This document shows, piece by piece, positions 1-64,000 of a DNA stretch of 64,000 nucleotides. The position numbers and the translations under genes were made by a program. Numbering within the stretch: position 1 is the first letter of the stretch; the number at the start of each line of letters is the position of its first letter. Source of the DNA: Okamejei kenojei (lineage: Eukaryota); NCBI GenBank assembly GCA_035221665.1, contig CM069133.1, positions 91,016,001 through 91,080,000 of the forward strand, given 5' to 3'. Below the pieces are notes generated by a model. It ran no database searches. It had not been told where the DNA came from and saw nothing but the letters and a program-made list of their open reading frames with translations.

Positions 1-490
1 CTCCCCATTTTGCAATTCCTTCTGCCAAAATGCATGACCACACTTTGCTGCGCTGTATTCCATTTGCTACTTCCTATCCCACACTCCCACCCTGTTGAAG
101 TCCTTCTGCAGACTCTCTACTTCCTCAACACTACCTGATCCTCCAACTATCTTCATATCATCCACAAACTTGGATACAAAGCCATTAATCCATCATTCAG
201 ATCATTAATATACAACGTGAAAAGTAGCAACCCCACTCTCCCCGTGCAACATCATAGTTACTGGCAGCTAACTAGAAAAGGCTCCCTTTATTCCCACTCT
301 TTGCCTTCTGCTATCTGCCAGTCAGCTATCCATGCCAGTATCTTCCCTCTGATATCATGGGTTCCTATCTTCTTTAGCAGCTCACGTGCGACACCTTATC
401 AAAGGCCTTCGAATAATTCAAGCAAACAACATCCACAGACTCTCTTTTTTCTACCTGCTTCTACCCTCAAAGAATTCCAACAAAGATCAG
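1..490 (-). mobile_element. CR1 LINE fragment (degenerate RT region)
   Basis: The minus strand resembles the RT segments of the CR1 copy at 59760-62390 (SKFADD, WQMEY..KC). It runs off the window edge. Confidence 0.65.
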
Positions 491-670
491 AAATGTTATA
501 GACTGTACTGGACTATCAGATTAAATTTAAAAGAAAAAATCATATTTGTTCATATATTGGCATGAGAGATGCAATGCGATCCCTAATAATAAGTGACTAA
601 CAATAATACATCTTGCAATTGTTCACTTGACGGTCTAATTTTGAATGTAGCATAGATAATTGCACCTTCA

Positions 671-1345
671 TTGGTGGATCAGCAGTGCAGAAAGTTAAAA
701 GCTTCAAATTCCTGGCGGTTTACATTTCTGACCAGTCCTAGGTCAGCACATCAACGCAAACATGATGAAAGCACGCCAGCACCTTTACTTTCTTGGAAGT
801 TTAAAGAAATTCACCATGTCACCAAACACTCTCACAAACCGCTACAGATGTACTGTAGAAAGTGTCCTAACTGGTTGCATCAAAGTTTTCTACAACAATA
901 CCATTACCCAACGCACAGGAACGGAAGAGGCTGCAGAGAGTGGTGGAATCAGCCTGGTCCATCACGGGCACAGCCCTTCCACCATCAAAAGCATCTACAT
1001 GAGGTGCTGCCTCAAGAAGGCAGCATCTACTATCAAGGATCCCCATGCCCACTTCACACTGCTACCATTGGGCAGGAAGAAGAGAAGCCTAAGGTCCCAA
1101 ACCATCAAATTCTTAAAAAGACCCGCACAACCGTAATTCTACCTCAGCAATGGAACACTGCGAACCATCTCTTGCATTACCATAGACTCATTTTCCAATT
1201 GTGTGTTTTTACTATCTTGCTTTGCACAGTCTCTTTCTTTTCAATGAATTGAATAATTTATGAATAATATGTTTTGTGTGTTGTCCAATTCTACATGCTT
1301 ATTATGCTACTGAAAGCAAAATTCTCATTTTATCTGTATCCGTAC
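671..1345 (+). mobile_element. Rex1/Babar-type LINE 3' fragment
   Basis: ORF 762-1136 reads KARQHLYFLGSLKKF...YRCTVESVLTGCI, the C-terminal block also seen at 49344-50015. The tail appears to resume at about 1740-1806 (gacaataaac). Confidence 0.7.
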
Positions 1346-1718
1346 ATCTGTTCAAGTCCCTCTATGGTGCCTACACCGAATGCTCAGAAAAGTTCAGAAT
1401 GTCAGCTGGAGGGACCACATCACCAACACCCAGCTCTATGGGGAGATTTCACCTCTGATCAAGAAGATCAGGTCAAGTAGGATGAGGTTCGCTGGTCACT
1501 GCCACCGCCACCCAGAAATGCCAGCAAACAAGGTTGTGCTGTGGGAACCCACCCATGGAAGTCGTGACCCGGGATGGCCAATCAAGATGTTGCTGAAGAC
1601 GCTGATGGAAGACGCATGTGGAGAGACAAAAGAGGAGTTGGCCACCTGCATGGAGGACAGAGATGAGCGGTGCGTCCGTCACCGTGCCCGTCGGAAACCA
1701 GTACCACTGCGTTGTTAA
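1346..1718 (+). mobile_element. RTE-like LINE 3' fragment
   Basis: ORF 1380-1718 reads MLRKVQNVSWRDHITN...RMRFAGHCHRH...VVLWEPTHG, typical of the RTE-clade RT C-terminus. It sits inside the Rex1 tail. Confidence 0.65.
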
Positions 1719-3138
1719 TGTTTTCAACGATTTAATAATAAAAAAATAATGCATCTCACTGTGCATGTGCATATGACAATAAACGTGACTTGAATTCAAC
1801 TCAACTTCTATCCATAGCAAGGTTTGCGGATTAGCAAAAACCGATAATGATTAGTGAATTACTAATTTGCTTTGCTAAACTCAGTTTCTATGTGATGTCA
1901 TGACATAGCCGCAATTGCACCAGGGACAGTGCATGCACGAGCTACAATGAGAGCTTATATTATGATTCCTCAGAGTGAGCTCTTCACCTCAGCTGCATGG
2001 TCAAGGGAAGACATGTGGCACGCTTTTCTCTAGAAGAACACAAATATCTCCTTTCAATACTGCAAATATAGCATTCATAAACACCAAGGAAGACAAAATA
2101 TAATGTTAAGCAATTATTCCCATGCCCCAAATTAAACACTATAGTGAAAATAGCCAAACATAGTATCTATCTGCTCCACTATTTATCCATCCTCATATTC
2201 CACATTTAACACCAGTACAAATATGATAGGAAAGTACTTCACATATTGTTGCATGCAAAAATATTAATATCACAGAATGTGTGATTTCCAGAAGGCAAAA
2301 AGCACTATAGTGTTTTGATGCTGTAATAATGTAATAAATATGGGAAAAAACGTAATAAGCCACCAAAACAGCGTTCTATGTTAACCTGAAATTTGCATAT
2401 CTACAAATGTGCCAGGGTTGTAACGGGCCATCATTACAAAATGTTCCAGTTTACGTCCTGAGATGCAAATTGTACACAGATCTAAATGACTATTTTCATT
2501 TAATGATGGAGATTAGATGCTAGCGCACAGTACTAATGACATCTTAGAAGATCATATTGGAATGAGAGAAAAAAAAATCTGCCTTTTGAGGTACATATAC
2601 CACACAATCAACAAACTAGTTATCACTCCACCAACGGTAAAGTTAGTGTATAAATCATTTAATAATTAGAAATGATCAAAAATACTCTAATTCCTTTGCA
2701 TTTGTTTTGCGGTGTGCAGGAGTACCATAGGAAGCAGGCCAATAACATTTTGGCACATACTATTTATCACAAAGAACTGCATATATCACAAGAATCCCAT
2801 ACATTTAAGCCAAAGAGAGTTCATTCTTCACATGGTGTTACTGGATTGTGCCGCGGCTTGCTCTGTATCTTTGGAAAATAGAATTAGGAAAGGCGTAGAA
2901 GCTTGATTCTGCGTTATGGCAAGACTTGAGTTTATTTCTATGATTCTAGTTAGTAATCACAATCTTATTTGTTGGATGAAAGCTGCAAGCAGAGAACAAT
3001 GTATTGTCATATTGATAGAAAGCTGACCACAGTCAAAAGCTGGAGAAAGGAAAGATTAGAATAGGATAGAAATACCCACTAACAATGGTATGCTTAAAAC
3101 AAAACAAAAATAATGCAGTAATAAATTAAAATAGTGAA

Positions 3139-3750
3139 AGATTCAAGTGTTTTATTTTTCATATGTACCGGATATGAACCAGAACAATGAAAGTCTTGTT
3201 GATGCAACAAGAAAACAAATAAACAACAAAGCATTAGTAATTCTGACCATGATAGTGCAAAAAGAAAAGCACATAGAGCAACCACTGTAGTGCAAAGTCT
3301 GTAGTGATTTGGTGCTGAGGTAGGGTTGTGGTTAGGGTTGGGCAGTGCGGTTCAAGAACCTGATGTTTAATGGCAAGAAGCTGTTCTAGAAGCTGGAGCT
3401 AAAGATTCTCAGGCTCCTGTACCCTCATCCTGACGGCAGCAGTGAAAAGAGAGGAGGGTGGTGTGGGTATTTAATGATATTAGCTGCCTGCTCGAGGCAG
3501 TGCTTCATGTAGAGGTGAGGAGGTTAGTGTTGTGATGGATTAGACAATGTCCATCACTTTATGCAGCCTCCTTCATCCTTCAAATTAGTGAACCAAGCTC
3601 TGATGCAACCGGTCAGTATGTTCTTCCCCTGTAGAAGTTCAATAGAATATTTGGCTAGGTGCCATATCTCCTCAACTTCTGATGAAAGAGTCCTTGATGA
3701 GCTGTTTTAGTGATTGCATCAATGTGCTGGGCACAATGGAGATGAACTCT
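3139..3750 (-). mobile_element. Degenerate Rex1/Babar-type LINE 3' fragment
   Basis: Shares aagaagctgttct...ctcctgtac...gtagaagttc blocks with the Rex1 copy at 49105-50310. Confidence 0.6.
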
Positions 3751-5018
3751 GATATATATTTGCAGACTGTGGTGACTATTATATGCCTAGTACATCTGAT
3801 GGTTCCAAAAAATATATTTTTTACATCTAGTGAGGCATTATTTAATACACCTTTTTGACAGGAAACACCTGGTGTACAATGAGAAGTTTGATATTCATCC
3901 TCTTAAAATAGGTTTTAAGCTTTATTTTGAACTGTTAGAGATGTTTAAAGCAGAAAAAACTAGACCTATTGAATACCTGTGAATTGTATATTCGGAAATT
4001 TTAGCAGGAAAAATTGATCATGTTTTGCAGACAGATAATATCACAGTCTTCAAATGCAGTACGATGGATAGAACAGATCTTATTCCATCCGTTTTAACTT
4101 TTATTGAAACTAATCACCATCTACCATTACCACAGTCACATTATGTTTAACTATCCATAAAAATCAAAACTGCAGACATCGATGGGGCAAATTAGTCCTG
4201 TGTAGTAACACCTATCGGCCCTTATTCAGATCTGATTTCATAAATATATTGCAGAAAGATTCTTAAAGAATTAAACTAATTACAATTACAGTTAATCTGT
4301 TGTATTGAGTTTAGATTTCTGGAATTGTATTGAAATATGCAGAGCCGACCCCATTTTTAGACCCACCCCAAATATGTAAAGTAACTGGTTAAAACTGCAG
4401 CAACTCTTATGGACTAGCAATTTGATGCAACATTTTAAATTTTAGTTATGTTCTATTACAAAATGATCTTCATTTTTCATTTAAGAAAAGGTACAAACCA
4501 ATGCACCAGAATCAAAACAATTTAAAGCGTGATGGACCTTTTGAAATGACATAGCAGGTGAGCTGCCAGCTCAGTATTGCATAGGTAGAACATCAGCTCG
4601 TCTATTTCAGCCAACAGAATCTTTACCTGCATCTATCATTTAATTCATCAATGAACGAAGAGGACATGGTTCAAAAAGCCCCGTCGTATAATATAATGTG
4701 TATATGAGAAGCTTGTTGTAATGCCCACTGTTCATTGATTGCAGAACTCAATGATCAGTCTTTCTCTCTCCCATATCCAAATAATTATTAGTCACCAGTA
4801 TTTGAAGATACTTCCTCATGTTTGGTAAAAGGAACTTCAATCTTAAACATTAAATACTGTTTTTCATTCTGCAGATGATGGGAGTCTCGGGCATGTTTTT
4901 ATTTCAGATTTCCAACATGTACAGTTTTGCTCCCTGGCACAAATGATCCTTCGGATAATGGGAGCCATTCCTTAATACTTTTGTCCAAAATAAATTTCTG
5001 AAATAAGACCACAAATAC

Positions 5019-5963
5019 CTTGTCATCGCCATCTGTTGCAGTTGCCTCCACCACTTTGTTCCTGTTTATTTTCTTTTTCACCCATTTTTCGATCTGAATG
5101 TTGAACTTCATGAAGATCACGTAGAATCCATAGCCTGACAACAAAATCACACTTTCCCACCAAAAGATGACATTATCCAGGAAGAAAGCTATAAGCAAAA
5201 TCAGGTCAAGAATATAAAAGGACACATCTCTGAACAGTGGCCACCATGTAAGGTGCAGAATTTCTTTGGAGAACACAGCGCACATCCCGATTACAAACAG
5301 GATATTGAACACTGCAGAACCCACTATGGTCCCAATCCCAACGTTACTGCGAGATATAAAAACTCCTATTAAAGAAGTAAAGAGCTCTGGGGCTGAACCG
5401 CCAGCTGCCATAAAGGTGGCCCCCGCCACATCATCCGATATTTGCAGTTTATCAATGATAACTGTCAATGACGGTACAAAAAACTCATCGCACACAATGG
5501 CTAAGGCTATGAACATGTAAATCATGCCTAAGACGTGGAGTATGACAGCTCCTTTCCTTCGTTCCGCCAGTGAAAAAATATCAGGAGGATAATCTCCAAC
5601 ATTGCTGTGATTATTGTCAGACACGGTGGCTGCCGGCCCTTCGTACCTCAGAGCAAGTTCAGATCTGGGCGTATAATTTTGACTCTTGGAAAATTTCTGC
5701 TTTTCTTCGAAACCCAGTAGAGTTCTGCGTTGGCCTTGTGGTTTTGCTGAGTTGGTTGGTGTCCAGGTGAAGGCACTGAGTAAGATGGAGAACGTGCTGA
5801 GAGCCATTAAACCGATGCAAAAGCCCACCACTCGCGACGGTCTCAGCTTCCTCTTGGCCTGGTACCTGTGCTTTCGGAGAAAGCGCGGATCCGGAGAAAG
5901 TTGCTGCCCTCCGCAGCACAGACCCGACTCCGCAGCTCCAGCACTTGAGCTCTTCGAATTCAT
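5019..5963 (-). CDS. SLC24A2: Sodium/potassium/calcium exchanger 2 (NCKX2), first coding exon (315 codons, phase-0 donor)
   Basis: Translation contains GDYPPDIFSLAERRKGAVILHVLGMIYMFIALAIVCDEFFVPSL, the alpha-1 repeat VAGATFMAAGGSAPELFTS and the NCKX2-type ending WVKKKINRNKVV. Donor AAG|GTATTT at 5019/5018, where the human exon also ends as I recall it. Later exons lie left of the window. Confidence 0.95.
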
Positions 5964-6143
5964 GGCTAGTCGCTTCTTGACTTAACAGGAAATGTCTATG
6001 TTCTTAGTTTGTTTAAGTTGAGCGATTGTAGAAGAATTCTTCATGCACTACCCATATTCATGGCTTTGAGAAAAAAGTCCTGTGAAAGCCAACTCATACT
6101 TTAAAATGAAGCTTTTATTTTGCTGGTGGCGAGTTTCAACGTC
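5964..6143 (-). other. SLC24A2: 5' UTR part of the SLC24A2 first coding exon
   Basis: Acceptor ctctctgtgttttgcAG|gac with AG at 6145-6144; gccATG context at the start codon. Confidence 0.7.
5982..6097 (-). other. Two upstream ORFs in the SLC24A2 5' UTR
   Basis: uORF1 6097-6041 encodes MSWLSQDFFLKAMNMGSA*. uORF2 6044-5982 encodes MKNSSTIAQLKQTKNIDISC*. They overlap through ATGA. Confidence 0.5.
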
Positions 6144-6609
6144 CTGCAAAACACAGAGAGCCACTTAAACATCGGTACATCTGAGATTTAGTGGGGGTGG
6201 GGGGATTATAACATTAGTTATTTTTAAAGAAAACGATACACAATTGAATTAAACCCAGTGGTTGATGTACTTCAACATTCAGCAAGACTTGTCCTTGCGC
6301 TACATTACCAGGAGCTGTGAGGACTGCAGTCTTTCTCCCTTCACGTTCTGGATGAGTCTGCCTCTCGTGTGCTAACAGAAAGGGAGGGGAGAGAGGAAAA
6401 TAATAATCAGCCCGGGCTCCAGCTTTTAATCGCAGTCCAGTGACCCCTGCTGGCAAATGCAGCAAGGGGATCAGGGTTCGCTGCAATGGCCTTCGTGTAT
6501 TTCAAGCTATCATGACCCTTCTCTCTCGATGGCACAGCAGGTTGCATGCACTCAGTTTATCACGGGGACCTTTCCACGCTTCTCAAGCCACAGACACGGT
6601 TGCACCTAC

Positions 6610-6770
6610 CCGTAAAGGGATTTGGAAAGATTGTCATCGCTAAACGGGAACCGTTGGGTGGGTGTTGGTCGGGTCGGTTTCTCTGCAGGTGTAGATGGCA
6701 CTGTCCTTGAACTTCCTTAAGGTTGGAGGTGAGGAGGGGCGGGGGGTGCAAAAAGGGATTGGGGCGGGTA
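6610..6770 (-). promoter_or_regulatory. Candidate proximal promoter and short non-coding first exon of SLC24A2
   Basis: GC boxes at 6734-6746 and 6761-6768, CCAAT box (ATTGG at 6758-6762), and a minus-strand donor CGG|GTAGGT at 6610/6609, all in CpG-rich DNA. Confidence 0.45.
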
Positions 6771-7838
6771 TTTTCACCTGGGTTAGCTGGGACTGCCCAG
6801 TCTCCGTTCTTCTTCGGGGCACGTACACAAATGCAACGGGCTGTCTGTGTCGGCCGGCTCTGTTCTGCTTCCCAGAACGTCGAATTGGAACTGCCTGCCG
6901 CCTGTCAATTCCTACTCTACTCTAACCTACCCTGTCCTGTCCTGTCCTATCCTATCCCACTCAACGCAACCCCAACAACAAGTTCACGGTGTCTTTGGAG
7001 AAGAAGCGATTTAAACAGTCGCAGTCCGCAATTTTAATTTACGTTCTACCGAAGTACTGAAGCCCTCAATAGATAGCGAGTAATTTCCTGACCAGTGTCA
7101 ATGAGCATAGATGTAGATGGGAGAATATAACCGCCGACATATACAATTAATTAGCTCTTTTAGCTTGCGCTCAATAAAGATTTGGTCCGACCCGGCAATG
7201 GCAATCTGATTATAGTCTTATATTACGACTGATTAAAGGGATTCTCGCCCTTTTGTCTGACGAAAGATCAGAAGCGCAGGAGAGGTATAAATCAAACAGT
7301 GGATTTCAGATATATTGCTTCGACTCACTGCGGGACGATTATTCAAGACACAGTTTGATGTCAAATGACAGTCCGCAGCCTAAGTCCCTTGATAGAATGG
7401 AACGGTTTTTAAATTATCATATTAAAAAAAAACGTATCAGATAAGTAGGCAGCAGCCGCAGCAAAAATAGTGTACGTTTCATTTACCATTTCACAGTAAC
7501 GCTTGCAAGCTTTTGCTAAATGCGCGAGACACGACACATATGAAAATATATTCTGCAGTGCACTCCGTGCCTACTCTAAGGATCTGGTCAGCATTGGCAA
7601 TCGCCACATCTAAACGCGATGTTAAACGTACAAGTGTTGTTTTTAATGTTCTCCAGTCTGCACCCGTGCACGGATAAACCACTGGTGAAAACAATCTAGT
7701 AAATCTCGATTTGATTCGGAAATTTCATTTTAAAGCTCAATGCACCAAACATTGTGTTTTTATATGCACTTGTAAATCGGTACGATTTCAGAGTTTCTAT
7801 GAGGGGAGGCAAAAAACAAACAAAAAAACAAGGCTTAC

Positions 7839-7991
7839 CGGCGTTCAGCGGCAGCAGTTTGAGTGGGAAGGCTGAGTCCCTTCCCTGTCCTCTTCACATT
7901 GAGCCGCTGCTGCGGTGCGGCCATCAGGAGGAGCTCCGGGACACTGGCGGTAGGCAGCGTCCACACACCCCCACACCCACACACACACCCC

Positions 7992-8024
<33 letters not shown>

Positions 8025-8100
8025 CAAGTCAGCAGCAGATATCATCCTCTGGAGACCACACACAGGGAGCGGGAGCAAGACATAATCTTAGTTTAAGACG
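7839..8100 (-). promoter_or_regulatory. Candidate distal non-coding first exon and promoter of SLC24A2
   Basis: Strong donor CCG|GTAAGC at 7839/7838 and GC/CpG-rich exon-like sequence. E-box cacgtg near 8110. The 5' boundary is a guess. Confidence 0.4.
7962..8021. repeat. (CA)n microsatellite, imperfect at the left
   Basis: Seen directly. Confidence 0.95.
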
Positions 8101-9789
8101 CTGATGTGTCACGTGAGCAACATTTTAAACTTGTCTGCGTTTATATATTAAAATATATCATTTCTTTTCCGCCGTTTGGCTTTACATCTTCGGTCAATCT
8201 AAACATAAAGCATCGGGGGGCAGGTATTTTACACGGAGACCGTAGCCATGGTTACCAACGCGGCATATTTGAATGCACAACGCAAAATAGATGAATGGGG
8301 TTTTTTTTTTAAGCGCTATTTTCCAAAGGGAAATGGGGTATTATTCCGTGAAGCTGAAAAAAGCTTAGGAGTGAGTTTCACCTGCGCAAATTCACCTGCG
8401 GTCGAGGATGTGGCCGCAGAGGATTCGCGATGGAAGGTTTCACCGGGAGATGTTTGGCGTATATTGCGTCAAATCCTCTGGAAAACGCTTCTCGATGGAT
8501 TGCACAGAATCAATAGATCTTTCGGTGGATGTTGACATAATTCTGCAAATTACAAATCAGCTGTTTAATTTTAAAAATGCTGTTTACTTAATGTGCGATG
8601 CAGTTGGTTGGAAGCGACTTGGGGTTCATAAAAGTTTTATATCTGCTGTAATCGCATGCCATCGTTTATGCCACGATTTGCGCATTCCTGCGATGTTTAC
8701 CGACCACCCAGCAGTATTGCAGGCTAAACTTAACGTGATCAAACTCGTTCTGTTCGCTGACTACACTGCATCAACTGTGGCCAGCGATCTATTATTCTGC
8801 AGCGACAGATCTGCTGCTGATTAGATAACTTGTCCAAGTCAGCTTATTTTATTCATTGATCATTGTTTTTCTCTGATTGCGGGGTGAGGTGGTCATGGGA
8901 TGCAAAATGTTAGGTCCAATGTTTCACACGCATTTCTACAGCTCGTTTAATCCGCGTTTTTTTCTTGTATTTTTGTTGCTGAAAGCATTTTGTCAACTGG
9001 TATTAGGCGTATGAAAAGAGACTGATCAGTGCCAGTAAATTGTACATCCATAAGAAATCATGCTGGCGCGTTTCAAATAAATTGTACTTGACAATGTATC
9101 AATTAGATTGGTTACGAACTGTTCAGAATGACTTGTCCAAGTCATTTTATTTTACAGACCACCAATGCTGCTTTATACTCATGAAAAATACCATAAAATT
9201 CGGTGTACTTTTTAAAAAGTATTTCTAAACCATGTACATTAATGTATTTACATTTATCAATGGGAAAAAAATACCTTTGAATGCTGAATTCTAACAAGCT
9301 GTTAAATCTGCAATATTTAAATTAAGGGAAACAATTTTCACATGATATTAGACTTTATCTAAATAGGTTGCAGAATATACCATTTGCTTGTTAAGTATGC
9401 TATTTAAAATGCAATGTTTAATATGGAAACTTTCTGCAGATTGACTTTTAGTTGATGAATAGATCTCCTCCCCTCCTGTCAGCGGGTTTTAACTCTTTCC
9501 TGATCTCAGTAGGATATTCAGGATGGTATTGCACCCTGTTTTCATCCACATCTGCATTTTAATAGTAAGATTAAATGAGAACTTACCAGTTCGAAGTTTG
9601 ATCGTTATTTTATGAGGAGTAACGATGAGGGATTACGTGAAGAAGCCCCGCCTGGCGCTAGAACGGCATACTTCAAAGCAGCGGCATGAAAAACACAGAA
9701 CACAATAGCCGGAGTAAGATAGTAAGGCTCATCATAGATTTAGAACTACCAGATGATTATTTATTTTATGAGGGTGGGGAGTGGAGGGA

Positions 9790-9901
9790 ACGTAATCCCT
9801 CATCGTTACTCCTCATAAAATAACGATCAAACTTCAAACTGGTAAGTTCTCGTTTAATCTTACTATTTTACTTCGGAGTCACGTGAGTGACTACGTGAAG
9901 A
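9790..9901. repeat. DIRS internal complementary region (ICR), copy A
   Basis: Its two halves are complementary to the two element termini (9561-9640 and about 13458-13494), joined as atcttac-tatt-ttacttcggag. Confidence 0.9.
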
Positions 9902-10145
9902 TTTTGAAGCTTCTGTGTTTTTCATGTCGTAGAGTCATTCCATACGACAGTCCGGCTAGGTCAACACATACATGAGTAAATAACCTTTTACCAGATCAGT
10001 TTTAGTTCTTTTTCATAAATCTTTTAATGATAAAAGAACATATAATAACCCCCTTTTTTACATCTGGGGAAACCATTACAGTGATAAAAGATATAAGTGA
10101 TAACATAATCGATAATATCAATCGATAGTGAAACAAAGCAGGTGA

Positions 10146-11112
10146 TTATAGTGAACCCAACACCGCGTGTCCAAAGCCTGTCATTGTGTGAACAGGTTTA
10201 TTGTAGAACTTTGAAAAAGTTTCTTCTTTACACCACCCTGCGGTTTCTAAAATGTGTTCGAGTGGTACGTCCTGTAACTTCGCCGCGGACGTAGCTGCTG
10301 CCCTGGTGGAGTGAGATTTGAACACATCAGTGTCTACTCCTGCTAAAAGTAACACCTGTTTTAACCACCTTGAAATTGTTTGTACCGAAGCTTTTGTGTG
10401 TGGTTTCTTATGCGTAATCATTAATGCTTTTTCATCACCTCGAAGAGTTTTGGTAACTTTTATATATTGAGTCAAATGTTTAACTACACACAACGTTGGA
10501 TCAATAGGGTAAGCTTGAAACATTACCTTTGCTCCAGTTCTCCCTGGTCTGCTTTGTTTGATCAGATCGTAAACATAAAACACAATGTTATCTGCAGCCA
10601 CATGCATACAGTCTAAACGTAGCATTTGTAATGTTTGCACCCTTTGTGCTGAAACCAATGCCATTAACATTACTAATTTAAATGTTAACTTTTCCAATGA
10701 TAAAACTTGGATTGGAGTCCATTGCCTAAGTAAAGTAAGTACAATGCTGACATCCCAAATTTCTGTATATCTTGGGTGGATTTTTGTTAAAGATTCCTTT
10801 CATAAATCTGGATATTAATGGATGTGATCCAATTGATTTTTGGTCAGAAATTTGTCCTAAATAGGATGATAAAGCACTACGTGCACTATTAATGGCACTA
10901 TAACTTAAGTGCTGTTCAAAATGCAACTCGGCAAGGAACTCCAATGTGTTTGAAATGTTCACAGTATGATAAGATATATTTGATTGTCTACAAAAAATTT
11001 CCCATTTCTTTATATGTGTCATATATTGTCTCTGAGTGCTATCTCGCCATGATGCGACTATAACATCCATAGTTCTATCCGACAATCCAAGCTCTTGTAG
11101 TGGTCTGGTCAA
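10146..11112 (-). pseudogene. DIRS tyrosine recombinase (one frameshift near 10775)
   Basis: ORFs 10726-11112 and 10146-10697 carry SAQRVQTL, HSTRAAATS and AGW...TFSKFY, matching the R...HxxR...Y catalytic set. Confidence 0.9.
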
Positions 11113-12800
11113 AACCTGCAGATTAACAAATTCATATAAGCATGTAATGGATGAATTTCTTTGGTTACCGGTTTTATTAACAAATCACTGCTGCTAGGAA
11201 TTGACATATATGGCTCTTTAATCATGTTTAACATCAATGGGAACCATGGTTGTGTCGGCCAATTTGGAATCACCAATAATCCTGTGGCAGAATCTTGTTC
11301 TATTTTCTTCAGACATTGCTGAACCAGAGCAAATGGCGGGAAAGCATAAAAGAACATATTCCCCCAATGTAGTGAAAAAGCATCTACTGCTACTGCATCT
11401 GGATCTGGTTCCCAAGACACATACTTAGGCAATTGATGATTTAATCTTGATGCAAACAGATCAATGTCTGGTAACCCATATTGAATCACAATTTTACTGA
11501 AAATTACTGGGTTCAACATCCATTCTGTGTTGTCTTTAAACACCCTTGATCTATTGTCTGCCACCACATTGTCTTTACCTGGGATATAATTTGCCGAAAT
11601 CCAAATTTGGTGCTTAATACACCACTGCCATATCTGATTGACCAGACAATCACATGATACCGATCTGACTCCACCCATGTGATTAATATATGCAACAGCT
11701 GTTTTATTGTCTAATTGTATCTGTACATGCAGATTCTTTTTTGTAGAACAATAGGCTTTTAATCCATAAAACGCCCCCAATAACTCTAAATAGTTAATAC
11801 CATATGTTTGGAGAAACATTTCTTCTTGGACAGTCAATCTGCCCCCACAACTGGTAAATATATCTGTCGCCCCCCCATCCGAGAGCACTAGCATCTGTTT
11901 GTAAAAATACTTCAGGCTGTTGTATTAAAATGTTTTTAGCAGCTTGTGGGACATTTTCAATCTACCATTGCAATTCCAATAAAGCTTCTTTTGTTAATTG
12001 CATAGGCCTATTAAAATGGCCTGCTCGCTTTTTTAGAGCTCTTATTTTGTCCCTTTGAAGGTTTTGGGAATGTAATGGACCAAATTCTACTGCAGGAAAT
12101 GCTGCTACTAGTTTACCAATAACCTTTGCTACTTCCCGGATGGAGGGATAGGGGTTGTGAATAAGACCCCTACAGACCATTAAAATATCATCAATCTTAT
12201 CTGTTGGCAAAGTTACTAACATAGTAACTGAGTTAATCACAAACCCCAAATAGTTAATTGACTGTGCTGGCTGCAGCTGGGACTTAATTGGATGAATCAA
12301 GAAACCTAACTTCTCAAATAAAGTTTTAGTTGCTGAAACTGATTTTCCAGCTGATTCCTGATTACTACTGATAATTAAAATGTCATCCAGATAAGCCATA
12401 ATGATGTGCTTTTGTGCTCTTAATTGTGCTAAAGCTGGTTTCAACAGCTTTGTGAAGAGCCTGGGAGCTGAACTTAACCCATTTGGTAAAGCTTTAAATT
12501 GCCACAGCTGTCCCAGCCAATTAAATTTTAAATACCTTCGAAAAAATTGATGTATTGGTACTGAATAGTACGCATCCTTTAAATAAATTGTAGCCATATA
12601 ACAACCTGCTGATATCAAATGTCTTGTAGTGTTGAACGTTTCCATCTTAAAATGTTTATACTCGACAAATGTATTAAAGTTAGTAAGGTCCAGAATAATT
12701 CTGCAACCACCATCTTTTTTACTTCTTGGAAAGATATTTGACACAAATTGATGATTATGTTCAACAGTTTTTTCAATAACACCTTTTTTAATTTGTTTAA
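11109..12800 (-). pseudogene. DIRS RT-RNase H-methyltransferase ORF (stop at 11962-11964 plus frameshift)
   Basis: RT motifs LKDAYY, LPNGLSSAPRLFTK and YLDD. RNase H motifs INYLELL and QLDNKTAVAYIN. Dam-like MT motifs DLFASRLN, YAFPPF and IPNWPTQPWF. Confidence 0.9.
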
Positions 12801-12802
12801 GA

Positions 12803-13229
12803 CTTCCTCCACCCTTGTTCCTGGGTCTGGAGTTTCAAATTCCCAATTTGGCACATAGCCATATTCTGGATATTCAAACCCCTCAGGGTCATTTTGGGAA
12901 ATTTCTGGGTACTTTGACCCTTGTCTCATAATATTTTGGAGCACTTTCTCCATATGTTCCATTTTTAGCCATATAGCTTTATTATCCGGAGGACTTTCAT
13001 TATCAGAGTCATCATCAGAAACCACGGGCCTTACGGATTTCTTTTTACTTTTTCTAGGAACATTTTCCTCCGTGGTTTGTATTTCTGGAGAAATTATAGT
13101 CTCACTAACGGGTGAATCAGCGGCCACCGGTATCGGAACCGGATCCGCACTAATCTCTTGTCCCGACTCTTTAGCTTCTCCCCGGGATGATCTTTTTACC
13201 CGCGAAATTTTACTTTGAGACTTCTCCAT
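12803..13229 (-). pseudogene. DIRS gag-like ORF, N-terminal half only
   Basis: Positioned 5' of RT. The PVPIPVAA peptide is shared with copy B at about 54830-54857. The ORF runs directly into RT N-terminal sequence near 12803. Confidence 0.7.
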
Positions 13230-15703
13230 TTTTCATTTTTATTATCTGGCTAAATCAGTACACCAGCGTGACTCTGATTTTGAATTTTTACTTTCACTTT
13301 TGCTGGTTTTACCAGCGTAACGTCTTTTTAAGAACGTCCCCTATTTTCCTTGCACTTACCTGCGGGTCCGTTCCGGCCGCTGCGAGGAGCTGCGCTCTGC
13401 AGCTCTTGCTTCTGCCGTCAGCGTCGACGTAATGCCATTCTAGCGCCAGGCAGGGCTTCTTCACGTAGTCACTCACGTAACTCCGAAGTAAAATTAAGAT
13501 CACAAGACTTGAAAATTGTACAAGCTGCCAGAAATACTTTGAGGGCTGGGTGCGTTTAAAGTGGGGGTAGAAGCATGAAAGCATTTCTGATAACTAGGTC
13601 CTTGAGCAGGGATATCAAACAAGGAGATAGAGAGGCTTCCTTGAAGCAGTCTGGCAACATTTACTGACCACTCCTGTCCTAAAATGGTAAGGAGGGAACG
13701 TCTGTATGTTATTTATTTTATATCAATTCCCAATAGATTGTAATTTGTAGAAACTAGTAGCAACATCACATATTAAAAAAAAACTTTAAATAATTCACAT
13801 CCTTGTGCCAAGAATAGAAATGCATTCCAGTCGCTCCAGTGTTCACTGGTGGCAGCTGGACATGTGCATGCAGGTGGACAAGTTGTACCCCATATCCATG
13901 GAGTCCTGGGCACTACCAATGCTGTGGATGAAGGTAAGCAGGCTTGTTGATGGATAACTGCTCAGATCTGATGGCTTGGCCTGCCCCAGAAGCAGGTCAC
14001 TTCACTTGTGTGAATGTGTTTGCAGACCTGAAGCCTGATGCGCCTCGAGGGCGATGGGTGGCCCATTGTTCACATTTGGTATCCAATTGGCAGGGTATTA
14101 AAACAGGTCTGGTCTACGTATTGATTATTTTTGCCGGGAGTGCTGATTGGAAAGGTGCGTTCTAAAAATCGACATCGACTGCCAGCGCAAAGAGGCTAGA
14201 CGCTGAACCCACAGTGCCCAGCAGAGAGGGGTGTCTGCGTGAAGATGTCTGTGCCCTCCCTGGAGTGACGGACGAGGAATCTCGTAAAGGCACTGGGTTT
14301 GGAGGCTAGAGTATAGATGGGCTGGGAATACTCTAGTCCATTCGAGATTTCATTGAGCTATTTAGTTTTGATTCGAGAGCCCGCGTATTTGAAGGAATAC
14401 ACGCCAAAGCTAGGAGTCCGAGAACGAGTCTAGATTTGCAGAATCACATTTCCAAATACAGAATTTCACCCTTAAGTAATGCCACTATGGTAGAATTTGA
14501 ATTCTGTATAGATAGAACTTCAGAGTTTGTGCATTTTCGGGATAGATTCCGAATAGCAGCATATCAACAGGGAATAGTAACCCTCTGATCGATTGTTGAT
14601 TAGTACCTGATAGTGAAGAGTACCTGAGAGACGGGAACCTGGTTTACTTGGTGAAAAGTACCCGAATGCGAAAGGTATCCCTAATTCTGTAGAACTTAGA
14701 GAGGAGGGATAGAGGTCCTCCTATAGAAGTCCAGTCTTAGCATGAGGATAGTAACAGTCAGGAGGAAAGTAGTCATTTAAGGAATAGTACCCCTCAGCAA
14801 AGAGTACCCTAGGAAGGGGAACATCTTCGGTATCGGAGGGAGAGGTTTACTGATTGATAACAGCGTGACACGGAATTGAGATTGAGTGTTTGTAAACTGT
14901 GCGCTAGCGCGTTAAATCATTATTGTAAATTGTAAATATCTGGCAAGGTCTTTTTGTATCGTTATTGGATCCAAATTGTGTAAATATTTTGTGTATGTAA
15001 AAAGATTTAGAGTGTATTAAGATTTAGAAAGTTAAGATTTAGAGGGTGTTAAGTTTGCGGACCGCTATTTGCATTGCTGTTTGTGTGAGCGCTTAAGGAT
15101 TTTCGGGAGTTAGAAGTAAAAGTGTGTTTGGATTAAATATTTGTAATTGTTTATATTGTAGTATTGCGAGACTCTGATTCGTGGTGGTTTGATCAAGGTT
15201 TGTACTCTTTTGATCACTGTGTCGGGGGAGGAGTCATTCCGCTGACCGATTGCGCCACGAGGAGGATTAATTAGAATGCGTGATTTATAATAAACTAATG
15301 ATTGTTGGTCATGTAGGAGTGTGGTCGTGCCTGATAATAATAAGCAACATAATCTCCTGTTTGTGTACTGCGTTACTTGCGTGTCTGAAGATCATTTTTG
15401 AGTGTTTCGATTGAGGATTAAATGTGCGAGAATGTGTTTGATTCTGCTCAAATGTGTTTGATTGTTCCCTGATCTTTGAATGACCGGGGTTTGAGAACAT
15501 TGCAAGGTTGAAAGGGTGTGGACGTGGGAGATAGGAGAATAATTTGAATAGGAGAGTAGGATTGGTGGAGCAAAGAAGTAAAGAATTGCGAGGCTGCAAA
15601 TGCTTTCAGCCATTAGCCATTGTTCAGGAGTGGGCTTGATAAATTTAGGAATCAAAAGGAAGGAGTGGAGGATTTAGGAATTCTGTTTCAATTGTTTGGA
15701 AGC

Positions 15704-18075
15704 ATGGGGAATAATATAGATCAAGATATGACATAAGAGGAAAAGAGCCCATTGCAACTAATGTGTAGTGAGTTCCCTCACAAGGCAGAGAAATTAAGAA
15801 ATTTATCAGGAGCGTTAAATAAGAAATTAGGAAACGAGCTATGGCCACCGGGGGGAAATTAGGACAGTAAAAGGGATAAAATACATAGAACGGATTATTT
15901 GGCAGCAGAGTAATAACGAAAGTGCAAAATAATTAATAGGGTTATGGGAAAATATTATGAGGAACGGAAGGCGAATTAAGAGGATGGTTAGTTGGGAAAA
16001 AGCGATCGCTAAACTTGGAATAGAACTGAAAGAAGGTGAAGTAGATCGACCTCCAGGCTGTGGGAAGGACAGGACTGGAGATGAAGGGAAACACATGGAA
16101 CAGGGAAAAGGCAGATCTCCTGGAAGGAGATGAATATTTGGAAGAATGGACAAATGTTAACGCTCGTGGAAGTTCACAGCTCCCTCCATGTTCCTCTCGC
16201 GTTTCCCAGGCTTCACTAGCACCTTATATGACTTGTGTTCGTAATAAGTATTTTAGGTTTGCAGAATCTATAACAACACCTGCAGATTCTACATCTGAAC
16301 AGATTATACCAACAGCAGATACTGAGGTGCCAGATTCTTTAACCTTATCCACTCCATTATTGATAGATCATCCAGTGGCTTATGGCACCCGGAGTAGAAC
16401 GACGAGGTTAGCTCCGGTGTGTAAAGAAAAGGAAGGTATGTTAGATATAGTGCAACTGCCAGAGTATTTCTGTGAGCCAGAACCCAGACAGATTACATGA
16501 GTAGTAAGAAAGAGGAACGATTTATTTGGACAGTATCGGGAAACCCCTAGCGAACAGAAAGATTCATCTGATGGTGAGACAGTGATTGAAGATACCAAGA
16601 TAGATTTTGATGTAACCAAAAATTTACAAATTAAACAGATATCCCATAGGCAGTTCCCAGTAAGGGAAGGGTGGGTACAGTAAGTACCAGCGCAGTAAGT
16701 ATGAATAATCCCCGTGCCACAGACGTCCCTACTCCATGGAAGCCCCATGAAATAATGGCAGTACAAAACAGGGTCCCTGATAGGAAGAAGTCACCTGCTG
16801 CTTTTATAGACTATTTAAGAACCACAATGAGTGTATGTCATGCAGATTCCTGGGATTTGTGGGAGACCATACAACAGATAATGAATCTAGCTGAAAATAT
16901 CAAATTTCTAGTAGCCCCAGGACACCCAACTTATGAAGCCTTGGCAAGCCTAGTAGTGGATGACAGTGCAAGAGAAGAGGCTGTTTTAACGGCCCTTGCA
17001 AAAACGTTTCAGAAACCCAGTGATTTAAAACTAATTCTGGAAATAATACCAGATAAGGGTGAAGGAGCAGACGAATTTCTAGACCGTTTTTCAAAATTAT
17101 ATATGGACCAATCAGGTGACATAGACTATCAGAATGGAGCAAGTTCCCCTCAGTATTGTGCTATCTTATTGAATTGTCTTCCCACTAAAGTAGCAGACTT
17201 AATTAAGACTGATAACAGGAACTGGTCTGATAACCGAGCCAGTCAAATAGCCAGAGCTGTGAGGCACAATTGGAAGGAGAGTAGGAACCAGGAAAATTAT
17301 CCTTTAACTAGAAGAGAAAGTGAACGTATAGCCAAGAAATAATTGCCAAGATCTAACTCTGAACCATGGTTTCCCAGAATGCCAGCAAATTACGTATTGG
17401 GAGAAATTAGGGTTCTGGACTGCTCAGATTATTATCACAACTACACTCCCAATTTAGAACCCATTCCAATGGAACCATGGAGTTGAATAAAGCCAAGCAT
17501 ATTGCCTAATAAATGCTACACTTGTGGGGGGAAGGAACATTGGATTTGAGCCTGTCCAACAAGGGAGCGAGTGCGAGAGAGGGGCCAAAGAAGGGATTTC
17601 CAGGATTACAAAGAAATTAGAGATCCTAGAGAATATAGAAACATCTGAGATCCCAGGAATTATGGGAGGTCCTTTAATTCAAGAGACTACTGGGACCCAA
17701 GAGAACAGAGAGAGAGATGGCCCGAATGTCAGGAACCTAGAGGTCACACACCGTTCACTCAAGCTAACCCATTTTCTCAGTCCTGACTTACCAACCCGTC
17801 CAGGAATTGTGACCCCTATTATAGAACCCCCTCAAGTAATTTACCAGAATGAACAAATTGGATGTACTATTGTAGTAAAAACTGAAGATCACGTAAAAGA
17901 AAATTGTAAACAATCTTATGACTGCCCCAGAAAAACCATTAGAGCAAAGAACATTGTAAATCAAGGTGCTTGTTACAATTGTACACAATTAGGTCATTGG
18001 AGCAAGGAGTGCCCAGTAAGAAGACAGAATATAGCAGGGTGGAAGAAAAATCAAGGGGCAATAAAGAAATTATGA
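15704..18075 (+). pseudogene. Retroviral gag pseudogene
   Basis: MGNN start with SPLQLM and WPPGG (matrix-like), capsid-like PWKPHEI..VPDRKK and DKGEGADEFLDRF (MHR-like), CCHC knuckle CYNCTQLGHWSKEC. Multiple stops and frameshifts. Confidence 0.8.
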
Positions 18076-18732
18076 AAAGGAACCCAGTAGCTGGTGTGAG
18101 AAAGAATGTGAACTAAGGAGAACTGAAATGGCACCAGGGAGGGAAGAGACAAACTTACTGTGCAGGAGGTACGGGAGTGAGGAAAGGAGGTATTGTACTA
18201 ACTTGTTACTGTGTTTGTGCCTGCAGGACAGTATAAATGACAACATACTATCTGGGGAGTGAGGTAAAGAATATACACACCCCTTGAGAACGGGCAGAAG
18301 ACAGCACAGGTAATGTAGCTCCCCAGAAACAGGAATCAACAAGCAGGAGGAAATGACACTGTCCTGTCCCTTTAAAACAAATCTGGGAAGGCCAACAGAA
18401 AGAGAAAGCTACTCCTCAGTATCCCTACTCCCTTGAAACTGACATCGGGGAAGAAGAAGAAGATACCCACCCTAGTGCCCAACTTTAATATCATCTAGCT
18501 TTTGATGCCAGTGAAGGAAAGGAAAGAAACATCTATTCTTTCCTAAAGAAACAACACTGACAACCTATGACGACTGTTGGGGCAAACTCTACTTTAAAGA
18601 ACTGAATTTGAAATTGAAATAAACATTGCTCTGTGGTTCGGGGCAAAATACTCACTTTGCGCCTAAATTTAGTTATAAACAAATTGATTTAAAGAGGGCT
18701 TATTGGAAATAGTCTTTAAAAATGTTAGAGAA

Positions 18733-18806
18733 CCGAAATGTTGCCTATCTCCTTCGCTCCTTAGATGCTGCTGCACCCGCTGAGGTTCTCCAGCCTTTTG
18801 TGTACC
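18733..18806 (+). mobile_element. 74-bp Penelope 3'-end insertion inside the ERV
   Basis: Matches the 3' end of 43466-44314. TSD ttagagaa at 18725-18732 and 18807-18814. Confidence 0.85.
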
Positions 18807-20074
18807 TTAGAGAATTGACTGTTGACTTGGCATTCTTCTCTTGTCTCACCCATAGGAGGATAATCGAAGATCGGACGGGACTATTTAGTTACTATCAAGA
18901 AAGCAACAGACCCTAGAGGATATCAGAAATTAAGACATACCCTGGAAGCGTAAGGTGGTAGTATAAAATGATGAGGCAGACTGCAAATTTACAAGTTAAC
19001 CTCGGAAAATCAATACGAACCATCCAGAAAGAGTTACTTAGAGATAAAAATAAACTAGTATTAGAGAGAACCCCAATGGACTGAGAGCCAACATACTAAG
19101 GAAGAAGTACTGGAGGAGAAGTCTATTGAATTAGAAGGGGAAACTTGAATGGGTGTTGAGATATCAGAGTCGATGTATTTGACCTATGGATCTAAATAGT
19201 TTAACCCTTGATAGAAAAGTGGCTTCTATTATCAAGGTGGAAAGAAATTGTCCTTAGATTTGGAATTTTTAATTGGATTTATGATAAAATTACCAGCATA
19301 TGGAAATTGATTGTTTAAATTTGAACAGCTGGGAATTCCACAGGAATTGGAATGGAATTGTGTTATCGGCTACAATGCTGTGGAATGAGAAGGATGAGAT
19401 GGACACTGAAATTTAAAAGAGTAAATTGAAGGCTGAGACTGAATTTGGGTGAATTGAAACATTTTTCATGGTTTGCTTTAAATAAACCATGCCTGTAGGG
19501 AAATCTGGACTGAACCCAACTGAAATTTATAATAGAAACCATCATCAGATATACATATTATAACATTGTGTGAATACGGAGAGAGCTGATTAATCCAGAT
19601 TCTAGGATAGCAAAGTGTATATTATAGAACAGAATGATAATGGAATACAGTGATAGAGCAGAAAAGTGAAATGGAAAAAGGATAGAATTGCAGGATTACA
19701 GTGAATGTATGGGAATGCATTAGAGCATGTTGGTAACTTGCTTTGTCCCAGGTTTTTCAGGAATTATAGGTTATAGATTCAACTATGGAAAGGGATGGAA
19801 GAATAGGCAACAACACGGATGGAGGGAATTCGTGCCCACAAAAACTCGGGAGGTGAAGACTCATCAGACAGAAATTGTGAAGCTATGCCCACGAAAACTC
19901 AGGAAGCTTGACAAGATTTTGGAAAGATACATCATCGTCTGGTGAAGTTGATAGATGGAGAATATAATAGACTATATGTATCTATAATATAATATATGTA
20001 TATCTGGTTATCTGAGTATCTGACTACTTGGTTATCATAAATGATGGTTTATCATATATGATAAAAGGAAGGAA

Positions 20075-20832
20075 TGTTATTTCTGGCCAAATTGGAGTGG
20101 CCAGGGCACTAAAATTGAATAAATGCTTCTGGGCTGCTTGGCCATTTGGTCAATTTAAAAGTGCCTTATGCAGAAATGGAACAAGCTGCAGAATGGTGCC
20201 AATTTGTTAAGAGCCTAGATTAGAGCTGCAGGAAGAGACTGGGACCATCTGCAGATCCTGTCAATTATGTGCAAAGTGGATAGAATGGATTGGATGAATG
20301 CAAACCAAACATACACATTGTAAATAATGTTGCAAAGCTTTACTTTGCTGGATGTTGATTGGATTAAGTATTGAGCCTTGCCTGGTTTTCTTGCATATCA
20401 GGGCACATGTTGCGATGTTCGTTTCCTTTGAGAAACACTGTTTGAATACAATGTGTTCTCCACTGCATTATTGGGTTGGGGAAATGTCTGTCATGTACTT
20501 TGTTAATCAATATCTGTTATTGGACTGTAAAGAGACCATCCCCATGTGGTTCAGCCCCTCGAGGTTCGGGGACCTATAAAATTCCGTACTCCCACGAGGT
20601 CCGATGTCGATCTTCTGGGAGAACGCTTGGGACTGCGTGACCTTCTGGAGTGTCTCTGTTTGAGCGAGGCCAGGAGGGCTTGATCAGGCAGATACGAGGA
20701 TTGAACCCGCGGTGGTTAGGTACAGTAACTCTAATTGTGTTTTGTCAAAATAAAGTTTAGATGTGCAAGTGCCTGACTCAGTGATTTTTGACTGAAACTA
20801 GACTGGGGGAAGCTTTGAACGAGCAATTTACA
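20075..20832 (+). repeat. ERV 3' LTR
   Basis: Begins TGT right after the PPT and ends ACA. TATA box tataaa at 20576-20581 and AATAAA at 20749-20754. Confidence 0.75.
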
Positions 20833-20945
20833 CCTCTATGCCCAGTCCTGCCGCTGGGCCTCGACCTGAAACATTAACTACTCCTTTGCCTTCTCATATA
20901 GTGTCACACCTGCTGAGTTCCTTCAGAAGTTTTTTTTTGCAGCAG
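20833..20945 (+). mobile_element. Old Penelope-type 3' tail, probable ERV target
   Basis: cctcgacctgaaac...cctgctgagttccttcag resembles the other Penelope tails in the window. Confidence 0.5.
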
Positions 20946-23779
20946 TTACCAGTATCTATTGCCAGCTGGTGCAACAGAGTACAATGTCTTTATCTCTTGC
21001 TCTTTGCATTAACCTGATGAATAACCAAGGTAATACCTGGAATCGTCTGTTCTTGTGCCAAAAATTCAAGATCCAATATTTGCAATGTCATCTTCCATGA
21101 GCCATGAAGCAATGGGATGAAAGTGAGGCTTTGTCTCGAAGACATAGTAACATTTCACGAGCATGTTATGCGATTTATCTGCAAGAGATAAAGGAAACCC
21201 AAGATGACAAAAAAACAGTTCTAGTGTAAATGGGAATGTCAAGAGTACCTATTAACCCTTGATCATAAGCTCTAAATGTAACCTCAAGCCTCAATCATTG
21301 ACGTTTGTTTTTAATCAATAATTATAACTCTTTTATGATGCAGTGTGACAGTGATGGACATTCTTTCCTCATTTTGGATTATGAGGTGGAATCTTAACCA
21401 ATGATTTGAGGTTTTTTTTAAAACTCGTCTTATACTTGTGCATTACTGATGGAGTGTTGCACCAATTAAGTTTAGATGGAATGTTAAATGGGAGTCCCGC
21501 TACCTTTCCAGGCAGATGTTAAAAATTCTATGATACTATTTGAAACCAAAGCAAGCTAGTCTAGAGTTCTGGTTAAACCAACCAATGTCAAATAAACTGA
21601 TAATCTAGTCATTTCTATATTGCTGCCCACAAATTGGCTGCTATTACAACAATGACTACACTTTAAAAATAGCTCATTGCCTGTAAAGTATTGTAGGAAG
21701 AACAGAGACCACAAGGGTTCTATAGAACTGCAAGACCAATTGGGACAACATGATTTAACGTGTTGATCAGTGGTATTGTCAATAGCCCCTTGGAGTTGAA
21801 AGAAAAAGTCAGTGAAAGAAACAATGGAGAAAAACATGGAAGAGACCTTTTGTTTTCACAATATGTATTATAGAATAATGAATACTGATTATATGGAAAG
21901 AAAGCAGTCCCCCTTTTACCTCCTGCAACTTTGCATTCTAAAGCACAGATGCTGCTTATGATGCATGTTCAACAAAGAGAGATAAGAGCTTCTGGTTTAC
22001 AGTTAATAATCACCGAGTCAGCTAGTTGTGGATATATTGTGCATTGAGTACACAGGCAATCAAACAAAGCAGCTGCATTCCTGATAAAAAGGAAAGGTGG
22101 CTCAGCTTGGGACCCCCCCTGACCTTGTGTTAAGGACCATTATTATATTTAACCTGCTGTGAGGCAATAATAACATTTAAAATAATGAAGGAAGGGAATA
22201 GGCTGCTTCCCATGGTCAAGGGACAAAGATATGACTAATTTTATATTATAGATGTAAATATAAGAAATTCAGAAGGATGATGAGAAATCCTTTTTTAAAC
22301 ACAGATTTGTGAAACCATGGTATTTACTCCCACTGTTTATGGCTTCACTGGATGTATCACAGCATGTATCAAGAAATTGCAGAGTTGATCGCAGCCCATT
22401 CCATTCTCTCCCCTATCGAATCCATCTCTACTACACACTGCCACAGGAAAACATCCAACATAATCAAGGTCTACTCATAGCCTGTGCAGCATCTCTGGAA
22501 ATTTAAACACCTCAGATGTTAGCATGGATGATTTTGTGGGGTGTAATTTTGCTGACTAGTGCTACATTGATGCCAGATTGGCTGACTATGATTGCAATTA
22601 ATTTCTGCAGATAATTATTACAACTGAGTACCTTAACATTGCATTTCAAAGGTAAAAAAAAATGTTGCTGCATGTTTGAATTCACATATACGCCAAATAA
22701 CATGAAAATGGCATTTCCCCCCAAAATGCAATCCCCCCCAAAGGAACCAGATGGTTATATATTTAGGGAATTCAATGGTGACTTTTATCGATTATATATA
22801 TTTTTTTTATTTCAAGGTTAATTAATAAATTTAAATTTCCCAGCTGTCAAGGTAGAATTTTATTTAATGTTACCAAAAGCCTAGACTCTATTACTGTTCC
22901 ATTAATTTATACCAAGCCTATGTACACAGCAGTATAGGTCGTCCATGCCCAGTACATTCCTTCTGGTTTTCAGTTCATTGATATAACTTTCCTCAGATAC
23001 AGTGTTATTCAGGTTTTGGTGTCACCAGGTAGAGCAACAAGAAGATACTTCCCAAAGAGAATTACATGTGCATATTGGATAGTCTGCTCTTAACAATTTT
23101 ACTAATTAAAAGTGAAAATAAAACATTATTTATCTGCTGCTTATGAATTTCTGTATAATGGAAGAACCTTCCTCAGTCAGAGTTTAGCAGACAGTCAATG
23201 ATGTGTAAAAGTGCAGATGTGGCAAGAGGATCAATGGACAGATACAACTACAAAAACATTAACTTGAGGTAATTAGATCATGACTATACTTTCACTTCAG
23301 CACCACTTTCCTGTACTGACTCATTATTTCTTTATATCCTAAAATCTATTGATCTCTGTCTATCATTCAGCGATCTTCTCTTCACAATCTTCTTGGTTAA
23401 AAATTCTAGAGATATACTAAACTCTTGTGAAATATTTTTTTTCTCCTCTCATTCCTGAATGGCCTATTTCTTTTTGTTTTGAGCTTGTTTTGATCTAAAT
23501 CTAATTTCAACTCCTCTTGTTAACAGTGGCTACATCATGTTTCCTGTTGTGTTTTTCTCGTTTAAAAATGTATGTACTCTGTTAAATTCAGTATTAGTTT
23601 TATTTTAATGTAAGCCATTGCTTGCATATTATACATTTTAATGCCTTCCTAATATACCACAGTCAACTTGCATCTCATGCCTTCATACTTTGTTTTATTC
23701 CATTTTAAGCCTCGCACTAAACAAAATCACTTTCAATTTCAATATAATATTCTATCATGAATGGCAGAATAAGATTAAG

Positions 23780-24960
23780 AAGGGAGATGAGATAATATTT
23801 GTTTCACCCAAAGGTTGGTGCGTCTGGAACTCGCTTCCTGTAAGGTTTGTAGAAGCACAAACCTTAAACACATTTGAAGAGGTGGGAAATTTGAAGCTCC
23901 CAACCTTCCCAAGCTTCCGTTACCCAAGCGGAACATGGGATGCTGTTCTTCCAGTGTGCAGGTGGCACCACACTGGCAATGGAGAAAGCAAGGGACAGAT
24001 GGGTCGGTGTGGGAATTAGAGCAGGAGTTAAATTGATTAGCAACTGGGAGATCTAGCAGGTCTTGATGGAAGTGTGCTAGTGTTCAACGAAATAGTCGCC
24101 TAGTCTACTCTTAGTTTCTTAGGTCTAAAGGAACCATATCGCAAGCACCAAATACAAGAGATGAGATTGGGTGCACGGGCATGTCGGTCTTATCTGGAAT
24201 GGCTGGGATCCCTGGATGGAAGTGAAAGAGGAGCTGGAGTTACATCTCCTGCTGTAACAGGAGAAAGTGACTGGGGTGGGGTGGATAGGATGTGAAGGAT
24301 CTAATGAACCAAAGGGTTAGGGGAGAGTAGTCCAAGTGAATTTATGGTTAGAATGGAAATTATTAATAAAGTTGATGAAATCAACAAGTTGGAGCTGTTC
24401 AACATAACCAACAAAATGAAAGGCATAGCTGGGGGCCAAGCAAATGTCGATGACTACACCATTTACTTGAAGATAGTGAGAAAAGTCAAAAGAAAATTTA
24501 TTGAGGATGGGGACATGTTCCGCGAGGCGGAGGAGAGTGTTGGGAGAGTTGAACTGATAGGGCCTGTTCAAGGTAGAAACAAAGGCACTGAGACCTTTCT
24601 GGTGAGGAATGAAGGTGTATGGAGGGGCTGGATGTCTATGGTAATGATGATCTGATGGGGGCCTAGACATTGAAAGTTGTTGAAATAATGCCGAATGTGT
24701 GAGGTGCAAGATAGAATTGAGGTATTTGGAGAGGAGTTTGGTGGGGCATGAGCAGGCAGAAACGATTGGTCTTCCAGAGCAGTTCTGCTTGTGGATTTTG
24801 GGAAAGGGATAGAAATGGGCAGTGCAGGGCTGGGGAACTTTAAGGCTGAGGAGGGGAATTCACAAGAAGCAATAAGATTGTTGGTGGTTTGGGGATGGTG
24901 GCCTAGTGTTCATCAGCAGGGTTATGGTCAACGGGTAGGCATGAGGGAAGAACCGAATGT
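23780..24960. mobile_element. Degenerate CR1 3' piece (+, to about 23885) followed by Penelope-like fragments (-)
   Basis: gtctggaactcgcttcct is the CR1 WNSLP motif. Minus-strand ORF 24317-24709 reads HYLQVNGV..CLAPSYA..FVGYVEQ (Penelope RT). Confidence 0.6.
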
Positions 24961-24999
24961 TTGTGTCCGGAAATAAAATAGTGCCTTATTGTGAAAATA

Positions 25000-26110
25000 G
25001 ACATAAAATGCTGGAGTAACTCAGCAGGACAAGCAGCATCTCTGGAGAGAAGGAATGGGTGACGTTTCGGGTCTAGACCCTTCTTCAGACTCGTCAGGGG
25101 AAAGGGAAATGGGAGATATAGACAGTGATGTTGAGAGGTAAAGAACAAATAAGGAATAAAGGGAACAGACCATTGTTAGCTGTTTGCTGGTTGAGAATGG
25201 GAAACTTGTGCGACTTGGGTGGGGGAGGGTTGGAGAGAGAGGGAATGTAATGGCTACCAAAAGGTTGAGAAATTAATATTCATACCACTGGGTTGTAAGC
25301 TACCCAAGCAAAATATGAGATGCTGTTCCACCAATTTGCATTAAGCCTCACTCTGACAATGGAAGAGACTGAGGACAGAAAGGTCTGTGTAGGAATGGCA
25401 AGATAAAGGACAACAAGACAAAGGATTTATTGTCACATACACCATTTCTGGTGTAGTGAAATTTGAGTTGCCATTTGCAGCACACCAATAAAAGTAAGAC
25501 ACCACATTAAAAAAGAATTGAACATAAAACATAAAAACATCCCCCCACAATGGTTCCCACTGTGAGGGAAGGCACAAAGTCCAGTCCTTTTCTCCTTATT
25601 CACCCATGGTCGAGCCTATTGAGGCCTCCACAGTCGCTGCAACGGCGGCCCAATGTTCAGCCTCCCTCGCTGGATGATGAGGCTTCGGCATTGGGAGAAC
25701 ACTCTTCAGCGACTTGGAACGTTTGGAACGGCCGCTTGCTGCCAGAGACCGCTGCTCTCGAAGTCCACAGTCCGTGCTGGTCGGAGCTCCGACACTGGCG
25801 AGAGATCCCAGGCTCCGCGGTGTTCAGAGTCAGCGGTGGTTTGGGTGGGAGGGGATGACTTAACCAGGGAGTTGTGGAGAGAACGGTCTCTACGGAAGGC
25901 GGAAAGGGGTGCAGATGGGAAGATGTGACTCGTGGTGTGATCCCGTTGGCGGTGGTGAAAACGTCGGAGGATTATGTGTTGTATGTGATGGCTGATGGGG
26001 TGAAAGGTAATGACTAGGGGGACTCTGCCCTTGTTGCGACTTGGGAGAGGGTGAGCAAGGGCGGAGCTACGGGGCACCAAGAAGCCACATGTGAGGGCCT
26101 CATCTATGAT
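25000..26110 (-). mobile_element. Penelope-like element 3' portion, interrupted by an unrelated repeat at about 25405-25830
   Basis: The 3' tail carries a hammerhead motif at 25061-25088. ORF 25706-26290 contains RVPLVITFHP...HIFPSAPLSAFRRDRSLHNSLV. Confidence 0.8.
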
Positions 26111-26199
26111 GGAAGTAGTATAGTATTGCATCCTCATAGGTGGAAAGAATGTCAAGCTAAATCTGCTAATGCTTGCTACAAGATAAACATATACAGCGT

Positions 26200-26490
26200 C
26201 ATGAGTCATACAGCATGGAAACACGGCCCTTTGGCCCAACCTTTCCATGCTAATAGCTGAGCTCGTTCCATTTGCCCATATTTGGTCCATATCCCTCCAA
26301 ACCTCTCCTTTCCCTACACCTATCTAAATGTTGTTTAAACATCCCCATTGTACCCACCTTTACTGCTTCCTCTGGCAGCTTGTTTCACTATGGTAGCACT
26401 CTTTGTGAATAAAATTGCTCAGAGGTCTCTTTTAAATCTTTCCCCTCCTATCTTAAAAGCTATGCCCTATAGTTCTGGACTCCTCTACCC
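26200..26490 (-). mobile_element. Degenerate CR1 3' tail
   Basis: ggaaacacggccctttggcccaac pattern shared with 31705-32035. Confidence 0.55.
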
Positions 26491-27089
26491 TGTGAAAGAC
26501 ACTGAGGTGCATCATGTTCAAGTGTGGTTAGTGTTGTACAATATTATTTCAGTAAATGAACTGTACTGAACACCTTGAATGATAATAAATAATTACAAGT
26601 AAATTAAAATGTCATTATAAGCCATAACAACAAAGCTCAGAGAGGGGGGTGGGGGGATGACAGGAGATTCTCCAAATCTCCCCCCCACAAAGAACAAAGC
26701 CTCCAGATAATAAATGTGGGAAAATGCCAGAAAATTGATGTGATGACTAATTATAAAGTAATTGCTGGATATCTGCCAAATTCTATTTGGCGGTCGATAA
26801 CCAGAAAACAACAATCAGTATATGTTCATAGTTATTAGATGAAAGAATGCTAAGAAGCTGCTTTAATAATCCTGTAGAATCCTTAGCATTAATGTGACTA
26901 ATTCCCTTATTTTGCAAAATTAGATTCTCATGTCTCTGTTTGTAAGTTACTGTTTAATATTAAATTATAACATACAGATTTCATAATCAGGGAAAATAAA
27001 GTTATGCTTTTTAAATTAAACTCTTGCAGTGTGCAGAGCATTGGTATCAGATCTATTGACTATGTGAATGGATGCCTCATCATCATCTT

Positions 27090-27385
27090 CTCTCAGATAG
27101 ATGGACAAGACAAAGCCTGGCAACTAATAGGTGAATACAGTTGCGAGGGATTTTTGATAGGAGCATGGTTGGACAAAGGCCAGAGAACGCATTGAACAAA
27201 AGGATAGAAGAGTCGCAAATTGTGAAACTAGAGAAAGGAATGTAGAGGGAAGGGGAAGGGGAGGGGAGAAATAAATGCATCCTGGCAGGGCACAGGGGAG
27301 AAGGGGTAAGAAAGGGGAGGATGGGGGAAGAAGGGGCAGGGGGGTTTCATTTCATAAAATTGGAGAATTCAATATTCATACCATT
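27090..27385 (-). mobile_element. Degenerate Penelope 3' fragment
   Basis: aaattggagaattcaatattcatacc is the reverse complement of the GMNIEF end of the GIY-YIG domain. Confidence 0.55.
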
Positions 27386-29595
27386 GGACTTTCTAGCTCA
27401 CTGTGAAAGAGGATATTTGTTCTATCTCACCTATGAGACAAAAGCCCAGAGAACTGCGTTCCAAAATCCAATTAGAGATTCTTACTTCTATTTTACCACT
27501 GCTTCCAGTAGTGCTGGCATGACCTTTAGAATAACTTTCATCACCATCACAGCTACAAACTCCTCCTTTTTCAAAACTGTAGATATGGCTTTATGCAGCA
27601 CTACCAGCCATCTACAAGTTTGATCCTGTGCTAATGTGCCAAGTCCAGCAACACCATGGTTATTGCTGGCTAAAAGGAGTTGAAGCACAAATATTGAAGC
27701 ACAGCCTATTTGGATTTCTTCCAAAAAGCTGACTACTTTAATTGGCTTCCTAATTGGAAGTCAGACTACAAATCAATTACTGTAATCAACCTAAAGCAAT
27801 ATATCAAAAGGAAATGTGCAGCATATTATTTGTATACTTCAATTCATTTTCACAAATCTATAAGTTTGCTTCAAATAACTTAGTCTTACCTGTTGTAACA
27901 TTTTACATTTAATAAAATTCTTCTTATGCATCAGAATCTCCATTAAAGATATTCTAATAATCTTTCTCTCCTTCCCCACACCAGGGAGGGTTTTGTGTTT
28001 TTAAATAAATATTCTTGATTCATCTCATCGCATTTAAGGAATGCAAATAATCTCCACTACTTATTTGCTTCCTGTGCATTGTCCCATCACCTCTGGAGAG
28101 ATTTCAAATGGGTGATCCCAGACCTGTAAATGCAGTAACATCTCAATAAGGAGTCAGATGCCCATCCTTGGCCACTTAGCAGAGGGGTATCAATTTATTG
28201 TCCAAACGTTTGGTGGTGGGTTTGTGCTCGGCCTTCTCATTGATCAAAAGCTGTTTGGAAAGCTTTGTTTGGAAATATTGAAAATAAAAACCTAAAATGC
28301 GTTGGAGATTACTTAGTATCTCTTTTCCCTCGAGAATTATCTTTGGCCAGCCTGAATCCTGCACTCATGTTTTCATCTCCCTTTGCATTGGCCAGATGAG
28401 CAGCAAGCCATTTGTTTCTTTCCGTCCCACTTGCGTAATCATCAATTATCAGCTCAAGCTGAAGTTAGTTACTTCTGTAGGTGCAACTGCTGCACAGCTC
28501 CCACTTCAATATATGTCAGCAACTCTCTGATGGGTCTCAGGGGTAATCTCAACTGTTCAAAGTGCTTCTAAAGTAATAGAGGTGATGAGCCAGGAGAAAA
28601 AGACAATGAGAGAACTGGTCAAAATGCAATCTCTTGCTTGGGCTTGGAGTTTGCTAAACTTTATACTAGAAATGTTTATACTTTATATTAGAAATACTAT
28701 AGAATGTCAGGCAGTATGTGTGGAGAGAGAAATCATTCATGTTTCAGTTTGTGAACCTTTCATTAAATTGGTTAAATTTAAGATTAGCACTGAATGAAGT
28801 GCAGTATGAAGTGAGTTAAACGTTGCTTGCAGGTAACTGTCTATGTAGGAAAGTTAAATGTTACCTCACGAGCCTTCCGCCATTTCACTAAATTATGCCT
28901 TCAACAGTTTATTTTGATTCTTCAATAAGAACATATTTATTCCGAAATAGTAAACAGCAATTTCCTGCAAGGCAAAATATCACTGCTGGAAATTGACTGA
29001 GGATTTTGACAAGTGATGTGATGGAGACATGCAGTTACGCTGAGATGAACACAAGTTCAACAGGGAAGTGCAGTCGTGTATAGAGCTGCAGTACATTGGA
29101 GAGATGCACCCACCTGACTTTGCATCTCACTGAAGAACAGATAGTTCAAGTCGTATATATTTTATGGTTGGTATAATGGCAGGTGGAATCGTGGAATTGT
29201 TATTTTGGAATAGTGACTTACAAACATACTTGTCCTCACCAGCAGTTCTGATTCTAAGTTGCTGGCTATTTCATTCAATAGCTCATTCAGAGTTCTGCCC
29301 AATAACTCAGATTGCAGAATTTATTTGATTGTTGTTTATACCTATATGCATGTTTGGGATTAGTACATTATTTTCACTTTATGGGACTCCATCCTTAAAG
29401 TTTGAGTTTGCTCCACTCCTGTCTATTTAACTACAGACAATGTCCAAAAGAACTGAACCCCAACATGATATGCCAGTGCTCCATTTATAATACCTCATCA
29501 GTACCAAAAGGCAAATATACCTACCTTGCCTCGCCCTTGCTCTTGAGAGGATTCAGTTAGGCCCAGGGCTACATTTGCTTTTTTTTTCTCTGTCT

Positions 29596-30630
29596 CCGGC
29601 GGGTGCTCAGGGAATGTGCTGATCAGCTGGCACATGTCCTTACGGACATCTTCAACACCTCGCTGAACCAGGCTGTCGTCCCATCATGTTTCAAGACTAC
29701 CACCATCATACCGGTACCAAAAAATATCCGCAATACAATGTCTCAACGATTACCGCCCTGTAGCACTCACTCCCATAATGATGAAGTGCTTCGAGAACAT
29801 ATCTGGTCAGGGAACATATTACCTCCAGAGTCCCCTCCACACTTGACCCATACCAGTTTGCTTACAGGCCAAACTGCTCCACAGAGGACGCCATATCCTC
29901 CGTACTCGATCTGAGCCTGGAACATCTAGAGGAGAAGAACACTTATGTGCAAACGCTGTTCGTGGATTTTAGTTCAGCGTTCAACACCATCATCCCTCAG
30001 CACCTGATAAGCAAACTGGGTCCATTGTGCCTCAGCACCCCCATGTGTAACTGGCTACTGGACTTCCCCACTGACAGACCCCAGTCAGTGCGGGTTGGGA
30101 ACAACACCTCTAACATCATCTCTCTGAGCACCGGCTCCCCTCAGGGCTGTGTCTTGAGATGAGCTCACCTCCCCCATCCCGTCCTCACCACTTTCTACAG
30201 GGGCACCATAGAGAGTATTCTGACCAGCTGCATCTCTGTCTGGTTTGGGGACTGTAAAGCCTCCGACTGGAAGTCTGTGCAGTGAGTGGTGAGGACGGCT
30301 GAAAAAATAATCGGGACTTCTCTCCCCTCAATCGGGGACATTGCGACCAAACGTTGCTTGTCTTAGACTGCTGCCCTCGGGCAAAAGATATAGTAGCATA
30401 AGGCGCAGAACATCAAGGTTTTGCAACAGCTTCCTCCCACGAGCAATCAGACTCCTGAATGCCATGTAATGGGCTGCCACCATTGTCTATTTTATCTTTT
30501 TATCCATTTTATCTTTTTATCCATTTTATTCTGTTTATTATCGTGTTGCATGGGGAGCCAAATGCAACGGAATTTCGTTTGGAATTGCATATATCGATGT
30601 ATTTCTAAATGACAATAAAGTTTGTTTGAT
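29596..30630 (+). mobile_element. Rex1/Babar-type LINE fragment with internal deletions
   Basis: [34 protein letters not shown] and [10 protein letters not shown] motifs; tail gacaataaag. Confidence 0.85.
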
Positions 30631-31576
30631 TTGATTTTTTTGATTTTGGTCTCCCTGTCAAACAGATTTGCACTATTCATTCATTGGGTAAATATACCCT
30701 TTGTAAAGTTTTAGAGAAAAAAGATCAACTTTGTTCAGTAATCAAATCAAATTTCATGGTAAACATATCTAAAACCTATCATCAACCTATGAATGCATTT
30801 TTTAAAGTTTTTCATCTGAATGGAATCAAGTGAAATCACAGCATAATATTGTTAATGAACACTATTTGTATGGAACTCTTATCACACAATTTGATCCCTT
30901 GTAACTTGCAGTAAATTAAGACATTGTTTATTTTATCAATACAATTTATATTTATTTTAATACTTAATATTTTATATTCCTACTACTAAGTAAGAGAGTA
31001 AATATTAACTAAATAATGGAATTATTTGGTTTAAATAGACGGATTTACTTTTCTATAGTTCAAAGGTATTGATTGAAGAGAGCATAGAAATAAAAATAAG
31101 CAATCTAATGAATTGTATGCATTGTACTGTAGAACATTCCAGATTTTTTTTCATTCTGTTACTTCTGCAGTTGTATGAACATTTAAAATAAATGGATTAG
31201 TACCTTTAATAGGTTGGTGAAGAAAGGATCTTGATGTTTTAATCATCAATAAGATAAAAATGTCAGTGTACTTTTCAGTAAAATCATTTGGAGAAGTTCC
31301 TTTCTCAATTGATTTGCCAAGAACAACAGTCATTTTAAACTCTTTCCTTTTACGTCTTCCCTCCTCCAGCAGTTTAATTTATTTAGTAATTAGTGTTCGA
31401 TACAATATTCATTTTTTAAATGTACTGCAAATGACATTAACAGCCTCATCAAGAGACCAAAGAGATCGTAAATACATCACTTGCACATTTATCATTTTAG
31501 CAGTGATGCTAGACTTTTATGTTTGCAAGGAAAGTGTGCTTTTTCTGCCATCTTGTGGTGACATTTATAAAGTGCA

Positions 31577-31664
31577 GAAGGGTCTCGGCCCGAAACGTCA
31601 CCAATCTCCTTCACTCCTTAGATGCTGCTGCACCCGCTGAGTTTCTCCAGCTTTTTGTGTACCC
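31577..31664 (+). mobile_element. 88-bp Penelope 3'-end insertion
   Basis: 13-bp TSD tttataaagtgca at 31564-31576 and 31665-31677. It starts inside the hammerhead motif. Confidence 0.9.
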
Positions 31665-31704
31665 TTTATAAAGTGCATCATCTGTCACACACTACATTAT
31701 ACAG

Positions 31705-32035
31705 GTCATAGAGTATACTGGTCATAGTGGAAACAGGCCATTCAGCCCAACTTGCCCACACCGGCCAACAGGTCACAGCTGCACTAGTCCCTCCGGCCTG
31801 CGCTTGGTCCACACCCCTCCAAACCTGTCCTATCCATGTACCTGTCTACCTGTTTCTTAAACGTTGGGATAGTCCCAGCCTCAACTACCTCATCTGGCAG
31901 CTTGTTCCATACTCCTACCACCCTTTGTGTGGAAAAAGTTACCCCTCAGATTCCGATTAAATCTTTTCCCCTTCACCTTGAACCTATGTCCTCTGGTCCT
32001 CGATTCCCCTAATCTGGGCAAGAGACTCTGTGCCT
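31705..32035 (-). mobile_element. CR1 3' fragment
   Basis: GESRTRGHRFKVKGKRFNRNLRGNFF. Confidence 0.8.
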
Positions 32036-32069
32036 CGGTGGTGGACCAGAGGATAGATGCAACTGGTGT

Positions 32070-32505
32070 TGTGTAGGATGGAACTGCAGATGCTGGTTTA
32101 AACCAAAGATAAACACAAATGCTGGAGTAACTCAGCGGGACAGGCAGCATCTCTGGAGAGAAGGAATGGGTGATGTTTCGGGTCGAGACCCTTCTTCAGA
32201 CTGATGTCAGGGGAGAGGGAGATACATAGATAAGGAAGTGTAAGGTGTGAAAGTAGAAAGGGCATGCAGATCGAGAAAAATGTAGAATAGATCATTGTTA
32301 GCTGGGAGAAGGTAACGACAAAGCAGAGCTAAAATGTAGTTGGAGGCAGTAAGACTGGTCAGAGAACTGGGAAGGGGGAGGGATGGAGAGAGAAGGAAAG
32401 CAAGGGTTACTTGAAGTTAAATAAGTCAATTTTCATACCACTGGGGTGTAAGCTGCCCAAGCAAAATATGAGGTGCTGTTCCTCCAATTCGCACTGGGCC
32501 TCACT
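32070..32505 (-). mobile_element. Penelope 3' fragment
   Basis: Same tail as 25000-25400; hammerhead motif at 32172-32199. Confidence 0.8.
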
Positions 32506-33639
32506 ATACTGGTGTTTATGTGTTAACTCTACAAAGGTAAATGTCTCCACATTGGCACATATTCAGAAAAGATTTGTTTATTCGTTTCAGGCCCAGAATG
32601 AAAAAATAATTGCAATTTTCGGTGAACAAAATACCCTGTATAGAATGATTGTCTATGTTTTGGATATTACAAATTGTTTCTGTTGTATCATCACAAAGCG
32701 TAATGCAAAGCAATAAGCATTTTATAAGACACAGGTACATGTTTTCAAATTGCACTGATTAAAAAAATGTCGAGTAAAAATGCAATGGTATTTGGAAAAT
32801 ATCATAATTTAAAACTATTTAACCAAGACGATTTTTCAGTTTTAACCAGCCTTTTAAGCCCATTTAAAATAAAATATTTTTCAATATGCTTTTCTCCTCT
32901 GCTGAAGGGATATGGCTCCAACAGTATTAATGCTGTCCCCAAGTGACCATTCTAAATGTGTCACTGAGCCAGGAGGCTCTTTCAACATATGGGTATTAGC
33001 ACTAAGCCTAATCCAGCCATCAGTTAACATCCACACATGTGCACTTCCCAACAAGAGTCATAATAGGTAACAGTAGAAACATAAGCTGATTTTATCCCTT
33101 CACCTTCCGAGGCAAGCTGAGATCAGTTAACCTATTTTTGATGATGAATTTTCCCTGTTAGTTATGATTGTATAGTTGAAGAAAATTTCAAAAGATTAAA
33201 ACCAAGAGACACTGTAAATCAATAAGTGAGTTCATAAGTTCATAGGTGATAGGAGTAGATTAAAGCCATTCAACCCATCAAGTCTACACTTTCTATCTTT
33301 CCCTTTCAACCCCATTCTCCTGCCTTCTCCCCATAACCTATAATACCTGTACGAATCAATGCAGGGAATGGTCCAAGAATGGACCCAATATTAGTTTTGA
33401 TTGAATTTTCCTTCACTCAGTCAATGCAATACATAAGCCCCACTATCAGCTAACCACGATACAGATCAGAAAACAAACCTGTTCTTTCTGGGCCTATGTC
33501 ACATAGGGATCAGAGTTTCTTAATCAGATAGGGATCAAAATGGATTTAGTTTTTAATTTTAATTATTTTTCATGATTATAGATTCATAGAGTGCACAGTC
33601 AACTCGGAAAGTTTGGAGTGTAGTAGCTCTGGCACAAAG

Positions 33640-33970
33640 GTGTATAATCTCATGAGAGAAATAGATCGAGCAGATGCACAGTCTCTTGCCCAGAGTAGGT
33701 GAATCAAGGACTAGAGGACATAGCTTTAAGGTGAAGGGGAAAATATTTAATTGGAATCTAAGCGGTAACTTTTTCACACAAAGGGTAGTGGGTGTATGAA
33801 ACAGGCTGCCAGAGGAGGCAGAGACTATACCAAATTTAAGAAACAGTTAGACATGTACATAGATAGAACAGGTTTGGAGGGAAATGGACCAAATTTGGGC
33901 AGGTGAGACTGTAGCTGGGACATGCTGGCTGGTGTGAGCAAGTTGGGCCGAAGGGCCTGTTTCCACACTG
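33640..33970 (+). mobile_element. CR1 3' fragment
   Basis: gaatcaaggactagaggacatagctttaaggtg and a CR1 3' UTR. Confidence 0.75.
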
Positions 33971-33974
33971 TTTC

Positions 33975-34443
33975 CACTTGGAGGCTGCAGCGAATCGTCC
34001 GATCAGCTGAGAAGGCTCTTGACTGCAACCTTCCCTCCATTGATGAAATGTACACTGCAAGGGCCAGGAAGCGAGCGGGGAAGATCATCTCTGACCCCTC
34101 TCACCCTGGCCACAAACTCTTTGAATCACTTCCCTCTGGAAGGCGACTCCGGATTGTCAAAGCTGCCACAGCCAGACATAAAAACAGTTTTTATCCACGA
34201 GTAGTTGCTCCACTCCAACAGCCAAAAATCTGTAGCCTCCCTTTGATCTGGTATTTTGTTGGTTCACATGCTTGATCAATGGTGTTTTATCATGAATGTT
34301 TTATTATTATTAATGTTTGGTGTTTTCTGAGTCATTTGTAACTGTCACTGTATGCCATGTTGTTACTTGTGGGGGGAGCACCAAGGTAAATTCCTTGTAT
34401 GTGAATGCTTGGCCAATAAACGTACTTACTTACTTACTTACTA
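33975..34443 (+). mobile_element. Rex1/Babar-type 3' fragment with (TTAC)n tail
   Basis: RLQRIVRSAEK...DPSHPGHKLFESLPSGRR...KNSFYP, then aataaa and (ttac)n. Confidence 0.85.
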
Positions 34444-35085
34444 ACTATAAGATCACCCCTCATCCTCCTGCGCTCCAAGGAATGTAGTCCCAGCCGACTC
34501 AACCTCTCCAAATAGGTCAGACCCTCTAGTCCTGGCAATATCCTCATAAATCTTCTCTGTACCCTTTCCAGCTTGACAACATCTTTCCTATAACATGGTG
34601 ACCAGAACTGAACACAATACTCTAAATGTGACCTCACCATCGTCTTATACAACTGTAACATGACCTCCCAACTTCTATACTCAATAGTCTGGCTGATGAA
34701 GGCCAAAAGTGCCAAATGCCTTTTTGACTACCCAATCTACCTGTGACTCCACCTTTAAGGAACCATGCATCTGCACTCCTAGATCCCTCTGCTCTACAAC
34801 ACTACCCAGTCCTATCATTCATTGTGTAGGTCCTGTCCATGTTAGACTTCCAAAAATGCAACACCTCACATTTCTCTGCATTAAATTCCATCAACCATTC
34901 CTCAGCCTACCTGGCCAAACGATCAAGATCCTGGTGCAATTTTTCACCACTATCTGTAACACCACCCACTATTGTATCATGTGCAAAAGTACTAATCTTG
35001 CCGTGTATGCTCTCATCCAAATCATTGATGTAGATGATAAACAATAACGGGCCCAGCACCGACCCCTGAGGCACACCATTAGTCA
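34444..35085 (-). mobile_element. CR1 RT fragment
   Basis: [21 protein letters not shown] and [11 protein letters not shown]. Confidence 0.85.
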
Positions 35086-35229
35086 CACATTTTAATATTT
35101 GCAGCGCTTTAATGATAGATGAGCTTCTTTGCAAACTGATAATATCTGATCATGTGTTTGTCTTTGGTATTGAGCATAACCTTGTGGGAGGGAAAAAAAT
35201 ATCACAACAATATGCTCCTGAAAAAATTA

Positions 35230-35440
35230 TTTTCAGATGCTAGAAATCTGAAATAAAAGTAGAATATGCTGGAAATATTTGGCTGGTCAGACGGCACATC
35301 TGGAAAGAAACAGAGTTCACGTTTCAGATTGAAGACCAATCGTCAGAACTGGGAAAGTGAGAAGACAAGTTAGTTTTAAGTTGTAGGGATGGTAGGGTAG
35401 GAAAGATAGGGCAAAAGGTAATATCTCTGAGAGGGTGAGG
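35230..35440 (-). mobile_element. Old Penelope-type 3' tail
   Basis: Hammerhead-like agttCTGACGA...GAAACgtgaact on the minus strand at 35314-35350. Confidence 0.55.
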
Positions 35441-37270
35441 TCATGGTTTCTATGGTGATAAGATGCCAAAGTCATCTGGTTGACAGGTTAATGAGGGGAG
35501 GGAGAGAAGTCACATATTTAAGTTACAAGCCCCAGTAATCTTCCCATCTTGATGACATTAGTTTCAAAAGCTCTGAACTTATGGACAAGCTGTGCCACAC
35601 ATGAAATCTGTGAAAGTTTTTCCAGAGTGAACTGAGATATAGCAATAAAAGTACCTTTACAGCAAAGGGATTTTAAATAATTATCTGAATTACTAATCAA
35701 TCATACTTCTATTTTGTCTTAATTTCCCAAGTCATGGGACCCTTATGCTGGAGACATTTAATTTAATTTTCAATGCACAAAGATCCCTCTAATGTCTCTT
35801 AAGGATATTAAGTTATGCTAAATACCCATCTTCTCGTAGAAATGGCAGTCCTGACACACTCCATTAAATCCAGAGCCAGGCAAGACGGTGCCACACTGCA
35901 ACTGTTGTCTAAAAATATCTGCCTCACTATTCCTGAAGGTTAAAACCGCCACCTACAGTTTCTCTAGAACTTGTGTACGCTTGTCGACACCTGTCAATAG
36001 ACTTTCTGTGACTGATCTGAACATCACTGGGATGCCCAAGGTTTGCACTGATGCACAGGACTAAGCTGATGTGCCCATAGAGAATAAAAGATCTACAGAA
36101 ATTCAGCATATGCCACCAGACAGACAGGCTCAGTATGTGCTCAATAACAGCAGGATAAGGCTGCAAATCAATGAGCTGCGAGCAAGCTCTTGGGAAAAAG
36201 AGAATGAGACGGCAGGGAAAAGTTGATTTCTTCAGTGTGTCCTTTTGTTTTTCCAGCAAAACAACGCATGTGCTCCTGATTGTGCAGTGTGTCATGTGCA
36301 TTGTCATAACCAGTGAGCCACGATCTGGCGAATGGCTTTATCTGTCAGAGGAGAAGCTCAAACTGTATGTTGACTCCAGTAAGTTACCTGATCGTTCAGG
36401 AAAGACGTTGAATGCAGAGGTATGCTATCAGTGGAGAAAAAAACATTGCGATCTGCTGGGAAAGCCCAAATTACTTGAAAATTATCCCATTGTTACATTA
36501 GTTCATCTACCTGCGCGTACTCCTTGAGAGTTATTTTCTGGATTTCTGTAGGATCCAGGGGCAGACTTAACAAAGTAACAACTTATGTAAAGAAAGTTTG
36601 TGTGCATTGTAAATCTGGACAGTATTTCCAAGAGGCCATGCATGATGTTTTAATCCATTACTATTATTGGTCGAAAATAGAAGGATGGCATGAACATCTA
36701 AGCCTGAACTCCCAGAGTGTGATTTCATCTTACAATGCTCTAGTCTACATGATGAGAGCTCATTCATACCAAATGTATTTACCAGTTTCTCATCAGATTG
36801 AGTACTAACAATTGTGCACAGATTTTATATCTTACAAAATAATGCTCATCATTGGGCTGGAGACTCAGCACAGTGGGTAATTTATTTCCATCCCTTGGAC
36901 AAGTGCCGGAAATTTAATGCCTTGATTTGTGAAACTACTGCATCTATCTGAAAGCTAATATCATCCGCAGTCATATTTCACCAGATAATTCTCCGACCAT
37001 TAGATTGTCAACTAATTCTGATTCATTCCTCGTCAATGAATCAGTATGGTCTGTTATCTGCTCAGTTCCAATTTTTTTCCAGTCAATTATTCAAAGTCAA
37101 TTGCAGAAATCCAATGCCTTTACCACTTGAACTCTTCTGCTTTTCCCAGGCTCTGTGGAAACTAGAGTCACTCATTGTAACATCTTGAAACGACATTATC
37201 ACTGAGGCTGCATGCTTAGCAGACTCATATTTGAAAGGATGACCTTGAAAGACCAAATGTCTTGGACCTA

Positions 37271-38865
37271 CAGTGCATTCAGAAAGTATTCAGACCCCTT
37301 CACTTTTACCACATTTTGCTACGTTACAGACTTATTCTAAAATTGATTTTTAATTTTTTTTTTTATCATCAATCTACACACAATAATAAAAAAAGCAAAA
37401 ACAGGTGTTTACAAATTTTTGCAAAGTAATTAAAAATAAATAACAGAAATTTCACATTTACATAAGTATTCAGGCCATTTACTCAGTACTTTGTTGAGGC
37501 ACCTTTGGCAGCGATTACAGCCTAGAGTCTTCTTGGGTATGACTCTACAAGCTTGGGTAATTTCTCCCATTCTTCTCTGCCGATCCTCTAAAGCTCTGTC
37601 AGTTTGGATGGGGAGCGTCGATGCACAGCTATTTTCAGGTCCTTCCAGAGATGTTCGATCGGGTTCAAGTCCGGGTTCTGGCTGGGCCACTCAAGGACAT
37701 TCACATATATATCACAAAGCCACTCCAGAGTTGGCTTGGCTGTGTGCTTAGGGTCGTTGTCCTGTTGGAAGGTGAACCTCCACCTCTGTCTGAGGTCCAG
37801 AACGCTCTGGAGCAGGTTTTCATCAAGGATCTCTCTGTACTTTGCTCCGTTCATCTTTCCATCAATCCTGACTAGTCTCCCAGTTCCTGCCGCTGAAAAA
37901 CATCCCCACAGCATGATGCTGCCACCACCATGCTTCACCATAGGTATGGTATTTGCCAGGTGATGAGCGGTGCCTGGTTTCCTCCAGACATGACGCTTGG
38001 CATTCAGGCCAAAGAGTTAAACCTTGGTTTCATTGGACCAGAGCACCAGAGAAAACAACCATTTTGGCAAATTCCAAGCGGGCTGTCATGTGCCTTTTAC
38101 TGAGGAGTGGCTTCCATCCGGCCACTCTACCATAAAGGCCTGACTGGTGCAGTGCCGCAGATATAGTTGTCCTTGCGGAAGGTTCTCCCATCTCCATTGA
38201 GGAACTCTGGAGCTCTGTCAGAGTGACTATCGGGTTCTTGGTCACCTCCTTGATCAAGTCGCTTCTCCCCCAATTGCTTAGTTTGGCCGGACGGCCAGTT
38301 CTATGAAGAGTCCTGGTGGTTCCAAAGTTCTTCCATTTAAGAATGATGGAGGCCACTGTGCTCTTCGAGACCTGCAATGCTGCAGAAATTGTTTTATACC
38401 CTTCCCCAGATCTGTGTCTCAACACAATCCTGTCTCGGAGATCTATGGACAATTCCCTCGTCTTTCTTGGTTTGGTTTTTGCTCTGACCTGCACTGTCAA
38501 CTGTGGGACCTTATATAGACGGGTGTGTGCCTTTCCAAATCATGTACAATCCATTTAATTTACCTCTGGTAGACTCCAAAAAAGTTGTAGAAACATTTCA
38601 AGGATAATCAATGGAAACAGGATGAACCTAAGTTCAATTTTGAATGTCGTAGCAAAGCGTCTGAATACTTATGTAAATGTGATATTTAAATTATTTATTT
38701 TTAATTACTTTGAACAAATTTCTAAACACCTGTTTTCGCTTCTTCATTCTGGGGTATTGTGTGTAGATTGATGATAAAAAAAATAATTTAATTAATTTTA
38801 AAATAAGGCTATAATATAACAAAATGGAAAAAGTGAAGGGGTCTGAATACTTTCTGACTGCACTG
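37271..38865 (-). mobile_element. Tc1-family DNA transposon (IR/DR type) with a defective transposase
   Basis: TA|CAGTGCA...TGCACTG|TA ends, TIRs of about 210 bp with an inner aagtattcag direct repeat, paired-like HTH (38030-38500), and [24 protein letters not shown]. Internal deletion near 38040. Confidence 0.95.
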
Positions 38866-39194
38866 TATACAAACAATTCTTTGAGGTGTAAGACCTTGCC
38901 AAGAAAGTGGAACAAAACAAATTCCTCCCATTCTTTCACTAGATGCAGATTAGTTTATTGTTTACCAAAATGCAATGATTTTTTTTATTAACATGAAGCA
39001 CACTGAGTAAACAGCATAACTCAGTAATGATACATACAACAATGAATACACTAGCGAGTGCAAAACAACAGGATGATGCAAGATTGTAGTGTAGAATTAA
39101 GAATAGGAGTACATGGCACCACCTACAGAAAGTGGGGTGAAAATGAGGTGATTGGTTCAGGAGTCTGGTAGCTGTGGGAAAGAAGCAGTTCACG

Positions 39195-39955
39195 TTATCT
39201 GAATGGTGGCCGATTAGGAAAAGGGGAGATGCAACGAGACCTGGGTGTCATGGTACACCAGTCATTGAAAGTAGGCATGCAGGTGCAGCAGGCTGTGAAG
39301 AAAGCGAATGGTATGTTGGCATTCATACAAAAGGATTTGAGTACAAGAGCAGGAAGGTTCTACGGCAGTTGTACAGTGTCTTGGTGAGACCACACCTGGA
39401 GTATTGCGTACAGTTTTGGTCTCCTAACCAGAGGAAAGACATTCATGCCATAGAAGGAGTACAGAGAAGGTTCACCAGACTGATTCCTGGGATGTCAGGA
39501 CATTCATATGAAGAAAGACTGGATAGACTCGGCTTGTACTCGCTAGAATTTAGAAGATTGAGGGGGGATTTTATAGAAACTCACAAAATTCTTAAGGGGC
39601 TGGACAGGCTAGATGCAGGAAGATTGTTCCCGATGTTGGGGAGGTCCAGAACAAGGGGTCACAGTTTAAGGATAAGGGGGAAGTCTTTTAGGACCGAGAT
39701 GAGAAAAATATTTTTCACACAGAGAGTGGTGAATCTCTGGAATTCTCTGCCACAGAAGATAGTTGAGGCCAGTTAATTGGCTATATTTAAGAGGGAGTTA
39801 GATGTGGCCCTTGTGGCTAAGGGGATCAGGGGGTATGGAGAGAAGGCAGGTACAGGATACTGAGTTGGATGATCAGCCATGATCACATTGAATGGCGGTG
39901 CAGGCTCGAAAGGCTGAATGGCCTACTCCTGCACTTATTTCCTGTTTTCTATGTT
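39195..39955 (+). mobile_element. CR1 LINE, 5'-truncated
   Basis: [14 protein letters not shown]...RTRGHSLRI...WNSLP and a 3' tail tttctatg. Confidence 0.9.
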
Positions 39956-40197
39956 TAAGTCTAGACATGAGCTTTCAAGATCCTGACTCTTCATCTCGAA
40001 GAGAGAAAAGGGAATGGCCAGGATGGCAGGCCTCCTTGGCGATTCATCCAGCCTTCCTGGTACAATGCACCATGAAGATGGACTGGAAGTGACAAGCCTG
40101 TGATGGACTAGACTGTTCACCTTTTTCTGCAGGTTCAGATGGTTAAGAGCAGAGCAGTTGCTGTTCAAGGCTGAGATGCATCAGAATACCTACATAC

Positions 40198-41023
40198 ATG
40201 TGAGGTTATCATAAATGTGAGGTTATCCACTTTGGTGGCAAAAACAGGAAGGTAGACTATTATTTGAATGGTGACCGATTAGGAAAAGGGGAGATGCAGC
40301 GAGACCTGGGTGTCACGGTACACCAGTCATTGAAAGTAGGCATGCAGGTGCAGCAGGCTGTGAAGAAAGCGAATGGTATGTTGGCATTCATACAAAAGGA
40401 TTTGAGTACAAGAGCAGGGAGGTTCTACTGCAGTTGTACAGGGTCTTGGTGAGGCCACACCTGGAGTATTGCGTACAGTTTTGGTCTCCTAATCTGAGGA
40501 AAGACATTCTTGCCATAGAGGGAGTACAGAGAAGGTTCACCAGACTGATTCCTGGGATGGCACGACTTCCATATGAAGAAAGACTGGATAGACTTAGCTT
40601 GTTCTCACTGGAATTTAGAAGATTGAGGGGTGATCTCATAGAGACTTACAAAATTCTAAGGGGTTGGACAGGCTAGATGCAGGAAGATTGTTCCCGATGT
40701 TGGGGAAGTCCAGGACAAGGGGTCACAGTTTAAGGATAAGGGGGAAGCCTTTTAGGACCGAGATGAGAAAATCGTTTTTCACACAGAGAGTGGTGAATCT
40801 GTGGAATTCTCTGCCACAGAAGGTAGTTGAGGTCAGTTCGTTGGCCATATTTAAGAGGGAGTTGGATGTGGCCTTTGTGGCTGAAGGGATCAGGGGGCAT
40901 GGAGAGAAGGCAGGTACAGGATACTGAGTTGGATGATCAGCCATGATCATATTGAATGGCGGTGCAGGCTCGAAGGGCCGAATGGCCTGCTCCTGCACCT
41001 AATTTCTATGTTTCTATGTTTCT
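40198..41023 (+). mobile_element. CR1 LINE, 5'-truncated
   Basis: Same family as 39195-39955, with a (tttctatg)n tail. Confidence 0.9.
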
Positions 41024-42967
41024 CGGGGACATTCATAGAAGTTTGAGAAAATCCTTATGGACAGTCCAAATCTCCAAATCAAGTTAGGTTGCTGGTGATA
41101 TGGATGTTCTGGAACTTGAAACTGTCAACCATCTTAACAACAGCTCTGATGATGAGGAGTGGATTGTGTTCACCCCTACTCTTCCTTAGGTTAACAACTA
41201 ACTATTTCCACTTGCTGACATTAAGGGCTAGGTTGTTATCCTCATACCATGACACAAATTCTCGATCTGTTTCCAGTACCTCAGCGCATCATTGTTGTTG
41301 ATCTGGCCAACAACAATAGTATCATCAGCAAACTTAACGATTGAGTTGGGGCTGTGCTGTAATACACAATCATGGGTGTACAGGGAGTAGAGTAGGAGAC
41401 TTAGCATATGACTTTGAGAGGTACAAGTGTAGAGGGTCAGGGTGGAGGAAATGTTATGAACAATTCTAATCGACTGAGGTCTGCTAGACAGGAAGTCCAG
41501 ACACCGTTGCAGATGGAGGATTGGAGGCCAAGATCCAAAAGTTCAGAGATGATGTTATTCAGTATCAGGGTGTTGAAGGCAGGGCTGTGGTCAATGAATA
41601 GTATCCTGACATAGGAGTTCATTTTGCCAAGGTGATCTAAAACATTTCAGAGATGGCATCCTCTGCAGTGCTATTTTTCCAGTGCGTAAATTGAAAGGAG
41701 CTAGATTACATGGAAGACTGGCTCAGATGCAAGCCATTAGCAGTCTTTCAAAACATGTAATTGTGGACAATGTTACAACTAATGGACAGAATCAGTAAGT
41801 GATTTCTATGTATTTTTTGGGGGGACTGCAATGATGGAGATTTTCTTGAATTAGATGGGAAACTAGACTATTGAAGTGAGAGTTGAAGATGCTGGCGAAG
41901 ACTATGGCCTGTTGATTGGCGGACAATTTCAGACCATGTCCAGGGACTCCATCATGGCCAGCCTCTTCCCAATGCTCATGAAAACAGATCTTACTTCTGC
42001 CGCCGCAATACATGGGACAGAGCCAGCGGGGGCTGGGGGACACACCGAGTTAGAACTTTCTATGCTTGTTCAAAACAAGTGTAAAAGGCATTGAGCTCAT
42101 CTGGTAAAGTTGCGTTCTGGCCAGAGATGGCCCTTCATATTGACTTGTAGCCCATGTTGGTATTCAGACGTTGCCACAGTTGTCTGGCATCCGTTTGAAT
42201 TGAGCCTCCAGCTTTTTTTGGAATCCTGTCTTTGCATCCCATATAGCCTCGTGGAGGTCATACTTGGTCTACTTGTACAGTACAGGATCATCTTGCTTGA
42301 AAGCTCTGGATTTGGACCTAAGCAGAGAGTGATTTTACCTGTTCAGCCATGGTTTCTGAGTAGGATAGATCCTAATTGATTTTGTCAGAACACAGTCCAC
42401 AATGCATTTCTTGCTGAAATCAGTGACAAATGGGGTGCACTTTTTATAGAAGTGAATTCAGCCCAGAGCAATTTGGTTGATCTTTACAATTGTTCTTATT
42501 GAGTTCAGGGGCAATTAGGAGTGGACATTTTACATTCACATCCTCAAGATGGTACTACTTCAACCTGAATGTTTTTCAGACCCTTCCTCCAACCTGGTGA
42601 CTTTATCTACCCCACACCAATTATTTAGCTCATCATCCATACTATCTATAAATAAATGAACTCTTCTCCCCTCAGCGTTTCAGCCATGTGTTTACCATCC
42701 ACAGAATTCATTCTTTATCCAAATATGAACTGGGTTGAGCTGTGCGTCACAGAGTGGCAACCTCAACATCCCATTTTCTAATATTTTGATGTTCAACCTG
42801 TTACAATTCCTACTACTTGTTCTTCCCTAAACATTGCTTCTGAAATGGGGTACAGCACATTGGCTGCTGCTCCTCTTCTTGGTTCTTTTCCAGATGATTC
42901 AAAAGTTATATATTCTGGAATGGGGCAAGGAACCCCTTCCTCCAGATTCTTTAATCCAATTACCGTA

Positions 42968-43376
42968 CGTAAGATAGGTCTTTATTCTTTGGAGCGCAGG
43001 TTAAGGGGTGACTTGATTGAGGTCTTTAAAATGATGAAAGGGATAGACAGAGTTGACGTGGATAAGCTTTTCCCATTGAGGGTAGGGAAGATTCAAACAA
43101 GAGGGCATGACATGAGAATTAAGGGACAGAAGTTTAGGGGTAACGTGAGGGGGAACTTCTTTACTCAGAGGGTGGTGGCTGTGTGGAATGAGCTTCCAGC
43201 AGAGGTGGTGGAGGCAGGATCGATTTTAACATTTAAAAGTAAAGTGGATAGGTATATGGACGTGAAGGGAATGGAGGGGTATGGTCTGAGTGCAGGTAGA
43301 TGGGACTAGGGGAAAACAAATGGTCGGCACGGACTGGAAGGGCCGAGAGGGCCTGTCTCCGTGCTGTAATTGTTAT
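42968..43376 (+). mobile_element. CR1 3' fragment (second subfamily)
   Basis: [18 protein letters not shown]...WNELP; near-identical to 58350-58682. Confidence 0.9.
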
Positions 43377-43465
43377 AAGATATCCTCTTTCTAATTACTG
43401 TATTGGCCTTATAGCTCTTTTTCCACACCCACTAGTCAAACATAACCTGTTTCTGTATTTCTTTG

Positions 43466-44314
43466 TTAAAGAAAGCAGTTACATCTCCCCTCCTGTCTGC
43501 CTTCCGCAAAGACCGCTCCCTCTGCAACTCCCTTGTCAATTCTTCCCTTCCCTCCCGCTCTACCCCTTCCCCAGGCACTTTCCCTTGCAACCGCAAGAAA
43601 TGCTACACTTGTCCCTTCACCTCCCTCCTCCACTCTTTTCAGGGTCCCAAGCAGTCCTTCCAGGTCCGACAGAGGTTCACCTGCACCTCCTCCAACCTCA
43701 TCTACTGCATCCGCTGCTCCAGATGCCAGATGATCTATATCGGTGAGACCAAGCGGAGGCTTGGCGATCGTTTCGCCGAACACCTCCGCTCGGTCCGCAT
43801 TAACCAACCCGACCTCCTGGTGGCTCAGCACTTCAACTCCCCATCCCATTCCGTATCCGACCTCTCGGTCCTGGGCCTCCTCCACGGCCAGAGTGAGCAA
43901 CACCGCAAGTTGGAGGAACAGCACCTCATATTCCGCTTGGGGAGTCTGCATCCTTTGGGCTTGAACATTGAATTTTCTCAATTCTGTCAACCCTGGCTGT
44001 CTCCTCCCCTTCCCACCTCTCCCTCAGCCCTCGGGCCCTGGCATTCCCTCTCTCTCTATCTCCCTCCCTCACCCTAATCGACTTCTCATTTTCACACCAC
44101 AAACAGCTTACAATGGCTTGTTCCCTTTATCATTGATACTTTTTTGCATATCTTTCATTCATTGTTCTTTATCTCTCCACATCACCGTCTATATCTCTCG
44201 TTTCCCTGATCCCTGAACAGTCTGAAGAAGGGTCTTGACCCGAAACGTCGCCTATCTCCTTCGCTCCTTAGATGCTGCTGCACCCGCTGAGTTTCTCCAG
44301 CCTTTTGTGTACCC
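43466..44314 (+). mobile_element. Penelope-like element, 5'-truncated, with open GIY-YIG endonuclease domain
   Basis: ORF 43463-44077 reads CTSSNLIYCIRCSRCQMIYIGETKRRLGDRFAEH...GLNIEF. 14-bp TSD tctgtatttctttg at 43452-43465 and 44315-44328. Confidence 0.92.
44222..44249 (+). ncRNA. Minimal hammerhead ribozyme-like motif in the Penelope 3' end
   Basis: CTGAAGA-a-GGGTC-tt-GACCC-GAAAC-GTC: catalytic core, stem II, palindromic ACGT stem III and a GUC cleavage triplet. Stem I is weak. Confidence 0.6.
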
Positions 44315-44587
44315 TCTGTATTTCTTTGAGCATCCTTCCATTACAGTAACTATATTTTACTATGCTGTGTACAAGTCATACAATCTGTAGATGGTTTATA
44401 TGCAACCAATAATATAGTTACCTCAGTCCCATTAACCCCGCCTAGTTAACATCAATCATAACGCCTTCCCCTTCCTGGGTGCAGCTCAGTGGAAGAATGC
44501 AGCCAGTGCTTGAAGATGTATGTAATACCCTGTGCTATCATTAAAAGATGTTGCACACTTTAAGAATTTGTAAATTGCTTATTTACA

Positions 44588-44622
44588 TGGTGTCAGAAGT
44601 GGGATTCAAACCCACGCCTCCA
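44588..44622 (+). other. Extended primer-binding site: 35 nt complementary to the tRNA-Leu(CAA) 3' end including CCA
   Basis: TGGTGTCAGAAGTGGGATTCAAACCCACGCCTCCA. Its reverse complement gives variable arm, T arm (GGTTtGAATCC), acceptor stem and CCA, with one mismatch to vertebrate tRNA-Leu(CAA) as I recall it. Confidence 0.85.
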
Positions 44623-45257
44623 TGGGGTCACCTGCTCAGCGCCTGATGTCCAGAACAACCAGATCTACCATCCCGATTGCCCAGCGCCAGCTGAAACCTC
44701 GGGTGCTGGAGCCCGCCTGCGTGCGGAGGCGAATTCAAGGGAAACATGAAAGCCAGCGGCGTTCCCATGATCGGTCGTGCAGACCACTCGATCCCCTGTT
44801 GCCTGGACAGGTTGTTCAGTTGCAGACCGCCGGTGGTCACTCCCGTCTGGCTACCGTGGTTGGGGTGGCCGACTCACCTCGTTCGTATCTGGTCGACCAT
44901 GAGGGTACCATCTACCGAAGAAGCCGACAACACCTGCTTGTGGTTAATGAGCCGAAGCCGCAGCCCCCGGGGCCCTATGCCCCGCCACTCTCATACCAGC
45001 AGCCGGCTGCCATCCCAGCCAGTGTTCCCTGCATGCCTCGGTCCCCATCTCGAGCGCCTGGTTCCTCTCTGCGCGGGTCCCCTGTTGCCGGTCGCGGTTC
45101 TCCCTCTCCTGTTTCTCCCACCCCACTGCCCTTCCCTGGTTCCCCAGCTGCCTCGCGTCCTCCTGTTTCTTCTGCTCTTTCGGGGGAAGGGGGAGACAGC
45201 CGTACGCGCTCAGGCCGGATCAGCAAGCCACCTGTTCGTTATGGCGATTTCGTTTAA
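44622..45257 (+). CDS. Open 211-aa ORF: C-terminal part of a gypsy integrase
   Basis: GSPAQRLMSRTTRSTIP (post-catalytic-core motif), L.PGQVV..PRSYLV..G.IYRRSRQHL (SH3-like), Pro/Ser-rich linker, RTRSGRISKPPVRY tail. No DDE core. Confidence 0.75.
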   Translation: MGSPAQRLMSRTTRSTIPIAQRQLKPRVLEPACVRRRIQGKHESQRRSHDRSCRPLDPLLPGQVVQLQTAGGHSRLATVVGVADSPRSYLVDHEGTIYRRSRQHLLVVNEPKPQPPGPYAPPLSYQQPAAIPASVPCMPRSPSRAPGSSLRGSPVAGRGSPSPVSPTPLPFPGSPAASRPPVSSALSGEGGDSRTRSGRISKPPVRYGDFV

Positions 45258-45837
45258 TTCTGCTGTTTAATTCTGTTGTTGTGACAACAATCTGTTTTTT
45301 GATTTTCTAAGGGGAAGGATGTAGATGGTTTATATGCAACCAATAATATAGTTACCTCAGTCCCATTAACCCCGCCTAGTTAACATCAATCATAACGCCT
45401 TCCCCTTCCTGGGTGCAGCTCAGTGGAAGAATGTAGCCAGTGCTTGAAGATGTATGTAATACCCTGTGCTATCATTAAAAGATGTTGCACACTTTAAGAG
45501 TTTGTAAATTGCTTATTTACACAATCCATACCTGGAAGCCCATTCTATCCTGTCCTCTTTGGATCTCTAATTATACTTGCTTTAGCATTAGTGCCCTTGC
45601 TTTCTGCTGCAAAACCCTGGGGTCTAGAATTCACATTCTTAATCGTTCTACTTCTCAATGCCTCTACCCTCTAATTCACTTTTCAAAAAGCCACCACTTT
45701 GACCATGTTTTTAGATATCTATTTCAACTTTCTCTCCATTGTATTTGACAATGTTCCATGGAAGTATATATAATAATGTAAGATAATAAGAGCAGTGAGG
45801 GGTAGGCCACACGGTCCCTCAACACTGCCCTGGCTTA

Positions 45838-46136
45838 GTTTTGTTTTGTTTAGAGATATAGTGTGGAAACAGGCCCCTCGGCCCACCGAGCACAGGTCGA
45901 CCAGCGATCACCCTGCACACTAGCACTATCCTACACATTAGGGACAATTTACAATCTTTACAGAAGCCAATTAGCCTACATACCTGTACGTCTTTGGAGT
46001 GTGGGAGGAAACTGGAGCACTCGGGGAAAACCCATGCGGTCACGGGGAGAACATACAAACACCTTACAGACTGCACCCAAAGTCAGGATCAAACCAAGGT
46101 CTCTAGTGCTATAAGACACTGTGCCACCATGCCGCT
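45838..46136 (-). mobile_element. HE1-type tRNA-derived SINE (V-SINE)
   Basis: On the minus strand: A-box-like gcatggtggcacagt, B-box-like ggtttgatcct, central gttctccccgtgaccgcatgggttttccc domain, CR1-like 3' tail and short T-rich repeats. Confidence 0.8.
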
Positions 46137-46224
46137 GGCATTCAATATGATAATGGTTGATCTGCTCCAGGCTTCATCTCCTCATCAGTGCCTGTTCTCC
46201 ATATCCCTCAAATCCCTCCCTGAT

Positions 46225-47170
46225 GGAACATAGAACAGTATAGCAGAGGAACAGGCCTATCAGACCACGAAGTTCATGCCGAAAATGATGCCAAGTTAAA
46301 CTGATTTCCATTTCCTGCATGTGATCCTTATCGCTCCATTCCTTGGATATCCATGTACCTACCCAAAAGCCTCTTTAATGCCATTATCCTATCTGCTTTC
46401 ACCGCCACCCTGACAGCGCTTTCCAGGCACCCACCACTTCCTGTGTAAAAATCTTGTCCCGCACATCTCCTTTAAGCTTCGTCTCTCTCACCTTAAACCG
46501 ATGCCCTCTAGTTTTTGACATTTCCACCCTGGGGAAAAAGGTTCTGACTGTCTACCCTATCTTGGCCTTTCATAATTTTACAAACTTCTATTAGATCTCT
46601 CCTTAGCCTCTGACGATCCAGAGAAAACAAATCAACTTTGTCTAAACTCTACATTTAGCTCATATGTTGTCATTCCAGACTGCATTCTGGTGAACCTGCA
46701 TCCTCTCTAAAGGCTCCACATCCTTCCTGTGATGTGCAACCAGAACTGCACATAATACTCCAAATGCAGCCGAACCAAGGTCCTATAAGACTGCAACGTG
46801 CCTTCCTGACTTATATTCATTGCCCCGACCAATAAAGGTAAGCATACCACAAGTCTTCTTTCCAACTGTATCTACTCTATCTTGGCACTTCTAGGGAGCT
46901 AAAGACTTAGATCACAAGATCATTCTTTATATCAATGTTATCTTGCCATTAACTATATATTTCCCCTTAATTCAACCTCTCAAATTGCAACACCACACAC
47001 TTTCTCGGCAAAAACTCCATCTGCCATTTCTCCACTCATTTCTGTAGCTGAGCTATATTCCGCTGTACACGTTGACAACCATCATCAATGTCCACATCTT
47101 CACCCAAGGTTACCAACCCATCTACGGTTACACTCTGTTTGTAAACAACAGAGTTCCCAGCACAGAACAC
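46225..47170 (-). mobile_element. Degenerate CR1 3' portion
   Basis: ccagaactgcacataatactcc (EYYVQFW) and a CR1 tail gaacatagaacag. Confidence 0.7.
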
Positions 47171-47174
47171 CGTT

Positions 47175-47740
47175 CCACCACAACCCTGAGAGGAGAGACC
47201 CTGAGCTTCCAGTTGCCTTCCATTTTAATTCACCATCCCATGTTGACCTCTCTCTCTCTCTGGCCTGCTTCAATGTTACAATGAAGCACAATGTAAATTT
47301 GAAGACAAGACCTCACCTTCCCTCTGGGCATGCTGTAGTTTGCAGGACTCAGTGCTGAATTAAATAACTTCAGGTATGTTGTTCTATCCCCATTTTTTTG
47401 TTGCAATTGCTCTCTTTCTTTTTGTTTCATTTGTTAACTTGGCTTGCAGGGGACATTCAATCGGCCAGACTATACAACACCAGTCAGGCGCCACAACATT
47501 AGCAAATATAACGCAAATATAATTGGCTTAACTGTCAATTTATTGGCTGTATTATTACAGAAAATGCCCTCCCACACTCTTCTGTTATCTGGACCAGCTT
47601 ATTTTCTTTCTTTCTTTCTTAGTCCTGGCGAAGGGTCTTCAATCTGAAATGATAATTGTTTTTTATTCCACAGATGCTGCTGGACCCGTTTTTTATTTTT
47701 ATTTTCAATATTTGCAGTTCGTTTAGATTTTCATGTTTCA
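47175..47740 (+). mobile_element. Degenerate Penelope 3' fragments
   Basis: GIY-YIG C-terminal remnant (gaagacaagacctcaccttc) and a tail agtcctggcgaagggtcttcaatctgaaa. Confidence 0.5.
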
Positions 47741-48377
47741 ATATAAAATGTCCTTTGAAGTTGATATTAATACTCCGACTATTTCTACATTCTTTTTTAA
47801 TTGCATTCTTTAAATGCAATTTGCCTAGTACTTGAGCACCAGCAGTTATTTAAAGCCTTTTAACATATTGATTTTTGTGATAAATGACAATTTATAATCT
47901 ATCCTTGAATTTCCTGGGAATTCTAACTGATTTACTCGAGCACTTTGCAACAGATTGCCTTTAGTTTGCGGCAGAAACAATCAGCAAATGGGTGGTTCCA
48001 AGATCTGCCATTCTCAGTGAGAAGTGCCATTCAATAGAAATTGGCTAGAATAAATCTGCATAAGCAGCTTTCTTTTCTCATTCTACCATTCTCCATTTGA
48101 TTTCCTAAAATGTTTTATGCAGGTCGAGCAGACCTCCAAATCCAGTGCTTACGTGGATCTCGGCGAAGCAGCAATCAGAAGAGAAGCAGGGAGAAGAGCT
48201 TATTCGCTGAAATCCATCGGAAAGGCGAGTCAGTCAGAGGGGAAAAACAGTTTAAAACTGAGGAATTTGGTTTGTAAAATGGCAAATTAGGCAATTTATC
48301 AGTCAATATAAGCAAGGCTGCTCGAGGGGAGCGGCCTTGTGAGTAAAGTGTGAGTCTTTGGCTCGAGTCTTCTGAGA

Positions 48378-48863
48378 CCAGACTGATTCCTGGGATGTCA
48401 GGACTGTCTTATGAAGAAAGACTGGATAGACTCGGTTTATACTCTCTGGAATTTAGGAGATTGAGAGGGGATCTTATAGAAACTTACAAAATTCTTAGGG
48501 GGTTGGACAGGCTAGATGCAGGAAGATTGTTCCCGATGTTGGGGAAGTCCAGGACAAGGGGTCACAGCTTAAGGATAAGGGGGAAATCCTTTAAGACCGA
48601 GATGAGAAAGACTTTTTTCACACAGAGAGTGGTGAGTCTCTGGAACTCTCTGCCACAGAGGGTAGTTGAGGCCAGTTCATTGGCTATATTTAAGAGTGAG
48701 TTGGATGTGGCCCTTGTGGCTAAGGGGATCAGAGGGTATGGAGAGAAGGCAGGTACGGGATACTGAGTTGGATGATCAGCCATGATCATATTGAATGGCG
48801 GTGCAGGCTCGAAGGGCTGAATGGCCTACTCCTGCACCTAATTTCTATGTTTCTATGTTTCTA
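48378..48863 (+). mobile_element. CR1 3' fragment inserted in the 5' UTR of the long CR1
   Basis: (tttctatg)n tail; apparent TSD tgaga at 48373-48377 and 48864-48868. Confidence 0.85.
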
Positions 48864-49104
48864 TGAGAGGAGGCTACGTAAAAAGCTGGAGAGGTCGGGA
48901 CGCGGTGAACACATGACAGGACAGATGAGACAGTGTGATGCTTGCAGGATGTGGGAGCCCAGGGACACGGATGGAGCCTCTGGCTGCTACAGCTGTGGCA
49001 GGTGCATCCAGCTTCAGCTCCTGAAGGACCGTGTTGGGGCACTGGAGAAGCAGCTGGATGACCTCAGGGCCATCTGGGAAAGCGAGAGTTTCCTGAATAG
49101 GATC

Positions 49105-50310
49105 TTCAATTCAATTCAATTCAATTCAATTCAATTCAATTCAATTCAATTCAATCAATTCAATCTTTAATTGTCATTGTGCAGTGTACAATACAGAGAC
49201 AACGAAATACAGTTGGTATCTCCGAAGGGCGAACTTACAAATAAACAAGTAATACATATACATATGCAGTGGTATCCGTGCAATTTGCTGGTGATTGGAT
49301 AGTCCGGGGTGGGGGGGGGGGGATGAGGGGTGGAGACAGGCAGTCATTGAGGTGCAGCGTTGAGAAGTGTGACAGTCGCAGGGAAGAAGCTGTTCTTGAG
49401 CCTGCTGGTCCGGCAGCGGAGGGACCTGTAGCGTCTCCCGGATGGGAGGAGGGTAAACAGTCTATGGTTGGGGTGTGAGCTGTCCCTGGCGATGCTGTGC
49501 GCCCTGCGCAGGCATTGTTTACTATGGACAGACCTAATGGAGGGGAGTGAGGAGCCTGTGATGCATTGGGCGATCTTCACCACCCTCTGCAGAGCTTTCC
49601 GGTCGGCGACAGAGCAGTTACCATACCATACTGTGATGCAGTTGGTAAGGATGCTCTCGATGGTGCAGCGGTAGAAGTTCACCAGAATCTGGGGAGACAG
49701 GTGGACCTTCTTAAGTCTCCTCAGGAAGAAGAAACGCTGGTGAGCCTTCTTGATCAGCGAGGATATGTTGTGGGTCCAGGAGAGGTCATCGGAGATGTTG
49801 ACCCCCAGGAACCTGAAGCTGGAGACACGTTCCACCTCCGTCCCGTTGATACGGATGGAGTTGTGCGTGCAGCCTCTCGATCTCCTGAAGTCAACAATGA
49901 CCTCCTTGGTCTTCATGGAGTTGAGGGCCAGGTTATTGTTGGCACACCATGCTGCTAGGAGCTGGACCTCCTCCCTATAGGCCGACTCATCGTTGTCGCT
50001 GATGAGGCCAATCACCGTCGTGTCATCTGCATACTTGATGATGGTGTTGGTACCATGTACAGGTGTGCAGTCGTAGGTGAAGAGTAGAGGAGGGGGCTCA
50101 GCACGCAGCCCTGGGGAATGCCAGTGTTCAGGGTGAGCGCAGAAGAGGAGTGGTTATCCAACCTAACAGACTGTGGTCTGTTGGTTAGAAAGTCCAGTAA
50201 CCAATTGCAGAGGGAGGGGTTGATGCCCAGGTCATCGAGTTTGGCGATCAATTTCGAGGGGATAATGGTGTTGAATGCTGAGCTGTAGTCGATGAACAGC
50301 ATTCTCACAT
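49105..50310 (-). mobile_element. Rex1/Babar-type LINE, 5'-truncated, inserted in CR1 ORF1
   Basis: [26 protein letters not shown] and KAHQRFFFLRRLKK motifs; (TTGAA)n tail at 49105-49163. Host ORF1 rejoins as LNRIF|EVVTPR. Confidence 0.92.
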
Positions 50311-51418
50311 GAGGTTGTCACGCCGAGGATACGGGAAAATGAAGGTGTGTGACTGAGGGAAAGGGTGGTAACCGTGGAGTGCAGGAGACCCAGGTGGCTG
50401 TGCCTAATGAAAACAGGCACGTCCTCTTGGGAACTGTCCGGGGAGACGACGCTTCCAGTCCGAGTGGCGGACAGGTCGTGGCTCCAATCCTAGAGATGGG
50501 ACTCAACCGGCAAGACCGACGTTGGGCAGAGCCATAGTGGTGGGTGACTCCATTGTCCAAGGAATAGACAGGAGATTCTGTGGTGGCAGACGAGATGCGA
50601 GGATATTCTGTTGCGTCCCTGGTGCCAGGGTTCAAGATGTCACGAGCCAAATTCAGAACCTCCTCGAGAAGGAAGGTGAACAGCCGGCAGTAGTTGTGCA
50701 CATAGACACAAACAACATCGGGAAGAAGAGGAAGGAGGTTCTGCAACGTGAGTTCAGAGAGTTAGGAAGAAGACTGAACAGCAGGACTTCTAGGGTGGTT
50801 ATCTCGCTTCCAGTACATCGTGCTAGTGAGGACAGGAACAGGGAGATAGGGGATCTGAATGTGTGGTTGAGGGGTTGGTGCAGGGAGCAAGGATTTAGAT
50901 TTATAGACCACTGGGATCACTTCTGTGGTAGGGGTGACCTGTACAAAAGGGACGGGTTACACCTTAACTGGAGGGGGACTGACGTTCTGGCAGGCAGGTT
51001 TTCTAGGGCTACACGTGTGGGTTTAAACTAAATAGTGGCGGGGAGGGATTGACAAATTGGGAGTATAGAGATGGAGTTGAAGGGGAAGTGAGTACAGGAT
51101 AAATTACAAAAGATGCTCGAATTAATGGGAAGGAAAGTTCGAGAAGAGATAAGAGAGTAAGGTCAGGGCCAATTGCGAGCGGTGCAAGGTGGGGGGGGGG
51201 GGGGGGGGGGGGGGGGGGAATACAGAGGTCGAAGTTGTAGATTGGTTATATATGAATGTGCAAAGTATAAGAAATAAAGTGGACGAGCTTGAGGATCAGT
51301 TAGAAATTGGCAAGTATGATGTTGTGGGAATTACAGAGACACGGCTGCAAGAGGGCCAGGGCTGGGAACTGAATATTCAAGGGTGTACCTCCTCTTGGAA
51401 AGACAGACAGGTGTTGAG

Positions 51419-51459
<41 letters not shown>

Positions 51460-54400
51460 GCTCTGTTGGTGAGGAATGAAATTCAATCCCTTGCAAGGGG
51501 TGACATTGAAACAGGAGATGTGGAGTCAGTATGGCTAGAACTAAGGAATTGTAAGGGTAAAAAGACCCTAATGGGACATCTACAGGCCCCCAAACAGTAG
51601 CCTGGATATAGGGTGCAAGTTGATTCAGGAGTTAAGATTGGAATGTAGTAAAGGTAATGCTTCGGTTGTTATGGGAGATTTCAACATGCAGGTAGACTGG
51701 GAAAATCAGGTTGGTACTGGACCCCAAGAAAGGGAGTTTGTGGAGTGCCTCCGTGATGGATTCTTAGAGCAGCTTGTATTGGAGCCTACCAGGGAGAAGG
51801 CAATTCTGGATTTAGTGTTATGTAATGAACCGGATTTGATAAAGGAACTTGTGGTTAAGGAGCCATTAGGAGGGAGTGATCATAATATGGTCAAGTTTAA
51901 TCTACAATTGGAGAGGGAGAAGGGTAGATCGGAGGTGTCAGTGTTACAGTTGAATAAAGGGGACTATGGAGCCATGAGGGAGGATCTGGCCAAAGTTGAC
52001 TGGAAAGATACCCTAGCGGAGATGACAGTGGAACAACAATGGTAGGTATATCCGGGGATAATACAGAAGGTGCAGGATCAGTTCATTCCAAAAAGGAAGA
52101 AAGATTCCAAGGGGAGTAAGTGGCGACCGTGGCTACCAAGGGACATCAGGGACAGTATAAAAATAAAAGAGAAGTACAACGTAGCAAACATGAGCGGGAA
52201 GCAAGAACATTGGGTAATGTTTAAAAAGCTAACAGAAGATAACTAAAAAGGCAATACCAGGATAAAATATGAGGTATGACGGTAAGCTAGCCAAGAATAT
52301 AAAGGAGGATAGTAAAAGCTTCTTTAGGTATGAGAAGTGGGAAAAATTAGTTAAGACCAAAGTTGGACCCTTGAAGACTGAAAAAGGTGAATTTATTATG
52401 GGGAACAAGGAAATGGCAGATGAGTTGAACAGGTACTTTGGATCTGTCTTCACTAAGGAGAACACAAACAATCTTCCTGATGTACTAGTGACCAGAGGAT
52501 CTGGGGTGACGGAGGAACTGAAGGAAATCCACATTAGGCAGGAAATGGTGTTGGGTAGACTGACGGGACTGAAAGCTGATAAATCCCCAGGGCCTGGTGG
52601 TCTGCATCCCAGGGTACTTAAGGAAGTGGCTCTAGAAATCGTGGATGCATTGGTGATAATTTTCCAATGTTCTATAGATTCAGGATCAGTTCCTGTGGAT
52701 TGGAGGGTAGCTAATGTTATCCCACTTTTTAAGAAAGGCTTAAGAGAGAAAACAGAGACCAGTTAGCCTGACATCAGTGGTAGGGAAGATGCTGGAGTCA
52801 TGAAAGATGAAAGATGAGATAGCCGAACATTTGGATAGCAGTAGCAGGATCGGTGTGAGTCAGCATGGATTTACGAAGGGTAAATCATGCTTGACTAATC
52901 TTCTGGAATTTTTTGAGGATGTAACTAGGAAAATGGACAAGGGAGAGCCAGTGGATGTAGTGTACCTGGACTTTCAGAAAGCATTTGATAAGGTCCCACA
53001 TAGGAGATTAGCAGGCAAAATTAGGGCACATGGTATTAGGGGCAGAGTGCTGACATGGATAGAAAATGGTTGGCAGACAGGAAACAAAGAGTCGGGATTA
53101 ACGGGTCCCTTTCAGAATGGCAGGCAGTGACTAGTGGGGTACCGCAAGGCTTGGTGCTGGACCGCATCTATTTACAATATACATCAATTATTTAGATGAA
53201 AGGATTCAAAATAACATTAGCAAATTTGCAGATGACACAAAGCTCGATGGTAGTGTGAACTGTGAGGATGCTTTAAGAATGCAGGGTGACTTGGACAGGT
53301 TGGGGGAGTGGGCAGATGCATGGCAGATGCAATTTAATGTGGATAAATGTGAGGTTATCCACTTTGGTATTAAAAAACAGGAAGGCAGATTACTATCTAA
53401 ATGGTGTCAAGTTGGGAAAAGGGGAAGTACAATGGGATCTGGGGGTCCTTGTTCATCAGTCAATTAAAGTAAGCATGCAGGTACAGCAGGCAGTGAAGAA
53501 AGCAAATGGCATGTTGGCCTTTATAACAAGAGGAGTTGAGTATAGGAGCAAAGAGATCCTTCTGCATTTGTACAGGGCCCTAGTGAGACCACACCTGGAG
53601 TATTATGTGCAGTTTTGGTCCCCTAAGTTGAGGAAGGACATACTTGCCATTGAGGGAGTGCAGCATAGGTGTACAAGGTTAATTCCCAGGTTGGCAGGAC
53701 TGTCATATGCTGAGAGAATGGAGCGGCTGGGCTTGTATACTCTGGAATTTAGAAGGATGGGATCTTATTGAAACATATATGATTATGAAGGGTTTGGACA
53801 TGCTAGAGGCAAGAAATGTTCCCGATATTGGGGGAGTCCAGAACCAGGTGCCACAGTTTAAGAATAAGGGGTAAGTCATTTAGAATGGAGACAAGGAAAC
53901 ACTTTTTCTCACAGAGAGTTGTGAGCCTGTGGAATTCTCTGCCTCAGAGGGTGCTGGAGGCCGGTTCTCTGGATACTTTCAAGAGAGAGCTGGATAGGGC
54001 TCTTAAAGATAGCAGAGACAGGGGAGAAGGCAGGAACGGGGTACTGGGGATGATCAGCCATGATCACATTGAATGGCGGTGCGGGCTCGAAGGGCCGAAT
54101 GGCCTACTCCTGCACCTATTGTCTATTGTCTATAACAGAATCATACTGTGCAGAAATTGTCCCCTTTGGCCCAGCTCGTAATGCTGACTGTGATTCCTAT
54201 CTACGCTAAATCATATTTGCATGTATTAGGTCCATATTACTGTGCCAATCCTCTCTGTACCCATCCAAATGCCTTTTAAACACTGTAATTGTACCTGATT
54301 CCACCACCCCCTCTGGATGTTCATTTTAGATAACCACCAGTTTATGCGAGACACTTAACTTTCAGATCTCCTTTAAGTTTCTCCCCTTGCACCTTAAACC

Positions 54401-54546
54401 TGTGCCCTCTAGTTCAGTGATGGAAATGGGTTTTAGGAACTAGGGGTACCTGAGGCAGGGGCAGGGGCAGGGGTAGGGGCGGGGGCATAACGTGCATAAG
54501 AGTGCATAACTTGTTTATTGTGTATTTGTAATACAGTTTATCGTAT

Positions 54547-57500
54547 ATTTTACTTTGGAGTCACGTGAGTGACCACGTGAAGAAGCCCCGCCAGGCGCAT
54601 GCGCGTCATTACGTCGACGAATATCGCATTGAACGGGCTGGAGAGCGCAGCTCCACCAGCGGTGAGTAGAAAACCTCGTGGTAAGTGTTTTAAAAAACTT
54701 TCCAGCGAGATTTAAGCTCCGTAAGACTGGCTTTCGAGTCAGCAGGAGCCTGTGTTACAGAGGGAGGAGCAAGCGTGGGTCACGCAGCATTGCGGTCCCA
54801 TCGCAGCGATCGGGAAAATAGATAAGTGCGGTGCCGGTTCCGATACCGGTGGCCGCTATTTCCGTAGTTAATAACCCTCCAGCTGCTCTAGTGTCGCAGG
54901 GCACTGAGGCCACAAAGGTAGGAAAGCACATACAAGGTCTGCTCTGAGTATGTGTTACCAGATGCAGTTTTTCTTAGTTTTATGCACACAAATACACAAG
55001 AAAATGTAAAAGAAAGTAACTCTCCTCCAAGACAGGACAAGAATGTGGGGGAGACTGGAAATGGAGAAAATGCTCCAAACTTTACTCAGTCAAGGGTCCA
55101 AAGACCCAGAGCTTCCCAGGCAGCCTCCGAAGGAGTTCCATACACTGAGCATGGTGCCTGTCAAAAATGGGAATCTGACTCTCCAGTGCCTTGTTTAGAT
55201 CTGGATGAGGTCTGGATGAGCAAGACTCAGGAGTACCAGGGCAGGAGGTGACTGACTTTGAAGCCGGTGTCCCTACTTATGTGTATACTCTAGAGCACAA
55301 GAGCCACGCTCCGGGTGTTCCCGATGTAGCATCAGGTTTTGCTAAATCGAAAGGGACTGGTGAGGCTATGGATGAGAACCTGGCTGCCAACATTTATTAT
55401 TTGGTTTCTCACCAGCTCCAAGAAACTGTTATGATTGAAACAGCTGAAAAATATATATAAAACATCCGTCTATTGTGCCTCGCTCATGGTGCCAACAGTA
55501 AACTCAGCAATTTGGGCACCCATGAGTGTAACGATACGATGGCAGGAAATGTGTTTCCAGCATGTCCTCCAGCTGATATCAGGTGGCATCACTGCATTTG
55601 GGAAAGACATACAAGGGTCGATAATGTCCAAAACTAATAAGGACATGCTTGCGTTATTCTGCAATGCCTATTTTGAACCTAATTGCATGAGGAAAATTGC
55701 CATTTGGCCAACATTACACCCAAAAAATGCAGGACTATGTAGGGCAAACAATATTCAGGCACCTGATTAATTATTGGTGAAAATCTGCTGAAACAATTAA
55801 GGATATTTGCCTTATAAAACTTCTCATCCCTGCTCCGAGAAAACAAGCAGGTTGGATACGAAGGGGGTTTGATTCTGGGACAGGGAGCATCAGAGGCAGG
55901 GAGATGGGTACAAAGTATTATACCCAATACAGCCCACATCAACCCTTATATTGGGAGAAGGAGATCTTCTAGTTCATTTACGAAGGTACAGAAACTTAAT
56001 TCCATCACAGATAGAACTTCTGGGCAACAACTTCTGGTTGGGGGTAGATTACAATTGTTTTATAATGAATGATGCTGCATAATATCTGATCGGTTTATAC
56101 TAGATACTGTGTCAGGCTCTACAATAGAATTTATGGCAGGAGTTGATCCACCTGTACAGAATAGGCCTAAAAGAGTCTTGGTGTTTGCTGCACCAGAAAC
56201 TCGTCAGGTAGAAAAAGAAATTAAAGATTTATCCAGCGAGGGGTAATTCAAAGAACGGTGAATCATCCTCAACAATATGTGTCCAATACATTCCCAGACC
56301 GAAGAAAGGTGGGGGTTGCAGAGTCATTCTGGACCTCACAAACTTAAATTCATATGTTCAGTATAGGCATTTAAAACGGACACCTTCAACACTGTAAAAC
56401 AGTTGTTATCACGAGGCTGCTATATGGCTACTATAGACCTAAAAAGGATGCTTATTATTCAGTACCAATTCATCATTATCACAGGAACTTTAAGTTAATT
56501 GGATGGGTCAGCTGAGGCAATTTAAAGAATTACCTAATGGGTTAACTTCAGCTCGCAGGCTGTTCACAAAATTATTGAAACCAGCACTGGTGTTACTGAG
56601 GGCTCAGAATCACATTGTAATGGTTTATCTAGATGATATGTTAATTGTAAATGCCACTCAGGAGACAGCTGAAGAACTGGTTTCAGCAACCATAAGCCTA
56701 TTTGAAACGCTAGGGTTTCTGTCCATCCAACAAAATCTAAGTTACAGCCATCCCAAACAATTGATTATTTGGGGTTTGTCATTAATTCAGTTGATATGTC
56801 AGTAACTTTGCCAACAGATAAGGTTGGGGATATTACAAATGTCTGTACTTGCTTTGCTTTTCCCTCCATCGGAGAAGTAGCTACGGTTATTGGTAAAATG
56901 GTAGCAGCATTCCTGCTGTCGAGTTTGGGCCTCTGCACTATCAAAGTCTGCAAAGAGCCAGAGAACAAGCACTAAAAAAGCATGCAGGTCATTTTGATAG
57001 GTCCATGCAGTTACGAACTAAAGCTTTAGCTGAATTGCAATGGTGGATTCACAATGTTGCACAAGCTACTAGAAAATATTTTGGTTCAGCAACCTCAGTG
57101 GTATTATAAACTGATGTGAGCGCTCCTGAATGGGGAGCTACGGACAGTGCCACCAGCTGTGGTGGTCGATGGACTGTCCAAGAGGATTTAATTCTCCAAA
57201 CACATGGTATCAATTATTTGGAGTTATTGGGGGCGTTTTTATGGATTGATAGCTTAATTGTTCCACAATGAATGACTTGCATGTTTAATTACAGGTAGAC
57301 AATACCACAGCTGTGGCATATATCAATCACATGGGGGGAGTAAGAAGAGTATCATGTGATAATCTGGTCAACCTCATGTGGCACTGGTGTATCTCCAGGA
57401 ATATCTGGCTTTCAGCTATCTATCTACCAGGGAGAGACAATATTGTGGCAGACAACAGATCACGAAAGTTCAATGACAATACAGAATGGATGTTAAATCC

Positions 57501-59741
57501 AGAAGTTTTTAAAAAGATTGTCAGTCGGTATGGGTTACCAGATATTGATCTGTTTGCGTCCAGATTAAATCACCAGTGCCTAAATATGTCTCATGGGAGC
57601 CAGACCCAGGAGCAGTAGCTGTGTATACATTCTCGCTACATTGGGGAAGTATAGTCTATGCTTTTCCCCCATTTTGCCTGATTTGGCAATGTCTCACCAA
57701 AATAGAGCAAGACTCCGCCACAGGCGTTTTGGTGGTTCCAAACTGGTGCTCAGAATGATGACTCAGCCATTCGTGACAATCCCCAGCTGCAGTAATTTGT
57801 TGCTACATCCAGTAACAGGGGAAAGTCATCCATTACATGATTGTATTAATTGTTAATCTGCAGGTTCTGACCAGACCATTACAAGGGCTTGGACTGTTGG
57901 ATAGGACCATGGATGTCATAACTGCAGCTTGGAGAGATAGCACTAAGAAACAATATATGGCTCATATAAAGAAATGGGAAATCTTTTGTATACAGGCAGA
58001 TATATCTTATCATACTGCATATATCGGATGTATTGGAGTTCCTTGCTATGTTGCATTTTGATCAGCACCTGAGTTATAGTGCCATTAATAGTGCTCAGAG
58101 TGCTTTGTCCTCCTATTTAGGACAATTTTCAGAATGACAATCTATTGGGTCTCATCTGTTAAATATCCCAATTTATGCGAGGAATATTAACAAAAATCCT
58201 ACCAAATCCAGATATACAGAAATCTGGGATGTCAGTATAGTTCTCACATCGCTTCGGCAGTGGGTTCCAATTATGTCACTGTCTTTTCAGACGTTAACAT
58301 TTAAAGTGGTTATGCTCATGGCATTAGTATCAGCACAACGAGTACAAACGTGGATACGTTTTTCCCATTGTGGCTAGGGAAGATTCAAACAAGAGGGCAT
58401 GACATGAGAATTAAGGGACAGAGGTTTCGGGGTAACGTGAGGGGGAACTTCTTTACTCAGAGGGTGGTGGCTGTGTGGAATCAGCTTCCAGCAGAAGTGG
58501 TGGAGGCAGGATCGATTTTAACATTTAAGAGTAAAGTGGATAGGTATATGGACGTGAAGGGAATGGAGGGGTATGGTCTGAGTGCAGGTAGATGGGACTA
58601 GGGGAAAACAAATGGTCGGCACGGACTGGAAGGGCCGAGAGGGCCTGTTTCCGTGCTGTAATTGTTATATGGTTATATGGTTAAACATTACAAATGTTGC
58701 GGTTAGATGGTATGCAGTTGGCTGTAGATAAAATTACTTTTTATGTCTATGATCTAAGCAAGCAAAGCAGGCCAGGAAAGGCTGGAACCAAGGTAATCAT
58801 TAAAGCATACCCTGTGGACAAAACATTGTGTGTGGTTAAGCATCTGACTCAATATATTGAAGTAACTAAGAGCCTCCAAAGTTGTAAGACAGCAATGCTC
58901 ATTACCCACAAAAAAACATATAAAAAAGTGACAATACAAACTATTTCTAGATGGTTAAAACAGGTTCTGTATTTAGCGGGAGTGGACACTCATGTGTTTA
59001 AATCTCACTCTAACAGGGCAGCATCAACGTCCACAGCAAAAGTGCAGGACGTGCCGCTCGACAAATTCTAGAGGCCGCAGGATGGTCTAAAGAGAAACTT
59101 TTTCTAGATTTTATGATAAACATTTGTCACAGTGCCAGGGTTTGCACATGCTGTGTTGGGTTCAGTTTAATTTGTTTGCTTTGTTTCATATCATTTGTTT
59201 CATATAATTTGCTGTAATTTCCCTTGGGATAGAGGGGTTATTACTTTCCTTTGTTGTTATTATTATTATTATTATTATTATTAAAATAGTTATTGAATAA
59301 TATGAAGCAATGTTCAATATACTATTTATTCACTACTGTGTCAACTGAAGCAGTGTGTCGTATGGAGTGAATCTACGGCATGAAAATCACAGAGCTTTGA
59401 AATCTTCATGTAGTCACTCACGTGACTCCAAAGTAAAATAGTAAGATTAAACGAGAACTTACCTGTTCGAAATTAGATCCTTATTTTATGAGGAGTTACG
59501 ATGAGGGATTACGTGCCCTCCGCTCCCGGCCCTCATAATCTAAAGGATCATCTGGTAGTTCGAGTCTTCTAAAGCCTTACTATGTTACTTCGGCTATCGG
59601 TTTCTGTGTTTTTCACGCCGCTGCTTTGAAGTATGATGCGCATGCGCCTGGCAGGGCTTCTTCACGTAATCCCTCATCGTAACTCCTCATAAAATAAGGA
59701 TCAAACTTCGAACAGGTAAGTTCTCGTTTAATCTTACTATT
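54547..59741 (+). mobile_element. DIRS1-like retrotransposon, copy B (full span, decayed ORFs)
   Basis: ITRs at 54575-54604 and 59638-59667, ICR at 59403-59515, ATT at both ends. RT (YLDD), RNase H, MT (DLFAS, YAFPPF) and YR (HSNRAAS) remnants are collinear with copy A. Confidence 0.95.
58350..58682 (+). mobile_element. CR1 3' fragment inserted in the DIRS YR ORF
   Basis: Splits SAQRVQ|TLQMLRLD. Flanking aaac at 58346-58349 and 58683-58686; (gttatatg)n tail. Confidence 0.92.
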
Positions 59742-59759
59742 ATATGTCATAGCTGCTTT

Positions 59760-62390
59760 AGAAACATCGAACATAGAAAATAGGTGCCAGAGGAGGCCAT
59801 TCGCCCCTTCGAGCCAGCGCCGCCATTCAATATGATCATGGCTGATCATCTGCTATCAATAACGTGCCTTCTCCCCATATCCCTTGACTCCACTTGCTCC
59901 TAGAGCTCTGTCCAACTCTCTCTTAAATCCATCCAGTGATTTGGCCTCCACTGCCCTCTGTGGCAGGGAATTCCATAAATTCACAACTAGGGTAAAAAAG
60001 TATTTTCTCAGCTCAGTCCTAAATGACCTCCCCTTTATTCTAAGACTGTGGCCCCTGGTTCTGGACTCACCCAACATTGGGAACATCCTGCATCTGGTTT
60101 GTCCAGTCCTTTTATAATTTTATATGTTTCTATAAGATCTCCCCTCATCCTTCTAAACTCCAGTGAATACAAGCCTAGTCTTCTCAATCTTTCCTCATAT
60201 GACAGTCCTGCCATCCCAGGGATCAATGTCCTGAACCTACGCTGCACTGCCTCAATCACAAGGATGTCCTTCCTCAAATTAGGAGACCAAAACATTACAC
60301 AATACTCCCAATGTGGTCTCACCAGAGCCCTATACAACTGCAGAAGAACCTCTTTACTCCTGTACTGAAATCCTCTTGTTATGAAGGCCAACATTCCATT
60401 AGCTTTCTTCACTACCTGCTGTACCTGCACGCCAACTTTCAGTGACTGGGGTACAAGGATACCCAGGTCTCGCTGTACCTTCCCCTTACCTAACCTAACC
60501 CCATTGAGATAATAATCTGCCCCCTTGTTTTTGCCGCCAAAGTGGATAAACTCACATTTATCTATATTAAACTGCATCTGCCACGCATCTGCCCACTCAC
60601 TCAACCTGTCCAGGTCCCCCTGCAACCTCCTAACATCCTCTTCACAGTTCACACTGCCACCCAGCTTTGTGTCATCCGCAAACTTGCTAGTGTTGCTCCT
60701 AATTCCCTCTTCGAAATCATTTATATATATGGTAAACAATTGCAGCCCCAACACCGAGCCTTGAGGCACTCCACTCGCCACTGCCTGCCATTCTGAAAAG
60801 GACCCGTTCACTCCTACTATTTGCTTCTGGTCTGCCAACCAATTTTCTATCCATGTCAACACCCTACCCCAAATACCATGTGCTCTAATTTTAGTCACCA
60901 GTCTCCCGTGCGGGACCTTATCAAAGGCTTTCTGAAAGTCTAGATACACTACATCCACTGGCACCCCTTCATCCATTTTACTTGTCACATCCTCAAAACA
61001 TTCCAGAAGATTAGTCAAGCATGATTTCCCTTTCATAAATCCATGTTGACTTGGACTAATCATTTTACTGCTATCCAAATGCTCCATTATTACCTCTTTA
61101 ATAATTGACTCCAGCATCATTCCCACCACCGAAGTCAGGCTAACTGCTCTGTTATTCCCCGTTTTCTCTCTCGCTCCTTTCTTGAAAAGTGGGATAACAT
61201 TAGCTATCCTCCAATCTACAGGAACTGATCCTGAATCTATTGAACATTGGAAAATTATCACCAATGCGTCCACTATTTCTAGAGCCACCTCCCTGAGGAC
61301 CCTGGGATCAGACCATCAGGCCCAGGGGATTTATCATCCTTCAGTCCCATTAGCCTACCCAATACTATTTCTTGCCTAATGACAATTTTTTTCAGTTCCT
61401 CTACCCCCTTAGATCCTCTGTCCTCTACATCTGGGAGGTTGTTTGTGTTCTCCTTAGTGAAGACAGATCCGAAGTACCTATTTAACTCTTCTGCCATTTC
61501 CTTGTTGCCCATAATTATTTCACCCGTGTCTGCCTTCAAGGGATCCACATTTGACTTTGCTACTCTTTTTCCTTTAACATATCTAAAGAAGCTTTTACTG
61601 TCCTTCTTTATATTCCAGGCCAGCTGCCCCTCGTACTTTACCTTTTTAGCCCATATTGCCCGTTTTGTTTTCTTCTGTTGTCCTATGAAAGTTTCCCAAT
61701 CCTCCGGCTTCTGGCTACTCTTTGCTGTGTTGTACATATTTTCTTTTAGTTTTATTCTATCCCTAACTTCTCTTGTCAGCCACGGTTGCCTCCTACTCCC
61801 CTTAGAATCTTTCTTCCTTTTTGAAATGAAATGATCCTGCATCTTCCGGATTATGCCCAGAAATTCCTGCCATTGCTGTTCCACCGTCATTCCTGCTAGG
61901 ATCCCTTTCCAGTCTACTTTGGCTAGCTCCCCTCTCACGCCTTCATAGTCCCCTTTGTTCAACTGCATCACTGCCACTACCGATTTAACATTCTCCTTCT
62001 CAAATTGCAGATTAAAACTAATCATATTATGATCACTACCTCCAAGCGGTTCATTTACCTCGAGTTCTCTTATTATTTCTGGTTCATTGGAAAACACTAA
62101 ATCCAGAATTGCCTTTTCTCTGGTCGGCTCCATTACAAGCTGCTCTAAGAATCCATCTCAGAGGCATTCTACAAACTCTTTTTCTTGGGGTCCTGAACCA
62201 ACCTAATTTTTCCCAATCTACCTGCATATTGAAATCCCCCATCACCACAGTGGCATTACCTTTGCCAGTTTTAACTCCTGCTGCAACTTATACCCTACAT
62301 CCGGGCTACTATTTGGGGGTCGGTAAATAACACCAATTAGTGTCTTCTTGCCTTTACAATTCCTCAACTCAATCCACAGTAACTCTACCT
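59760..62390 (-). mobile_element. CR1 LINE ORF2, 5'-truncated
   Basis: ORFs 61279-62133 and 60035-61288 carry [25 protein letters not shown] and KFADD. Confidence 0.93.
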
Positions 62391-62400
62391 GTTCAATCCA

Positions 62401-62658
62401 GCTGTAATTGCAGCGAAAGGTGGTTCTACAAAGTATTGACTCAGGGGGGCTGAATATTTTTGCACGCCACACTTTTCAGTTTTTTATTTGGTAATAAAAT
62501 TTGGAAACCATGTATCATTTTCCTTCCACTTCACAATTATGCACCACTTTGTGCTGGTCTATCACATAAAATCCAAATACAATACATTTACGTTTGTGGT
62601 TGTAACGTGACAAAATGTGGAAAAGTTCAAGGGGTATGAATACTTTTGCAAGCCACTG
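62401..62658 (+). mobile_element. Tc1 right-end fragment (second family)
   Basis: Transposase C-terminus AVIAAKGGSTKY* at 62401-62439, then a TIR ending gaatacttttgcaagccactg|TA. Confidence 0.88.
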
Positions 62659-62854
62659 TATAAGGTACATAGGGTGTGTATCGATTAATTCTAGACAACA
62701 GATTAAAAAAAATAATCTAACTCCATTAATTCACTCACGATGTATTATAATGTGTTTTACAGTATGAAGTGTACAGCAAAACTTGCACTTCCAGTGTGGT
62801 CTATCGTGTTGTTTCTTCAGCGGACCACGGATTTATTTTAAGAGCAATACATAG

Positions 62855-63037
62855 AGTGCTGGAGAACTCAGCAGGTCAGGCTGGATCTATGGAGGGTCCG
62901 AAGATGGGTCGCGACCCAAACGCCACCTATTCCTTCTCTCCAAGATGCTGCCTGACCTGCTGAGTTACTCCAGCATTTTGTGTCTATCTCTGGAGGGAAT
63001 GGCTAGGTGACGTTTAGGGGCGCGTCCCTTCTTCAGG
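62855..63037. mobile_element. Penelope 3'-end copy (-) with a second copy (+, 62897-62985) nested inside
   Basis: TSD atct(a/c)tggaggg at 62885-62896 and 62986-62997. Confidence 0.75.
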
Positions 63038-63222
63038 CATTTTTTAAGGGGTTGGGAAAGATTGAAAATTTCACGTATTTAAATATGTTGTTACGAATAT
63101 AACTAGTAGAATGTGAGAAAATTCCATGAGCCATAATTGCCACATACATACCCAAAAGTAGAAATGTAGAAAGTTACAGTGTGTAAGAAAAAAGATATTA
63201 CGAGCTTTGTAGTCTCCTTGTA

Positions 63223-64000
63223 CATAGAAACATAGAAACATAGAAATTAGGTGCAGGAGCAGGCCATTCGGCCCTTCGAGCCTGCACCGCCATTCAATAT
63301 GATCATGGCTGATCATCCAGCTCTGTATCCTGTACCTGCTTTCCCTCCATACCCCCTGATCCCTTAAGCCACAAGGGCCACATCCAACTCCCTCTTAAAT
63401 ATGGCCAACGAACTGGCCTCAACTACCTTCTGTGGCAGAGGAATTCCACAGATTCACCACTCTCTGTGTGAAAAAACAATTTTTCTCATCTCGGTCCTAA
63501 AAGACTTCCCCCTTATCCTTAAACTGTGACCCCTTGTCCTGGACTTCCCCAACATCGGGAACAATCTTCCTGCATCTAGCCTGTTCAACCCCTTAAGAAT
63601 TTTGTAAGTTTCTATGAGATCACCCCTCAATCTTCTAAATTCCAGCGAGTACAAGCTAAGTATATCCAGTCTTTCTTCATATGGAAGTCGTGCCATCCCA
63701 GGAATCAGTCTGGTGAACCTTCTCTGTACTCCCTCTATGGCAAGAATGTCTTTCCTCAGATTAGGAGACCAAAACTGTACGCAATACTCCAGGTGTGGCC
63801 TCACCAAGACCCTGTACAACTGCAGTAGAGCCTCCCTGCTCTTGTACTCAAATCCTTTTGCTATGAATGCCAACATACCATTCGCTTTCTTCACAGCCTG
63901 CTGCACCTGCATGCCTACTTTCAATGACTGGCGTACCATGACACCCAGGTCTCGCTGCATCTCCCCTTTTCCTAATCGGTCACCATTCAAATAATAGTCT
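63223..64000 (-). mobile_element. CR1 LINE 3' portion
   Basis: ORF 63454-63990; near-identical to 40255-41023 in inverted orientation; (catagaaa)n tail. Confidence 0.92.

Follow-up and report, generated by a model that had tools for sequence, protein, structure and literature searches.

The 64-kb window analysed here (the whole stretch of DNA, 64,000 nucleotides) carries a single-copy, internally deleted LTR retrotransposon whose primer-binding site (PBS) runs on into 17 further nucleotides complementary to tRNA-Leu(CAA). We consider it very probable that this element was produced by reverse transcription, likely in one round, in which plus-strand copying of the mature primer ran beyond its methylated A58 and probably halted at C47d, likewise methylated, before the strand probably re-annealed through three nucleotides close to where pol ends. 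Taken alone, the element shows a known error and is of ordinary size; the finding lies in its class, which is frequent, fixed in the germ line and marked at nucleotide resolution.

Anatomy of the element

The element lies at positions 44386-45521 of the window, on contig C3 of the 2.76-Gb genome, and is composed of the following features.

44381..44385, + strand: left target-site duplication (TSD), CAATC
44386..44587, + strand: 5' LTR, 202 nt, with TG...CA ends
44588..44605, + strand: 18-nt PBS, equal to the tRNA-Leu(CAA) complement throughout (sequence match)
44606..44622, + strand: 17-nt over-extension, tRNA complement that begins at A58, spans the T arm and stops one base short of C47d
44620..44622, + strand: 3-nt microhomology CCA, common to the tRNA tract and the integrase donor site
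44620..45257, + strand: 3' end of the gag-pol frame (integrase tail) up to the family stop codon, 95-97% identical to family copies
45258..45319, + strand: 3' untranslated stretch with the terminal polypurine tract (PPT) at about 45310-45319
45320..45521, + strand: 3' LTR, 200/202 identical to the 5' LTR
45522..45526, + strand: right TSD, CAATC

An earlier sequence-only reading of this stretch had described two 202-bp LTRs with two differences, a CAATC TSD and a PPT, all of which are seen in the sequence; the differences are C at 44500 against T at 45434 and A at 44566 against G at 45500, and the purine tract abuts the start of the 3' LTR. It had also described the 35 nt following the 5' LTR as complementary to the 3' end of tRNA-Leu(CAA), and this is borne out by the tRNA genes of the same genome. 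Compared with the reverse complement of the 3' 35 nt of this tRNA with its CCA, 44588-44622 matches at 34/35 positions for six genes (L121, L122, L124, L126, L129 and L130). These were found with the 5' half of tRNA-Leu(CAA) as query, which gave 12 loci; the 3' end was aligned by script in nine of them, and the 34/35 match was seen in six of the nine. The sole mismatch is at tract position 21 (44608), a G to A change in a CpG that is also present in 7/97 loci, and the T at 44606 is the base expected opposite A58. As had been supposed, positions 19-35 find their match in genomic tRNA-Leu genes, and the chance of at least 16/17 matches past nucleotide 18 is 3e-9. Intron-containing tRNA-Leu(CAA) genes form a cluster at G000:C13 63.17-63.20 Mb (L122-L129, L131), in which L128 has a repeat insertion in its intron, L131 an internal deletion and L125 and L127 a T-loop change. 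As ARAGORN wrongly labels these intron-containing genes Thr, anticodon and intron were taken from the sequence. ARAGORN detected no tRNA gene in the 64-kb window, and nothing in Rfam matched over the element.

Family sequence restarts at 44620, leaving the last three nucleotides of the tract (CCA) ambiguous between tRNA and donor; because they are common to both, the true template switch falls within tract positions 32-35. On a long family copy, whose inner region measures 4306 nt, the junction corresponds to about nucleotide 3610 of that region and lies downstream of the rve core match (amino acids 1056-1130 of 1383), so the leader, gag, PR, RT, RNase H and the integrase core are missing, in agreement with the earlier reading. 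The retained integrase tail gave no meaningful Pfam match, and the element has no catalytic domain left, its 0.64 kb of integrase tail still being an open frame. The 18-nt PBS was probably itself copied from the primer, since it is unlike the bulged PBS usual in the family.

The parent family and its primer-binding site

The parent family is large, with 3442 first-look candidates. Its long copies, of about 4.7 kb, contain a single gag-pol frame in the order RT, RNase H and integrase, and Pfam on one of them gave RVT_1 at 531-668, RT_RNaseH at 732-862, Integrase_H2C2 at 983-1022 and rve at 1056-1130, with neither a Pao-type nor an env family listed. Paired TG...CA LTRs, a PBS, a PPT and a short TSD are also present. 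This pol domain order, together with the LTR features, fits a Ty3/Gypsy-type LTR retrotransposon, and the family may resemble Mag-type elements.

The native PBS of the long copies is imperfect, with seven matching nucleotides followed by a bulged stretch. The exact pattern for it in the window's family is found at 625 loci, and seven of the first 16 on contig C1 span the whole inner region. The DNA duplex that this imperfect PBS would form with the tRNA-templated 18 nt has a predicted energy of -13.8 versus -23.0 kcal/mol. Five loci (L134, L135, L146, L182 and L197) combine a normal leader with a PBS changed wholly or in part to the tRNA sequence, the outcome that a transfer duplex with mismatches would predict. 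Two other families have a recurrent PBS that diverges from the tRNA sequence after 12-14 nt, known from pattern listings and not from full-length copies. In the first of them 18/73 listed loci have the imperfect PBS and 32 are clearly over-extended (hand count); in the second the imperfect PBS is found in about 64 of the first 100 of 449 loci and 12 are over-extended (hand count), both patterns missing copies with A at position 21.

A simple deletion could also have produced the element if the leader of its parent already paired with the tRNA over a longer stretch, a case that the sequence-only reading had allowed for, and a review passage does describe a short primer over-extension sequence after the PBS of lentiviruses (PMC13191261). 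Among 20 regions fetched, the 5' LTR-PBS junction was visible in 17, and in 17/17 the tRNA extension is absent from the normal leader, with the PBS mostly bulged. The parent copies thus do not bear out a simple deletion, which is refuted unless an unsampled subfamily has the extension. The tracts also range from 24 to 85 nt in length and differ in their bases at fixed sites, and we judge this origin to be extremely improbable. Read-through of the primer during reverse transcription is therefore the reading that we carry forward.

Over-extended copies across the genome

Genome-wide, 390 loci show 28 nt of tRNA complement after an LTR end when the base opposite A58 is left free (162 with T there, 228 with another base). 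This count is of the exact over-extension pattern, tRNA gene loci were removed before every tract count, and the T and non-T sets were sampled separately and fetched in part, for which reason position-19 ratios were taken from the genome-wide counts. On contig C1, 31/65 loci with a TTTACA-type LTR end and a perfect 18-nt PBS extend for at least 24 nt. Most of the over-extended loci differ from one another in their junctions. For the window's family on C1, exact patterns gave 67 native-PBS copies (hand count), nine perfect-PBS copies with a normal leader, eight whose 18-23-nt tract leads into another part of the element, and 14 over-extended copies, including one that returns to the leader; ectopic joins therefore make up 21/98, about a fifth, by patterns that miss decayed copies. 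Over-extension with other primer tRNAs gave six matches against three in the control, five of the six being Leu(CAA) variants, with a pattern that covered one LTR-end type without spacer only; within this narrow pattern, over-extension from another primer was not seen.

A set of 173 extended sites falls into 30 LTR clusters, 12 of them with at least two members and the largest with 70, 32 and 23. When 106 extended loci were fetched at 7 kb, a second LTR was present in 64, with inner lengths of 369-5501 nt and a median LTR identity of 97%, and automatic calling gave an exact TSD in 34 of these 64 paired loci and a TSD within one mismatch in 38. At the other 42/106 long loci a second LTR was not found within 6.4 kb, and some of these may be other aberrant ends. 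Such loci, and tracts with no recognisable element sequence after them, lend something to the idea that a tRNA fragment or pseudogene was inserted independently, whether by LINE activity, DNA repair or assembly error. Against this, the tract starts with the CCA complement exactly at the LTR end and in antisense tRNA (PBS) orientation in every fetched case and across the 30 LTR clusters, and reversed-pattern controls gave 0 matches; independent insertion has almost no probability in our view. We return to primer read-through as the source of the tracts.

Some loci have more unusual forms. In L279 an 85-nt tract, almost the entire spliced tRNA, follows the LTR end. At L075/L076 (G000:C2 near 8644900-8645020) two 49-nt tRNA tracts stand in tandem with a short LTR end between them, likely the outcome of two over-extension rounds in one molecule. 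A simple test picked out fold-back ends in 5/200 extended sites (L087, L059, L073, L304 and L332), where the over-extended tract turns back and continues as the reverse complement of the PBS and LTR end that precede it.

Junctions

Donors were identified for 114/173 junctions and not found for 59. With one artefact row left out (L279, whose donor matched a tRNA gene), microhomology of at least 2 nt is present at 71/113 junctions with a donor, where about 7 would be expected under a one-sided null and about 18 with overlap on both sides; a 3-nt overlap alone has a chance of about 5%. Extended copies of the window's family comprise 51 sense joins, 11 antisense and 8 unmapped, and the 49 inner sense junctions show no departure from a uniform spread over the inner region (KS p = 0.21).

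Where junctions repeat, either the homology is 6-10 nt long and the copies have different bases at position 19 or 36, which points to repeat events, or a TSD or flank is common to them, which gives them the look of segmental duplicates. One hotspot junction with a 10-nt homology is shared by L117, L118, L120, L208 and L292 (also L104 and L154); five of these loci are antisense at about nucleotide 3283 of the inner region, with both A and T found opposite A58. L261 has two LTR-tract units at one locus, with an identical junction and a different base opposite A58. L013 and L025 are mini elements with an 18-19-nt PBS, a common junction at about nucleotide 3450 and different 5' flanks, which may be a small replicating group or a PBS-like hotspot.

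It had been proposed from the sequence that the window element would record a route to TRIM-like elements. A related possibility is that it is a member or founder of a replicating non-autonomous family with an inherited long PBS. Both LTRs, a perfect PBS and the PPT are kept, so copying in trans is possible, and a few junctions do recur. In the consulted text of Gao et al. (2016; PMC4717578), TRIMs are thought to come from internal deletions and resemble the window element in being small and LTR-bounded, with a PBS, a PPT and a 5-bp TSD. They differ from it in forming multicopy families without coding capacity, whereas the window element is one copy with a 0.64 kb open integrase tail. A search of the 2.76 Gb with one mismatch allowed found the window junction once, which gives no support to the proposed route and refutes family membership for this copy in this assembly, and the recurrent junctions are those on 6-10-nt homologies with differing misincorporation sites or apparent segmental duplicates. 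Being single-copy, the element does not belong to a TRIM family, and we hold a replicating TRIM-like family to be very unlikely; the element works like the deleted HIV-1 proviruses discussed below.

Modification-type marks in the tracts

The bases of the tracts depart from the tRNA genes at a few fixed sites. A wrong base stands opposite A58 in 58% of the 390 loci (228), against 3/393 at control position 23, and among the first 100 non-T loci listed it is A in 69, G in 17 and C in 14 (hand count). The second site is position 36, opposite C47d, the variable-loop C that lies 17 nt from A58: in tracts of at least 40 nt 95/133 mismatch (A 82, C 7, T 6; correct G 38), compared with 0-4 mismatches at each of 14 control positions in the same 133 tracts. 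Two other sources of these marks were considered and rejected. Unseen genes with T47d are rejected for this assembly, as a search from the tRNA 3' half gave 55 matches, comprising 10 genes (all with C at 47d) and 45 element copies (T 31, C 10, A 2, G 2), none of them a gene with another base. CpG decay accounts for positions 21, 28 and 29; as the source of the marks it is rejected, A58 and C47d lying outside CpG and transversions being present.

Tract ends fall at corresponding places. The histogram covers 163 tracts unselected for length, with seven sites from the length-biased 3'-half search excluded. Ends at 34-36 make up 34/151, against 12/163 at 29-33 (bin 35 includes ends at 36, since scoring left position 36 free), and the window tract stops one base before C47d, at this first end peak. 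Of those reaching position 49, one base before G37, 20/29 end there, and only three of the 163 pass position 52. A further six stop at 50-52 and have the right base opposite G37, perhaps by read-through, perhaps by chance. Another end peak, at position 42 (18/91), lies at the end of the self-complementary variable arm and owes part of its size to the hotspot junction. Tracts of at least 53 nt mismatch opposite G37 in 3/4 cases, and the three longest cross G26, where 3/3 mismatch. These three all follow the spliced tRNA, so the mature, spliced, CCA-bearing molecule served as template.

Judged by position and signature, the marks probably correspond to m1A58, m3C47d, m1G37 and m2,2G26. In the accessible part of a human tRNA-Leu sequencing study, marks are found at m1A58, m1G37 (mainly a stop) and m2,2G26, and m3C47d on CAG isodecoders, 17 nt from A58 (PMC5066629). 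The portions at hand of this and three further maps of reverse transcription on tRNA (DM-tRNA-seq, PMC5066629; mim-tRNAseq, PMC8062790; tRAM-seq, PMC11417395; MSR-seq, PMC9072684) give the same four tRNA-Leu sites. They were made with laboratory enzymes on purified RNA; in the present case it was probably the RT of the element itself that left the marks in genomic DNA. In zebrafish and human, the text consulted lists m3C47d for Leu(CAG) and Ser (PMC11417395; PMC9072684), not for Leu(CAA), which speaks against its assignment here. Leu(CAA) nevertheless has C at 47d in its genes and an RT mismatch and stop signature in the tracts, and m3C47d on this tRNA is likely.

The sequence-only reading had raised the possibility that the primer was hypomodified, such that read-through occurred because m1A58 was missing. 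The window copy and 162/390 loci have the correct T opposite A58, the base that this predicts, correct bases at A58 and C47d co-occur weakly (22/56 versus 16/77, OR 2.5, p = 0.03, in a non-random sample), and the nearly full-length tract of L279 has correct bases at A58, C47d and G37. As a general cause, hypomodification is contradicted by the 228/390 loci with a wrong base only at A58. Reverse transcriptases are able to insert the correct base opposite m1A, so a T there is no proof of a missing mark. In the text available, m1A yields mixed RT arrest and misincorporation (PMC4787781). The share of the correct base opposite A58 varies by family (32/92, 7/32 and 8/12, hand counts; p = 0.02), a difference that may be due to enzyme, cell type or chance. 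A primer without m1A58 is the explanation favoured by Hardy et al. for HIV-1, as far as the available text goes (PMC12657518). We nonetheless find it an unlikely one here: it is not upheld generally, but could still apply to the window copy because of the correct base opposite A58, and a subset of primers may be under-modified. Copying across a methylated A58 is the reading that we retain for the class.

Proposed mechanism

Plus-strand synthesis from the PPT copies first the LTR and next the attached primer, with m1A58 as the normal stop (PMC13191261). The imperfect native PBS would pair poorly with the tRNA-templated 18 nt, and the normal transfer would likely be delayed. The RT would then cross m1A58, often inserting a wrong base, and stall at C47d or G37, after which the overhang would likely anneal to a short homology on the minus strand (in the window, 3 nt near the end of pol). 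The minus strand could be incomplete or looped out at the jump. Synthesis would complete both LTRs, and the shortened DNA would integrate with a TSD. We infer that the jump was a plus-strand transfer and that the product was inserted by integrase. The CCA, the splicing and the site-specific mismatches in sister copies suggest that the product was formed during reverse transcription. In this respect the origin proposed from the sequence (read-through past A58, aberrant plus-strand transfer and normal integration) stands, and the part that falls is the hypomodified primer as a general cause, given the 58% of wrong bases at A58.

That the imperfect native PBS delays normal transfer and makes such errors frequent seems to us slightly better than an even bet. 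We hold it at this level because the families compared all have an imperfect PBS, known in two of them from pattern listings; HIV-1, in which such products arise despite a matched PBS, speaks against the link.

Comparison with known systems

Deletions in spleen necrosis virus vectors were reportedly traced by Pulsinelli and Temin in 1991 to mis-terminated plus-strand strong-stop DNA, with over-copied primer and transfer to short homology downstream of the PBS, in what are said to have been single-round cell-culture vectors.

The closest known class is in HIV-1. In the accessible text of Hardy et al. (2025; PMC12657518), 44 defective proviruses have 7-54 nt of tRNA-Lys3 at the deletion junction, put down to "aberrant (delayed) second-strand transfer"; a position-58 change was seen in 5/44, read-through was ascribed to modification profiles, and a single case came from the authors' own sequences. 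As here, primer sequence beyond the 18-nt PBS marks the deletion junction and the LTRs are intact. HIV-1 is a somatic retrovirus, whereas the present cases are germ-line LTR retrotransposons at hundreds of loci with an imperfect native PBS, and the 5/44 changes at 58 contrast with 58% at A58 and further marks at C47d, G37 and G26. Two further HIV-1 papers give m1A58 as the main plus-strand stop, with minor products that stop at modifications further on, position 37 among them, and treat long read-through products as dead ends (PMC13191261; PMC8599865), Fukuda et al. stating that products beyond position 54 cannot integrate (PMC8599865). Here, many such products lie between paired LTRs with TSDs. 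A pile-up of tract ends at 54/55 was not visible; the longer patterns start at 28 nt, and ends at 23-24 occur in only 2/65 C1 loci.

A mismatched PBS has also been described elsewhere. In mouse ETn, MusD and IAP it is the commonest form, departing from the primer as here, some copies revert to a perfect match, and it has been proposed as an escape from tRNA-fragment silencing (Cullen and Schorn, 2020; PMC7472051). The text of that account available to us does not name over-extension or deleted products as a cost.

Significance

The mechanism has already been published for HIV-1. What is new, as far as our searches reach, is the germ-line scale, the readable modification map, the likely m3C47d on Leu(CAA) and the possible link to an imperfect PBS. 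In the full-text literature, with thin coverage of subscription papers, older virology and supplements, we found no report of such tracts in germ-line LTR retrotransposons and, judging mostly from listings, no reading of tRNA modifications from them; m3C47d on Leu(CAA) was likewise not reported there, though supplement tables could list some isodecoder.

The role of m1A58 as a stop has been tested mainly in HIV-1, where read-through was ascribed to missing methylation, and this genome holds the natural results of hundreds of individual molecules. These suggest that the RT of a retrotransposon frequently passes methylated A58, making errors, and halts at modifications further on, and that its products are integrated nonetheless. 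More broadly, and with about equal chances of being right or wrong, we propose that retrotransposon RTs have written germ-line tRNA modification into genomes, where assemblies preserve it molecule by molecule and in datable form. In this proposal, some 400 copies would chart the positions of m1A58, m3C47d on Leu(CAA), m1G37 and m2,2G26, with an error spectrum particular to each family, and would be abundant as an imperfect PBS is kept, possibly against tRNA-fragment silencing, at the price of about a fifth of insertions being dead deleted copies. If this is general, tRNA modification sites could be read from assemblies and roughly dated by LTR divergence, including in species whose RNA is inaccessible, and imperfect PBSs would have a measurable cost and be a frequent one-step source of short LTR elements.
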